This document shows positions 1 to 64,000 of a DNA stretch of 64,000 bases, in pieces. Made by a program: the position numbers and the translations under genes. Position 1 is the stretch's first letter. Every line of letters starts with the position of its first letter. Under the pieces are notes generated by a model, which saw nothing but the letters and a program-made list of their open reading frames with translations, had not been told where the DNA came from and did not search any database. Location: positions 496,001 through 560,000 of the forward strand of contig JAWMAR010000711.1 in the NCBI GenBank assembly GCA_036785375.1. The letters are read 5' to 3'. The stretch is from Leucoraja ocellata. Its lineage: Eukaryota.

Positions 1-649
1 CGGAAAATTGGAAGTTTTTGTCATATTGAAACAAAATGTGCAGGTTTTGTTCTTGACGAGTTTCAGGAATGATTTATATAATATTTTTACACAATATGTT
101 AAAAATTCAGGTAGTTCCATGAGTTGGGTCACAAACCTGAATGAAAAAGCTCCTCGGCCCACAGCCTAGAACCAAAGCACCCAGAGGCACATCACATGGA
201 CATGGGGAGAATGAGCAAATGCCACAGAATAGCATTTGAGATCAATGTTGGTCCTTGGAACTATCAGACAACAACACTAACTGCTACATCAAGGTTATGG
301 GGAGAAGGCAGAAGAATTAAGTTGAGAAGGAAATGAAGATCAGGCGTGATTGAATGGCAGAGTAGATTTGATGGACCAAATGAACTTATGAACCAAGACG
401 CTGCCCTGTTTGTTCAACACATTGTGTATATGCCTACGGTGCTGACAACTCTCACCAAGCCAAGGTAACTCTGGGCTTGGGGGGCACTGTGAGTGGAAGG
501 GGTGTGGAAGGGCATAGATTACCTGAGCTGGCATTTTGTGGCCTTGTGTTAGTGGGCGGGTGGGAGTAGATTGAGCTGTGATGCCTGCTTTGGTTGAGGG
601 TTGTTGTTTGAGATCTACTCTTGCAGAGTAAATAATAGAAGAAATAGGT

Positions 650-666
650 GGGGGGGGGGGGGGGGG
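650..666. repeat. Poly-G tract in purine-rich sequence
   Basis: Read directly. Confidence 0.9.
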
Positions 667-739
667 AGGCAATGAGACAGATTGAGGGTGGGGGAAAGTG
701 AGAAAGAGAGGGGAGAGCAAGGGATCAGACTAGGAAAGA

Positions 740-910
740 ATAAAAGGTAGACAAAAGTGCTGGAGAAACTCAGCGGGTGCAGCAGCTGAGTTTAGGGTCT
801 ACATCAGTCTGAGGAGGGGTTTCGGGACGCTCCATAGATGCTGCTGCACTAGCTGAGTTCCTCCAGCACTTTTGTCTACCTTCGATTTTCCAGCACCTGC
901 AGTTCCTTCT
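740..910. repeat. Short Penelope-terminal-repeat-derived dispersed repeat. Other copies at ~3250-3370, 9015-9260, 10040-10250, 14305-14535, 29390-29510, 49760-49995, 51740-51805, 52145-52235, 63355-63485
   Basis: Recurrent motif 'tgctggagtaactcagcgggtcaggcagcatct' and its reverse complement, often head-to-head; the same motif ends the PLE copies at 10.7 and 28.6 kb. Confidence 0.7.
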
Positions 911-1974
911 TAAACACATAGGAAAGAATAAACCAGTGGGACAAGGTGGGTGAGAAAAGTGAGTGGGAGTGTTGTGGTTAAGGTGAGAGGAGTGACCATT
1001 CTCCACATGCCGGGCATCATTGGTTCGTATCTCCTGGCAGAGGGTCTGTCACTTCTACACCACCATCGAACCTCCAGCTTAATCCTTCCACTTTCTACAG
1101 CAGAGTCTGACTTCCACTGCTCACGCACAGCTAATGCTGACACCCAGTGGCCAGTGCTGCACATTGCAGGCTAGAGGAGACCAGGCAGCTAAACAGGATG
1201 AAAACAAACAAAAATAAACATTTGGAACTTTACCAAGATTATTTATTGTTAATAAATATCGTTCCCAGTTGGGAGGAAGGCCAGAAACATTGACTCTTTC
1301 TCTTTCCACACATACTGCCTGCCGGGTTATGGGGAGAAGGCAGGAAAATGGGGTTGAGAGGGAAAGATAGATCAGCCGTGATTGAATGGTGGAGTAAACT
1401 TGATGGGCCGAATGATCTCATTCTGCTCCTGTACCTTATGAACGTTTGTATGCCTGACCTGCTTAAAGCTTCCAGCATTTTCTGCTTAGGAAACTGAGCT
1501 GCACTAAACTGAATGAGTTGGTTCTGGCCCAGTTTAAAGGCCCCAGCTCAGTCATGTGCTGCCTCATTTGTAGAATCTTGCACTGCAAAGGTCAATGAGT
1601 GCACCTCCCACATATTTTGTACAATAATCAGTTATTATTCATTCTCATTCATTCAACTGTAATATTAAATCTGTTTATTAATTTGAATTGGTGTGATTGA
1701 GTGGCAGAATGATGCACCCATCGTGTACCCATAGAAGAGTTAACTGGCTCCTACTCTCTACCAGTGCTGCTCATGGCCTGGCTGCTGGGCTATGGATACG
1801 CTCTTCCACGGTAGACTGTCTACTCCAAGTTATAAGACAAAGCCTACAGCCTATACTTCCCTCAAAGCCACAAAACCTCGGCAGAATGGACGAGCAATAT
1901 TTTAGCAAGATTTATAATCAACTAACCTGACTAAACTTAAGGCAAAGTAAGAACTAAAAATATTAAAGTCATAT

Positions 1975-2960
1975 ACAATCATACAGTATGTCCATGTTGC
2001 CGAGATATTGGCCTATAGATGTTGGCCTATATGCCCACATTTTGGCCATACCCCTCTAAACCATTTCAATCTATCTACTGGTTCAAATGACTTTAACATA
2101 TTAGTTATTGTACCTGCCTCAACTACTTCCCCTGGCACCTTGTTCCACATACCCATTCTTCCCTGTATGAAAAATGTTCCCCTCAGGTTCCTATCTTTCC
2201 TCTCTCAACTTAAACCAATGCTCTTTAGTTCTTGGTGTTCTTGGATGTACATGATCAGCTCAGGAGATATATTTACCTTCATACATGTTTGGGCATCCAG
2301 CACCTCCATGGCTGGAATACAGAGTGTTCTCAAGTCATCAACATTAACTTTCCCCATTTCCTTGACCTTCATTGCTTTACCTGTGATTAAAAAGTAGCAG
2401 AAATGTTAATTGAGGACATTGCTCATTGCCTATCTGTTGGGGTTTCATACATATTTGACGGCTTTGGATCCTAACGGGCCCTATTCTCTCTCGTTACCCT
2501 TTTCCCCATAATATACTTAGATTTAGCTTAGAGATTAAAAATAAAGCATCAAATCAAGCCCTTCGGCACGCCGAGTCAACGCCGACCTTCGATCACCCAT
2601 TCACTTGTAAAATCTCTTTGGATTCTCCTTAAACGTATCTGCCAGAGCTACCTCAAGTCCCTTTTTTGACTTCCTAATTTCCTTCTTAAGTATGCTGCTC
2701 AATCCCCTCTACTGCTCTAGGGATAACAACTGCCTATATCTGACTCGTGCCTCTCTTTATCCTGGCCATAGCCTCAATTTGTCTCCTCATCCAGGTTTCC
2801 TTACTCCTACCTGCCTTGCCTTTCACTCTAACAGGAACATGCATACCTTTCACTATCCACTATTAAAATCATCCCATTTTCTGGAAGTCCCTTTGCCTGC
2901 AAACAACTTACTCCAAACAACTTTTGCAAGCTCCTGACCAACCCACTAAAGTTGGCCCCA
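1975..2960 (-). mobile_element. Old CR1-like LINE fragments
   Basis: Decayed similarity to the CR1 3' end at 13370-13917 (1975-2340) and CR1-like internal sequence; boundaries approximate. Confidence 0.5.
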
Positions 2961-4534
2961 ATTTAGAAGTTGTTCGGAGGTTGGCATGGCACTCAATAAT
3001 ATTGCCTCAACTTCGTAACAAGATTTCAGTAGAGGTTTTAGTAGACAGTTTACAGTAATTCACTCTCAGGTCTCTAGCATTGAAATAAATGTTATTTATT
3101 CCAACTATCTTTCCTCACTCCCTGCCATGCTCCTGCCTATCCTGTCCATTGACCTTGCTGTCATTGCCTCCTGTACTGACTTCCAGTCTCCCACTTGCCT
3201 CAATACTGCATTGGATCCCGACCCCCTGACAATCTAGTTTAAACCCTGGATACAAGAAACTGCAGGTACTGGTTTACAAAACAAGACCCAAAGTGCTGGA
3301 GTAACCCAGCGGGTCCGGCAGCATCTCTGAGGAGGATGGATAGGTGACGTTTTGGGTCAGGACCCTTCTTCAACCCCTCTTTAAACCCTCCTGAGTTAAA
3401 TACTCCCAGTAGCAAACCTGTACCTCTCGTACAGATCACCTCTATTCCATAGAGAATGGTCTGTTTCCATTCTGTATGACCCGAGGAAGCTGCCATGTCC
3501 AAATCACAGAGGCTATCAGGATGGATGAGGCTGCAGCATAGTGCTGTAAATTCTTGAACCATGTGTTGGCCAGTGTACATCAGCAACAGCATATTAATAT
3601 AAGGTAACCTATTAAACAAAAGAGATGGCTGTGCTTCTGAACAATTCTCTTTAGGATCAACTCTGTTCACTATCACAAAGGATTTTTCAACACTAATGAT
3701 ACTCTCGGGACAATTTACAAAGGACAATTAAACAACAAATCTGTGGGATGTGGGAGGAAACTCAAGCATTCAGAACACAAAATAAGGTTTTCAAGGTCAG
3801 TATATTGTCACATGTACCAGTCAAGGTACAGTGAAATTTGAGTTACCATACAGCCATACTAATGGGCCTGTCCAACTTAGGCAATTTTTTCGGCGACTGG
3901 ACCGCCCTACGGCAATATCTACATGGTTTTTTCCGTTTGCTTCCATAGTTTGTGGCAGTCAGACACTTGAGATGAGAGAAGAAGCTCTGATGTCAGGGCC
4001 ATGGACACAAACAAAATGTACAAAAAAAAGTACAAAAGTTAATCCTGGACATTAATGGTCTTACTAGGCTAACGACTGCCAGACCTGTGAAGTTTACGGT
4101 GTGAGCTGAGACCTTAAAGCCTGTAAATGTAAAACAAATTACACGGTGAGTATTAGAATGTGTAAACAAAATAGATAATTGGCAGGAAAGGAGCTATAAA
4201 TAAAGAGGAGAATTGATTAGTGTTTGTTTCTCCCACGGAGAGCTTGTGTCAGACAATAACACTAAGTAGGCATTGGACCAAGTGCTGATAGATGGGATTA
4301 GTAAATCAAGAGTGATTAATTGTCATATGCATGGGGAATGGAACAATGAAATTCTTACTTTCTGCAGCTTTACAGGCACATTAGTGCAAGTATAGATGGG
4401 TCCTTGATGGTCAGAATAAAGACGGTGGTCAGAAGGGACTGTTTCTTTGTTGTGTGACTGGGATCCAAAGCCATCCTTGCACACGGTGCCCACAGAGCAA
4501 TCTGAATGAGTTACAATAACTTGTTTTTAAGTTA

Positions 4535-4826
4535 AAAAAAAAAGATATACAGCATGGAAATAGGTCCCTCGGTCCACCGAATCCACGCTCACCTGCTGTC
4601 ACCCATACACTATCCTACAGACTAGGGACTATTTATAGAAGCCAATTAGCCTACAAACCTGCGTGTCTTTGGAATGTGTGTGGAAACCGGAGCACCTTGA
4701 GAAAACCCACGCAATCACAAGGGGAACGTACAAACTCCACACAAACAGCACCGATAGTCAGGATTGAACCCGGGTGGGTCTCTGGTGCTGTTAGGCAGCA
4801 ACTCTATCGTTGCGACACAGTGCTGC
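4535..4826 (-). mobile_element. tRNA-derived SINE, same family
   Basis: Reverse complement of the 50677 element's head, core and tail. Confidence 0.75.
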
Positions 4827-5569
4827 TCTTTATTTTTAAATCTGGAGGCAGTCGTAGATGTGATCGTCCTGTCAAACAAATTGACTAAACCCCAGGCAGC
4901 CTTTTACTCAAAACAACCGTATCCATAGCATTCTGTTAAGCTTCTTCTGTCTGAAATTTGCTGTTACTGTAAATTCAGCTGTGTGATTTGTAGCTTCAAA
5001 TACCCTAGTGTGGCTTGCAAACGTCTGCGCCCAATGGCATTTGTGTTGATTTACTGGAGTGCAAATTCTACAGGGGGCCTGGATGCTTTGTAACCCACTC
5101 ACAAGATAGCACAAGAAAGAATGGGTGTCACTCTGCCAGGGTCAGTTAATGTGTGTACCATTGTCCAAGTTAGTTTGTGAAGACTGCACTTGGAAAGTGT
5201 ACCCGAGCCAGCTGAAGGGGAAGCGGAGAGAGAAAGGGGTCAGGGGGAGAGAAACAACTGGCCAAAGGAATAAGAAAACCAGAATGGAATCTGTTGAGAA
5301 ACAGAAAGTAGATTGTCAGAACACCAAGCTTGTGTCAAACAAAGGTCTCCGTGCAATTCACAATCAAAATCTGAAGTTTGTTGCAATTCTAAAATAAAAT
5401 AAGAAAATGCTTGAAACAGCCTGGTTAGGCAGCTTCTGTGGAATGAGAAACAGTTAACTTTTAAGGTTGTTGACTATTCATTAATTCTGAGCAGATTCCT
5501 ATCCTGAATTTCCCCCTATGGAATTGACCCTCAACCATGACTGTAAGTAGAAAGATAACCTGGCCTTCA

Positions 5570-6635
5570 GCTCCACGGGCCTGCTCTGCCATCCCATCGG
5601 ATCTTTGGTGATCCAACGTTCCTCAAATCCACTTTCTTGCCCTTTCTCCAAAACCCGTGATTCAGCAATCTCTCTCAGCCTTAAATATATTCAAGGACTT
5701 TGCTCCCTCTGTGGCAAGGAGTTCCAAATACTCTCAGCACTCAAAGGGAAGAAATTATATCTCATCCCCGTCTTAATAACACATTCACTTATTCTGAGTC
5801 CATGGCCTGTGCTTCTGGACTCTGTCACGCGAGGAAACATCATCTCAGCATTTACATATACATAGAAGATACATAGAAAATAGGTGCAGGAGTAGGCCAT
5901 TCGGCCCTTCGAGCTTGCACCGCCATTCAATATGATCATGCATGATCATCCAACTCAGTATCCCATACATGCCTTCTCTCCATACCCCCTGATCCCTTTA
6001 GCCACAAGGGCCACATCTAACTCCCTCTTAAATATAGCCAATGAACTGACCTCAACTACCCTCTGTGGCAGAGAGTTCCAGAGATTCACCACTCTCTGTG
6101 TGAAAAATGTTTTTCTCATCTCGGTCTTAAAGGATTTCCCCCTTATCCTTAAACTGTGAGCCCTTGTCCTGGACTTCCCCAACATCGGGAACAATCTTCC
6201 TGCATCTAGCCTGTCCAATCCCTTAAGCATTTTGTAAGTTTCTATAAGATCCCCCCTCAATCTCCTAAATTCTAGCGCGTATAAGCCGAGTCTATCCAGT
6301 CTTTCTTCATATGAAAGTCCTGACATCCCAGGAATCAGTCTGGTGAACCTTCTCTGCACTCCCTCTATGGCAATAATGTCCTTCCTCAGATTTGGAGACC
6401 AAAATTTCTTTCAGGTTTAACTTTGTAAGAATCTTGCGTTCCAATAAGATTGTCTCTCAATGTTTTCAACTCTAATTAGCTCCAATTTGTAGGACAATCC
6501 CTCCCAATCCAAAGTTATCCAAGTGAAACTTTTCAGAATAGCCTCCAATGGAATAGTATTTTCTTTTAAATGGGGAAACCAAAAATTATGCCAGAACGCC
6601 AGACGTCTCACAAATACCTTGTACAGTTGCACTAA
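5570..6635 (-). mobile_element. Old degenerate CR1 LINE (~5570-5858 and ~6405-6635) interrupted by the younger CR1
   Basis: ORFs 5691..5939 (MFPRVTESRSTGHGLRI...IWNSLPQ) and 6417..6632 (QLYKVFVRR...FWFPHLK) are decayed CR1 ORF2 peptides. Confidence 0.75.
5863..6404 (-). mobile_element. Young CR1 LINE 3' fragment, same subfamily as 7015-8020
   Basis: ORF 5955..6359 is almost identical to the C-terminus of ORF 7147..7917; same 3' UTR and tail. Confidence 0.92.
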
Positions 6636-7014
6636 GGCTCTGCCCTCATTGCTGAATCTGCCGTCTCATTGATAGAAAATGATGTGCTTAACTCTGCTGA
6701 TTACAGTGAAAGATCTCCGTGTGAGATCATCTTTCACTATGTGACAAATCTCGATGTTCATTTCTTTCCAGGGGAGTGACTTCCTGCGAGGAACAATGGA
6801 CCCTCACAGACTTCCTGCCCAAGCAACCTCCCTCCATGCTGCAAAATAATGATTCAATGACTGCCTCAGGAAAGCAGCCAACATAACTAAGGATCACCCA
6901 CGCTCCAGTTATTTCCTCTTCTCTTCTCTCCCATTGTGCAGAAGGTACAGAAACCTGAAAGCGTGCCACCATATTCAAGGACAGCTTCTTCCCTGTTGCC
7001 CTTGAACAGGCGAA

Positions 7015-8020
7015 GCCCAGCTATTTACAATATATATTAATGATCTGGATGAGGGAATTGAAGGCAATATCTCCAAGTTTGCGGATGACACTAAGCTGGG
7101 GGGCAGTGTTAGGTGTGAGGAGGATGCTAGGAGACTGCAAGGTGACTTGGATAGGCTGGGTGAGTGGGCAAATGTTTGGCAGATGCAGTTTAATGTGGAT
7201 AAATGTGAGGTTATCCATTTTGGTGGCAAAAACGGGAAAGCAGATTATTATCTAAACGGTGGCCGATTGGGAAACGGGGAGATGCAGCGAGACCTGGGTG
7301 TCATGGTACACCAGTCATTGAAGGTAGGCATGCAGGTGCAGCAGGCAGTAAAGAAAGCGAATGGCATGTTGGCCTTCATAGCAAGAGGATTTGAGTATAG
7401 GAGCAGGGAGGTTCTACTGCAGTTGTATAGGGTCTTGGTGAGACCACACCTGGAGTATTGCGTGCAGTTTTGGTCTCCAAATCTGAGGAAGGACATTATT
7501 GCCATAGAGGGAGTGCAGAGAAGGTTCACCAGACTGATTCCTGGGATGTCAGGACTGTCTTATGAAGAAAGACTGGATAGACTTGGTTTATACTCTCTAG
7601 AGTTTAGGAGAATGAGAGGGGATCTTATAGAAACTTACAAAATTCTTAAGGGGTTGGACAGGCTAGATGCAGGAAGATTGTTTCCGATGTTGGGGAAGTC
7701 CAGGACAAGGGGTCACAGCTTAAGGATAAGGGGGAAATCCTTTAAAACCGAGATGAGGAGAACTTTTTTCACACAGAGAGTGGTGAATCTCTGGAACTCT
7801 CTGCCACAGAGGGTAGTTGAGGCCAGTTCATTGGCTATATTTAAGAGGGAGTTAGATGTGGCCCTTGTGGCCAAGGGGATCAGAGGGTATGGAGAAAAGG
7901 CAGGTACGGGATACTGAGTTGGATGATCAGCCATGATCATATTAAATGGCGGTGCAGGCTCGAAGGGCCGAATGGCCTACTCCTGCACCTAATTTCTATG
8001 TTTCTATGTTTCTATGTTTC
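7015..8020 (+). mobile_element. Young 5'-truncated CR1-clade LINE (3' end of ORF2 RT plus 3' UTR)
   Basis: Open frame 7015-7917 containing [10 protein letters not shown]...SKFADDTK and LVRPHLEYCVQFWSP; ends in a (TTTCTATG)n tail at 7993-8020. Confidence 0.93.
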
Positions 8021-8157
8021 CCACATGCTAAGAATGTATTCCTGATCTCCCAACTACCTTGCACCTTTTTTGAATTGGCACTTTCTTAATAGCTGGGAAA
8101 CTATATTCTGCACTGTTCATTTTTTTCTCTTTAAGGTGGTTGTGCTTATGTTTGGTA

Positions 8158-8342
8158 AAGCCCCTGTCCCACTTAGGAAACCTGAAGGGAAACCTCTGGA
8201 GATTTTGTGCCCCACCCAAGGTTTCCGTGCGGTTCCCGGAGGTTTTTGTCAGTCTCCCTACCTGCAACCTCCGTCAACCACCTGCAACCTCCGGGAACCA
8301 CAAGGAAACCTTGGGTGGGGTGCAAAGTCTCCAGAGGTTTCC
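8158..8342. mobile_element. Palindromic MITE remnant (one terminus lost)
   Basis: Starts with cctgtcccactt, like the 56.3 kb MITE; 8188-8244 is an imperfect inverted repeat of 8287-8342. Confidence 0.75.
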
Positions 8343-10684
8343 AACATTGAAGATAGCACACTATCTAAGATAGTGTGGTGTGATTGTACGATTCTCCCTG
8401 GCTAGTATTCAAAACAGTTATTTACCGTATCTCATTACATGGCAATGATAAACCTATGAGCAATCGTTCTCATTCAAGATTCCATTGGAGAAGATGTAGA
8501 GATCTGCATCTTTTCAGAAGCTTAAAGAACATCCGAGAGTTTTACAGCCAATGAAATGCTTTTAGGAGTGCATTCCTGGCAAGAAACACAGCTGGGAATT
8601 TGTGTGTAACTGCAGTGGGCAGACAATCTGTTCTGGTGATGCTGGTTGAAGGATCAGTATTGGCTGGGGATAAGTCACCAGATCTTCATCAATATTTTTC
8701 CAATTTACCTGACATGGCAAATCCCATTTCACCTGCAGCATTGAACCTGTGATGATCTTGCGTTCTTTCAGCTATACTCTAGGACAATCGACCTAGACTA
8801 CAATTCTCATGAAATTAGGGTAAAATTGTATTTTAGAATCTTCTGCCTCAGAGGTGAAGGTGTATGGAGGGAAATTAAAATAAAATCAGAAAATGCTGGA
8901 AAAACTTAGAACAGGGAGCATCTGTGGAAAAGAAGTGTTAAAGATTCAGGCCCAGGATCATTGATTGGAGAGAGGCTGCTTCACCTGAATTATTAACCTT
9001 TCCTCTTTGCATAAATATGTAGGAGGAACTGCAGATGCTGGTTTACTCCGAAGATAGACACGAAATGCTGGAGTAACTCAGCAAGATAGACAGCAGGAAT
9101 GGGGGAGGTTTTGGGTTGAGACCCTTCTTCAGTCTGAAGATCCTGAAACATCATCCATTCCTTCTCTCCAGAGATGCTGTCTGACAGGCTGAGTTACTCC
9201 TGTATTTTGTGTCGATGCTCTTTACACAGATGCTGCCTGACCTCTGGAGAGATTCCAGTACTTTCTGATTATATTTGAGGTACCTTGGAAGTGGGGCCAG
9301 GAACTCGTCACAAATCATGGTGCATGGTCATCAGGCTGAAGACATCATCAACAGGGGAGTGAGACTTTGCTACTTCACTTCCCAGCCATGAGGTCCAAGG
9401 AGTTGGGTTAATGGCTTGGAGTGCAGATGGAGTAGGTGTTCCAGGGCTGAGTAAATATCACTCAGCGACTAGACCAAGAACATTGCCTCTATTACAAGAG
9501 TGTTCATGCCCAGAGCTCAACATAAGAACTGAACAATTTTACATACAAACAGTCTGGGGAAGGAATGCATTTTGGTCAGTGATATCATATCTACCAGCAG
9601 TCCAAATTCAGTGGAAGTGAATATGGAACAAGCCTAACAACAGGCAGGAAGTGTAAGTCAAATATCTACCTCACTTCACTTTTTGCAAATGTAAAATTTG
9701 ATTCATATATTTTGTGATTCAATTATAAAGTAATTTACTGATGGTTGTTCTCAATATTATTTATCTTTGCATTCATCTGTGGAAAAATTCAAACCTCCAA
9801 CTGAGAAGAAATAGGTCATTTGTTGTTGCATTTGTAGATTACACTATATTTTACTGTAGTAGAGTTCAACTGTGTTAGTGCACATGAAGGAATACCGAGT
9901 CTGGCTGGCAATTAAAAAGTGATGCGTACCTTCACTAAAGTCATCGGGTATAAAATCCAAGAAAGCTGTAAAAAGGTTACCATTCACCAACAGAAATGTG
10001 ACCCTGCTGAGCATGACAGCTTTCATTCCTATGCAAAAAAGACAAAGTTCTGGAGTTACTCTGCGAGTCAGGCAGCACCTCTGGAGAACATGGACAGGTG
10101 ACATTTCGGGTCGGAGCCCTTCTTCAGAGTGAAGGGTCCTGACCCAAAGCGTCGCTTACCCGTTCTCTAAAGATGCTGCTTATCCCGATGATTACTCCAG
10201 CATTTTGTGTTTTTGCTCAAGATTCCAGCATCTGCCACTCCTTGTGTCCAGCCTCATTCATACTTTGTAACTTGGTAAACTGGGTAGGCTAAATTGTCAT
10301 TCAGGCCAGTTTATGAATACAAATGTGAAATGAGCTGTTTATGGTCTGTGAGTTTGAGAAGTACGGAAGAAACCGTGTAGACAATGCTACTAGATAGATG
10401 TTTAAGATGGTAGATTGTGATATTCAATCAAACTGCATCTTTCTGGATGTTGAGCTTCAGTGTCCTTTGATCTGCACCCATTTAGCAAAATCGCCAATGC
10501 TATATCTTACTCCTATTTTGCTCCTTACAGGCAATGCACCATTTTGGGGGTGTTGGGAAGTAAGTCTTTTACACAAGATTACAAAGTGTCAACCCTGTTT
10601 GTTTCGCCAGAGTGCTTATTGGGTGGCTCCATATAATGAAATGGTGAAATGCAGTCATCAGAACATTGATAATGCTGAAGGTAA

Positions 10685-11700
10685 ACACAGAATTCTGGAT
10701 TAACTCAGCGGGACAGGCAGCATCTCTGGAGAGAAGGAATGGGTGACGTTTCGGGTTGAGACCCTTCTTCAGACTGATGTCAGGGGAGTGGGCGGTACAG
10801 AGATAGAATGTAGTCAGAGACAGTAAGACTGGTGGGAGAACTGGGAAGGGGGATGGGATGGAGAGAGAGGGAAAGCAAGGGCTACTTTTAAGTTAGAGAA
10901 GTTAATATTCATACCTCTGGGGTGTAAGCTACCCAAGCGAAATATGAGGTGCTGTTCCTCCAATTTGCGCTGGGCCTCTCTGACAATGTCAGATTGGGAA
11001 TGGGAGTTGAAGTGTTGAGCAACTGGGACATCAGGTAGGTTAAGGCGGACTGAGCGGCGGTGTTCAGCGAAACGATCGCTGAGCCTGCGCTTGGTCTCGC
11101 CGATATACAGGACACCTGGAACAGCGGATTCAGTAGATGAGGCTGGAAGAGGTGCAAGCCTCACCTGAAAAGTCTGTCGAAGTTCTTGGATGGAGTCGAG
11201 GGAGGTAAAGGGACAGGTGTTGCATCACCTGTGGTTGCAGTAGAAAGTACTTGGGGAGGGGGTGGTTTGGGTGGGAAGGGCCGAGTTGATCAGGGAATTG
11301 CGGAGGGAACAGTCTGCAAAAAGCAGAAGGGGTGAAGATGGTAAGATGTGGCCAGTAGTGAGATCCCGTTGGAGATGGAAAAAATGTTGTAAGATTATAT
11401 GCTGTATTCGATGGCTGATGGGGTGGAAGGCGAGGACAAGGGGGACTCTGTCTTTGTTACGAATGGGGGGGAAGCATGAGCGGAGCTGCAGGATATCGAG
11501 ATCTTAGTTAGAGCCTCATCTATAATGGAAGAGGGGAACCCCCGTTTGTTGAAGAATGAGGATGACCTGGTATGGAAAACCCTCATCCTGGGCACAGATG
11601 CAGCGTAGACGGAGGAATTGGAAGCAGAGTATAGTCTTTACTGGAAGCAGGGTGGGAAGAAGTGTAGTCTAGATAGCTATGGGAGTCAGTGGGTTTGTAA
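10685..11700 (-). mobile_element. Penelope-like retroelement fragment with GIY-YIG endonuclease remnant and terminal repeat
   Basis: ORF 10814..11164 LYIGETKRRLSDRFAEH...PVAQHFN...RKLEEQHLIFRLGSLHPRGMN is typical of the PLE GIY-YIG C-terminus. Confidence 0.85.
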
Positions 11701-12714
11701 TAGATATTATTAATGATAATGCTGACTTATTGATGGTGCCTCATAACAGGACCCAATGATGTGGTTCGACTGTCAGTGGAGTTGGGCATTGCCTGATACT
11801 TGTATGCCATAAAAATAACAAAAAAAAAACATAGATGCTGGAAATCTGAAATAAAAAAAGCCTGAAAATATTGGAAATACTCAATCATCTTTGGCAGGAG
11901 AAAACTAATTAATGTTTCAGGTTAATGATCTGAGTGTGTGCTACTTTCTATCAACAGCTTAAATCTGTATGATAAGACTTGCAGCTTCACAATCTGTGCA
12001 TTGGTCATTGATCAGTCACTACTTCTGGCTCACAGCATGCTCCATCCCACTATATTTTCTCCTATGTCAATTCCACGGCCTTTTAATTTGTGTTGCCACT
12101 TGCAATGATTTGTGTCCACTGCTCCAGATTTCTGTTGTTTACTATTTTTCAAGCATTTTGATACTCTATTCTTCCCTCCAAAATATACCACTCATGGAGG
12201 TCAAATTAAAGTTCATTTATCTACTACCCAATCTGACAGTTAATGACTATGCTTCTGTACTTGAAATAATATATGCTGGAAACAGTCAAAAGGTCAAGCA
12301 GCGTCTGTTGAAAAAGAGAATTAATGTTCTTGGTCTAAAACTCTATGTGCATTTATTTTACTTCAAAAGTCTTTTTTATTTACTTGTATTTTCCTGGATT
12401 TTATCAGCTTTCAATAGATTAAACTCCCCAGTTCAAGTTTTAACGCTGGTCCTCATCTTGGTCATCATGAAACACGTCTGTGAACCTCCTGACGAGTGGA
12501 TTAACTTTCACACCATATTGCCAATTTTCTAACTAGCCATTGTTTTTCCTCGGTATCTGAAAAATATAAACATGCTAGTTTCTCACTAATAGTTTATAAG
12601 AGCTGCAACTGAAAAATGATTTCACCCATGCCACAATTTTCCGCCGTTTAGAGGCACTTTGTTGGCAGCCAACAATATAGCCGTCTCCACGTGTTTATAG
12701 TTTTGTTATTTTTT

Positions 12715-12988
12715 TTAGTTTGGAGATATGGTGTGGGAACAGACCCTTCGGTCCACTATGTCCGTGCAGACCAGCAATCACGCATACGCTAGCTTTATCC
12801 TACCCATACGGATCATTTATAGAAGCCAACTAACCTACAAACCTGCACATCTTTGGAATGTGGAAAGAAACCGGAGCACCCGGAGAAAATCTACATGGTC
12901 ACAAGGAAAATGTACAAACTCCTTGCAGACAGAACCCGGTTCTCTGGCGCTGTAAAGCAGCAACGCTACTGCTACGGCACTGTGCCGC
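12715..12988 (-). mobile_element. tRNA-derived SINE, same family
   Basis: 'gaaaccggagcacccggagaaaa...gctactgctacggcactgtgccgc' is the SINE core and head reversed. Confidence 0.75.
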
Positions 12989-13369
12989 GTATTTACTAAT
13001 CCTTACGCCGATCACATTTTCTTCTGAAAAATAATAAAACCTGCAGATGCTGCAAATCTGAAATAAAAGTACAAAATATTGGAAACATTCACCTGGTCCT
13101 AGTGTTCCCAGGCTTTTCTGCTTTTATTTTATTGTTTCTGCCCATTTTTGTTGCACTCCTCATCAAATTTCAGAACTATTGGGACCCAAAAGCCTCAAGT
13201 GAAGTTAAATATGTATCAGACATGTCCCGCTTGCAAAATCCTTCCTTGGCATCATCCCTCCCTACATCGCTAATATCTCCAACACCTAAGCGAGGCCTTC
13301 CTCTAGCGCCATCTACTTGGCAGTGTTGGCAGTGCTGTCGACCAGCTGGTAGAGTCATAGAATGATAGT

Positions 13370-13917
13370 GTGGAGATAGTGTCCCACTTGCCTGCGCTTG
13401 GTCCATATCCCTCCAAACCTGTCCTATCCATGTACCTGTTTAACTGTTTCTTAAACAATGAGATACTCAGCTTCAACTAACTCCTCTGGCAACTTGTTCA
13501 CACACCTTTTGTGTGAAAAAGTTACCCCTCAGATTCCTTTTAAATCTTTTTCCCCCTCACCTTGAGCCTATGTCCTCTGGTACTCGATTCCACTACTCTG
13601 GGCAAGAGACTCTGTGCATCTACCAGATCTATTCCTCTCATGATTTTGGACACCTGTATAAGATCAGCCCTCACCCTCCTGCACTCCATGGAATAGAGAC
13701 CCAGCCAACTCAACCTCTCCCTATAGCTCACACCCTCTAGTCCTGGCAACATCATCGTAAATCTTTTCTGAACCCTTTCAAGCTTAACAATATATTTCCT
13801 ATAACATAGTGCCCAGAACTGAACACAATATTCTAGATGCGGTCTCACCAATGTCTAATACAACTGCAACATGACCTCCCAACTTCTTTACTCAATATTC
13901 TGACTGATGAAGGCCAA
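13370..13917 (-). mobile_element. CR1 LINE 3' fragment (different subfamily)
   Basis: ORF 13540..13851 LVRPHLEYCVQFW...RTRGH-like motif. Confidence 0.85.
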
Positions 13918-14749
13918 GTACTCAAAACTCTGGAATTTACTCTGCATTTGTATCTCTTGTCACTGTAAAATCTACCCCTGTCTTTGCCACCATCATATAC
14001 AGCTTAACAAAACATTATTTGTCTTGACTTAATACTTCCAACAATATTTGATATTTAATATCTTAATATTTGAGGCTGAGATTTTCATAATGGAGCAAAG
14101 TGCAATGGGATTTCTTTGGAATTGCAAGAATTCTGTGATAGTAAGGGGGAAATGTTTTCTGTGATGTGTCAACGTTATTACTTCAGAATTAACCGTGTTT
14201 ATTTTGTTTTTGTCTGGTAGGTACATTGTGTAGATCCTTGGCTTTTGAGATTGCAGGAAAGAGCTGAGGGTTGGTGTGAGCAACACTTCAAGGTAAGATC
14301 TCATGAAAGGACAGAAAGTGCTGAATAACTCAGCAGGTCAGGCAACATCACTGGTGAACATCGATATGTGATGTTTCAGTCAAGAACCTTCTTCAGACTG
14401 ATTGGTCTGAAGAAGGGTCTTCATCCGAAATGTCACCTATCCATGTTCTCAGGAGACGCTGCCTGATCTGCTGAGTTACTTAAGCAATTTGTGTCCTTTT
14501 GTGTATTAACCAGCATCGGTAGTTTTTTGTCTCTACTCTACGATCCCATGAATGAAGATCATTCCAAAGTAGAAAATTCTTAATAAGATGAATCAGTAGA
14601 TAATGAGCCTGCAAGGAAGGATGACTCTGTAGCAGTTTGGTACCACTTGATTAAATAATCATCACGCACATGCTCTGTGTTTCAATACTTCTTTGACGGA
14701 ACAGCAGGTATTTCATATACAGGAATTTCAAAAATAACATTAATGAAAG

Positions 14750-17700
14750 TTGGGCTGTGGTGTTTCATTTAATTTGATGTGTTAACCATTTATAAATATG
14801 TACAGTATTTCCATACAGTAAATTGCACAGATCATAATCTGTAAATGAAAAATAAAAACAGAAGCATTCGTTTATTTTTTTTGTTTTGTTTTTGCACTAA
14901 CTCACAGCCCACATGTACAGACAATATTACTCTGCTCAGCAAGCAACACAGCAAAGAGAAATCTCCATCCAAAATATGGAAAGGGCCGCAGCCCATGACG
15001 ACCTGGATACAATATCACAACCTTTTGTAATTATTAATCAGTAACTGGAACAAAACATGCAGTTGATAATATACAGAGAAAACTTCTTTACATTGAAAGA
15101 GAGAGGGAGAGAGAATGAGGGTGGCATGGACAGAGAGGAAGGGACGAGAGAGGAATCCAATTGTTTTTTTTTTACACAGCTCCTCAGATGGTGCCTCACT
15201 GTGTAAAAATGCCTTCCTGGCATATTATTAAAAGTACAGCAAAAATAAAGGAACCCATGAATTAACGCAGAAATAACACATGGTGCAATATAATTTTCTG
15301 CAATTACATTCAAATGGTTAGTATTTTGTCAAAAAAAATTAAAGGAAGAAAAGTACCTACATGCATCCCTGCCGCAGCTGATTCTGCATCTTATTTATTC
15401 AACATTAATAAAAAATAACATTGCACTCCTCATTAGGAAGGAACATTACTTCCTGTTACACTTTGCACTAATTATGAGCTAATTATATAAAGATCAGACA
15501 GTTCTCAGTCATAAGTGTGTTTATCTTCTGGAGTGTCAATACCATTAAGGTCGATAATATTAACTGCAAATATACACGTTCACTTAAAGTCAGAATATAA
15601 GCTTAAATGTACATTATGATAAACAATGTTCTGAAAATGCTCAGGGCTATTTTCAACGTGATATTTCTGGTGAAGGCCTGACAATTGATGTTCATGAACT
15701 ATATATTGCACCTTGCCCCAATATTTTAATTTCCTCCCATAACACTATGATACATTTGGGAAACTAAGCCAGTTTAGACACTGTACTTTGGAATCACTAG
15801 AGACAGAAGCAACAGATCAGTAAGATATATGTAGATATGTAATCACTAAATTACATTTTTAAATCATGGCACTTTTAAAATAGTAGATTCCTGAATGTTT
15901 TATGCAGTTTTAATGCTGCACAATACATGATTTAACCAGCGTCTCCATGGTGGTTCACCAACATATTTAAGACAATTTTTGTTGGTTTACACAGCGTTGA
16001 TTTTATGACCCTCACTTATCCATGCACCAAGCTACTAAATGGCCGATAAATATACAGCATGTGTGCTTAATTTAATTTGGGTATACTTGCATCTTTGAAA
16101 TCGAAGATGATAAAGCATTAATGTTTCATAATTTGCCACATTTAAAGAGTGCTTCAAAACATCACTAGAATAAGATGCTCTTTATATTATAAGGTTGTTG
16201 AGGGTTGGTGTTACTGTTTACATCAGGAGCAATCAATAACTTTAATATCAAACATCATAAATTGAAAAGTAAATGATAAAACCACACAGTATTGAACATT
16301 CTGTAAATAGGCCAGAGAGTATAATTGGATCAAATTTTAGTCCTATAAAGTTGTTTCAGTTTCCTGTTGAAAGGTTATTCCCATAGTTCTGTTGGCAGTG
16401 GCATTGCATTGATCATTCTGTCAGCAAGTTATGCAATTGGATAATAATAGAAACCCAGTCAACGTGGTCCAGCAAAAAACAACAACTATCTGTTCAGCAT
16501 AAACCACAAGACCTAGCAAGATGATCTGCGCTTCAGTCACAGGATTCACATTGATATCTTAACTTTAAGCTAGTTAGAGATATGGGCAACAAGAATATAG
16601 AGTTGCCGTGACAATGAAAGTTAGCAAGTTTCTGTGATCTTAAAAGTTGCAGGCTAAAGGAAACATTCAGCCAACACAACTTAACTCCAAATTACATTAC
16701 TGCCGCTTGATCTATCATTAACAAAAGGCTTCAAAGAGATTTTGAGAACCAGATTGATATAAATAGGCATGCTCAAGATTTCTTCAGAATATAACCCAAC
16801 GAGTGGCCCTGATTGTGCATTTTACTTAGGCCAGAATTAAGAAATGGTATTTTTCCACTTTAAGCCTTCCAGTAATTCCATAGTGATCTTTCTAGCTGGT
16901 GATACTAGCCCCACATACTTTATGAAAATGACCCATCCAATGCATCCATTTTCCTAGCAGTTTTAGGTAGTTTCTCTTCTCACTAACTCTTGCAAATAAA
17001 TTGTTTTTGCCTAGAGTACAGTCCAATATAATTTACAAGCAGAAAATCCATGTACTCATTCTTAGTTGTGCTGTTCCAATCTAGATTTATAAGCAAATGT
17101 GAGGTGAAGCCATCATACTTCGCAGGCCCTCTCTCATCAATGTAATGGTGAGTTTCTACAACTGAATTCTGTACTACAAAAATATTATAGGCACATGAGA
17201 AAATGATTTTATGTGCATTTCCAGGCAATATGTACCTTCTCTATGTTCATTATATACACGGTGAAAGTGAGAGTTAAGTTATGCGCTGTTGGAGTTTCCA
17301 AGGAAGTGCATTTGTGGAATGCTGGATTAGTGCCAAATGTGGCATTTATTTACAGCAACCCTTTTGTGCTACAAATTTAGAATTTTGTTTTCTTTCCTGT
17401 GAAATACATCAAGGATCACAACTGTTCATCTCCTAATGAGAACACTAATCACAATTATCTATCCAGTATATAAAGATCAACAATAAAGTGCACTCATATA
17501 CAGGAAATATGGATGGCAAACTTTCAGTACAATTTCTTGAAATATGTGATGGTGTAATTAAGGAGCTGCACACTATGATTGATGTGGTTTTTTTTGCCTA
17601 TCCTTTTGTATTTTAATGCTAAATGACTTCATATATCTTCATATAACTTCATTTATCTGAAGTGCATCTGGGGGACATTTCCAAATATTACTAGAATTAA

Positions 17701-19777
17701 ATGGCAGTGAAGTAGAGATGACTCCAAAAGCAAAAGCAAGCTATCTTGTAAACAAAATTGAGCAACATGCTAATTCATACAGTTGGAAATTATAACAGAG
17801 GAAGGAGTAAAAAGAATGATAAAGGTAGGAACAAAAGATTCTTATTGGTAATACAGAGAAATGAAGCAGTACGACAGCAGTGACTTCTAGATTTGAGGAG
17901 CTGGAGATGAGATAATGCTTAGCAGAAGACAAACACTTCCCACAGGGAATATTAGGAGAAACAAGGAAACCAAGTTATGAACTTGATAGCAGTTCATTTC
18001 ATGACAATTGTGGTTCTAATTTCAACTCAGGATATGTACAACTCGATCTCTCTTTAAAGCGAAGGATTGAAAAACCAACAGGTGGAGGAGCATTATTGGA
18101 AAATAAAATAGGAATAAGACTGGGGAAAAAAAAATCAGGAATGTTAATTGAGACAAATAATCCAACTTAAATATATGTACAATGTGTTTTAGATACCCCT
18201 AATGTTAAACTTTTATCATCTTAAATAACAAGAGCGACGGACCACATCAGGACTGCATGGTTCTGCATGAAACATTTTCCCAACCCAAAACGGCAATGCA
18301 GTGGGAATTTATAAAGGAACTTTAAATATAAAATCTAAAGTACACAATTGAAACTAACATAGAGCAGGAAACGAGTAGTGTGCAAGTGGGCAACCTTCAT
18401 ACAATTGAATCTAATTGCGGATTACTGCTGAATATGTGTAATGGCATTTTAAAACCATACAGTTGGATATCTGAGTAATTCTGCTTAGACTTTTGTGCAT
18501 TTTCGAATTACTCCTTTGAGGATGGTGCATTTTAGCACTGTTGGAACTTACAACAGAATTCTATCTTTTATTGGGAATATCTACTTTAAATTCACTTTAG
18601 CAATTTAGTGTAGAATATACAGAAATCTTGGTAAACCAGCATCTGCAGTTCCTTATTTCTACATAAAGGAACTTTTTCCAGTTGTTGGTGGACAGGGAAC
18701 AAGTGTTCGTTCTGAAAGTGTTCCATTGCTGGCAAGCTAACAGATTTATTTGTAGGTGAGATGGGACAGCACAATGAAAGAGGTGGAGAGGTTGGCCAAT
18801 AGACCATGAAAAGCATCAATGCAGGTGTAGTTGCTCAAGAGTAGAAGCGAATAGCCCTGGGAACACCAGAGAAATGGTGTCTATTCCCTTTATCTGGGTT
18901 CCCACAGCCTTTCTGCCCAAGAAATAGTGAAGGAGCAGGAGAATGCCAGGGATAATCAGCTCTACAGTTTGGGAATGTCCCCTTGTATTCACATCAATTC
19001 AGCAATTGTTGCACCTGGTTTAAAATAAAGTTTAGAAAAATGTTACCCTATACAAGTTGATTTAACTTAAAATATTCTTAAATATTATTAACTACAGGTC
19101 TGTAGAGAGCAAAACTTCATACAACATTTACAGTATTAAATAGAATAACCTTGCAGCTGAAACAAACACTGTTTATCTCTGAAGGTAGAATATTTCTAAT
19201 CCCATGCTGGTGCTGAGAATTGATTTTTACGCAGATTAGTGCTTGAGGTTTTGGAAACAGACTGACAGTTCTGTGTAATGCGCCCATTATGTATAAATTA
19301 TAGTAAATTGATTACAAGTTGTACAAATCACAGCATTGTCTTTGAAAATAAATGTCATTATCTGCACCGTATTGTAATTTGTGTGTCAGACTTCCTTAAA
19401 AAGTCCAATTAAAATTGCTCATTGTACATTTTAACTATACCTATGTAAAGTAAAAAGGTGAGCTGACCTGATAATGGATTAGTCTAGCATTCGTCACTTA
19501 ACCATTCACACTTTGAGTTTGATTTCATGTCTCTTTCCCCAACATTTAAACTTCTGTACATTTGGTAGAAAAGTTAGAAACAACAAAGAATTCAGTAACG
19601 AAATAAAACTAAACCCACTACAGTTTCTTTTCCTCTGGCGTATTTCGAATGCAAGTGGAAGCAGCTTCATTGCACAGTGCACCGTGTGGCTCCATGTGCA
19701 GGAGGCACAATAGCAGATCTGCTATTATACTTCTGCAGTGGCTCACAACATGGGATTTAGAATCTAGAGGATTGCCT
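14750..19777 (-). other. TANC2: Putative long TANC2 3' UTR (~5 kb)
   Basis: AT-rich and almost transposon-free from the stop codon to ~14.55 kb, where repeats resume. Candidate poly(A) signals on minus: AATAAA 15394-15399, AATAAA 14871-14876, ATTAAA 14768-14773. The true end cannot be fixed from sequence alone. Confidence 0.6.
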
Positions 19778-21791
19778 TTATACATTTGACTCTACGAATG
19801 GTCTCTTTGGTTTTAAAGGTGATGTTGGCCCTTGTCGTGAGTCTCTGGAAAGCTGCCGATATATGCTGTCCTGATATGCCTGTGCAACAGGCAGCGTTCT
19901 GGCCACTTTTACATCTGGATACGAGGGAGTTTGACTAACTCTCTCCAAAATCTCTCCCCGGGATCCATTGGTCAGCTTCCCATGTGGGATACACATGTCC
20001 TCCTCAAGCAGGTGACCATTTTGGGCATTGTTAGTCTTATTGAAAAAAGCAATATTACTAACTGGGGGTGGGCTGTAGGAGGCGGATTGAGGGGACATTC
20101 CTCCAGAGGAGGTGGGGCTGGTGATGACAGTGTCGACAGAGGACACAGCCCACGTTCGGCTCTGCTGGTGCATGTGGGTGTATTGCTGTGTCCGAGCTGT
20201 TTTATCTATGATCCCCATGAAAGGTGTGGTCCTTGAACGACCAGAGTCTCCAGGGTAGCCCTGTGTTGGAGAGATGGGAGACTGTTCTTCATTGGATCGG
20301 CTTTCATAGGAGGGTTTTATTGGAATCTCCATCTGTTGGATGGAAGCAGAAGGTCGAAATGATGACACAACATTAGAGCTCGAAGAAAGGCTATTGTTAG
20401 AGGGGGAGAAACGAAGGCCAGTGCTTTGGGAATGGAGCAGTGGTCGGGGAGTTGGTGGGTGAGGTTTGATCTCTGGAGGATTCACGGTGAGTGCCCTCCT
20501 GATCATGTGAGATACATCTGGAGATGAAATCTGGCTAGATGGAACAGAAGATCTTTCCAATTCATGCTTGGAATGGGATACAGGATAATATGATGCAGAC
20601 TGACTGCGACCAATCTGAGGGGTCTGGCCATACCTCACTCCTCCTCGAAAGGCTGAAGAAGGTCGTTGACTGTGATCCTCTTTGGTCATCACTGATCCAG
20701 GATGTTGACAAACATTGCTGATTGCACCTGCACTCAGACTGGCCTGCACATGCTGGACGGGTCTGCTGTCAGCTACCACTCCACCCATTACAGGCTGATA
20801 TACCAGGCGACTTTGAGTAGGAGCCATATCAACTGAAGACTGATGTTTGGTACTCATGGAGTGAGGTCCCTGGTTATAGGATCCACCAAGTATAACAACA
20901 CTAGAGTGGACCGCAGAGCTGGGCTGATTGGTGCGAACAATTTGAGCTTTGGCTGGTTGTAACCTAAGCCCTTGTTGGGGTAGACCGGATGGAGGTTGAG
21001 ATAATTGATAGGGTCTTTGGGCCATTTTAGACAAAGGAGACTTTGGCCTACCAGGAAGCTGGCCTATTGAGGTTTCTTGCTGATATCGGACTGGGGAGCC
21101 AGACTGAGACCTATATACACTCATACTATCTGCAGGAGGACTAGCTCTGTACTGCGGGGCCCTACGCAGTGGAGAAGGTGGGGGACTTGACTGGTAATCT
21201 TTGTTTGGGCCACTTACAGGAGGCGGGCTAAAGCGGTACGAAGAGCCCTGATGAGCAGGGGAGGTGGTCGGAGGGCTAGGCCGATAATGAGAATTCTGGT
21301 GGGTAGGAGAAATTGATGGCGATGTGGATTGGTACCCCTGCCGAGTGGGGGAGGAGATGGAAGGGTTTGGTCTGTAGTCAAAAACCTGGTGGGAGTTGAG
21401 AGGCGAGCTGGATCTGTAGGTGGGTTCACGGTGGGCCGGGGAAGGTGGTGGACTATGGATAACAGGCAGCCCTTGGCTAGGTCTTGTTTCATTCTGTAAG
21501 CCAACGGAGACATTGTCCAACTCCTGCTCCAAATATTCCTCATCATAAATTTCATGCATTGAGTCTAAGTCTTCTTGCTGAGTCTGTTGCTGTTGTTGCT
21601 GTGACTGCTGCTGCTGCTGCTGTTGTTGTTGTTGTTGTTGCTGTTGTTGTGGTTGTCCATATTGTAACGGCTGGCCGTATTGCAACTGCTTGAATTCCTC
21701 TTCTACCCGTATCAACAAGCGTTGTATCTCACGGTTATTCGGGCAAAGCTTCACAGCCTCATGCAAATCTTCCAGGGCTGCTGGAAACTGC
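19778..21791 (-). CDS. TANC2: TANC2 terminal coding exon: end of TPR, coiled coil/polyQ, S/P-rich tail, C-terminal PDZ-binding motif ESNV
   Basis: 662-aa ORF 19778..21766 extended to acceptor ccatgcag|G CAG TTT (phase 2); TAA stop at 19778-19780; the ending [10 protein letters not shown] is TANC2-type rather than TANC1-type. Confidence 0.96.
21575..21649 (-). repeat. Coding CAA/CAG repeat: Q15-S-Q6-T-Q2
   Basis: Read directly; the Q15 run is CAA2 CAG CAA6 CAG6 (21605-21649). Confidence 0.95.
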
Positions 21792-24700
21792 CTGCATGGA
21801 AGAATATTGTGTGTAAGATAAATATGTTCTTACTTGAGATACATCATCCATCACTTACTAAATGTTATCTTCAATAAATTTTGGGACGTTGCCCACGATG
21901 AAAAATGAACTCAATTTCCCTAGTCTCCAAATTATTTGCTTATCCACATTATGGAGAAGATACTATTATCATAGACTTCAAAGTTTTCTCATCCCTGTTT
22001 ATTTGAGGCTAGTTTTATTCTGCTCTGCATTCAAGTCTTTTCAAATTTTCATGATTACATCTGTGATCACAAATTAAATCAGTTAAATTTTGTTGGGGCT
22101 TGTCATATTTCCATGATTTCCTGAAGGGCTTCATGGCCAATGAATTATATAATATGTGTAGCTGGAAGTATAATTTGGGGAAATGCGATAGTCAATTTGC
22201 ATTCAACAAAGTCCCATAAACAGCAATTAGATAACCTAATTGAGCATGTTGATTGATGAATTGAGCTCGGAGACAGAGAGAGGCTGTGTTCTTTTTCAAA
22301 CAGTGCCAGTTTTGTGGTTCATCTGAAAGTGCACAATGCAGCTGGTCAATGTTATGTGTACAAGTATCTGAACAGAGATTTTAACTCATTTTAAAAACAC
22401 AATCGAAGGGCCGAATGGCCTCCTCCTGCACCTATTTTCTATGTTTCTAATTAGATAGGTACGTGGATAGGACAGGTTTGGAGGAATATGGACTAAGGGA
22501 AGGCAAGTGGGACTAGTGTAGCTGGGACATTGTTGGTCGGTGTAGGCAAGTTGGGCCAAAAGACCTGTGTCCAAATTGTATCACTCTACGACTCTAATCT
22601 GTGGGCGGGAATCGTTGGTCGGTGCAGACTCGATGGGCCGAAGCGCCTGTTTCTGTGCTGTGTCTTTAAACTAAACTAAGCTAAACTCAGGCTTTTTAAT
22701 TCGGATGTGAGTGTGCACCATCTAAATCCAGTTGGGTATAGATATAAACCAGTACTCAACACATACACTATGCCTTTCAGCACATGCATAGAGTTGAAAT
22801 AGTTTAAAGTATTATTCTCAACTACATTCACAAGCTAATTGCCACCAACAGGTTCCTGCAGGTATGCTTTCATTCTTGGTCAACTAAGCAAACTAACATC
22901 AAATACAAAACATGGAATGAACAATACATTACATTGCAAAATTAACACATCATTCATAATAACCTTTCATAAGGGTAGAATGCATCCGGCATCCTATCAG
23001 TGTTGTCCTACTTACAGGACTAACATTCAAAGATCAGTTCCAGTGTGATAAAAATATAAAAGGTGAATTCATTATAGGGTTTTGACAGGTTTCTTAGGCA
23101 AATAAATGAGTAAGGATGTTTTAATATGAAATTAGAACCTTACTGAAACAAGTCGCAAACAGGCACATCCATTATTAATTCAGCAGAGAAATAGTCAATA
23201 ACATCTTAAAAGAAGATGCTTCTGAGGTGAAATAATCAATATCTCAAGCTACTGGGTCAAAATAATAATGCCTGCTTTAAGTGTTCTGTCCTATGAACAA
23301 ATTTGTAAAAAATCCAGTCTTCTATATGCTGTGCTAACTCCAGTTTATCCAGGCAGGGTATTCAAGTAAGGAAGTTACACTCCTTCATCCAAACTGTAAC
23401 GCGTGACTTATTAATGGATTTTATTCCTAAAGAAAACAAATAGTTTCATGCAATAAAAAGAGCATTTATTCCAATAATGCAAGGGGTATTGATCCTTGCA
23501 AGAAAAGCAATGAAGGTGACGGATGACACTCTGATACCCTGACATATTTGATTCCATAACATAGCTTGGCAGAAAAATGAACGGCTGCACTAACCTACAA
23601 CCAGAAGGATCCAGCATTTTTCATTTATATTGCGAGTGAGATAGAATTAATAATACACACACACACACATCCATACATCCAGCAAACTTTGCAGAGATCT
23701 TGTTTAAAGAGCAATTACATGGATGGTATCCAGGAGAACAAGTTTGTTGCCATTTCTCACGAATGGAATGCCAATTAAGTAGGTCAGCACTTGTAAAATC
23801 CATGCCATTAAATGGGATCCTCAATATTGGATGAAAATGCCTCAGAAAATTAGAATTTTAGTTTCATTTTTATGAGGAGATAGCCATCATTGAAAAGGGG
23901 AGTATTTATACCACATCTATGACTATCCCCAAGTTCCCTTGAGGTGACTGCAAGTGTAGTTTGTTTTATGAAGATGTTCCAATTAGACTATTTTTGTGGA
24001 GAATTTCATGGTTTTTACACAACTTTGATGAAAGAATGTGTGATTTAATGCCAGGATAGGATTGTGTGAAAAGTAATTTGTAGGCAATGATGCACACACA
24101 TTTCTGCTCCCTTATGCTTTTGATGGGCTTTTAGGGGTGATCAAAAAAGCATTGGTCAGTTGCAGAACAAATTCTTGTACATGATACATACTGAAGCCAT
24201 GGGTGCCAGTGATTATGTGAACTCTTACTCTCTGTATAGGGCAAGGTTTCCTGCGTGTTCCTGAATCTGCACTCAGCCAGTAAATTAATAGTATTCCATT
24301 CCACTCCTGCTGTGTGGTGGGAACACTTTAGTAAGTGAAGTCACACCCCGTGGGATATCCAACCTTTAACCTACTCTGGTTTGTCTGGTCAAAGGTTACC
24401 ATCATCATGGTGAAATATCTAGTTGGTAATTATATTATAAAGTCATAGTAATACAGCACAGAGGCCTTTCAGCCTTACCCATCCATGGCGACCAAGGTAC
24501 TCCTTCTAAGATAGTCACATTTACCCCCAAAAGCCTTTTGAAGCACAGACCATTGATTGAAAGTAGCTTTAGCTGTGCTTTATCTAATTATTCCAACCAT
24601 GATGAGGGAGACTGACAGTTATGCTCTCAAAATACTTTAATCTTCACTATGATTCAATAATTTGTAATATCCTTTCTCTCAATCGTAAACTCTGAATCAA

Positions 24701-24912
24701 ATGTTGATGCCAAATGTCCTTTGAAATGTAACTAAATTTGATGGGACTAATCTTGCTGACAAAATAATGTCAATGTTGTCAAGTGTAAATTGGCCAACAA
24801 ATGCAGAGAATTGAGACATTGCAAAGAATGAATCAGTAGAATTTGCTGGCAGATTTACACTGGCTAGACATTTTCTTTACATGAACAGCATCTGAACCCT
24901 ATCGTTCCTTAT

Positions 24913-25706
24913 CAGGGGGAGGAAATCCTGGGGGGTACATGGGGGACATGCCCCCCCCCATGCTTTGAGAGGTGGGGGACAATCCCCCCCCCCCCATGTT
25001 TTTTCAACCGGACTTCATCAGCCGCTTTCTAAGGGTTGAATCGGCCCATTCGCGGGGCCTTTCAGCACCCGTCGCAGCTTAAAATCAAACTGTTGTATCG
25101 AGGCGATCAAGGCTCCCAATGTTGAAGCCTTCGCCGGCCGATGAAAGACCCCGTGAACGGGCTGATTCAAGCCCACAGCCGAAGCCTCGCATGCATCTCG
25201 CTCTCTCCTCCAGCCCAGCGCGCCGCTTGACTCGAGGGTGATTCGGTACAGCGTGGAGTCAGCGCCTGATGAGCAGAGGGAACCGGGACCCGGTCACCGC
25301 CAGGGATGCGGTTCTCTATCTGGAAGGTGGGGGGTCTGCTGCGGCTGCTGGCAGGTACAGAGAGAGAGAGAGAGAGGCCACTCGGCCCACGTGTTGCTGC
25401 TGCCTGACAGCGCCAGGGACACAGGTTTAGATCCCGACTCCGGGCGCTGTCTGTACAGAGTCTTTTTCTCCCCACTAGCGCCTTGTCTGATGTTGATCTC
25501 ACCCTTGCTGCCGAACAGACCGAGCACCAGCACCGAGTGCTCGCTCCGCCGCCTCTCTTGCTTAAACTTATTTTGAAAGTGGGTCTCCACAGGGCCCACG
25601 GCTGAAGCCTGCGAAGCTTCGCGTATGCGTGTGAGTGTGCGCATACGCGCACGGTCGCCAGGAAATTGTGTCCCCCCCAATGTTTTGGTAGCGATTTCCG
25701 TGCCTG
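24913..25706. mobile_element. GC-rich non-autonomous DNA transposon, hAT-like
   Basis: Termini CAGGGGGAGGAAATC / GATTTCCGTGCCTG; flanks GTTCCTTAT / GTTCCTTTT (imperfect TSD); subterminal 'cccccccatg/aatg' repeats; sharp GC and CpG shift. Confidence 0.75.
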
Positions 25707-26241
25707 GTTCCTTTTACTTTAACTTATCTGCACATGAATGCTGAGTCTGGTAAACTTTCAATGTCACAATAATTATTAATGATTACCAATCTACTGTCCG
25801 AATCCTATCGAAAATGAGTTGCTTGAGTTCACAAAAAATAGTCAACTTTGATTTTTTTCTCTTTTTTTAGCTATCTCTTAAACCAAACATTTCTTTGCCT
25901 TTCTTTATCTGATTTGATTTTAATGTTTCCAGCTTATTGCTCTGGTTGCTCTCTAAAACCTTTCATTTCATACTCCTGTTCAGTAAGGTTCAAGATAGCT
26001 TGATCCAACATATTAAAGGGAAAGCAAAAGCAATTATAGTTTAAGGAGGCTGAAAAAGTCCATTAGCAAATGCTATTAAATGCCCATTTCAACAAGATCC
26101 AGCCCAATTTCTATCATCTTGCTAGGTAAATGGGCACACCAAGACACAGTCAGCAGAAATAAATAGTATACACAATTATTTCCAATAACTAATGTCACAT
26201 GGCCCACCCTGAATGCAAAACATTTCTTTCTCTGCTTTTTA

Positions 26242-26382
<141 letters not shown>

Positions 26383-27244
26383 CTATGTCAGAGGAGGGAA
26401 AATTCTGTAATTGTAACTGTACCTGAAACAGTTTTCAACTAAAATGTTTTTCACTCTAATTTTTTCAGGTTACAATGCCACACAAGCAACAATTGACTCT
26501 ATTATATCAGAAATTGATGGTATTCTATTGAATATGAATGCTAAGACTGCAAGTCTTCCAACCAATCTACAAAATTGAACTCCTTGAACAAATGAGACAG
26601 AACTTGTTATTACCATTCAATCACAGTCACCTCCAAAAGATTGCCATTGTTTTCTGGCCCTTTACATTTTTGCACATTGAGTGATCTTAAATATAAAAGG
26701 GTACATTTTGCTATCACTGTATAACATGCTGTTATATTTCACAAGTCCAGCTCAAACCAGGTCTGATTGCATGGTTTAAACATGGAGTTGACTAGATTCA
26801 AGTGTAAAGAGATAGTGCTGTCAACACATACAACCACTGCTGTGAGAAGAAGGATCACAAACACTTCAATAATCTGTTTTTAAATATTGCAAGCTGCTAT
26901 GTCAGCTCCAGTCTGGTCCATTAGTCTAACCGTTCATATAAATAAATCTAAAATGTAAAACAAAAATTATAACACATTCAGCAAAGAATAAAGAAAGAAC
27001 CAATTTTATACAGTTTAAAAGTCCATTCAATAAAGAGAGCAACTTCAACAAGAGTAACAAATTTCTCCCTACATTGAGTATGAATTTAATTTCACTCATC
27101 TTAGGTATGCACAAATATCACACTCACCACTTTTAACCAACTCTCTCCCCCTGCAATCACCATCTCAACTACTTTAGTTTAACTTTCTGAACTTTTTATG
27201 CACACCTCAGAAAACTGAATCCTGATAATTATATTAAGTCAACA

Positions 27245-27552
27245 TCATAGAATCATGGCATGGAAACTGGTCCTTCAAGTCTACTGAATCTGTGCTGACT
27301 ACCAAGCACCCATTTATACCAATCTTTAAAAAAAAAACCCCTATAAACGCCCTCAAGGTTTTCCCACTCATCTACAAACTAGGGGCAATTTACAGTGGCC
27401 AATTAACGTAACAACTTGCATATCCCTGGGATGCAGGAGGGAAACAGAGCACCTAGAGGAAGTCCACATTGTCGGAGGAGCTCGTGCACACTCCACATGG
27501 ACAGCACCAGACATCAGGATTAAATCTAGGTTGCTAAAGTTGCACCACTGTG
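27245..27552 (-). mobile_element. Older SINE copy, same family
   Basis: Degenerate match to the 4535 and 12715 copies. Confidence 0.6.
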
Positions 27553-28271
27553 CAAGTCTTCTGAGCTTTCTGGCTAAGTTGTTAATGGATTTATGGTCTA
27601 AGGTATATATAAAATAAAACTAGATGCGAATTGCTCCTATGTTGCAGTCAGTAGTAAGGCAAGGGATTGAGCTAAAACTATGAATTGTGACACAAGGAAT
27701 GACAGATGCTGGCTGACCTGCTGAGTTACTCCAGCACTTTGTGTTTTGCTCGAAACGATTAATTATTTACCTGGAGATGGGCCAAAGATGCTTAAATTGG
27801 ACAGCATGTGAAGATAATGCACTACAGAAAGGTTTGGCCTCCTTTCTCTCAGAATTTATTCCGCACCAAGCAGGGAATCCCCTGATCTAATCTTTGTGTG
27901 CCTTGCTATGCGAAGTGAGAGAAAAGAAAAGGTGTGTTCAAGAGGAACGTAAATTACCATACATCACCATTTCTCCCTATAATTTGCAGATTCAATGTGG
28001 CAATAAGTATAAAGTGGCAAATGGGAGCTCTGTAACTTACGGTGTAAAGATTCATGACTAGATTCATTGGTCTGCAACATAGTAGAATGGTGCAACTTTG
28101 CACAACTCCAGTGACCCAGGTTCAGCCCTGGCCTACGTGCCATCTGCATATTTCCATGACTGCACTCCTCTGGGTTAGTTTCCCCCTCACATCCCAAAGA
28201 TGGGAACTTAGAAAAGAAATTGCAAGGGCTTGGTTGAATTCTTTGTATTATCGTTAGACACAGCTGAGGTG

Positions 28272-29243
28272 CCAGAGCACTGCAGTGATGCAGCTGATAG
28301 TGCCGCTGCCTCATAACACCAAGACAATAACACATAGACTAAGGTTCGATCCTGACCTCGGGTGCTGTTTATGTGAGGTTTGCTAGTTCTCCCTGTGACT
28401 GGATGGGTTTCCTCCGCCTGCTCTGGTTTCCTGCCACATCCCTAAGATGTGCGGGTTTGGACTTTAATTGGCCTCTAGAAATTGCCCCGAGTATGTTCGG
28501 AATGAACGAGAAAGTGGAATAACGTAGAACTAAGTGACGGATGATCAATAGTCGGAGATGGACACAAAAGCTGGTGTGACTCAGCGGGACAGGCAGCATC
28601 TCTGGAGAGAAGGAATGGACGACGTTTCGGGTCGAGACCCTGCTTCAGACTGATATCAGGGGAGGGGGTGGGACAAAGATAGAATGTAGTCGGAGACATT
28701 AAGACACGAGGGAGAACTGGGAAGCGGAAAGAGGATAGAGAGAGAAAGCAAGGGCTATCTGAAGTTAGAGAAGTCAATGTTTCTACCACTGGGGTGTAAA
28801 CTACCCAAGCGAAATATGAGGTGCTGTTCCTCTAATTTGCGCTGGGCCTCACTCTGGCAATGGAGGAGGCCCAGGACAGAAAGGTCAGATTGGGAATGGG
28901 AGCGCGAGTTGAAGTGCTGAGCCACTGGGAGATCAGATAGATTAGGACGGACTGAGCAGAGGTGTTCAGTGAAACATTTCAGACCGTTCCGTATCAGAAA
29001 GGGGGAGATCAGGGGGGATGGTGAACACAAGGCAAGGGTGGGGGTTGGGATTGGAGGAAGGCAATGAGTAGATGGAGGCCGAGGCGATGTCTGGTGGGTG
29101 TTCAGAGAGGAGGGGGGGCATGAGAACTATTGGATGGGTGGGGAGTAGCTGGGGTCACCTGGCTAAAAGGGGAAGGGGTCAATAGTCGGCTTAGACTCGA
29201 TGGGCCAAAAGGCCTGTTTCCGTGCTGTATCTAAAACAAAACT
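28272..29243 (+). mobile_element. tRNA-derived SINE split by a Penelope insertion (28272-28555 and 29179-29243)
   Basis: B-box 'ggttcgatcc' at ~28343, V-like core; the tail resumes after the insert. Confidence 0.75.
28556..29178 (-). mobile_element. Penelope-like element fragment inserted in a SINE
   Basis: ORF 28755..29030 (PVAQHFNS...RKLEEQHLIFRLGSLHP) matches the 10.8 kb copy; flanked by direct repeat TCAATAGTCGG. Confidence 0.85.
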
Positions 29244-30048
29244 GATGGCTAATACTCTGTCAATACTTAAGAAGGGCTGAAAGAAAAACCTGGGAACTGG
29301 AGATCAGTAAACCCAACATCTATGGTAGATAATTTATTGGAGGAGATTAAGATATACATGCATTTGTAAAGACAGGGGTTAATTAAGGATGTGTAGGAAG
29401 AAACTGCAGATGCGGGTTTAAACCGAAGATAGACACCAAAAGCTGGAGTAACAGGCAGGGTCTCTGGAGAGAAGGAAGAGTGATGTTTTGGGTCAACATC
29501 CTTCTTCAGACTATTAAGGATAGTTAGTCAGTACTGATTTGTGTGTGGGAGATTGTCTCTCACAATTTTTTTTAAAGAGGAAACCAAGAAAGTCAATGAG
29601 GGCACGGCCATAGACATAGTTTATATGGACTTCAGCAAAGTCTTTAAAAATATTCCACATGGTAGAGGTTTAGGTCAAACCGAGGCAAATAGGACTAGCC
29701 TAGATAGGCATCTGATAAGCACAGCCTATTTCTGTGATATATATCAGAATATTTGTAGGAAATAGGTGGGGAAATGGGATTGATGAGACTGGTCGAGAGA
29801 TTCAATGGGTTTGAATGGTTTCATTCTATGTCATAATGAAGTATGATTAGGTGAAATGTGGCAACAGAAACTGTTCCCAAGAAGTTTCCAATACTTAAAC
29901 AAGAACAGAATTATTTTTAAATGTGACCCATTATCATTATTTTAAGTGTTTTGGTTTATTAATCACTCGTAAACATGCATAGCATTTAAGCATCTGCACG
30001 TATGAGCTTGATTACTCTGTATGCCTTTATTTGTATTTAAAAATGTCA

Positions 30049-30342
<294 letters not shown>

Positions 30343-33300
30343 TTAGCTAACATGCAGAATTCTGTAAATTACATCTTTTAGCTTGCTTGGAACTATCAGC
30401 TAAAAGGGATTAACTATTGCTGACTTTAAAACTAATCCGAGGGCAGAATCTTGGAATTAACAAGCAACCACACGCTTGTTGGACCTCATACAGAGATATT
30501 TCAAAATTTAGCAATCTTAAGAAATAAATCTATATTATCCTAAAATGACTGCAAATTAATCCTGATGTTTCTGATATTTCTATGTTAGAAGAAAGCCAAA
30601 ATAATTGTCCTGAATAGAGAAAAGCATTTAGCTCATATTATGCAATAAAGTAATACTTCTTGGGATGTCACTCACAAATTCCAACTGTACAACTGCTTTC
30701 AGTCATTTATTTTATATCTGCAGTGATTCCAAATAATGAACTAGATTTGGGATATCTTTTAGAATTTGGTGCTGTCTGTAATATTTCCTCTGGACAATTC
30801 ACCATACATTGTATGATATGCTGCTGCTCAATTCCAAGAATTCTCTTCAAAAATCTATAAAAATCCTGAACATGATTAGTAACTTACCTTTACAGTGAAA
30901 TCAATTGTCATAAAAAATAAGTATATTATTACAACACTAGTATGTAACAGGGATAAAATTCAAATAGAATGTTTTAACGTGGCAATGGACTCAAGTAGCA
31001 CAGAAATAGGCCCTTCATCCCAACTCAACCATGCTATATTTAACCATATCCCTCTAAACACTTCCTCTCAATATAAATATCCATACGTGATTTCAAATGC
31101 AGACAAGCTAACAAGTTTTCCAAACATCCCCATTCTGACTTAAATAATGTTGCTACTGTCCTGTGGCTTGTTATCTAGCACCTCCTGCTACTGCTATGGT
31201 TACGTTATTGGACTAACATTTAGAATTCTGGACCTGGAGTTTGAATTCAAGCATTGCATTTGCAGAACTAAAATCCACACAATTAATTAAACCTATAATT
31301 TAAAACAAGTCAGCAACTGTGAGTGTGAAACTACTGAATTGTAAAATAATGCTTATGCAATTCACAAAAGGAAACCTGTCATATTAATGCAGTCTTGGCA
31401 ATTTGTGATTTCCAATTTTACTTCCTCAGTTCAGGGGCAATTGAGGATGGACAATAAATGCTGCCACTGCCAGCGACATCCACATCCAATAAATGATTGT
31501 GAAAAATATCTATGCTTTGATTTTTAATACTATTTCAGTCTAGTTCAACTCAAACTTCAGAAATAGTGTTCAAACTTAAGTGTTAAAAATATCTACTCCA
31601 TTGCACATTCCTTGTTTGGTGAATAATTACAGAATCAACTGTGGTAGCTCACCAGAACTCTGGATACTCAGCATCCTACTAATTTTAGAATTTCATCATC
31701 ACATTCCTTCTCTTTTCATCCATTCATGGTCCATTTTCTACCTTCCACTTTGCATTTGTTTTGGCCATCTATCCTCTTCTAAAACTTATGATTTTTTTGT
31801 ATCAACCAATATCCTTAAATTTTTTTAAATCTTTTAAATAATTGTTTACATGCCACTAATGAGAAATATGTTAGTTTGAACTTTTCCCGTAATTCCTTCT
31901 TACTGCATTTGTTAGTCCATTTAAGGGATCTTTTTTCTCTAATTCTGATAAAGGTTATCAACACAAAACCTTAACCTATTTTTTGCTTCTGTGAGGTGCA
32001 GATATAGCTATGCATTAAAGCCTTCACTGTTTTAAGAACACATTCGCTATGCAGCCAGAGGCAAAAACTAGACATGACTCAATACAGAGAGCTACTTATC
32101 CTGAAAGAAATTCATCACAGCCCTTTGTATGGATATTTGGTGAAATTTTAAATCCATTTCCACAAGGCATCATTTAGAAGTCAATTCAGCCAGCTTGATC
32201 AATTCCCAAGGATCCAGATTAGGGCTGAAGGAACAAAGTATCAGGCCAACATGAGATGTTTCAACTATTAATCACTTGTCAAAGGCAATGAATTTATTTA
32301 GCATTGTTAATGCCACAGAATGTTGGAGAGGCTTTACATTAAGTTTATTGACCAAATAATTCGATAAAGATTTTTAAGTCAAGGAGCTTCTTCAAGAATC
32401 GATAGATTGAGGAAGCATAGTAGAAATAGATCTCCAAAGCTTGGAATTGAGGTCGCTGCCATTTGTGGTGGGCATGAAGGTAGAATTAGAAGAATGTTTA
32501 GCAGTGAGGGGGCAATAGATAAGAAATTAGAAAGGAGGAGGCATTCACTTGGGAAGGAGAATACTGAAGCATCATACCGATCCAGAAAGTTAGGACAGTT
32601 CCTCCATACCTACAGATAATTTCCTTCCCCAACTCATTATTGGTATTCTTTGAACACTGAAGTTGCATCGAAGAAGACAGAAATGCTCACCAAAATGATA
32701 AATGGAATGAGCTACAAGGAGTTTAGATGGTTCAGTGGATTAACTCAAGAATCAATATTGGAAAAGGGAAAGAAAATCTGTTTTCACCACTACTAAAAAG
32801 GTGGGTAACAAACTCAAGTTCTAAAGACTTCTATATGAATAATTTCCAAGAATGCTGCGATATTGGACCCATCGCCCCACCTATTTTTCTCACTATACGT
32901 AAGATGTGCCTCACAAATATAACCACAAGCTCAGTTGCCAAAATATGATGACATTATAATTGTACTTTGTGAAAGAACTTAGATTATTCCAATTGGACAG
33001 TTAATCAATGCTGTAATCAAGTAACCTAGAGAACTAAGTCCTGGCAATATGCCAAGATTGTAAAGTTATTAAAGGCAAGGCAGTCCAGATCCTTTCTATT
33101 GTGTGGGGACACGAAAATTAAAGCTGAGCCACTAGGTGTCAGGGTTACCGTGCGAGATGAATGATTGACTCTACAAATGTTGTGAAACCAGGTGCCAAGA
33201 TATGTGCAACTCCAGAAATTCTCCAGAGGCCTTTATTTCGAAACTCCCACAATGCAAAGCATTGTAACGTTTGCACGCAATACGTCCATGATCCCGTCTG

Positions 33301-36300
33301 CGCTCACAATACACACAATATGATCATGGCTGATCATCCAAATATTGAAATACATTATTCCCACATTCTATTCACATTGCCTGGATCTTCCAAAGTTGGG
33401 ATTTAGGTGTAGGAAGCCAACCAGAGGAAATCCCCAGAGATTTTCCTCACTTCTCTATTTTCAGCATTTCTCCGGGTTAGAATTCCGAGGCTGGGAATCC
33501 AAGTTGTACAGATATTTAGCTACATTATGGAACAACACTTTGATGCATTCACAGTTACACCAGCCAGTCAGCTTCTTGTTTATTTACATAGATCAGCTCG
33601 AATATTTCAAATTTGGAATCATGACAAATAGCTTTTGATGTTTCCCAAATCGTGCTTCCCACCACTCAGCTTTCTTTTCTCCCTATGATATCATTTTGCA
33701 TATTTCTTAAGGTGTGTAAGAAGATCGTGATCCATTCTCTACCTTTTATTCTTTACCAATTTACTTTATAATACTTTGTGGTCATTATAAAACAAAGCAA
33801 AACATGAGTTCATTTCCAAAGGAATAGTATTGAAGGGCAGTAATGTTCTGCATCGGATCTTGGATGAACCTTACATTAGCCTTATAATAAAAACATGTGG
33901 TCGCCATTTGAACCATTGGATCCATGCAGCTTGCCGTGAGCAATTCCATTAGTCCCGTTTTCCCCATTACCTTACTTTGATGTATCCCTGCAATGTGTTC
34001 ACTCTCACATCTTCCCATCAACTCCCCTTTGATTCTTTTTGCTATTAACCTGCACTAAGGAGTAATATATAATGAATGAACCTACCAGCACACTTTGGGG
34101 TTTCAAAGGAAATTGAAGCACTCCGAGGAAACTTGCAATCATGGAAATAATGTGCAAAATGGCCCAAAAGCACCTAAGATTTTCATATCTATTGAACCTC
34201 CAAGGTCAAAGGAGTTGTGATGTAACAGTTAGTGCTGTTACCTCACCACACATCTCCAACTTGTGCACAGTGAATCAATTTTTTATTTTATAAAAAATAC
34301 AATGGAAACGAGGTTTACCAGAATGAGTGCAGAATTGAAAAGTTACATCCATCTGGAAAGACTTAGTAGACTGAAGTTTTTTAAATTCTAATAAGGATAT
34401 GACGAAGAGGTGATCGTGGTTTGATAAAGTTTGTCAGGGAAGTCATTATGAGGTTTTCCATTGCAAGGTAGACCAGGGACAAAGGTAATAAGTGCATGTT
34501 AAATGGCAAGAGGACTAACCATACAATTCCTTCTCTGTCATTTAGTAAGATCCTGGCTGATCATTTACTTCAACTGTACTTTTCTGCTATACCTGTTCAT
34601 TTCTTTGAATACAAGTGGCCACTAATGAATCCAATATACGATTCAGGAGTAATGTTATCAGCTCAAATCAGGTAAGAGCTTGAAATAGTTCATGGAAAAT
34701 GCATAGATGCATTTAAAGAGGTCAGATGATGGATCGAAAGACTGGAAGGATATATTGCTGGATATATGGATGGGAGATGTGGACCAGTTGGCTGAATGGA
34801 CTGTAAATATTAGTTATACTTCCCATGTAAGAGTTACGATGTAGGTCCCTCAAGCCAGCTCTGCTATGCAATGCTATAATTGATACTGCTTCAAGTCTAC
34901 ATTCCTACCTGCTCACCACATTCCTTTATTCCCGAGTGAATAAAATCCACTCTCAGCCATATTCTGAGCATCCACAACCTTTTAAGATGGGGAACGCAAA
35001 GATGCGCAGTCTCTTTTGTGAAGAACTTTCTCACCTATAAATTGCTGGCGTTTATCTCGGGAAATGGACACAGCTCTGCAACTAGGGGAACCAATTTATC
35101 TGTACCTACCTATCAATCCATTTCAGATTTTAATAAATCCCAATGTTATTACTTCTTCTCAACTCTTGAGAGCCCATGAAGTGAATGTAGTCCAGTTCTA
35201 TCTGATCTTTCATGAGAACATCCTTGCCCTCACATTCTAGGTATTGTTCCAGTGAACCAATATTCCATTACTCCGAAGGCATTTTTCTTTTCACATGGAC
35301 ATTAAAATCCAAAACAACTCCAGACTTGGTTTTACTAAATCCTATGTAGTGGTGTTGCAAGGCTTCTTTATTCTTGTATTAAAACTGTCTCCATCTCACC
35401 TCTCAATAAAGGGCAACCTGGCATTTGTCTTCCTAACTTCTCTCCATCACTGCAGGCTAACTTTGTTAATTTACATCTCCCACCTTATACAGATTATACT
35501 TAAGAACCTGACTGAAATTGTTAAATCATCACCCTTCAGAGTTTGTTTTTTTCCTTTTGCTTATCTCTTGCAGAAGCATCAGTAACGTAAGGAAAGGGAG
35601 AAACATAGAATATGGAAACATAGAAAATAGGTGCAGGAGTAGGCCATTCGGCCCTTCCAGCCAGCACCGCCTTTCAATATGATCATGGCTGATCATCCAA
35701 AATCAGTTCCTGCTTTTTCCACATATCCCTTGATTCCATTTCAGGTGCCTTGATTTGGATTAGTGAAACTAACTGCTATTTTGTGAAGTTTTTGTGGAAT
35801 TTGTATAGTTACTGCAGTAGGGAAACAAGCATAACTTCTGAGAGAGGTGGAAAATGGATATTCAGTGTCAAACACATTGCTTTTGCATATTCTGGCAATT
35901 TAGGGAGATTTATATAAAACAACATATTTTTTTTGGAAATGCAATATCCTCCACAAACCCACTCCCTCAATTTTACTATATTTTGGGGAGCTGTAACAGT
36001 ATAAAGCAGACAATTGTGTTACAATATATTTAATTGACCCAAATGATTAGTAGAGACATATACGTATTCTTAGAAATTGCAGCTGGAAAAATCCATGAAA
36101 AAATTCCTATATTCGTAAATTCTGAATTTATTACTAGACTTTGAATATTAATTAATCTATTTATTGGTTTAAAAAAGACATACTCATCTCTCTTTAATTC
36201 TTTGAAGCGGCATCTTAAAAACTGGAAACGCGGATATTACTGATTGTGTAAATTACGTCTGCATTTATGTGCGTGAATTTGGAAAGGATAGAACACAGTA

Positions 36301-36623
36301 TAACGTTCGTTCCTTAATGCTGAGGTCCATCCCAACAATCTAGCAGCCGTCCAGAACTACATCAGATCAGAATAAATTGGGAGGAATAATCTAAAGGGAG
36401 TCTAATTTTTTCTGAAGCATTGTTGAATTATACTGCATACGGTATATTGCTGATAGGAAGATTTTCAAATTTAGGTAAAACTAAGGCAAGTAAATAAAAG
36501 CATTCTAGGTCATTTTATCCAGGTATTAAAAGTAGTATCAGAATTAACTTGGTGCCCAAGAGGAAAAGGGAAGTGCCTCAGCCAGTTGCAGTTTGGTCCT
36601 GGCACCAGCTAATCTCTGGTTCA

Positions 36624-36791
<168 letters not shown>

Positions 36792-39680
36792 CTATAGGCG
36801 AATGAAGGTAGAGAACAACTTTCCATGTTTAGATATTGTGCCATATGACTATCATTTAAAATAGCGTCAATCTCAATTGTCAGGGTATCCAGCTAATTAT
36901 ATATAGTAGCTTATTAAGAGTAAACTTCCTAAAATTTATTTAAAATTGAATTGGAGCAATTATTGGTGGTGAATTTGATTTTGATGCTTCTATGTGCCTC
37001 AGTGTTAGTAAATCACTTATTTCATAATATGTCAGAATTATTATACGTAATAATTGTAATTTTATGAATTAAGTGATTATGGAGATGTGGAGATGGTATA
37101 TTAAACTAAAAAAAAATGTAATTTAGTCACAATCACAGCTAAGCCTCATCCTGTCATATACAGCTCGGGTATGAAGGTTCAGACAATATACAAGATCATT
37201 CTTTAGAGTGGCATCTTAACGATGTTTGTATCACCTCAGCCTTCTGTGCAACCTAGAATGGTGCAAGTGTTTTAAAGCCTGAAAGCTTTAGGTTAATTTA
37301 ATATGAACTCCATTTGGTTTAGTACTGTGAAACTATGTTAATTAAAAATGGAAATAGATATTTTGGGTATAAGTTTAACTGAAAGCAATTTGATATTCAG
37401 CACAAAGAGATCACCTGTTGCCTGTTCGGCAGTTCAGAGAAATAAGAAGGTAGAGCTCTAACTCAATTTGGCATTCACCTGAGTTTAAGTGGCTTATTTG
37501 TTGACACTCTTTCCGAAATTTCTTTATGTACATTGTGTTACTTACATCAATGGATTAAAAGCTTGTCAAAATGACAGGCATACAAATTATCAACAAGAAC
37601 AACTCAACTAAAAGTCTAACCCAGTGAGACTTGAATCTTAACTGGGAACATTTGAATTACTCATGGCAAGTTTATTCCAAAGAAGACAACTGCGGGAATA
37701 TTTGATGTGACCGAACAATAATTTATGTCCAGCAGTAAAATAAAAAGAGGCAGTAATATAATTAAAAATAATTAAATGGGTGATTGCTCGGTGCTGAAGA
37801 GGAAAATTGAGCATAAATACATGGCAGTAGGACGAGGATGACTGTGGCATTTGTTAGGCCAGATTGATTTTTCAATCACAATTTAGGTGCAGAATGAGAT
37901 ATGATCATAATTCCATTTATTAATATAGGACCAGGAAGCAGCCAGATGTAAGCATGGCAATAGATTCAATTGAAGGGCAGGGCGCAAGGGAGGTAAGCAG
38001 GAGCAAAGCGCCCCACCCAATGAAATGTAAAACAATTCTATGGACATTTGTCCTATAATGTTAAGGTGTACCATCTAAAAGCCAGTAAATTAAAAATGCA
38101 CACCCTCTTGAGGCACTGATATAGATAGAATTTGCTGCAATTTCCATGACAACTGTGTATGTGAACATACTCCAAGGATGTTACTTGTAAGGTTTGCTAG
38201 AAAGTGTAAGGGGGAGCCTTGCTGAAAGTTCAAAACATTCACCATCTCTATAGCAAAAGAGAAACGATTGACACATTGAAAGCAGCTCTTGCAGAATGCT
38301 GCACTATAGTGAGGGGGAGAAATGGCAGCACTGCAAAGTAGAACTCTCCAATTTCAGCAATGCTGTATTAATATGTAGCTTTAATGTTTGTTTTGGTAAC
38401 AATGCTGTGTTAATGTAGTTGAATGGGATTTTTAATTCTTTATATGAAACACCATCGGGTGTAAGAAAAACTGCATGTGACTTCTTACTATTGTTTTTAC
38501 ATTTATAAATCATGTCCACATGATTAAATTTATTAAAAATGGACATGTTCGCAAACACATTGCTGATTTGGGTTTAAAGACAGTAAAAAAAAAACTACTT
38601 AGTGAGAGGTGATGGAGAAAATGATGGTGATTATTTTCTCCCCAGAAACAATGACATCAATTTTGAATTTGACAAACACATCATCATGGTAATTTATTTC
38701 ACTGACGTTTTAAATGTTGGAAACAACAGCCTCACTACTCTTCTTACAAGGACTATCAATGAATCAGTCACACGCAAATGCCTCTGTAAAGGTTTGCGTT
38801 TGAGATCCTTGTTCTTTTATGTGACAAATTTGAAAGGGATTGTGTTATGTCACTTGAGGAGGTTCTTGAAACAGAAACAAATCTCAAGGATTTGAATCAG
38901 TGGCTCTTCAGCCACACGACAGCTTCTGACATGGTCATCAGCAATACTGCATACATTAAGTCAGAAACTGAGTACTTCAGATATCTAGCTCTCTGCCTCT
39001 AATCTCTGGAGGCAGACTGACAGGGAAATGTTTTGACGTCATAGCTCTCAAAATTCCATGTTGATATTCTGAGATTTGAATTAATTTAGAAATGTTACAT
39101 GGCAGATATTTTATATTCAAAAACCTTCTTCAAAATTGTGCAGAAACAGTCTGACAGGTTGAGATATTCTGGTATGAAACCATCAAATAGAATTGGAAGA
39201 AGTGAGAAACAGGAAAAGGAAGGGGTTACTGGATTTTCAGTGGTTTTATTTGCAGGGAGGCAGCTACTGCAATTTATTAAAAATAAAAGCAAAGAACATA
39301 TCCTTAACACCGACCAATGAACTTCACATCCAATAGATTATTCCTGGAGCACTGCTATAAATGTAATATCATTAATTTGGTGACCGATTGCAGATAATTA
39401 ACATTTGATCCAATTAATTGGGGCAGAAAATAACATGATAATCATGGCATCAATAGTGGTTAAAAGGGACTAGGTATATCCATATTGTCCCCTTTCCATC
39501 TGATCCAAAAGATATATCACTGAATCACAATTTAGTGTTACTGTTTACCAAATAAGTTGTCCTCTACAACAATCCTATTGGTTGCTTTCATCAGGGGTAA
39601 AGAAAGAAAAGCACATGAATCTTTCATGCTGTCCAGAATGAACTGGATGGGGGCAAACAAAAACAAATCAAATCGTGTAC

Positions 39681-39710
39681 CTCGAGGACGACTTGGGAGT
39701 GTTTGGCAAC
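39681..39710 (-). CDS. TANC2: TANC2 30-nt frame-preserving microexon (GCQTLPSRPR) between the ankyrin and TPR regions, probably alternative
   Basis: Minus strand reads cactgacaag|GTTGCCAAACACTCCCAAGTCGTCCTCGAG|gtacac; symmetric phase 1/1 matches both flanking exons; long polypyrimidine tract; peptide matches the 10-aa insert I recall in a mammalian TANC2 isoform (from memory). Confidence 0.85.
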
Positions 39711-42700
39711 CTTGTCAGTGATGAAGGAAAGAGAAAGAGGGAAGGGAAGGGATTTTCAAAAGACATGAGGATGAAGAACAGAAAAGAAAAAAAATTGCAG
39801 TGAGCAAGCAGCAAAGCCAGTGCATCAGCAAATCATTGCACAAAAACACAGCACACAAGAGGAACTGTGTGAAGCCAAGCATACACATAACTGTCTGAAG
39901 CACACGCACAGAAAGCTGCCTATAGCATACGGTAACATCAGAAGCATTAGTTCCAAAGCTGGAAGATTTATTTGATTTGGGGACCCGACTCTCAAAATAT
40001 TCAAAGAAAAATACGGGTCCTAGCTTTTTCTAATGTTTCTGCACAAAATATATGTACAGATGTAAAAGGCAACATAAATCATTGCACTAATTGGCTACAT
40101 CAAAGAATGCGGTGTTATCATCTGCATGATTGAGATCTGAGGTCCCCACTCAAACTTAAAACCAGCAGCAATGCTGTTGACTTTCTCTGACCCCACATCC
40201 ACTTCTATTTTTGGGTTGTACATCAGAACCACTTCATAATAAATATCTATCATGATTTTAAAATGGTTTTGAAAATGTTACATAATGACAGTGAGATCAG
40301 ACTATCTCTTCTGAATATCATATTCAAGGCAGTAGCATTGAAGTATACAAGAACACGTAGAAATTAAAGAGAAGTGTATATTAACAGAAGAAACCCTGAT
40401 ATAGATTAAAAACTTGATGGTTAGATACACAACCAATCCAAAAGTATTGCATTCAATGGTAATATTCCATTGGTTAACATCAATAACAAAAACAACCAAA
40501 AATACATATTTTCCACATCTGTATGACTGGAACAAAGTATTGCTCATGTCTACACCATTCCTACCAAATAACAAACAGCAGACAAGTAACCAAATTGATT
40601 AACTCAAAAGTGTTCATTTCCAAATATATTTCCCAAGTGATAATGACTTTTCAGGCTTAAGTGCGAAACAAAAGGATTCTCTGTAATTTTCAGTGTGGAG
40701 GGCTCTTTATAACTTCCCTGTTGTAGAAAAAAAGATTGGAATAACACAAGCTCTTGTTAGCTTCAAGAAATATATCCATGTTCTCCTTTTGTCCTTCTGG
40801 TGGCCAAAGCAAGTTTAATTAATAATATATCCCAGGATGAAAATGTTGGTCATCAGCCAATTTACCAAGTTTCTGAACATCTTTGAGCAATTAATAAAGA
40901 AAACAACAAATTGTGTCTCAATTTTCAAGAGATTTTTTGCGAAATTCCAACATCAATGAAACACTGTTAATATAAAGTTTCACTGAGGAACAAATGTATT
41001 ACACTAACTACAAGAGAAAAAATAATAATGTGACATGAAAGCTTTCATGACAATTACATTTAATCATATCGTTAACTGGTTATTTAACAGATTTGGATGA
41101 AATACCAAGGTTCTGATGCTTTCTACTATAAAGGCATTATGGTGGTCATTAAAGTCTTTCAGAGACTACATCATCACAATTAATGCTAAAGATATCCGGG
41201 GCCTGCTTTGTTGGTGATCCTACAAAATATTGAGCTGTAAAAAGAGCAAAAACCTACATTCATTAACCTGGAGACTTTCTGATATTATAATAGCCGAACC
41301 AAAAAAAACATCCAACTAAGAAGAAATTTACATTAATTAACATTTGATACGAAACATCTGTTCATATAACCAAAAATGTTTGCAAACCAGAAAACACTTC
41401 AAAAATAATCTTTTGTAACAACACTGTTTAAATGTGCACTGAATTTGCTGCATCTTATAAATATATAAATCTGGTATATCATTTGAAATGCTGGATTGAT
41501 ACAATTCAATAACAAAGACTTAGTGGGGGGGTTTTTGCCACTAATCATACACAAAGCTTGAATCCATACATACGTATGGCCAAGAACTGTACATCATTTT
41601 GATCCATAACAGTAACCAATCAGGTAAAAGAATATGGGAACATATATTCAAAGACATATCCCACATGATGACCATTCTATTATGTACACTGAATGTGTTT
41701 GTCTGCTATCATTGCAGCCCCTTTTGGAACAGAACAGCAGTATGCAGAATCAAAGCTCCATCAATTCATCTATGACATTGTATTTCCATTTCTGTAGTCA
41801 CTATGTGATTGTGAAGCATTCAATTATGTGTCAGTGCCATGTCTAAAATCTGTCTTATTATTTATACGTCTAACATCCGGCCACTGAAGAGGCAACATAT
41901 ACATTGAAATGTTTCATTAACAGACAGGTAATGAACATTAATGTATTCTTAAAATATGATCTCATAAGAGCTGCTAATGTCTTTAACTTCCATATATGCC
42001 AATGGTTTGGGCAGAGGATCTGCTTCCTAATGATGTAATATTTACATCAGCAAATAAAAAGGGGAAAACAAATCAAAGGTTTACTTTCCATTTTTAATAC
42101 TATATTTAATATTAATCTAACCAACAATGTTGGTACACTGTTTGATTTTCAAGAACATTTAGTAACCAAATACTGTAACTGTATTGTGTTGTTAAGTATT
42201 ATAGTTGGGCTGAATATAATAAGTGGAAAACTTCATGAATTAGCAACAGGTAATTCATCAAACAAGATATTGCAGCATAAGAAATGTGATTAAACATAAT
42301 CAGAAATGAAGGACAAAAGATTTCCAAAGCTGTATTTGGCAGTACGTGATTTAAATGTCTTTGATTTGAAGCAAATTTTTAAACTTTCTTTCAATACATG
42401 AACTTTTAGACAAGATCAATTCATGATAACCACAACCTGTGTAATTCTCATCCAACATGCCAAAGCATTTTATTATTTCCAATGCATTCTCAATATCTTC
42501 CATTTCCTGTTAAGGAAAGTAACTGCACTGTTAAGTTCTATTTTGTAATTATTTTTCCGAGAGAATATATATATTGTTTTGTTTTAGAATTGATGCATCT
42601 AATACTATGTTATTCCCTCTACTCTCTTGCAATCCATCATCTTGTGTTTCCATCATGATCCAAACATCTGCCTGCAATTAGTTTTTGTTAGAAAATAAGG

Positions 42701-45700
42701 TAGACTTCCCATGCTGGCATGCTGTCCATGAGGCATCAGAGTGAAGTTAGTAAGAAAAACACCAAACGTATCTCACCTAATTGATTAAAAGCTTATTAGC
42801 TTGTTATTACTTCCTTCTTAGCATGGAGACTCAATGTGGTAGAACTTTATCACAGAAGGCAATTAAGATTAAATTTAAAAATAACTCCAGAAGAATAATG
42901 TTTCTTCAGTTTAGTAACTTATTTGAATTGCAAGTTTCATTAATTGCAAATAGTATATTTGCTTAGTTTCCTCTCTATCCCTAATTATTGCCAATGTTTA
43001 GAAGTCAACTATTTTGTAGCTGGCTTAAATGCAAATTAGAAAGGTTAACAGGAATCTGCATGGCAGCATCTACCGTAAATGAAGTTTGAAAGGTTATTAT
43101 GTTATTTATAGGAAATTCCAATGAATAACAGTCAAGGAAAATGAAATAACAAACAAGATTCTAGCGTTTCTATAAAGGTGTCTATTATAAAAGCAAGGAA
43201 ATCACAGTGAATATATACAAGCTTAGAACACAGATTCCGTTTCATATGGCTGTTTTAGCTGTTAAGAGGCAGAATATCAGAAGCTATTCAGAGGTGATAG
43301 AAAGGATATTCTGAAATTATACCAACAAGGAGAGATTCCAGTTAAAAAGGGAACAGTTTAAGAAAATGCTTGCCTTTTTAATTCTAATACTTTTACAAAT
43401 TTGAATCCACTGGTTAGAAAATTATTAACATAGTACGAAAATTGAAGAATTAAGTTTAAAGGTATTTTTATTTGATTAAAAAAATGCTTTATCACAAGTG
43501 ATGTTGTGAGAGACTAGCATAATTTAAAAGGGACATGGAAAAACATTTAAAGAGGGAAGGAAAGGGAGAACAGAATGAGATAAGGTAGGTCTGGTTGAAT
43601 ATCTAATGGTGTTTATCCGTGCTTTAGGTTTCTATTGCAATCTTTTAAAATAAAATGTCAGAATAATAAGAGAAACTACGTTTTTTGAGAAGGCAAAATT
43701 ACTTTAAGACAAAAGTTGAACAGTGGATTGTCCAATTGGTAAGTGAACATAACATAATTTGCAGCAGTGGACTAGCCAGTGCTAAATTTATTGTAGATCC
43801 GATAACCGGTATTAGATGTAGCTGTGCATGAATTTATGCCAGAAAAGTAGTTAAGGAAAGGATTAAGAAATTGGCTGCAATTGGCCCACCATTCAATGTA
43901 CTCACATTATTATTTTTTTTGATACAAAAGGTACAGGAGAATGCTACACCTGAGCAACTGCATCATTATACCCAGGAAAACTTGGAACTTGCAGATTAAC
44001 AGAGGGCAAAGTCAGTCTTTGATATAACATCACATTTTAATTGGTTGCAAAAGCAAAGTAATTAATAAAACAAAAAAAAAAACGAATTGCAAATCAGGTT
44101 CAATGAAGTATCGTAAATGATTCTCAAACAATAACTCTGGGCATCAGTGATAATTGCTCAGAAGTTACTTTATCTGACCTTCCTTAGCACTAAATCCACT
44201 GCAAATTTTTGTGAGATTTCTATACAGTTATCTGGAATAAAATTCACGGAGAAAAAAAGCTTCCACAAATTTCTCCCTGTTAAAGGAAATGCATGATCTG
44301 GTTTAAGTGTGCAAAACTTCTTGCACGCAGCTTCAAGCAAGGCATGGCGGAAGAACTGATGGGACTATATTTTCCAGCTGCATTAAATAGATTGGTTGAC
44401 TTTAATGTGGAACACTTGTGGATCTTTATCAGCAATCAGAAAGTATAAGGATGCAACATCAATATTAAGACTAAACACTAATAGCTATAATTTAACTGTG
44501 TTTCTGAAAAAAAGCTGTAGAAGCATTAATATATCACTCCAGACTTTTTACATTTCTAACAGAGTTTAAGTTCTTTCATAAACCATTAAGAACGAAGACT
44601 CTGTCGGCCACTCAATTGGCCCTGCCCAAACAGGGTCCAAATTCTGTTTGAGTGACTGAGAACCAAAATATAAAGAGTAATTTCGAAAACATGATACCGT
44701 CACCTGCAGACACAAGTGACAAAGTGGTGACTTTGTACAGCTAAGCAAGACATAAAGGGAAATAGAAAAATTTAACTGTAAGCACAGTTCCAAACTAAAC
44801 CTAATTTGCAAGATAAGGTAGTATTTTGGAGAACAGACATCCAGGAGCTCTTCTTCAGACAGAAAATAATTCTTATCTGGAATGTACTTCTGGAAGAGTG
44901 GCTGAAAGCAAACTTTCCAAAATTATTCCAAAAGACAGATTCGGCTGTAAAGACACTATAGAAAGGTGGACTGTATAGCCTCCTTTTCCTGAAATTGTAC
45001 TTATGTATTTTGTCTCCTTTTTCAGTCTTATTAAAGTCTGAATCAGGCACTGGAAATACATAATTTTCTTTTTAATCATCTGTAGAGTTTAAATCATCAA
45101 TTCATATCAACCTTGGTAATAAGGAAAGTTCAGAAATAGGAAAACTCAATACAACAGAAAAATTACAAGTATTAGCTCAGATGGACGTATTAGCTTAGAT
45201 GAATGTGTGTGAAATAATGTTTTATATCTTGAGGCATCAAAAAGACAAAACTTTGCGTATTCTTTTGAGGATCAATTCTGCATTCTCTTGCAAACATTGT
45301 TAAAGATGATTGAGGAGTGTTCCATCAGCAAGATTTAATTACAATAGCATTCCCTGCCCATGACAAAATGGTAGAAAGATCAAGCTTTTATTATTTGGAT
45401 CCTTATCATGAACTCATTATCCAAAGTGCTGCACATCCCTTGAACTACTCTCTGAAGTATCGTGATAGTTGTTTTGAAGATTTTTGAGACAAAGCCTTCC
45501 GTAGCAAGTGTTGTTGCAGGATTTTTTTTTGCAATAGTGGTTTTCTGCAAATACTGACATATTCCTGGCAATCACTACCCTATCTTGCAAAACATCATGT
45601 CAGGTACTTAAAGGAAAACAGTGCCATCATTGCAGAAAATGTTTTTATTAGTATACAGCAACAGAGAAATTGTGTTAGTGAGTCAACAAATACAGAAACA

Positions 45701-47645
45701 TACAGAAAGCCGATGACAGAGGAATAGCAATCTGACGACCTTGAGGATTATGCATTCTGTGGGAGTGTCACCTGATTTTCATCCACATTTACAGCATAGC
45801 GTAAAGTATCAGATGAGACTATATCAAAGGAGATCATCATAAGATCAGAAAGAGGTGTCCAGGCCACATGCAGCAAACCCTACATTTGGATAATCAGTAT
45901 TCAAGACCATAGGATTCCACTTCTACTTCTGATTGTGTTACTTTGTTATTTATATATTTCAATTTTATGCACCCTGGGGTTGGAAAAGTGTATTGTCATG
46001 CACTGTTGTCAAGGTGTCAATTAAACCTCGAATCCCAATGAAAATCTAATGGTACCAACAAGTTAATGGGAAAATGGAAATTGTTGACAAATTTGCTATT
46101 GGATTTAAAGTTCATGCTTGTCCCTTGAGGCTGCAAACAAGCATGTTAGTGAGTGCATGAAGCTTGGACTCTCTTGCTCTGGAATAGCAGCACGGTGTTG
46201 TGAAAAGACCAAAGCACAGATCAATGTCACTACGATATAAGTTCAGGCTAGTAAACAAAGATGAAACAAATTGGGATGTGTTATCATTTCCAGAATTGTG
46301 TTTCCTTAGATTTTCTTCCTTCTAATAACAGAATTAATTCACAATGAAGTAAAACATTGTTGGGGTTTCAAGATACTACAGTCAGCCAAAATTAATCATT
46401 TTTGTCACATTTCTTTTTAAGTTTCACTTATTGTAGTTGAGTTGTAATAAATATCACTAAATGTTTAAAGTTAAATATATTTTCTTCCGATTGAAAATCG
46501 AACAACATGAAAAATAATCTGCATCCTTATTAACTTTCATCTGTTTGGACAATACCAAATATAGTGCTTAAAAGAACTAAAGTTTTAGTTGTGTGATATC
46601 TGCTAAATTCATGCAATTCTAAAACTGCCACGATTTGGTTTTACTTCCTGATTCCACCATTTTCTCTAGCTTTTAGAGGTAGGCAATACATTTATACTGT
46701 TTCCACCAAAATGTAACTGAAAGAACAATGAGAAAAGTCTTCCTTGGAAATGGAACATTTGTAACACAAATCCAAAATTTTCACCCAGACCAAACACGAG
46801 CTGGCACGCTGCATTTGGATGTTCTTTCTCTTAGCCTCTCTTGGTAACTTCCAACTGCTCAATCAAAATTTTTTCAAATTACTATTTACATGGAATTGCA
46901 TTATGATTTCTCATTGAGATGCCTTTATGCATCTCGTAGAAAGATTTTCATCCATTGGTGGTGAATAGATGGGAAAAAATATTATATATCTCAAAGGAAT
47001 TACTTAAAAATTAGAATGTTGGATATGTATCTATGCTGTATTGTTTTCCAGCAGAGATTTCCAATGTTTCCAAACAGCAGAGGTTCATTGGACTCCACTG
47101 TGATAAATTAATGAATGTCTTTTGTAGCCACATGCTTTCTAAATAGATATTGATCCAGTAATCCCAGTTATATTAATCTATATATTAGATTATCTGATGT
47201 TCCTTTTTCAGACGTAATCCATTTTCCTAGTTTTAACCTCACAAATGTAATTCCCTTTCGAACCATCTGGAATATCAGCATCCAACTACCTTCATGTTTA
47301 GCAGTATTGAATACAGTGACTTCAAGGTCAATGCATTGCACACTGTAGTATGCTGTGTGAAATCAAAGTTTAATTTAGTGCTGAAGATATTAGGTTCACA
47401 GGTTACTGCAAATCTGACAACAAAGGCTAGACACATCATTTCCATATTAATGTTCCCAACATAGAAACGTAATCCATGAATAGTAAAGTGATGGTGTTTG
47501 AATGTATGGTTTTCTTTTAAATACAAGCAATCACTCTCATACTAAAGTGAACATAAATTCACTTTGTACTTCAAAAGAGAATGTCAAATCTAGCCCCCTG
47601 CTTCAATGAAAAGCATATCTACTCCAAACAGTTTAATGACACTCA

Positions 47646-47816
<171 letters not shown>

Positions 47817-48317
47817 TCAACAAGTTTAACAAATACAAATATCAAAGGATTAAATATTTTAGTGATCATAACTTATCAGTATGATTGAGAATAGCAGAAA
47901 TATTGTTTGACAGACAATTCAGTATAGGGAAAAATATATTATTGCCTAGAAATGGAATTGGATAATATTTTATTCACTATTGCCTTGTTGGAAATTGACT
48001 TTACCTGGAGTGAAATGAGATTATGACCATCTCCAGGTCATTTTCCATCAGTCTGAAATTCTGCCAACATCCCCTGATAAATTTCATACGAGGATCGAAT
48101 GTGATCTCCTTGTCAGAAATCAATGACATGATGGCATTTTCTGTGGAAAGTTCCTTGGAGCATCCGTGGGGGAAATTAGACCAAAGTGTCCAGGCTACAA
48201 CCAGTGAGAAACACTCCCTGATAGGTAGGTTTTAATCGAACAACACCAGATTAGGACTCCCTGACAAATCTTATACTTATCTTTCATCCTTCATATGCTC
48301 CCCCTTCTTATATAAAA

Positions 48318-49745
48318 ACATGGAAAAATGGGTGCAGGAGTAGGCCATTCGGCCCTTCGAGCCAGCACCGCCATTCAACATGATCATGGCTGATCATCCA
48401 AAATCAGTACCCCGTTCCTGCGTTTTCCCCATATACCTTGACTCCTTTAACCCTAAGAGCTAAATCTAACTCTCTTTTGAAAATATCCAGTGAGTTGGCC
48501 ACCACTATCTTCTGTGGCAGAGAATTCCACAGATTTACAACTCTCTGAGTGAAGACGTTTTTCCTCGTCTCAGTCCTAAATGGCCTACCCCTTATTCTTA
48601 AACTGTGACCCTTGGTTCTGGACTTCCCCAACATCAGGAACATTTTTCCTGCATCTAGCCTGTCCAATCCTTTAAGAATTTTATGTTTCTATGAGATCCC
48701 TTCTCATCCTTCTAAATTCCAGTGAATACAAGCCCAGTCGACCCATTCTTTCATCATATATCAGTCCCGCCATCCCGGGAATTAATCTGGTGAACCTAAG
48801 CTGCACACCCTCAATAGCATTAATGGCCTTCCTCAAATTAGGAGACCAAAATTGCACACAATACTCCAGGTGTGGGCTCACCGGGGCCTTGTGCAGCTGC
48901 AGTAGGACCTCCATGTTCCTAAACTCAAATCCTCTTGCAATGAAGGCCAATATGCCATTAGTGTTCTTCACTGCCTGCAGTACCTGCATGCTTAGTTTCA
49001 GTGACTGATGTACAAGCACACCCAGGTCTCGTTGCACCTCCCCTTTTCCTAATCTGACACCATTCAGATAATAATCTGCCTTTCTGTTCTTGCCACCAAA
49101 GTGGATAACCTCATATTTATTCACATTCTACTGCATCTGCCATGTATCTGCCCACTCACCCAACCTATTCAAGTCACCCTGCAGCCTCATAGCATTGTTT
49201 CTGGATCTAGATTTTGTCTAAATCGTTAATATATATTGTAAATAACTGGGGTCCCAGCACCGAGCCTTGTGACACCCCACTAGTCACTGCCTGCCATTCT
49301 GAAAAGGACCCGTTAATTCCTACTCTTTGCTTCCTTTCTGCCAACCAGTTCTCTATCCATGCCAATACCCTACCCCCAATACCATGTGTTCTAATTTTGC
49401 ACACTAATCTCTTGTGTGGGACCTTGTCAAAGGCTTTTTGAAAGCTCAGATACACCATATCCACTGGCCCTCTGTTGCATCCTCAAAATATTTCAGAAAA
49501 TTAGTCAAGCATGATTTCCCCTTCATAAATCCATGCTGACTTTGACTGATCCTGTCACTGCTTTCCAAATGCGGTGCTATAACATCTTTAACAATCGACT
49601 CAAGCATCTTCCCCACTATCGATGTCAGGTTAACTGGTCTATAATTCCACGTTTTCTCTCTCCCTCCTTTCTTAAAAAGTGGGGTTACATTGGCTACCCT
49701 CCAGTCCACAGCAACTGATCCAGAGTCGAGAGAACATTGGAAAAC
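48318..49745 (-). mobile_element. CR1 LINE, ~1.4 kb RT fragment with frameshifts and an internal deletion near 49200
   Basis: Consecutive ORFs: [58 protein letters not shown]; the FADD segment is missing. Confidence 0.92.
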
Positions 49746-50676
49746 TACAGATACCGGAATCTTGACCAAAACACAAAGTGCTGGAGTAGCTCAGCAGGTC
49801 AGGCAGCATTTGTGGAGGGAATAAACAAGGTGACGTTTTGGGTGATGATCCTTCTTAAGACTATTTGGTCAGGACCTTCTTTGGACCCATCCTCAAGAGT
49901 CCAAAGAAAGGTCCCGACCCAAAACAGTGCCTACCCATTCCCTCCACAGTTACTGCCTGATCTGCTCAGCTACTCCAGCACTCTGCTTTTGCTCAACATT
50001 TAAAATACATTTGGATTGGCACATGTATGGAAAATATTTAGAGGGACATGGGTCAAATGGGACCAACGTAGATCTTGGCATCTTGGTTGACATGGACGAG
50101 TTGGGCTGAAGGCCTATTTCTACATTGTATGATTATGTGACTTCATGACCTATCTAATCAATGCATGCTAACAACTGAATGAAGATGACATTGCCATTCC
50201 CACTGGATTTGCCCTGACCTTCTCTACTGATTCCATCTGCCAGGTCCCAACCTTTTAGTCTTTTTGCAGACTCTTTCTCCTGGTTGACGTGCATTATGCA
50301 GACGTCCTCCCTGCCTCTAACACTCCACATAGACCCTTCCTTTCCTATTCCTAATGCCTTGTTTATCAGACCATAGCCCTCTCCCTTATTTCTTTCTTAG
50401 AATTCATTGTGGGGATAGACTATTGGACATTATTGTCAGCACTGCACTGTAATGATGATCAAGGTATATAACACTAAAACTAAAGACCATAGGTTTCAGA
50501 TAAGGGGCAAGCGATTATAAGGGATCTGCGAATGAACCTATTCACACAGAGGATGTTTGTAATCTGGAAAGCACTACTCGAGTGGATGGTGGAGTTACAT
50601 TCTCTCACAACATTTAAGAAATACTTAGATGGACACTTGAATTGGCAAGATATAGAGGGCTACAGACCCAAATCGC

Positions 50677-50980
50677 AGCACGGTGGTGCAGCGGTAGATT
50701 TTCTGCTTTACAGCGCTAGAGACCCGGGTTCCATCCTAACTGTGCGTGCTGTCTGTATGGAGTTTCTACGTTCTCTCCATGGCCGTATGGGTTTTCTCCG
50801 GGTGCTCCAGTATCCTCCCACACTCCAAAGACGTACAAGATTATAGGTTACTATGGCTTTGGTAAAAATGATAAAATGTCCCTTGTGTGCAGGATAGTGT
50901 TAGTGTATGGGTATTGCTGGGCGGCGCAGACGGTGGGCTGAAGGGCCGGTTTCTGCGCTGTATCTCTAAACTAAACTAAA
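50677..50980 (+). mobile_element. tRNA-derived SINE (elasmobranch HE1/V-SINE-like)
   Basis: A-box-like 'cggtggtgcagcggta', B-box-like 'gggttccatcc', core 'gggttttctccgggtgctcc', CR1-like tail ending (CTAAA)n. Confidence 0.8.
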
Positions 50981-51809
50981 GTGCTGCTTAACAGGATTAG
51001 AATCGATGGTTACTTGATAGACAGCATGGATATAATGGCACAGAGATCCTGTTTCTGTGTTGTATTGCACTGTGATTCGACATCTTTCATCATCTTGCAG
51101 TCTCAATGATTTTTTTTCCAGTAACGCACAGGAATGAAAAAAGGAATAACGAAACAATGACAATGTGACAACAGTAAAAATGAAGGAACAAGAAGTGAAA
51201 AAAAAATCAACAAAACGAGTATATACAGGAGATGGAGTGAGAGGCATTACTGAACTGTATTTGAAATGTCTGCAAGATCAAAAGGTTGTCAGGATTACAG
51301 TATCCAACTCAGTGACTAAATAATTAAATGTTAGTTTTCTGAGCATTTTGATTCTCTATCAGAAATTCTGAAAAAAAATCTAAATATCCTTCAAGTAAAC
51401 ATTGTATTTTGAATAAATCACCATTAAGAGTAGAATTATCTCATCATTCTTTTGACATGAAGCTTTTTAATCACCATATTAAATATTGCTTAAATTAATG
51501 TTAAACTTAAAGTATATAAGGTCACAAGCCTGCACTGTGCAAGCATAACACTGTCCATTCACCTGAATGGATGAAATTGGCTGCCAGGAGCAAGATAGGC
51601 AGTATATTTTGTATTCAGTTAAATTAGTTTCATGTTTTAAAACAGTCTTTATGTGACATAAATATAATTTTTAAAACATGTCGTGCCAAAAACAACAAAA
51701 GAGATTTGATAGGCCCACTAACAGTGATGATAGTCTTTCTGAAAACGGGTCCTGACCCGAAACGTCACCTATCCATTTTCTCCAGAGATACTGCCCGACC
51801 CGCAGGCTT

Positions 51810-51981
51810 ATGCGTGTTTGTGTGTGTGTGTGCGTGTGCGTGCGGGTGTGTGCATGCGCTTATGCGTGCGTGTGTGTGGGTGTGTGCGTGTGTATGCATG
51901 TGTGTGTATGCGTGTGCGTGTGTGCGTGTGTGTGTGCGTGATTGAGTGTGTGAGTGAGTGTGTGTGTGGTGGGGGGGGGGG
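51810..51981. repeat. Compound (TG/CG/TA)n microsatellite followed by a G run
   Basis: Read directly. Confidence 0.95.
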
Positions 51982-52477
51982 ACACTCCATTTTCATATCA
52001 GTCAAGGAGTTGGTGAAAAGTATTTACCTTTCACGACCCAGTTCACAGCTAATCCATGTCAGGGTGCACAAATACATCGCCCCACCTACATGTCTAACTA
52101 TAAGTGTTTTTATATGGTCAAACAAAGTATCGGCTTTTACGAAAGATACACAAAATGCTGGAGTAACTCAGCGGGTCAGGCAGCATCTCTGGAGAAAATG
52201 GATAGGTGATGTTCGGGTCAGGACCCTTTTTCAGACATTATCAGTTTTTACAGTTTTGACCCATCTGTTAATTTAAAGCAGATTATTTGGTTTTCAAATC
52301 TGAGAGAAACAAACCAAAAATGAATCCAATGAAAAAATCTGACCAGATTTAGGTTTTCAATATCCCTTCCTTTGATTCAAGCACAGCTGTTTAAATAGGG
52401 AATGTGAAGTGATATTCCAGGACGCCAAACATAAACAATAGTGAGCAACTGTTGATATTTTCAAGTCAACAGTGTTA

Positions 52478-52729
<252 letters not shown>

Positions 52730-54526
52730 TCATTATCACATATTTTTTAAACATTCCAGAACCTTTGTATAACCTCAGATTGAGAAATGACCAATGTTAT
52801 CTGGAATCTAATCCCTTATTCCACAAAACAATTAACTCAATTTTTTTCTGAAATGTCTAAACTCCGTTGATGAGGTTTTGATTTTCAGCTCATTTTTAAA
52901 ACAATTTGATGACAGCATCCATTTACCTGTCTTGTCTCTTTGAACAAAGGAATGTCTATAACTAATGCCCCTCTAATGCAACAAGCCATGACATTTCTTG
53001 TGATGCCAAATATTAATATATTTTATGATCTGTTATGGGTTTCAGAAAGTTCATAGAAAGTTGTTCTTGCTCCTATACTTTGCACAATAATAATATTTGA
53101 ACGTTTCCCTTCTCTTCATTTACATTGCCCAGTTGATGAGGTGAATGCAATTTGGGTTGCAGGGTTATCTAATTTCCTGTCATACCTATAATATAGGGCT
53201 TATCTGGAATACTTCCCAGCAGTATTTGCATTTAAATATGTCAGGACATTCATTTTTAAATTGCCTCATACATAATTATGGCACATCTATTAATTTCTTC
53301 ATTTCAGCCGTGCATAAAAATAGGCAAAGGAATGTAATTCAAATATTTTGATCCATTAACCACATATGCTTTTCTCAAAGTTGTCTGTTGAGGCAAAGGA
53401 AGAACAATATATTCCAGATGAGGAACAGGACACAAATGAAAAATTGGAGGAGCCCAGGACTGATCCTTTAGGGGCATTTGGCCAAGTAGATTTTATCCAA
53501 TAATAAATTCAGTGATGTTTACTGCAACAGGAAATCAAAAGCATTTACTTAATTTCATGAACATCTTCGTCTTACTTGTTTTGATAGAATCATTACACGT
53601 GACATTAACAGAGCAAACAGCTCTACAGTAAAGGAATAAACTGCCTCCTGATGTGAGTAAGCAATTCAGAGTCTTGGGGCAATGGCTTTCTCAATGTCAT
53701 ACTCTGAAATACATATTGAACACAGATGATGTATAATGAGTTACATGGCAGTGGTTGGATCAAGTGCGTCTAGTGATGTCATCTACTGGAAGGGAATTGA
53801 TACCCCCCAATTATTACCTCATAACCTCAATTCTTACATTTATAACATTAATTGGTAATATTTATTACTGTGGTTCTTTTAAAATTACTGTGTTGATTTA
53901 AAAGTATTGTTTCCATGGGTTGTTGGAGAAAGGAGATCATAAAGCATAAAGAGTCATAGCTAAATGTGACATGCTGAAGCAATTTAATGCTGAGATCACG
54001 GATATTCTCTTGGACAAGTATATCACAGATATGGAAAAAAGGCATATGGATCGGAGTAGTGGCATATATCAGCCATGATCTCAGAAACACCACTACGTAT
54101 TTTTATGTCTGGTCTTACAAGGACAGAATAACCTTGTTGGCAAGACTGTGCTTAGTGTTAGAAAGTACACATTCAGGAGAGAAAATATTGGTGGGACAGG
54201 AAGTGGTGATGTGCATATTCCATTATTTTTGCTCATTTAATCCCATTTAAATTGGAGCAAAAATTTATATCTTTGACGCCGGAGTGTAGCGACATTTTGC
54301 CGCAGCTGGGCAAGATGATCTTAAATATCCCTGTTGTTTGTAAAGCTGCAGTAAGTAAAACATTCATTGTTCTAGTTGATATCTAGTACATATGACAAAT
54401 TAATACTTTTGAGTCTCTATCTACAACTTGACATTTATGATTAATAGACTTTCATATCAATGCTATTTTAAACATTTGAATAATTATGAAATGAATGATA
54501 TTTTCAATTATTTCTCTATAAAACTA

Positions 54527-54730
<204 letters not shown>

Positions 54731-55089
54731 TCAGCAAGAGTAGAGAAAGATAACCTGCAGCAGCAACATCTGCAAATATAGCACCTTATGTAGAAAAAAT
54801 CATCTTAAGGGGCTTCATGGCAATGTTATCACACAAAATATTTGGACAACAGGTGTAGATTTGAAGGAATGTGTTATAGGATGAAAAATAAGTAGAAAGG
54901 TGGAGAAGAATAGGAAGGGAATTTTAGACCTTGGCATCTTGGCAGCTGTAGGTAAAATATAAAAGGTAGACACTGAGCACTGGAGATGCCTTAGAGGGTT
55001 ATAAGGCTACAGAAGGTCATTGAGCTAGGGAGGCTGATGCTTTAAAAAAAAAAAAAAAAAATCAGCATTTTCAATTAATTTGGGCCTGG

Positions 55090-55530
55090 ATTGGTTGGTA
55101 TTACTACAGGGAGAGGTTGGACTGTCTTGGATTGTTTTCTCTGGAACTCCAGAGATTGCAGGGAGACATGATAGAAGTATATAAAATTACAAGAGGCACA
55201 GAAAGGGTAGATAGTCAGAACCTCTTTCCCAGGATGAAAAAAGTCATATACGACAGGGCATAGCCTTAAGGTGAGAGGGGTGAAGTTTAAAGGGGATGCA
55301 TGGGGCATGTTTTTCTTACACAGAGGCTGACAAGAGCCTGGAACGCCCCTGCCAAGGATGATGGTTGAGGCATATATGGTCGTGGCATTTAAGAGAGTTT
55401 TGGATAGGCTTATCTATACACGGGGAATGGAGGGATATGGATTATGTGTAAGCGGAGAAGAGTTAATCTTGGCATCATGTTCGGCATAGACATTGTGGGA
55501 CAAAGGCTTGATCTTGTGCTCTATTGTTCT
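55090..55530 (+). mobile_element. Degenerate CR1 LINE 3' fragment
   Basis: Decayed 'gggagacatgatagaagtatataaaatt...gggcatagccttaaggtgagaggg' CR1 ORF2 end and 3' UTR. Confidence 0.75.
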
Positions 55531-56270
55531 AAGTACAATAATTCATTTTCCAGCATCTGGGCAAGGCTGGTAAGGCCATCATTTATTGACCATCACGCTT
55601 GAGAAGGTGGTATGGAAGAAATTTCTTGACCTGCTCCAGTCAGGTAAGGTAGTGTTAGGTAAAGGCACTGTTGGGTAGTGAACTTCATAATCCACCCAGT
55701 GAAGGAACAACAATATACTTCCAACTGTGTAACATGGATAAGAACCAGCAGGTGTTCTCATGCATCTGTGAACCTTGTCCTTCTTGGTAGAGATCACAGT
55801 TTTGGTAAGTTCTGTCAGGGCCGAATGGTGCATTTTCCAGATGGTACATGCCACAACCATTCTGCATGAATGCTGGAGGGAATGAAAGTTAGGTAGCTGA
55901 TGTAGTGTTCATTAAGCAGGCCTGTTCACAGCATTGTAGTTTCACTCATCCAGAGTATTCTATCACACCTTTGATTTGTCGATGGTGGAACCATTCTGAA
56001 ATATCAGGACATGAGTCACTATCACAGAACACCCTACTTCTGATCTCCCCTTGTAGCCATGGTATCATGTGGCCAGTCCGGTGGAATGTGCGGTCAATGG
56101 TGGCCACCAGGATGTTGATGGTGAGGGATTGAGGAATAATAAGTCCACTGAAGATCAAAGATATGAGGCTAGAGTTTCCCTTTTAGGGGATTGTCACCGT
56201 ATAACTACATAATTATGGTGTTATACTTATCAGCACATGACTGAACATTGTTTAGATCTTGCTGTATGTA

Positions 56271-56983
56271 AAGGGGCTGTCCCACTTGGGCAACCTAATC
56301 CGTGAGTTAAGAAGAGTGTCTTCAACCTTCAAGCTTGAGGGCACTCGCCTGGAAAGCCTTGAGCTGGATTGACCGTCCGCATTGAAACCGCGAGCTGGAT
56401 CGACCGACCCTACACACACATTGCAAAGGCGGGGGACAGGGAAAGCGGGGGAGCGCCGTCTGCGCAATGAAAAGGAAGGTAAACGACTGCTACAGTGTAT
56501 GGTAAGTCCTTTAGAGAGTGCGGAGGGGGAGGGGGGAGAGAAGGGGAGAGAGGGGGAGAGAGAAGGAGTGGAGACACTTTTAAGAAGTATAATAAAGTTT
56601 AGCGGGCATTTTACCTACTGGTAGGTCTTCTTTGGTCCTGAGAACTCCAATGAGCCAATCAAAATGCCCGGTCAGTGAAGGAGATTGCCTATGGCTGCCC
56701 TCGACTGCCTGTAACTAAATAGCGACCCCACTCCACTGCACTACGAGTTAAAAAGAACCATGCCGACCAAATTTTACTCGCGGAAAAATTTTCAACATGC
56801 TGAAAATTTTTCCGTGACCTAGATGAGGCCACGAGTATTCGGGAACTTCCCTCGAGCATGAAGGAGAGTTCCAGTGACCTCATATGACCTCCTAGGACCA
56901 CGTGTCGACCATGCTGCGAGTTTGAAGGTCGAAGACACTCTTCTAAACTCGCAGATTAGGTCGTCCAAGTGGGACAGCCTCTT
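56271..56983. mobile_element. Non-autonomous DNA transposon (MITE), ~65-bp imperfect TIRs, TA on both flanks
   Basis: Left end aaggggctgtcccacttgggcaacctaatccgtgagtt, right end aactcgcagattaggtcgtccaagtgggacagcctctt; no transposase ORF. Confidence 0.85.
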
Positions 56984-57779
56984 TAGAGTTCTGGCCTGAG
57001 GAACACCTGTAGTGATGCCCTGGACTAGAATAATTCACATCCAATGGCCACAGTCATCTTCTTTTATGAAAGAATAATTTATACTGCTGGAGTGTTTTCC
57101 CATTGTTGCCAACTGGTCATAGCTTCCTGATGCACACTTGATCAAATGTTACCTTGATAACATGGATAATAACTCTCAATTCTCCTTGGGAATTCTGCTC
57201 TTTGGGCCTTATTTGGGCCTGGAGACACATGCTCCTGGTGAAACAAGTGCCATTTGATAGCACTGTGTGTGATTATTTCCATCATTTTGTTGTTGATTGA
57301 GTCATCACTGCTGGGCATTAATCCAGGTATTTCTCACCCAAATGCACTATGGCAGTACCTTCACCAGAGGATCTCTGGCAGTTCCAGACAGTGTCTCATT
57401 ACCACCTATTCAAAGGCAATTTAAGGATGCTTGCATTGACTGGATCTCAAAATATGTTTTAAAAAAATCACTGAAATGCAGCATGCAGATTAGAGTTGGA
57501 CAGGACCTGAATAAATGCATCACGTTTGGATTGGATACCAGAAAAAATTCCAAGTGCTACCTTGTGATCAGGTCTGCGCAGACCACTAATGACAATGTAA
57601 AATTGAAAGTGACCCAGCTAATACTCATGGTACCGCAAAAGAAAATGGTGAAATGTAAGATGCGAACCAATACTGGTGATTTTCTGGTTAAGAGGTGGGA
57701 AGACTGGAGCAGTTGGATGACACAGAAATATTGAAATACATGGAGGTATGGAATACCTTTGTCGCAGCATGGCAATTCA

Positions 57780-57938
<159 letters not shown>

Positions 57939-58149
57939 TCATCAGTTCAGAAGGGCATGAGTATTTTGAAAAGAAAGTCCATTGATTTCAACAAGTCCTC
58001 CCCATCTATTTTATATTATTCAAATCAGATATGCTTCAGTGAGCTTTCAGAACCCACTCGTTTTTCCGGTTTCAAAGCACTGCTCTCTAACGGATTCCTA
58101 ATTTTGGTGACTAGGCAACTGCTTTGCCGAACACTTGCCCTCTGTCCAC

Positions 58150-58830
58150 CAGGACCAGTTGGACTTTTCGTTTGTTGGGCTCTTCAATTTCCCTTCACAT
58201 TCCCATGACATCCTGTCTATCCTCAGCTTTCTCCTCTGTAAAAACCACCTTATATTCTGTTTGGATAGACTATAATCCTACGGCATTTACAATGAATTCT
58301 CCAGTTTAAGGTAAACTCATGCCCCCACCCCCCTCCTCTGAGCTACGCAGTTTTCCCTATCTCCCAACTGCACAGAGCCCTCCTCTTCCTTTTCCATCTG
58401 CTCAGCACCCACACCTCCATACTCCGAGTCCCCCAGTTTTCATCCCCCCCATTCCCTATACCATCCCTCCCTCTGGTTCTATTTTTCACCCCCACTTTCT
58501 TTTCCTCTCAGATTCCACCCATTAGATCCCTTTGTCTTCTCTACTTATCGCCTCCAGCCTTGGTTACTATTTTCACTCTTCTCTCCCCCACCTGACATCT
58601 ACTAAGTAACCCCTCTTCCTATTACAGCCAATCTATCACTTACTCCTATTCCATCCCTTCACCACACTTCTTTCTACCAGCTAACTCCATTTTACTCTAT
58701 CAGTCTTGGGAACAGTTGTGATCTGGAATGCTGCCTATCCATTTCCCTTCACATATGCAGCCTGACCCGCTGAGTTCCTCCCACAGTCTATCTTTTGCTC
58801 CAGATTCCAGCATTAGCGGTCTCTTGTGTC
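58150..58830 (+). mobile_element. Highly degenerate Penelope-like 3' end
   Basis: Decayed GIY-YIG tail 'caccttatattctgtttggatagactataatcc', pyrimidine-rich spacer, then the terminal 'gcctgacccgctgagttcctcc' motif shared with other copies. Confidence 0.55.
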
Positions 58831-59489
58831 TCCTATTTTTGGAAAATGTTTTATCTGGCATCCTGCCTCTTGAAACTTGAAACCATTATTGAAGTAAAAC
58901 AAAGTCTGACTGCATTAAGTTTTAGAATTGCCTTCACAATCTGAGCCCAATTTACTTAACCTTCATTCCTGACACACCAAGCAAACTACATTGTGTAAAT
59001 AAATACCTTTCAAGAACAAAAATCTTACTCACAATTGTAAGACCAGAACAATGCACATTATTCCACTGGCTAACAGCCGTTTGAAATCATTGAATTTATT
59101 AAATAGAAAGCATCGCAAAAGTGAAATTACAGAGCTAACCACAGAGTTAGGTTATTTTATGTTTCAGTTATCTTCAATATATTGCTCATAATTCTAAACA
59201 TTTTTTTTCAAAATTACCAAGAAATTAAAGTGGTACCCCTAGTTGAGAGAATTGGAGAGGACAGTATATTGGGCTTGTCTTCTTCAGAGAAGAGGTTACT
59301 CTTCTGTATATAGTGGTAAAGAACACATTACCGATAATGGGCAGAATAAGATAACAATAAGAGCTACTTAAAAATGGGAAAGAAATGTTAATCAACCGTT
59401 CTCAGTTTTTCTATTGTTATTACAACGTTTAACCTTAATTCCTAAAAGAGCTAGACTTATCATGAGGAAGTCAGGTCTGCCTAATCTGT

Positions 59490-60460
59490 TTCATAGATCT
59501 GGCATGTTCTGCAGTAGAGATGGACATACAGGAAGGAAAGAAGGAGAATGAGACTGGGTAGGTAGTAGAACCTTTTGTGAACAATGACTACAATTCAAAA
59601 AGCTCGATGGTAGACTACAGTAAGCTATGTAAAAGGACACGGTTGGGCCTAAATTTAAGGTCTTAAATTGGGGGACGATTGACTTAAAAAATAGAAGACA
59701 TGACTTGACAAGGGTAGAAAGGGAGCAACTGCTAGAAATCAAACTAACATCCAATAAATGGGAGGCGTTAAAAAGTGAAATAGTAAATGTTGCGAGAGAG
59801 GGTGTCTAAAACTAGAGGATACAGGTTTAAGAAGTAAAGATGGTAAGATTAGGCAACCAAAGGAAGTTGAGGGTTTGTTCTGGAAAAAGGAAGCGGATGT
59901 CAGGTACAGGTAATCAGTTCAGAAGGGCATGAACATTTTGAAAGATAAATTCAATTGAATCCAACAAGTCCACCCTATCCAGTGATGTCTATGAGATTTG
60001 TACGGACAAAAAGGAGGACATGAAATGTCTCTTTTGCAAAAATATTAGAAGAGAATAGTGGTGAAAGAATGGATTTCATCAGCAACCAATAAGGTCTTTA
60101 TGTGAAACCGGAGGACAAGTTTGGTGCCCTGAATGAATATTTCATGTTAGTATTCACCAGGGAGAAGGATAAAGGGGGGAGTCTGAAATTAGAGGGCACA
60201 GGTTTAAAGTGAGAAGGGAACATTTCAGGGAATTCTGAGGGGCAAATGTTTCACTTTGGGTGATGGGTATATGGATCAAGCTGCTTGAGGTGGTGGTAGA
60301 GCCTAATGTAATTACAGCAATGAAAAAGCAGTTGGGCAGGTACATGTACAGGAATGAATAGAGGTACATTTGCCAAATGCGAAATGGGATTAGTATAGGC
60401 AGGCAAACACGGTTGGCACATAGAAGATAGGCCAAAGAACCTGTTTCCATGCTGTCCGAC
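59490..60460 (+). mobile_element. Old fragmented CR1 LINE
   Basis: CR1 3'-end motif 'attagagggcacaggtttaaagtgagaaggg' at ~60190, with decayed endonuclease-region sequence upstream; approximate. Confidence 0.55.
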
Positions 60461-63400
60461 ACTTAAATAAGCAAAATATGTAGAAATGTAATCATTTTAC
60501 TCGCGAGGAATACCATAGAAGAAAAGAACATGAAACCATATGATTTTACCAATGTACAATTTAAATCAAATTAAATCAATTATGCAATAGAAAATCCAAG
60601 CAAAATTACTCTGGAATTCAAGATCATATGTTGAGGCAAAGATGTTGATGCATTTAAAGATACATTAAATAAATGCAGAAGGAAAGAACATGAAGGTATG
60701 CTGAAAGATGAATGAAGGGTCCAAGGAAGTTCATGTGGAGCCTCAACGTCATCACATACTGAATTCCCAAGTAGTTTACTTCTCTTTCATGCATGTTATG
60801 GAACAGTAATATGTAACTGTTTAATACAAAATTCTCCTAAGCTGTTCTACATTAATAAAGATCCTCAGCAGAGATGTGATCTCAGTTTCCATTTATTTCC
60901 CGATGACACCTCAGGTAATGGCTGCAGATGGAACCAACAAATGTCACTTTTGAAATAGAAAATAAAAGTGTTTTATTAGTGATCCCTGATGGCCTTATGA
61001 CAAATGGCCTCCTGCTGGAATGCAGACATTTCGCTGCGGTGCCACATTTGGTCATTCTTTATCTTATCAAGTGTAATTATTTTAAAACTTGCTAATTTCT
61101 GATATCTGCAAATTATTAATCCCCTTTTAAATATTTTATATATCTCATTTTTATATTTATGTATGCTTGAAAATGAACTCATACTGACAATACTGGTGAA
61201 TTCTACACTGTTGGGAGAAAATTGTGCGTGACTGAATAATTTTCTTTGGAACATTAGTTTGACTGCTGGATCAATGACATTCATTTGGGGGCACTGTGGA
61301 GATGTCCCAGAAATTATTATCAAGACAGCCTTTAGAAAAATCCATGTATACAATAAATTATTGGGTTTGTTTCTATGTTTGAAACTTAGTGTTGTCAGCT
61401 CCTATTAAATCGAGAAAATTAAACTCAGGCTTCCAAAAATATCCTTACTGGTTATAAACACTTGACAAACATAATCAAAACAAAAACAAGATTAATTACA
61501 AACACTCAAAAGTCATGCTTTTATGTTTTTTTACATGGAACCTAAAGAAACAGTTATAATTAAAAGAGAAATGCTCTTTTTGAGGTTTTTAAACAGCAAA
61601 GTGACAGATTACAAAGCCAAGAGCACTGGTAAGAACAGTTGCTCTCCATGGTGAGGTGAATGAAAGGGGTTGGAGACTGGGTACATAGGGTGACATAAGG
61701 CAGATGCAGATTATTAAACTTAAGAACCTAGTTAAAGTAATTCCAATTAAGCTTCCAAGTGAATGTGTCAGGGCTCAGAAATAGGCACAAATCTTCTGCC
61801 TTGCACTAACATAGAGTGTGGTAAAACTGCCGATTATACAGAAAAGCATTCTCTGTTATTGGTGTTGAAACCACTGGAAAGAAGTGATCTCACACTCTAA
61901 ATACAGTATGGTGGCCTGGAGCCAATGTTTAAACTTGAAGCATACAGTTTAAAAGGTTCTCAAATGGCCTGCTAACTGCTCTGAAGTTACTCGTGCTTTG
62001 AAACAGATTTCTATTCATATGTGAAAGTTTCCAATTCTATAAATCATTCTGGCAGTTGGAGATGAGTGAATAGAACTCTGGACACAGTTTCAGTAAACAT
62101 GCTTAAGCTCGCAATTTCCTTGGATCCTTCTAAGAAATATTTGCAATACTGGATTACTTCAACCAGTGTAAAATAAGAGTCGTTAAAGCACAAGTCAAGT
62201 TATTGCCTTGCTTTGCTATATTGCAACTTAAATTTTCCAGAAACAACAATCTGGTTATCCAATGGATGTTAACTTTTTTTGCTACATCTGGTTATTTATG
62301 GCTTTTTAGATTAACTCATTCATGTCAAAATATTTTATTTCTGTGTAGGACTACTTCCTACTGATTATAGTTTGAATAATAATAATCACCAATTTTTTTC
62401 CCCCAATTAGGAGTCTTTTCATTGTATTATAATTGCACAAAAGAGTAACTGGGTAGAATGCTGATCTGCAAAATTCAATGATAAAATTGGTTCCATTTTA
62501 TTCAGACTTTCCATTGTTCCAGAGCCTTCAGTCTCTAGTTAAAAAATCAACAGTGCAAAGAAAATTTAGCTTTTGAACCAGAACTCAATTCATACAATTG
62601 TCCAAGTTTTCAATAATTTCCAATTTGGATTTGTTGTGAATATACATCAAAAAAGTCTGTCTAAAAGATATCGTGGAATAGTTTTTGGAACTTAAATCAA
62701 CATGGTGGTTTGACATCAATTGCTCACTGCAATGGTATTAATATTTTTAACTTTGGTTATCAAAAATTACAGCATGATCTTTATCGGTTGGGCTGAGGAA
62801 TAATAAATGGAGTTTAATGTAGATAAATGCGAGGTGTTGCATTTTGTGAAGTCAACTAATTGTAAAGTAAAACACTGACGTTACTATGATTGCTATCTGA
62901 TTGAGTCAAGTAGCAAGACATAAATAAAAATAAAATATATTTGATTTAATCAGACGGATCAATTTAGACAGGGAAGGACTGTTGTATACACAGAGCACAA
63001 TATAGCCAGTGCTTTGAAAACTGTGTGAGCCAAATTATATATTGGTGATATCTTCACGTTGGCATCTTTAGACCCATTTGATCAGCGGATGATGGGTTAA
63101 TAATAATTACTAACCCTTCAAACTGAAGAATAATATCAGCATTAATTTTCAGGATGTTTAGAAAAATTCCAAGTGTACAAGGGTAGCCCTTTACAGAGAA
63201 CAGATTCAGGCCAAATTTCAACCTTGGCCAAATCTTGACCCAGTCTCAGTTTCTTATTGAACATCAATAGAGACCCTGCCCATTGCATTCAATAGCACTG
63301 TTAGGACAAGTTGTTGTGAATTCAGTTGCAGAGGTAAGTTTATTGCGTGAAGCAAGACACAAAGTACTGAAGCAACCCTTTGAAAGAAGGGTCCCAATCT

Positions 63401-63544
63401 GAAATGTCCCTATCTATGTTCTCCAGAGATGCTGCCTGACCTGCTGAGTTGCTCCAGTAAATCAGCATCTGCAATTTCTTCTGTCTCATAAGCTCCATCA
63501 ATATACAAGCTATGATTTCCATCAATATTTTTGTTGTTACATAC

Positions 63545-63638
63545 CTGTTTCTCCCCAAAGGGTATCAAAACTGTTAATCTGAGCTCGTTCTACTTCTTCT
63601 TCATCTTTTTCAGGCAGATCCAATAAATAAGAGACAAT
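63545..63638 (-). CDS. TANC2: TANC2 internal coding exon ([31 protein letters not shown]), ankyrin region; gene continues beyond the window
   Basis: Manual translation; acceptor catttcag|ATT, donor ACAG|gtatgt; 94 nt ending in phase 1, which fits the next exon. Confidence 0.93.
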
Positions 63639-64000
63639 CTGAAATGAAGTTCAAAAGAATATTACAAGAATGAGATTGATTTGTTTCTGACTTTTGTGTG
63701 TCATATTTTGCATTATCTAATAAAAGGGTTTGCAGATAAAAGATTTTCTGTGCTAACCTCCATCAAGGTGTTTTGGTTCACCAATGATTTGTGCCACAAA
63801 GCAAAAAAGCACCAAAATCTCATCTCAACATTTCAGTACTTGGCAGAAGCAGACCAAAATTCACCCGTTCAAATTGAGTTTCAAGAAATCCCATAAGATT
63901 CTTGGCTAAAATACATCAGGGAAAGATGCCTCAAATATATCTTTCCAAAATGCAACTTTGCGTATCATTCCAAAATCCCATCTAGTGCAGTGATGGACAG

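Follow-up and report, generated by a model that had tools for sequence, protein, structure and literature searches.

Within the window, that is, the whole stretch of 64,000 nucleotides of the Leucoraja ocellata genome analyzed here, we find an intact cassette exon of 30 nt in TANC2, which codes for a synaptic scaffold, and this exon is quite probably used part-time: its inclusion is likely highest in the developing brain, with repression by MBNL in the mature brain, and its product is predicted to be a flexible loop. For the fish exon, the anatomy, the orthology and the protein-level constraint are established, whereas partial inclusion, a perinatal peak in the cortex and a rise upon MBNL loss are published for mammals only. 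The exon, its flanking exons and the signals around it are as follows.

47681..47813, minus strand: upstream TANC2 exon, 133 nt, encoding the last ankyrin repeat and ending ...KGAKI + G
39713..39864, minus strand: AG exclusion zone of 152 nt, the second longest gap among the 560 AGs of the interval
39803..39813, minus strand: YGCY three times in tandem, containing YGCYGCY; predicted candidate MBNL site, adjoining the branch-point candidate
39800..39804, minus strand: CTCAC, predicted distal branch-point candidate, with its A at -91
39722..39794, minus strand: pyrimidine tract of 73 nt, 86% C/T
39711..39713, minus strand: acceptor AAG, non-YAG (the three other mapped acceptors are CAG)
39681..39710, minus strand: TANC2 cassette exon, 30 nt, in-frame, encoding GCQTLPSRPR; orthologue of human exon 22a and mouse exon 23a by anatomy, annotated isoforms and published event
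39675..39680, minus strand: donor GTACAC
36630..36721, minus strand: downstream TANC2 exon, 92 nt, encoding the capping helix and first TPR helix

The exon and its locus

A sequence-only reading of the window had described a symmetric, stop-free 30-nt exon with a non-YAG acceptor and a weak donor, lying in an interval of about 11 kb, and each of its anatomical claims could be verified in the sequence: the exon has AG and GT at its ends, phase 1/1, no stop, the acceptor AAG and the donor GAG|gtacac. The flanking exons (47681 to 36721) are separated by 10,959 nt, leaving introns of 7,970 and 2,959 nt on either side of the exon, and both forms are open, with the frame kept, as had been claimed, by skipping (GAKI-GPATW) as well as by inclusion (GAKI-GCQTLPSRPR-GPATW). 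The claim of a weak donor holds only in part: the sequence is as described, but by a crude count it matches CAG|GTAAGT at 5 of 9 positions, compared with 5 for the downstream exon and 6 for the upstream exon, and by that count is not unusually weak. Given that the interval contains 329 frame-keeping, stop-free AG..GT candidates of 3-51 nt, symmetry and the lack of a stop, taken alone, are at chance level. The exon rises above chance because the pyrimidine tract at its acceptor ranks first among the 329 candidates (score 0.89), because of the long AG-free zone, and because its peptide is exactly identical to that of annotated isoforms.

Indeed, the fish exon is an event already described and annotated in human and mouse, where it is known as exon 22a and exon 23a, respectively ('TANC2 miE' in the files covered of PMC12148930). 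It shares with them the gene, the junction, the length of 30 nt, the flanking exons of 133 and 92 nt and 10 of 10 residues; it differs from the human exon in its introns, which measure about 550 and 830 nt around the human exon, and from the mouse exon by 8 silent base differences. That the exon is real and orthologous to the mammalian one is, in our view, practically certain.

Another contig carries a second copy of the exon, most simply explained as the other allele: the 161-nt exon region is identical in both, 3,161 nt contain 6 differences, and over 10 kb the two copies agree at 99.5%. The TANC2 region (G000:C9:10265700-10277124, against the window's contig C711) and TANC1 (C35 and C2680) both occur in two copies that are about 99.2-99.8% identical, and the contig of the window is probably that of a duplicate allele. 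Several further features of the gene were observed. If an alternative donor located 21 nt beyond the first TPR exon (30115-30135, minus strand) were used, VCPMASL would be added, seven residues that are identical in the catshark isoform P0129 and appear in no other protein collected. A Gln-rich tract, which follows the TPR domain, opens the last TANC2 coding exon (19781-21829, minus strand, about 670 aa). In several species, TANC2 models are short, at about 1350-1410 aa (P0128, which is XP_038634797.1, P0122, P0123, P0137 and P0141), and of these the two that were read to their ends break off before or within the TPR domain, which hints at C-terminally truncated isoforms. Repeat-like open frames lie in the introns and downstream of the gene (at about 5960-7900, 13540-13850, 48400-49800, 10570-11640 and 28480-29130); they resemble pieces of a LINE reverse transcriptase and a further repeated element.

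Control of inclusion

The behavior of the mammalian exon is documented chiefly in PMC12148930, of which supplementary files 1-13, 15, 16 and 19 were searched. There, the event is listed in human (chr17:63412679-63412709) and in mouse with exons of 133, 30 and 92 nt, with a dPSI of +0.265 in DM1 cortex and of +0.434 in Mbnl cDKO cortex; that a positive sign means more inclusion upon MBNL loss was read from the DMD exon, which is negative in the same table. In the same source, PSI in mouse cortex from E14.5 to 21 months runs 0.30, 0.35, 0.64, 0.61, 0.59, 0.29, 0.25, 0.19 and 0.23, peaking at P0 (0.64) and lying at 0.19-0.25 from P30 onward, and Mbnl climbs about 5-fold over the series. The embryonic Mbnl single-knockout lists among these files contain TANC2 rows, the 30-nt event not being one of them. 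Other sources, as far as their available text goes, are consistent: exon 22a (30 nt), assayed with primers in both flanking exons, showed 40-60% inclusion in fetal brain and is named an MBNL2 target (PMC7224547); Tanc2 exon 23a is called a documented MBNL2 target with reference to Charizanis 2012 (PMC11967847); the preprint PMC10462192 agrees with PMC12148930 on the exon; and Tanc2 mis-splicing is listed in the review PMC6050950. The exon is mis-spliced in myotonic dystrophy and, according to the parts of this literature covered, serves as a published marker of that disease. Other Tanc2 exons are the subject of PMC10048575, and the available text of PMC13681504 does not allow the exon to be identified. 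The mammalian data point to developmental timing by MBNL, and not to a neural on/off switch.

In the skate, the sequence upstream of the exon is compatible with such control. The candidate CTCAC was chosen among 7 YTNAY matches within 200 nt because it sits directly before the pyrimidine tract, and the candidate MBNL site adjoins it. The string YGCYGCYYGCY occurs once on the window's minus strand, although this pattern was picked after being noticed. Using the YGCY definition of PMC12148930 (as given in its available part), we counted 9 motifs in the 250 nt upstream of the exon versus 3 downstream, and 0.7% of 250-nt segments attain 9; since 8 motif classes were scanned, this enrichment is post hoc. 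Another TANC2 exon has 6 YGCY in 200 nt compared with 7 at the 30-nt exon, its boundary being approximate, and within 150 nt upstream of the exon neither RBFOX (TGCATG) nor QKI motifs are enriched. MBNL bound within about 300 nt upstream is reported to inhibit inclusion in the portion covered of PMC12148930, and a YGCY cluster of the kind expected for MBNL-repressed exons does lie within this distance here, at modest and post hoc enrichment.

We suggest that a short exon with an AAG acceptor would depend on the distal branch point (about -91) and on the long pyrimidine tract. MBNL on the YGCY cluster (-103..-93) would cover this branch point and hinder its recognition, and skipping would follow as MBNL levels rise in mature tissue. 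From the YGCY cluster beside the branch-point candidate, together with MBNL repression of the mammalian exon, we infer MBNL repression in the fish, and consider its conservation rather likely on these grounds. MBNL cannot account for the embryonic rise of inclusion. A search of sequencing runs for the last TANC2 exon listed 21 runs, 20 of which contained part of the exon and none of which was recorded as RNA.

The sequence-only reading had proposed a neural splicing switch, which as stated is at best partially correct: in mammals the exon has a perinatal peak followed by MBNL repression, and MicroExonator assigns it to 'Other' with no brain-versus-control call, so that the exon is better described as one of partial inclusion that is likely timed by MBNL. 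The main competitor of MBNL timing is a classical neuron-specific switch by SRRM3/4 (nSR100), with the exon included in neurons and skipped elsewhere, which we regard as unlikely, and which may also act alongside MBNL repression. SRRM3/4 microexons and the TANC2 exon are alike in being short, frame-keeping and conserved from shark to mammals, with a distal branch point and a long tract; indeed, the accessible part of bioRxiv 2024.09.17.613571 describes a distal branch point, a long tract and a weak 3' splice site as typical target architecture, and the skate exon shares all three, its branch point being predicted. They are unlike in that the TANC2 exon measures 30 nt, lacks a proximal UGC and has a perinatal peak, versus a switch-on in mature neurons. 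With 30 nt, it falls outside the 3-27 nt SRRM3/4 class and is a microexon only under the definitions of at most 30 nt (PMC7821500) or 3-33 nt (PMC12148930), as found in the parts of these sources covered. The 22 nt that precede the exon contain no UGC, the closest one being at -89 rather than within 2-20 nt; however, a nearby UGC is absent in about a quarter of SRRM3/4 targets, and the same preprint, in its accessible part, does not treat the motif as strictly required.

Expression data likewise speak on both sides. In the covered files of PMC12148930, inclusion in mouse cortex doubles from E14.5 to P0, as a neural switch would have it, but the adult cortex reaches a PSI of only about 0.2. In the supplementary data available from MicroExonator (mouse embryo; PMC7821500), the exon's PC1 loading of 0.032 is at the neuronal cut-off of 0.03 that was set for clusters, but the exon is 'Annotated', belongs to the cluster 'Other', and has no differential call for midbrain/hindbrain/neural tube, forebrain, muscle, heart or adrenal. 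In zebrafish, 30-nt exons of tanc1a/b are neural (dPSI +86 and +58) and srrm3/4-dependent (-30 and -21) in the tables covered of PMC12626424, but these neural-exon tables contain no tanc2 row, and neither do the files of PMC12148930 that we took, from their numbering, to be Srrm3/4 knockdown lists contain one for TANC2; absence from such lists is weak evidence in both cases. No tanc1/2 row was present in 12 of the 13 supplements of PMC12626420.

Orthologues and constraint

The window exons match named TANC2 proteins, and a separate locus in the same genome matches TANC1. The last TANC2 exon is best matched by proteins named TANC2 from cartilaginous fishes (89% and 86%), and next by those of amphibians, coelacanth and mammals. 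Among 120 homologues of this exon, GCQTLPSRPR is present at the junction in 57, all mammals, and absent in 62, the upstream exon being missing in the remaining one; none of the 11 non-mammalian homologues among these 120 has the insert, nor do the TANC2 records of coelacanth (5), caecilian and Callorhinchus that were examined. A search centered on the insert returned the identical peptide in 92 of 92 new proteins, including human Q9HCD6-2, a list that was selected for the insert and is not to be read as a frequency. The peptide is found in the curated isoform 2 of human and mouse (Q9HCD6-2 and A2A690-2) and, among RefSeq models, in those of dozens of mammals; the available part of PMC5533708 describes Q9HCD6-2 by an insertion at 1225, I>IGCQTLPSRPR. 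That a 10-aa insert separates human TANC2 isoforms, as the sequence-only reading had it, was thereby verified. Of 20 further cluster members, only the catshark TANC2 isoform X13 (XP_038634797.1) carries the insert; this predicted model ends at 1353 aa, before the TPR domain, and the catshark annotation includes TANC2 forms with and without the insert. The peptide is thus identical in human, mouse and catshark records when aligned, and it is shared by the window exon, the catshark model and the mammalian isoforms, in agreement with the proposed conservation from cartilaginous fish to mammals. The exon had also been called hidden and likely to be missed by annotation. This does not apply to mammals, where curated UniProt isoforms, RefSeq and a published marker include it, and applies partly to cartilaginous fish, in which 13 of the 14 other elasmobranch records listed are without it.

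Comparing by eye the mouse exon (from a supplement row of PMC7821500) with the window exon, we found that 8 of 30 bases differ, all silently. When 8 random substitutions were drawn under two models, all were silent in 1 and 3 of 400,000 trials. As silent-only differences are this improbable by random substitution, the peptide is under protein-level constraint.

We find it very improbable that the orthologous exon is seldom used in this lineage, or that its inclusion is tied to truncated transcripts. Among the other elasmobranch TANC2 records listed, only 1 of 14 has the insert, and this sole carrier is the one that ends before the TPR domain; however, only 15 of the cluster's 122 members are listed, and at sites of this kind gene models often all follow one isoform. 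Moreover, all 10 residues are retained, the changes relative to mouse being silent, the splice sites, the tract and the AG-free zone are intact, and the two genomic copies are identical across the exon and its flanks. That the exon is an AG..GT stretch arising by chance in a long intron, for which only the 329 frame-keeping candidates speak, is as good as ruled out by the exactly identical peptide in annotated vertebrate isoforms, curated ones included, and in the mouse exon, by a chance expectation of 1.4e-8 for the insert's last 9 residues in this intron, and by the equivalent TANC1 intron of the same genome, a control without comparable match.

The predicted loop in TANC2 and the insert in TANC1

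By domain match and AlphaFold, the insert lies between the last full ankyrin repeat and the TPR domain, which bears out the proposed location at the ankyrin-TPR junction. The mouse region was modeled by AlphaFold in both forms, with the insert and without it, from 53-row alignments; read by helices and confidence rather than by coordinates, the models contain the same helices (mean pLDDT 93.9 and 95.7; pTM 0.87 and 0.88, respectively). Across the insert, pLDDT is 79 and 59 in models with it, versus 97 and 95 without it. In these models, the insert lengthens the loop that leads from the ankyrin helix at 123-131 to the short capping helix preceding the first TPR helix. The ankyrin-cap-TPR helices would stay in place, and neither the fold nor the C-terminal PDZ ligand would be altered. 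The models suggest that the insert likely forms an exposed, flexible, Pro/Arg-rich loop that would tune partner binding at the ankyrin/TPR boundary. It contains a PxxP core, which presumably resembles an SH3 ligand.

We also considered whether the insert restores a canonical ankyrin finger, as suggested by the repeat spacing (35 with the insert and 25 without, 33 being canonical) and by the Pfam Ank_2 score (299 versus 274 bits, with and without the insert). This was rejected: the loop is of low confidence in AlphaFold, and the short junction is the family default, being present in 44 of 47 family proteins (picked from 150 matches for spanning the junction). The insert was found in none of 20 readable lamprey TANC records, which may be skip isoforms. 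No solved TANC structure appeared among the 60 best of 239 sequence matches or in ranks 1-50 of at least 500 fold matches; these lists are crowded by generic ankyrins and therefore are no evidence that such a structure is absent. The literature searched yielded no functional experiment on the insert.

In bony fishes, TANC1 carries a different 10-aa insert of the GYRTSPYDRS type at the same junction (P0238, P0500, P0509, P0524 and relatives), which was first noticed in one TANC family match. Among the 120 best matches to the TANC1 insert protein, the junction is 10 or 12 residues longer in 116, and 4 could not be parsed. The carriers comprise teleosts, gar, bichir and coelacanth, and each of the 7 clusters examined contains forms with and without the insert. 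Zebrafish has 30-nt neural exons in tanc1a and in its second copy (VastDB ids DreEX0077219 and DreEX0008656) for which the tables covered of PMC12626424 list no human orthologous event; given their length and gene, these exons would encode the GYRTSPYDRS-type insert. The skate's own TANC1 intron (G000:C35:5912336-5917840, 5,505 nt, no N) has no matching exon in either copy: of its 175 candidates, 9 are of 30 nt and none is similar, with best scores of 18-20 in the two copies versus a self-score of 50.

The TANC1 and TANC2 inserts have the same junction and length, occur in isoforms with and without them, and share G1, T4 and P6, but are otherwise dissimilar. The zebrafish tanc1 exons are strongly neural and srrm3/4-dependent, whereas the TANC2 exon is under apparently different control. 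From the sequences, a common origin of both inserts is plausible. Tentatively, and at less than even probability, a single ancestral microexon may have predated the TANC1/TANC2 duplication in early jawed vertebrates, the same loop then coming under an SRRM3/4 switch in TANC1 and an MBNL timer in TANC2. The TANC1 exon would have been kept in ray-finned fish and coelacanth and lost in skate and, apparently, in mammals, and the TANC2 insert would have stayed unchanged in all 10 residues between cartilaginous fish and human. If true, the MBNL target network that is mis-spliced in the myotonic-dystrophy brain would be as old as jawed vertebrates.

The exon itself was already known, being present in curated isoforms and, in the literature covered, a published marker of MBNL loss in brain. 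What the skate adds is, first, that the exon is intact in a cartilaginous fish and has changed only silently, an argument for the importance of the ten residues; second, a candidate MBNL site kept beside the branch-point candidate, in other words a natural minigene on the age of the regulation; and third, a paralogue, TANC1, with an exon of the same length at the same junction in bony fishes, apparently under different control.
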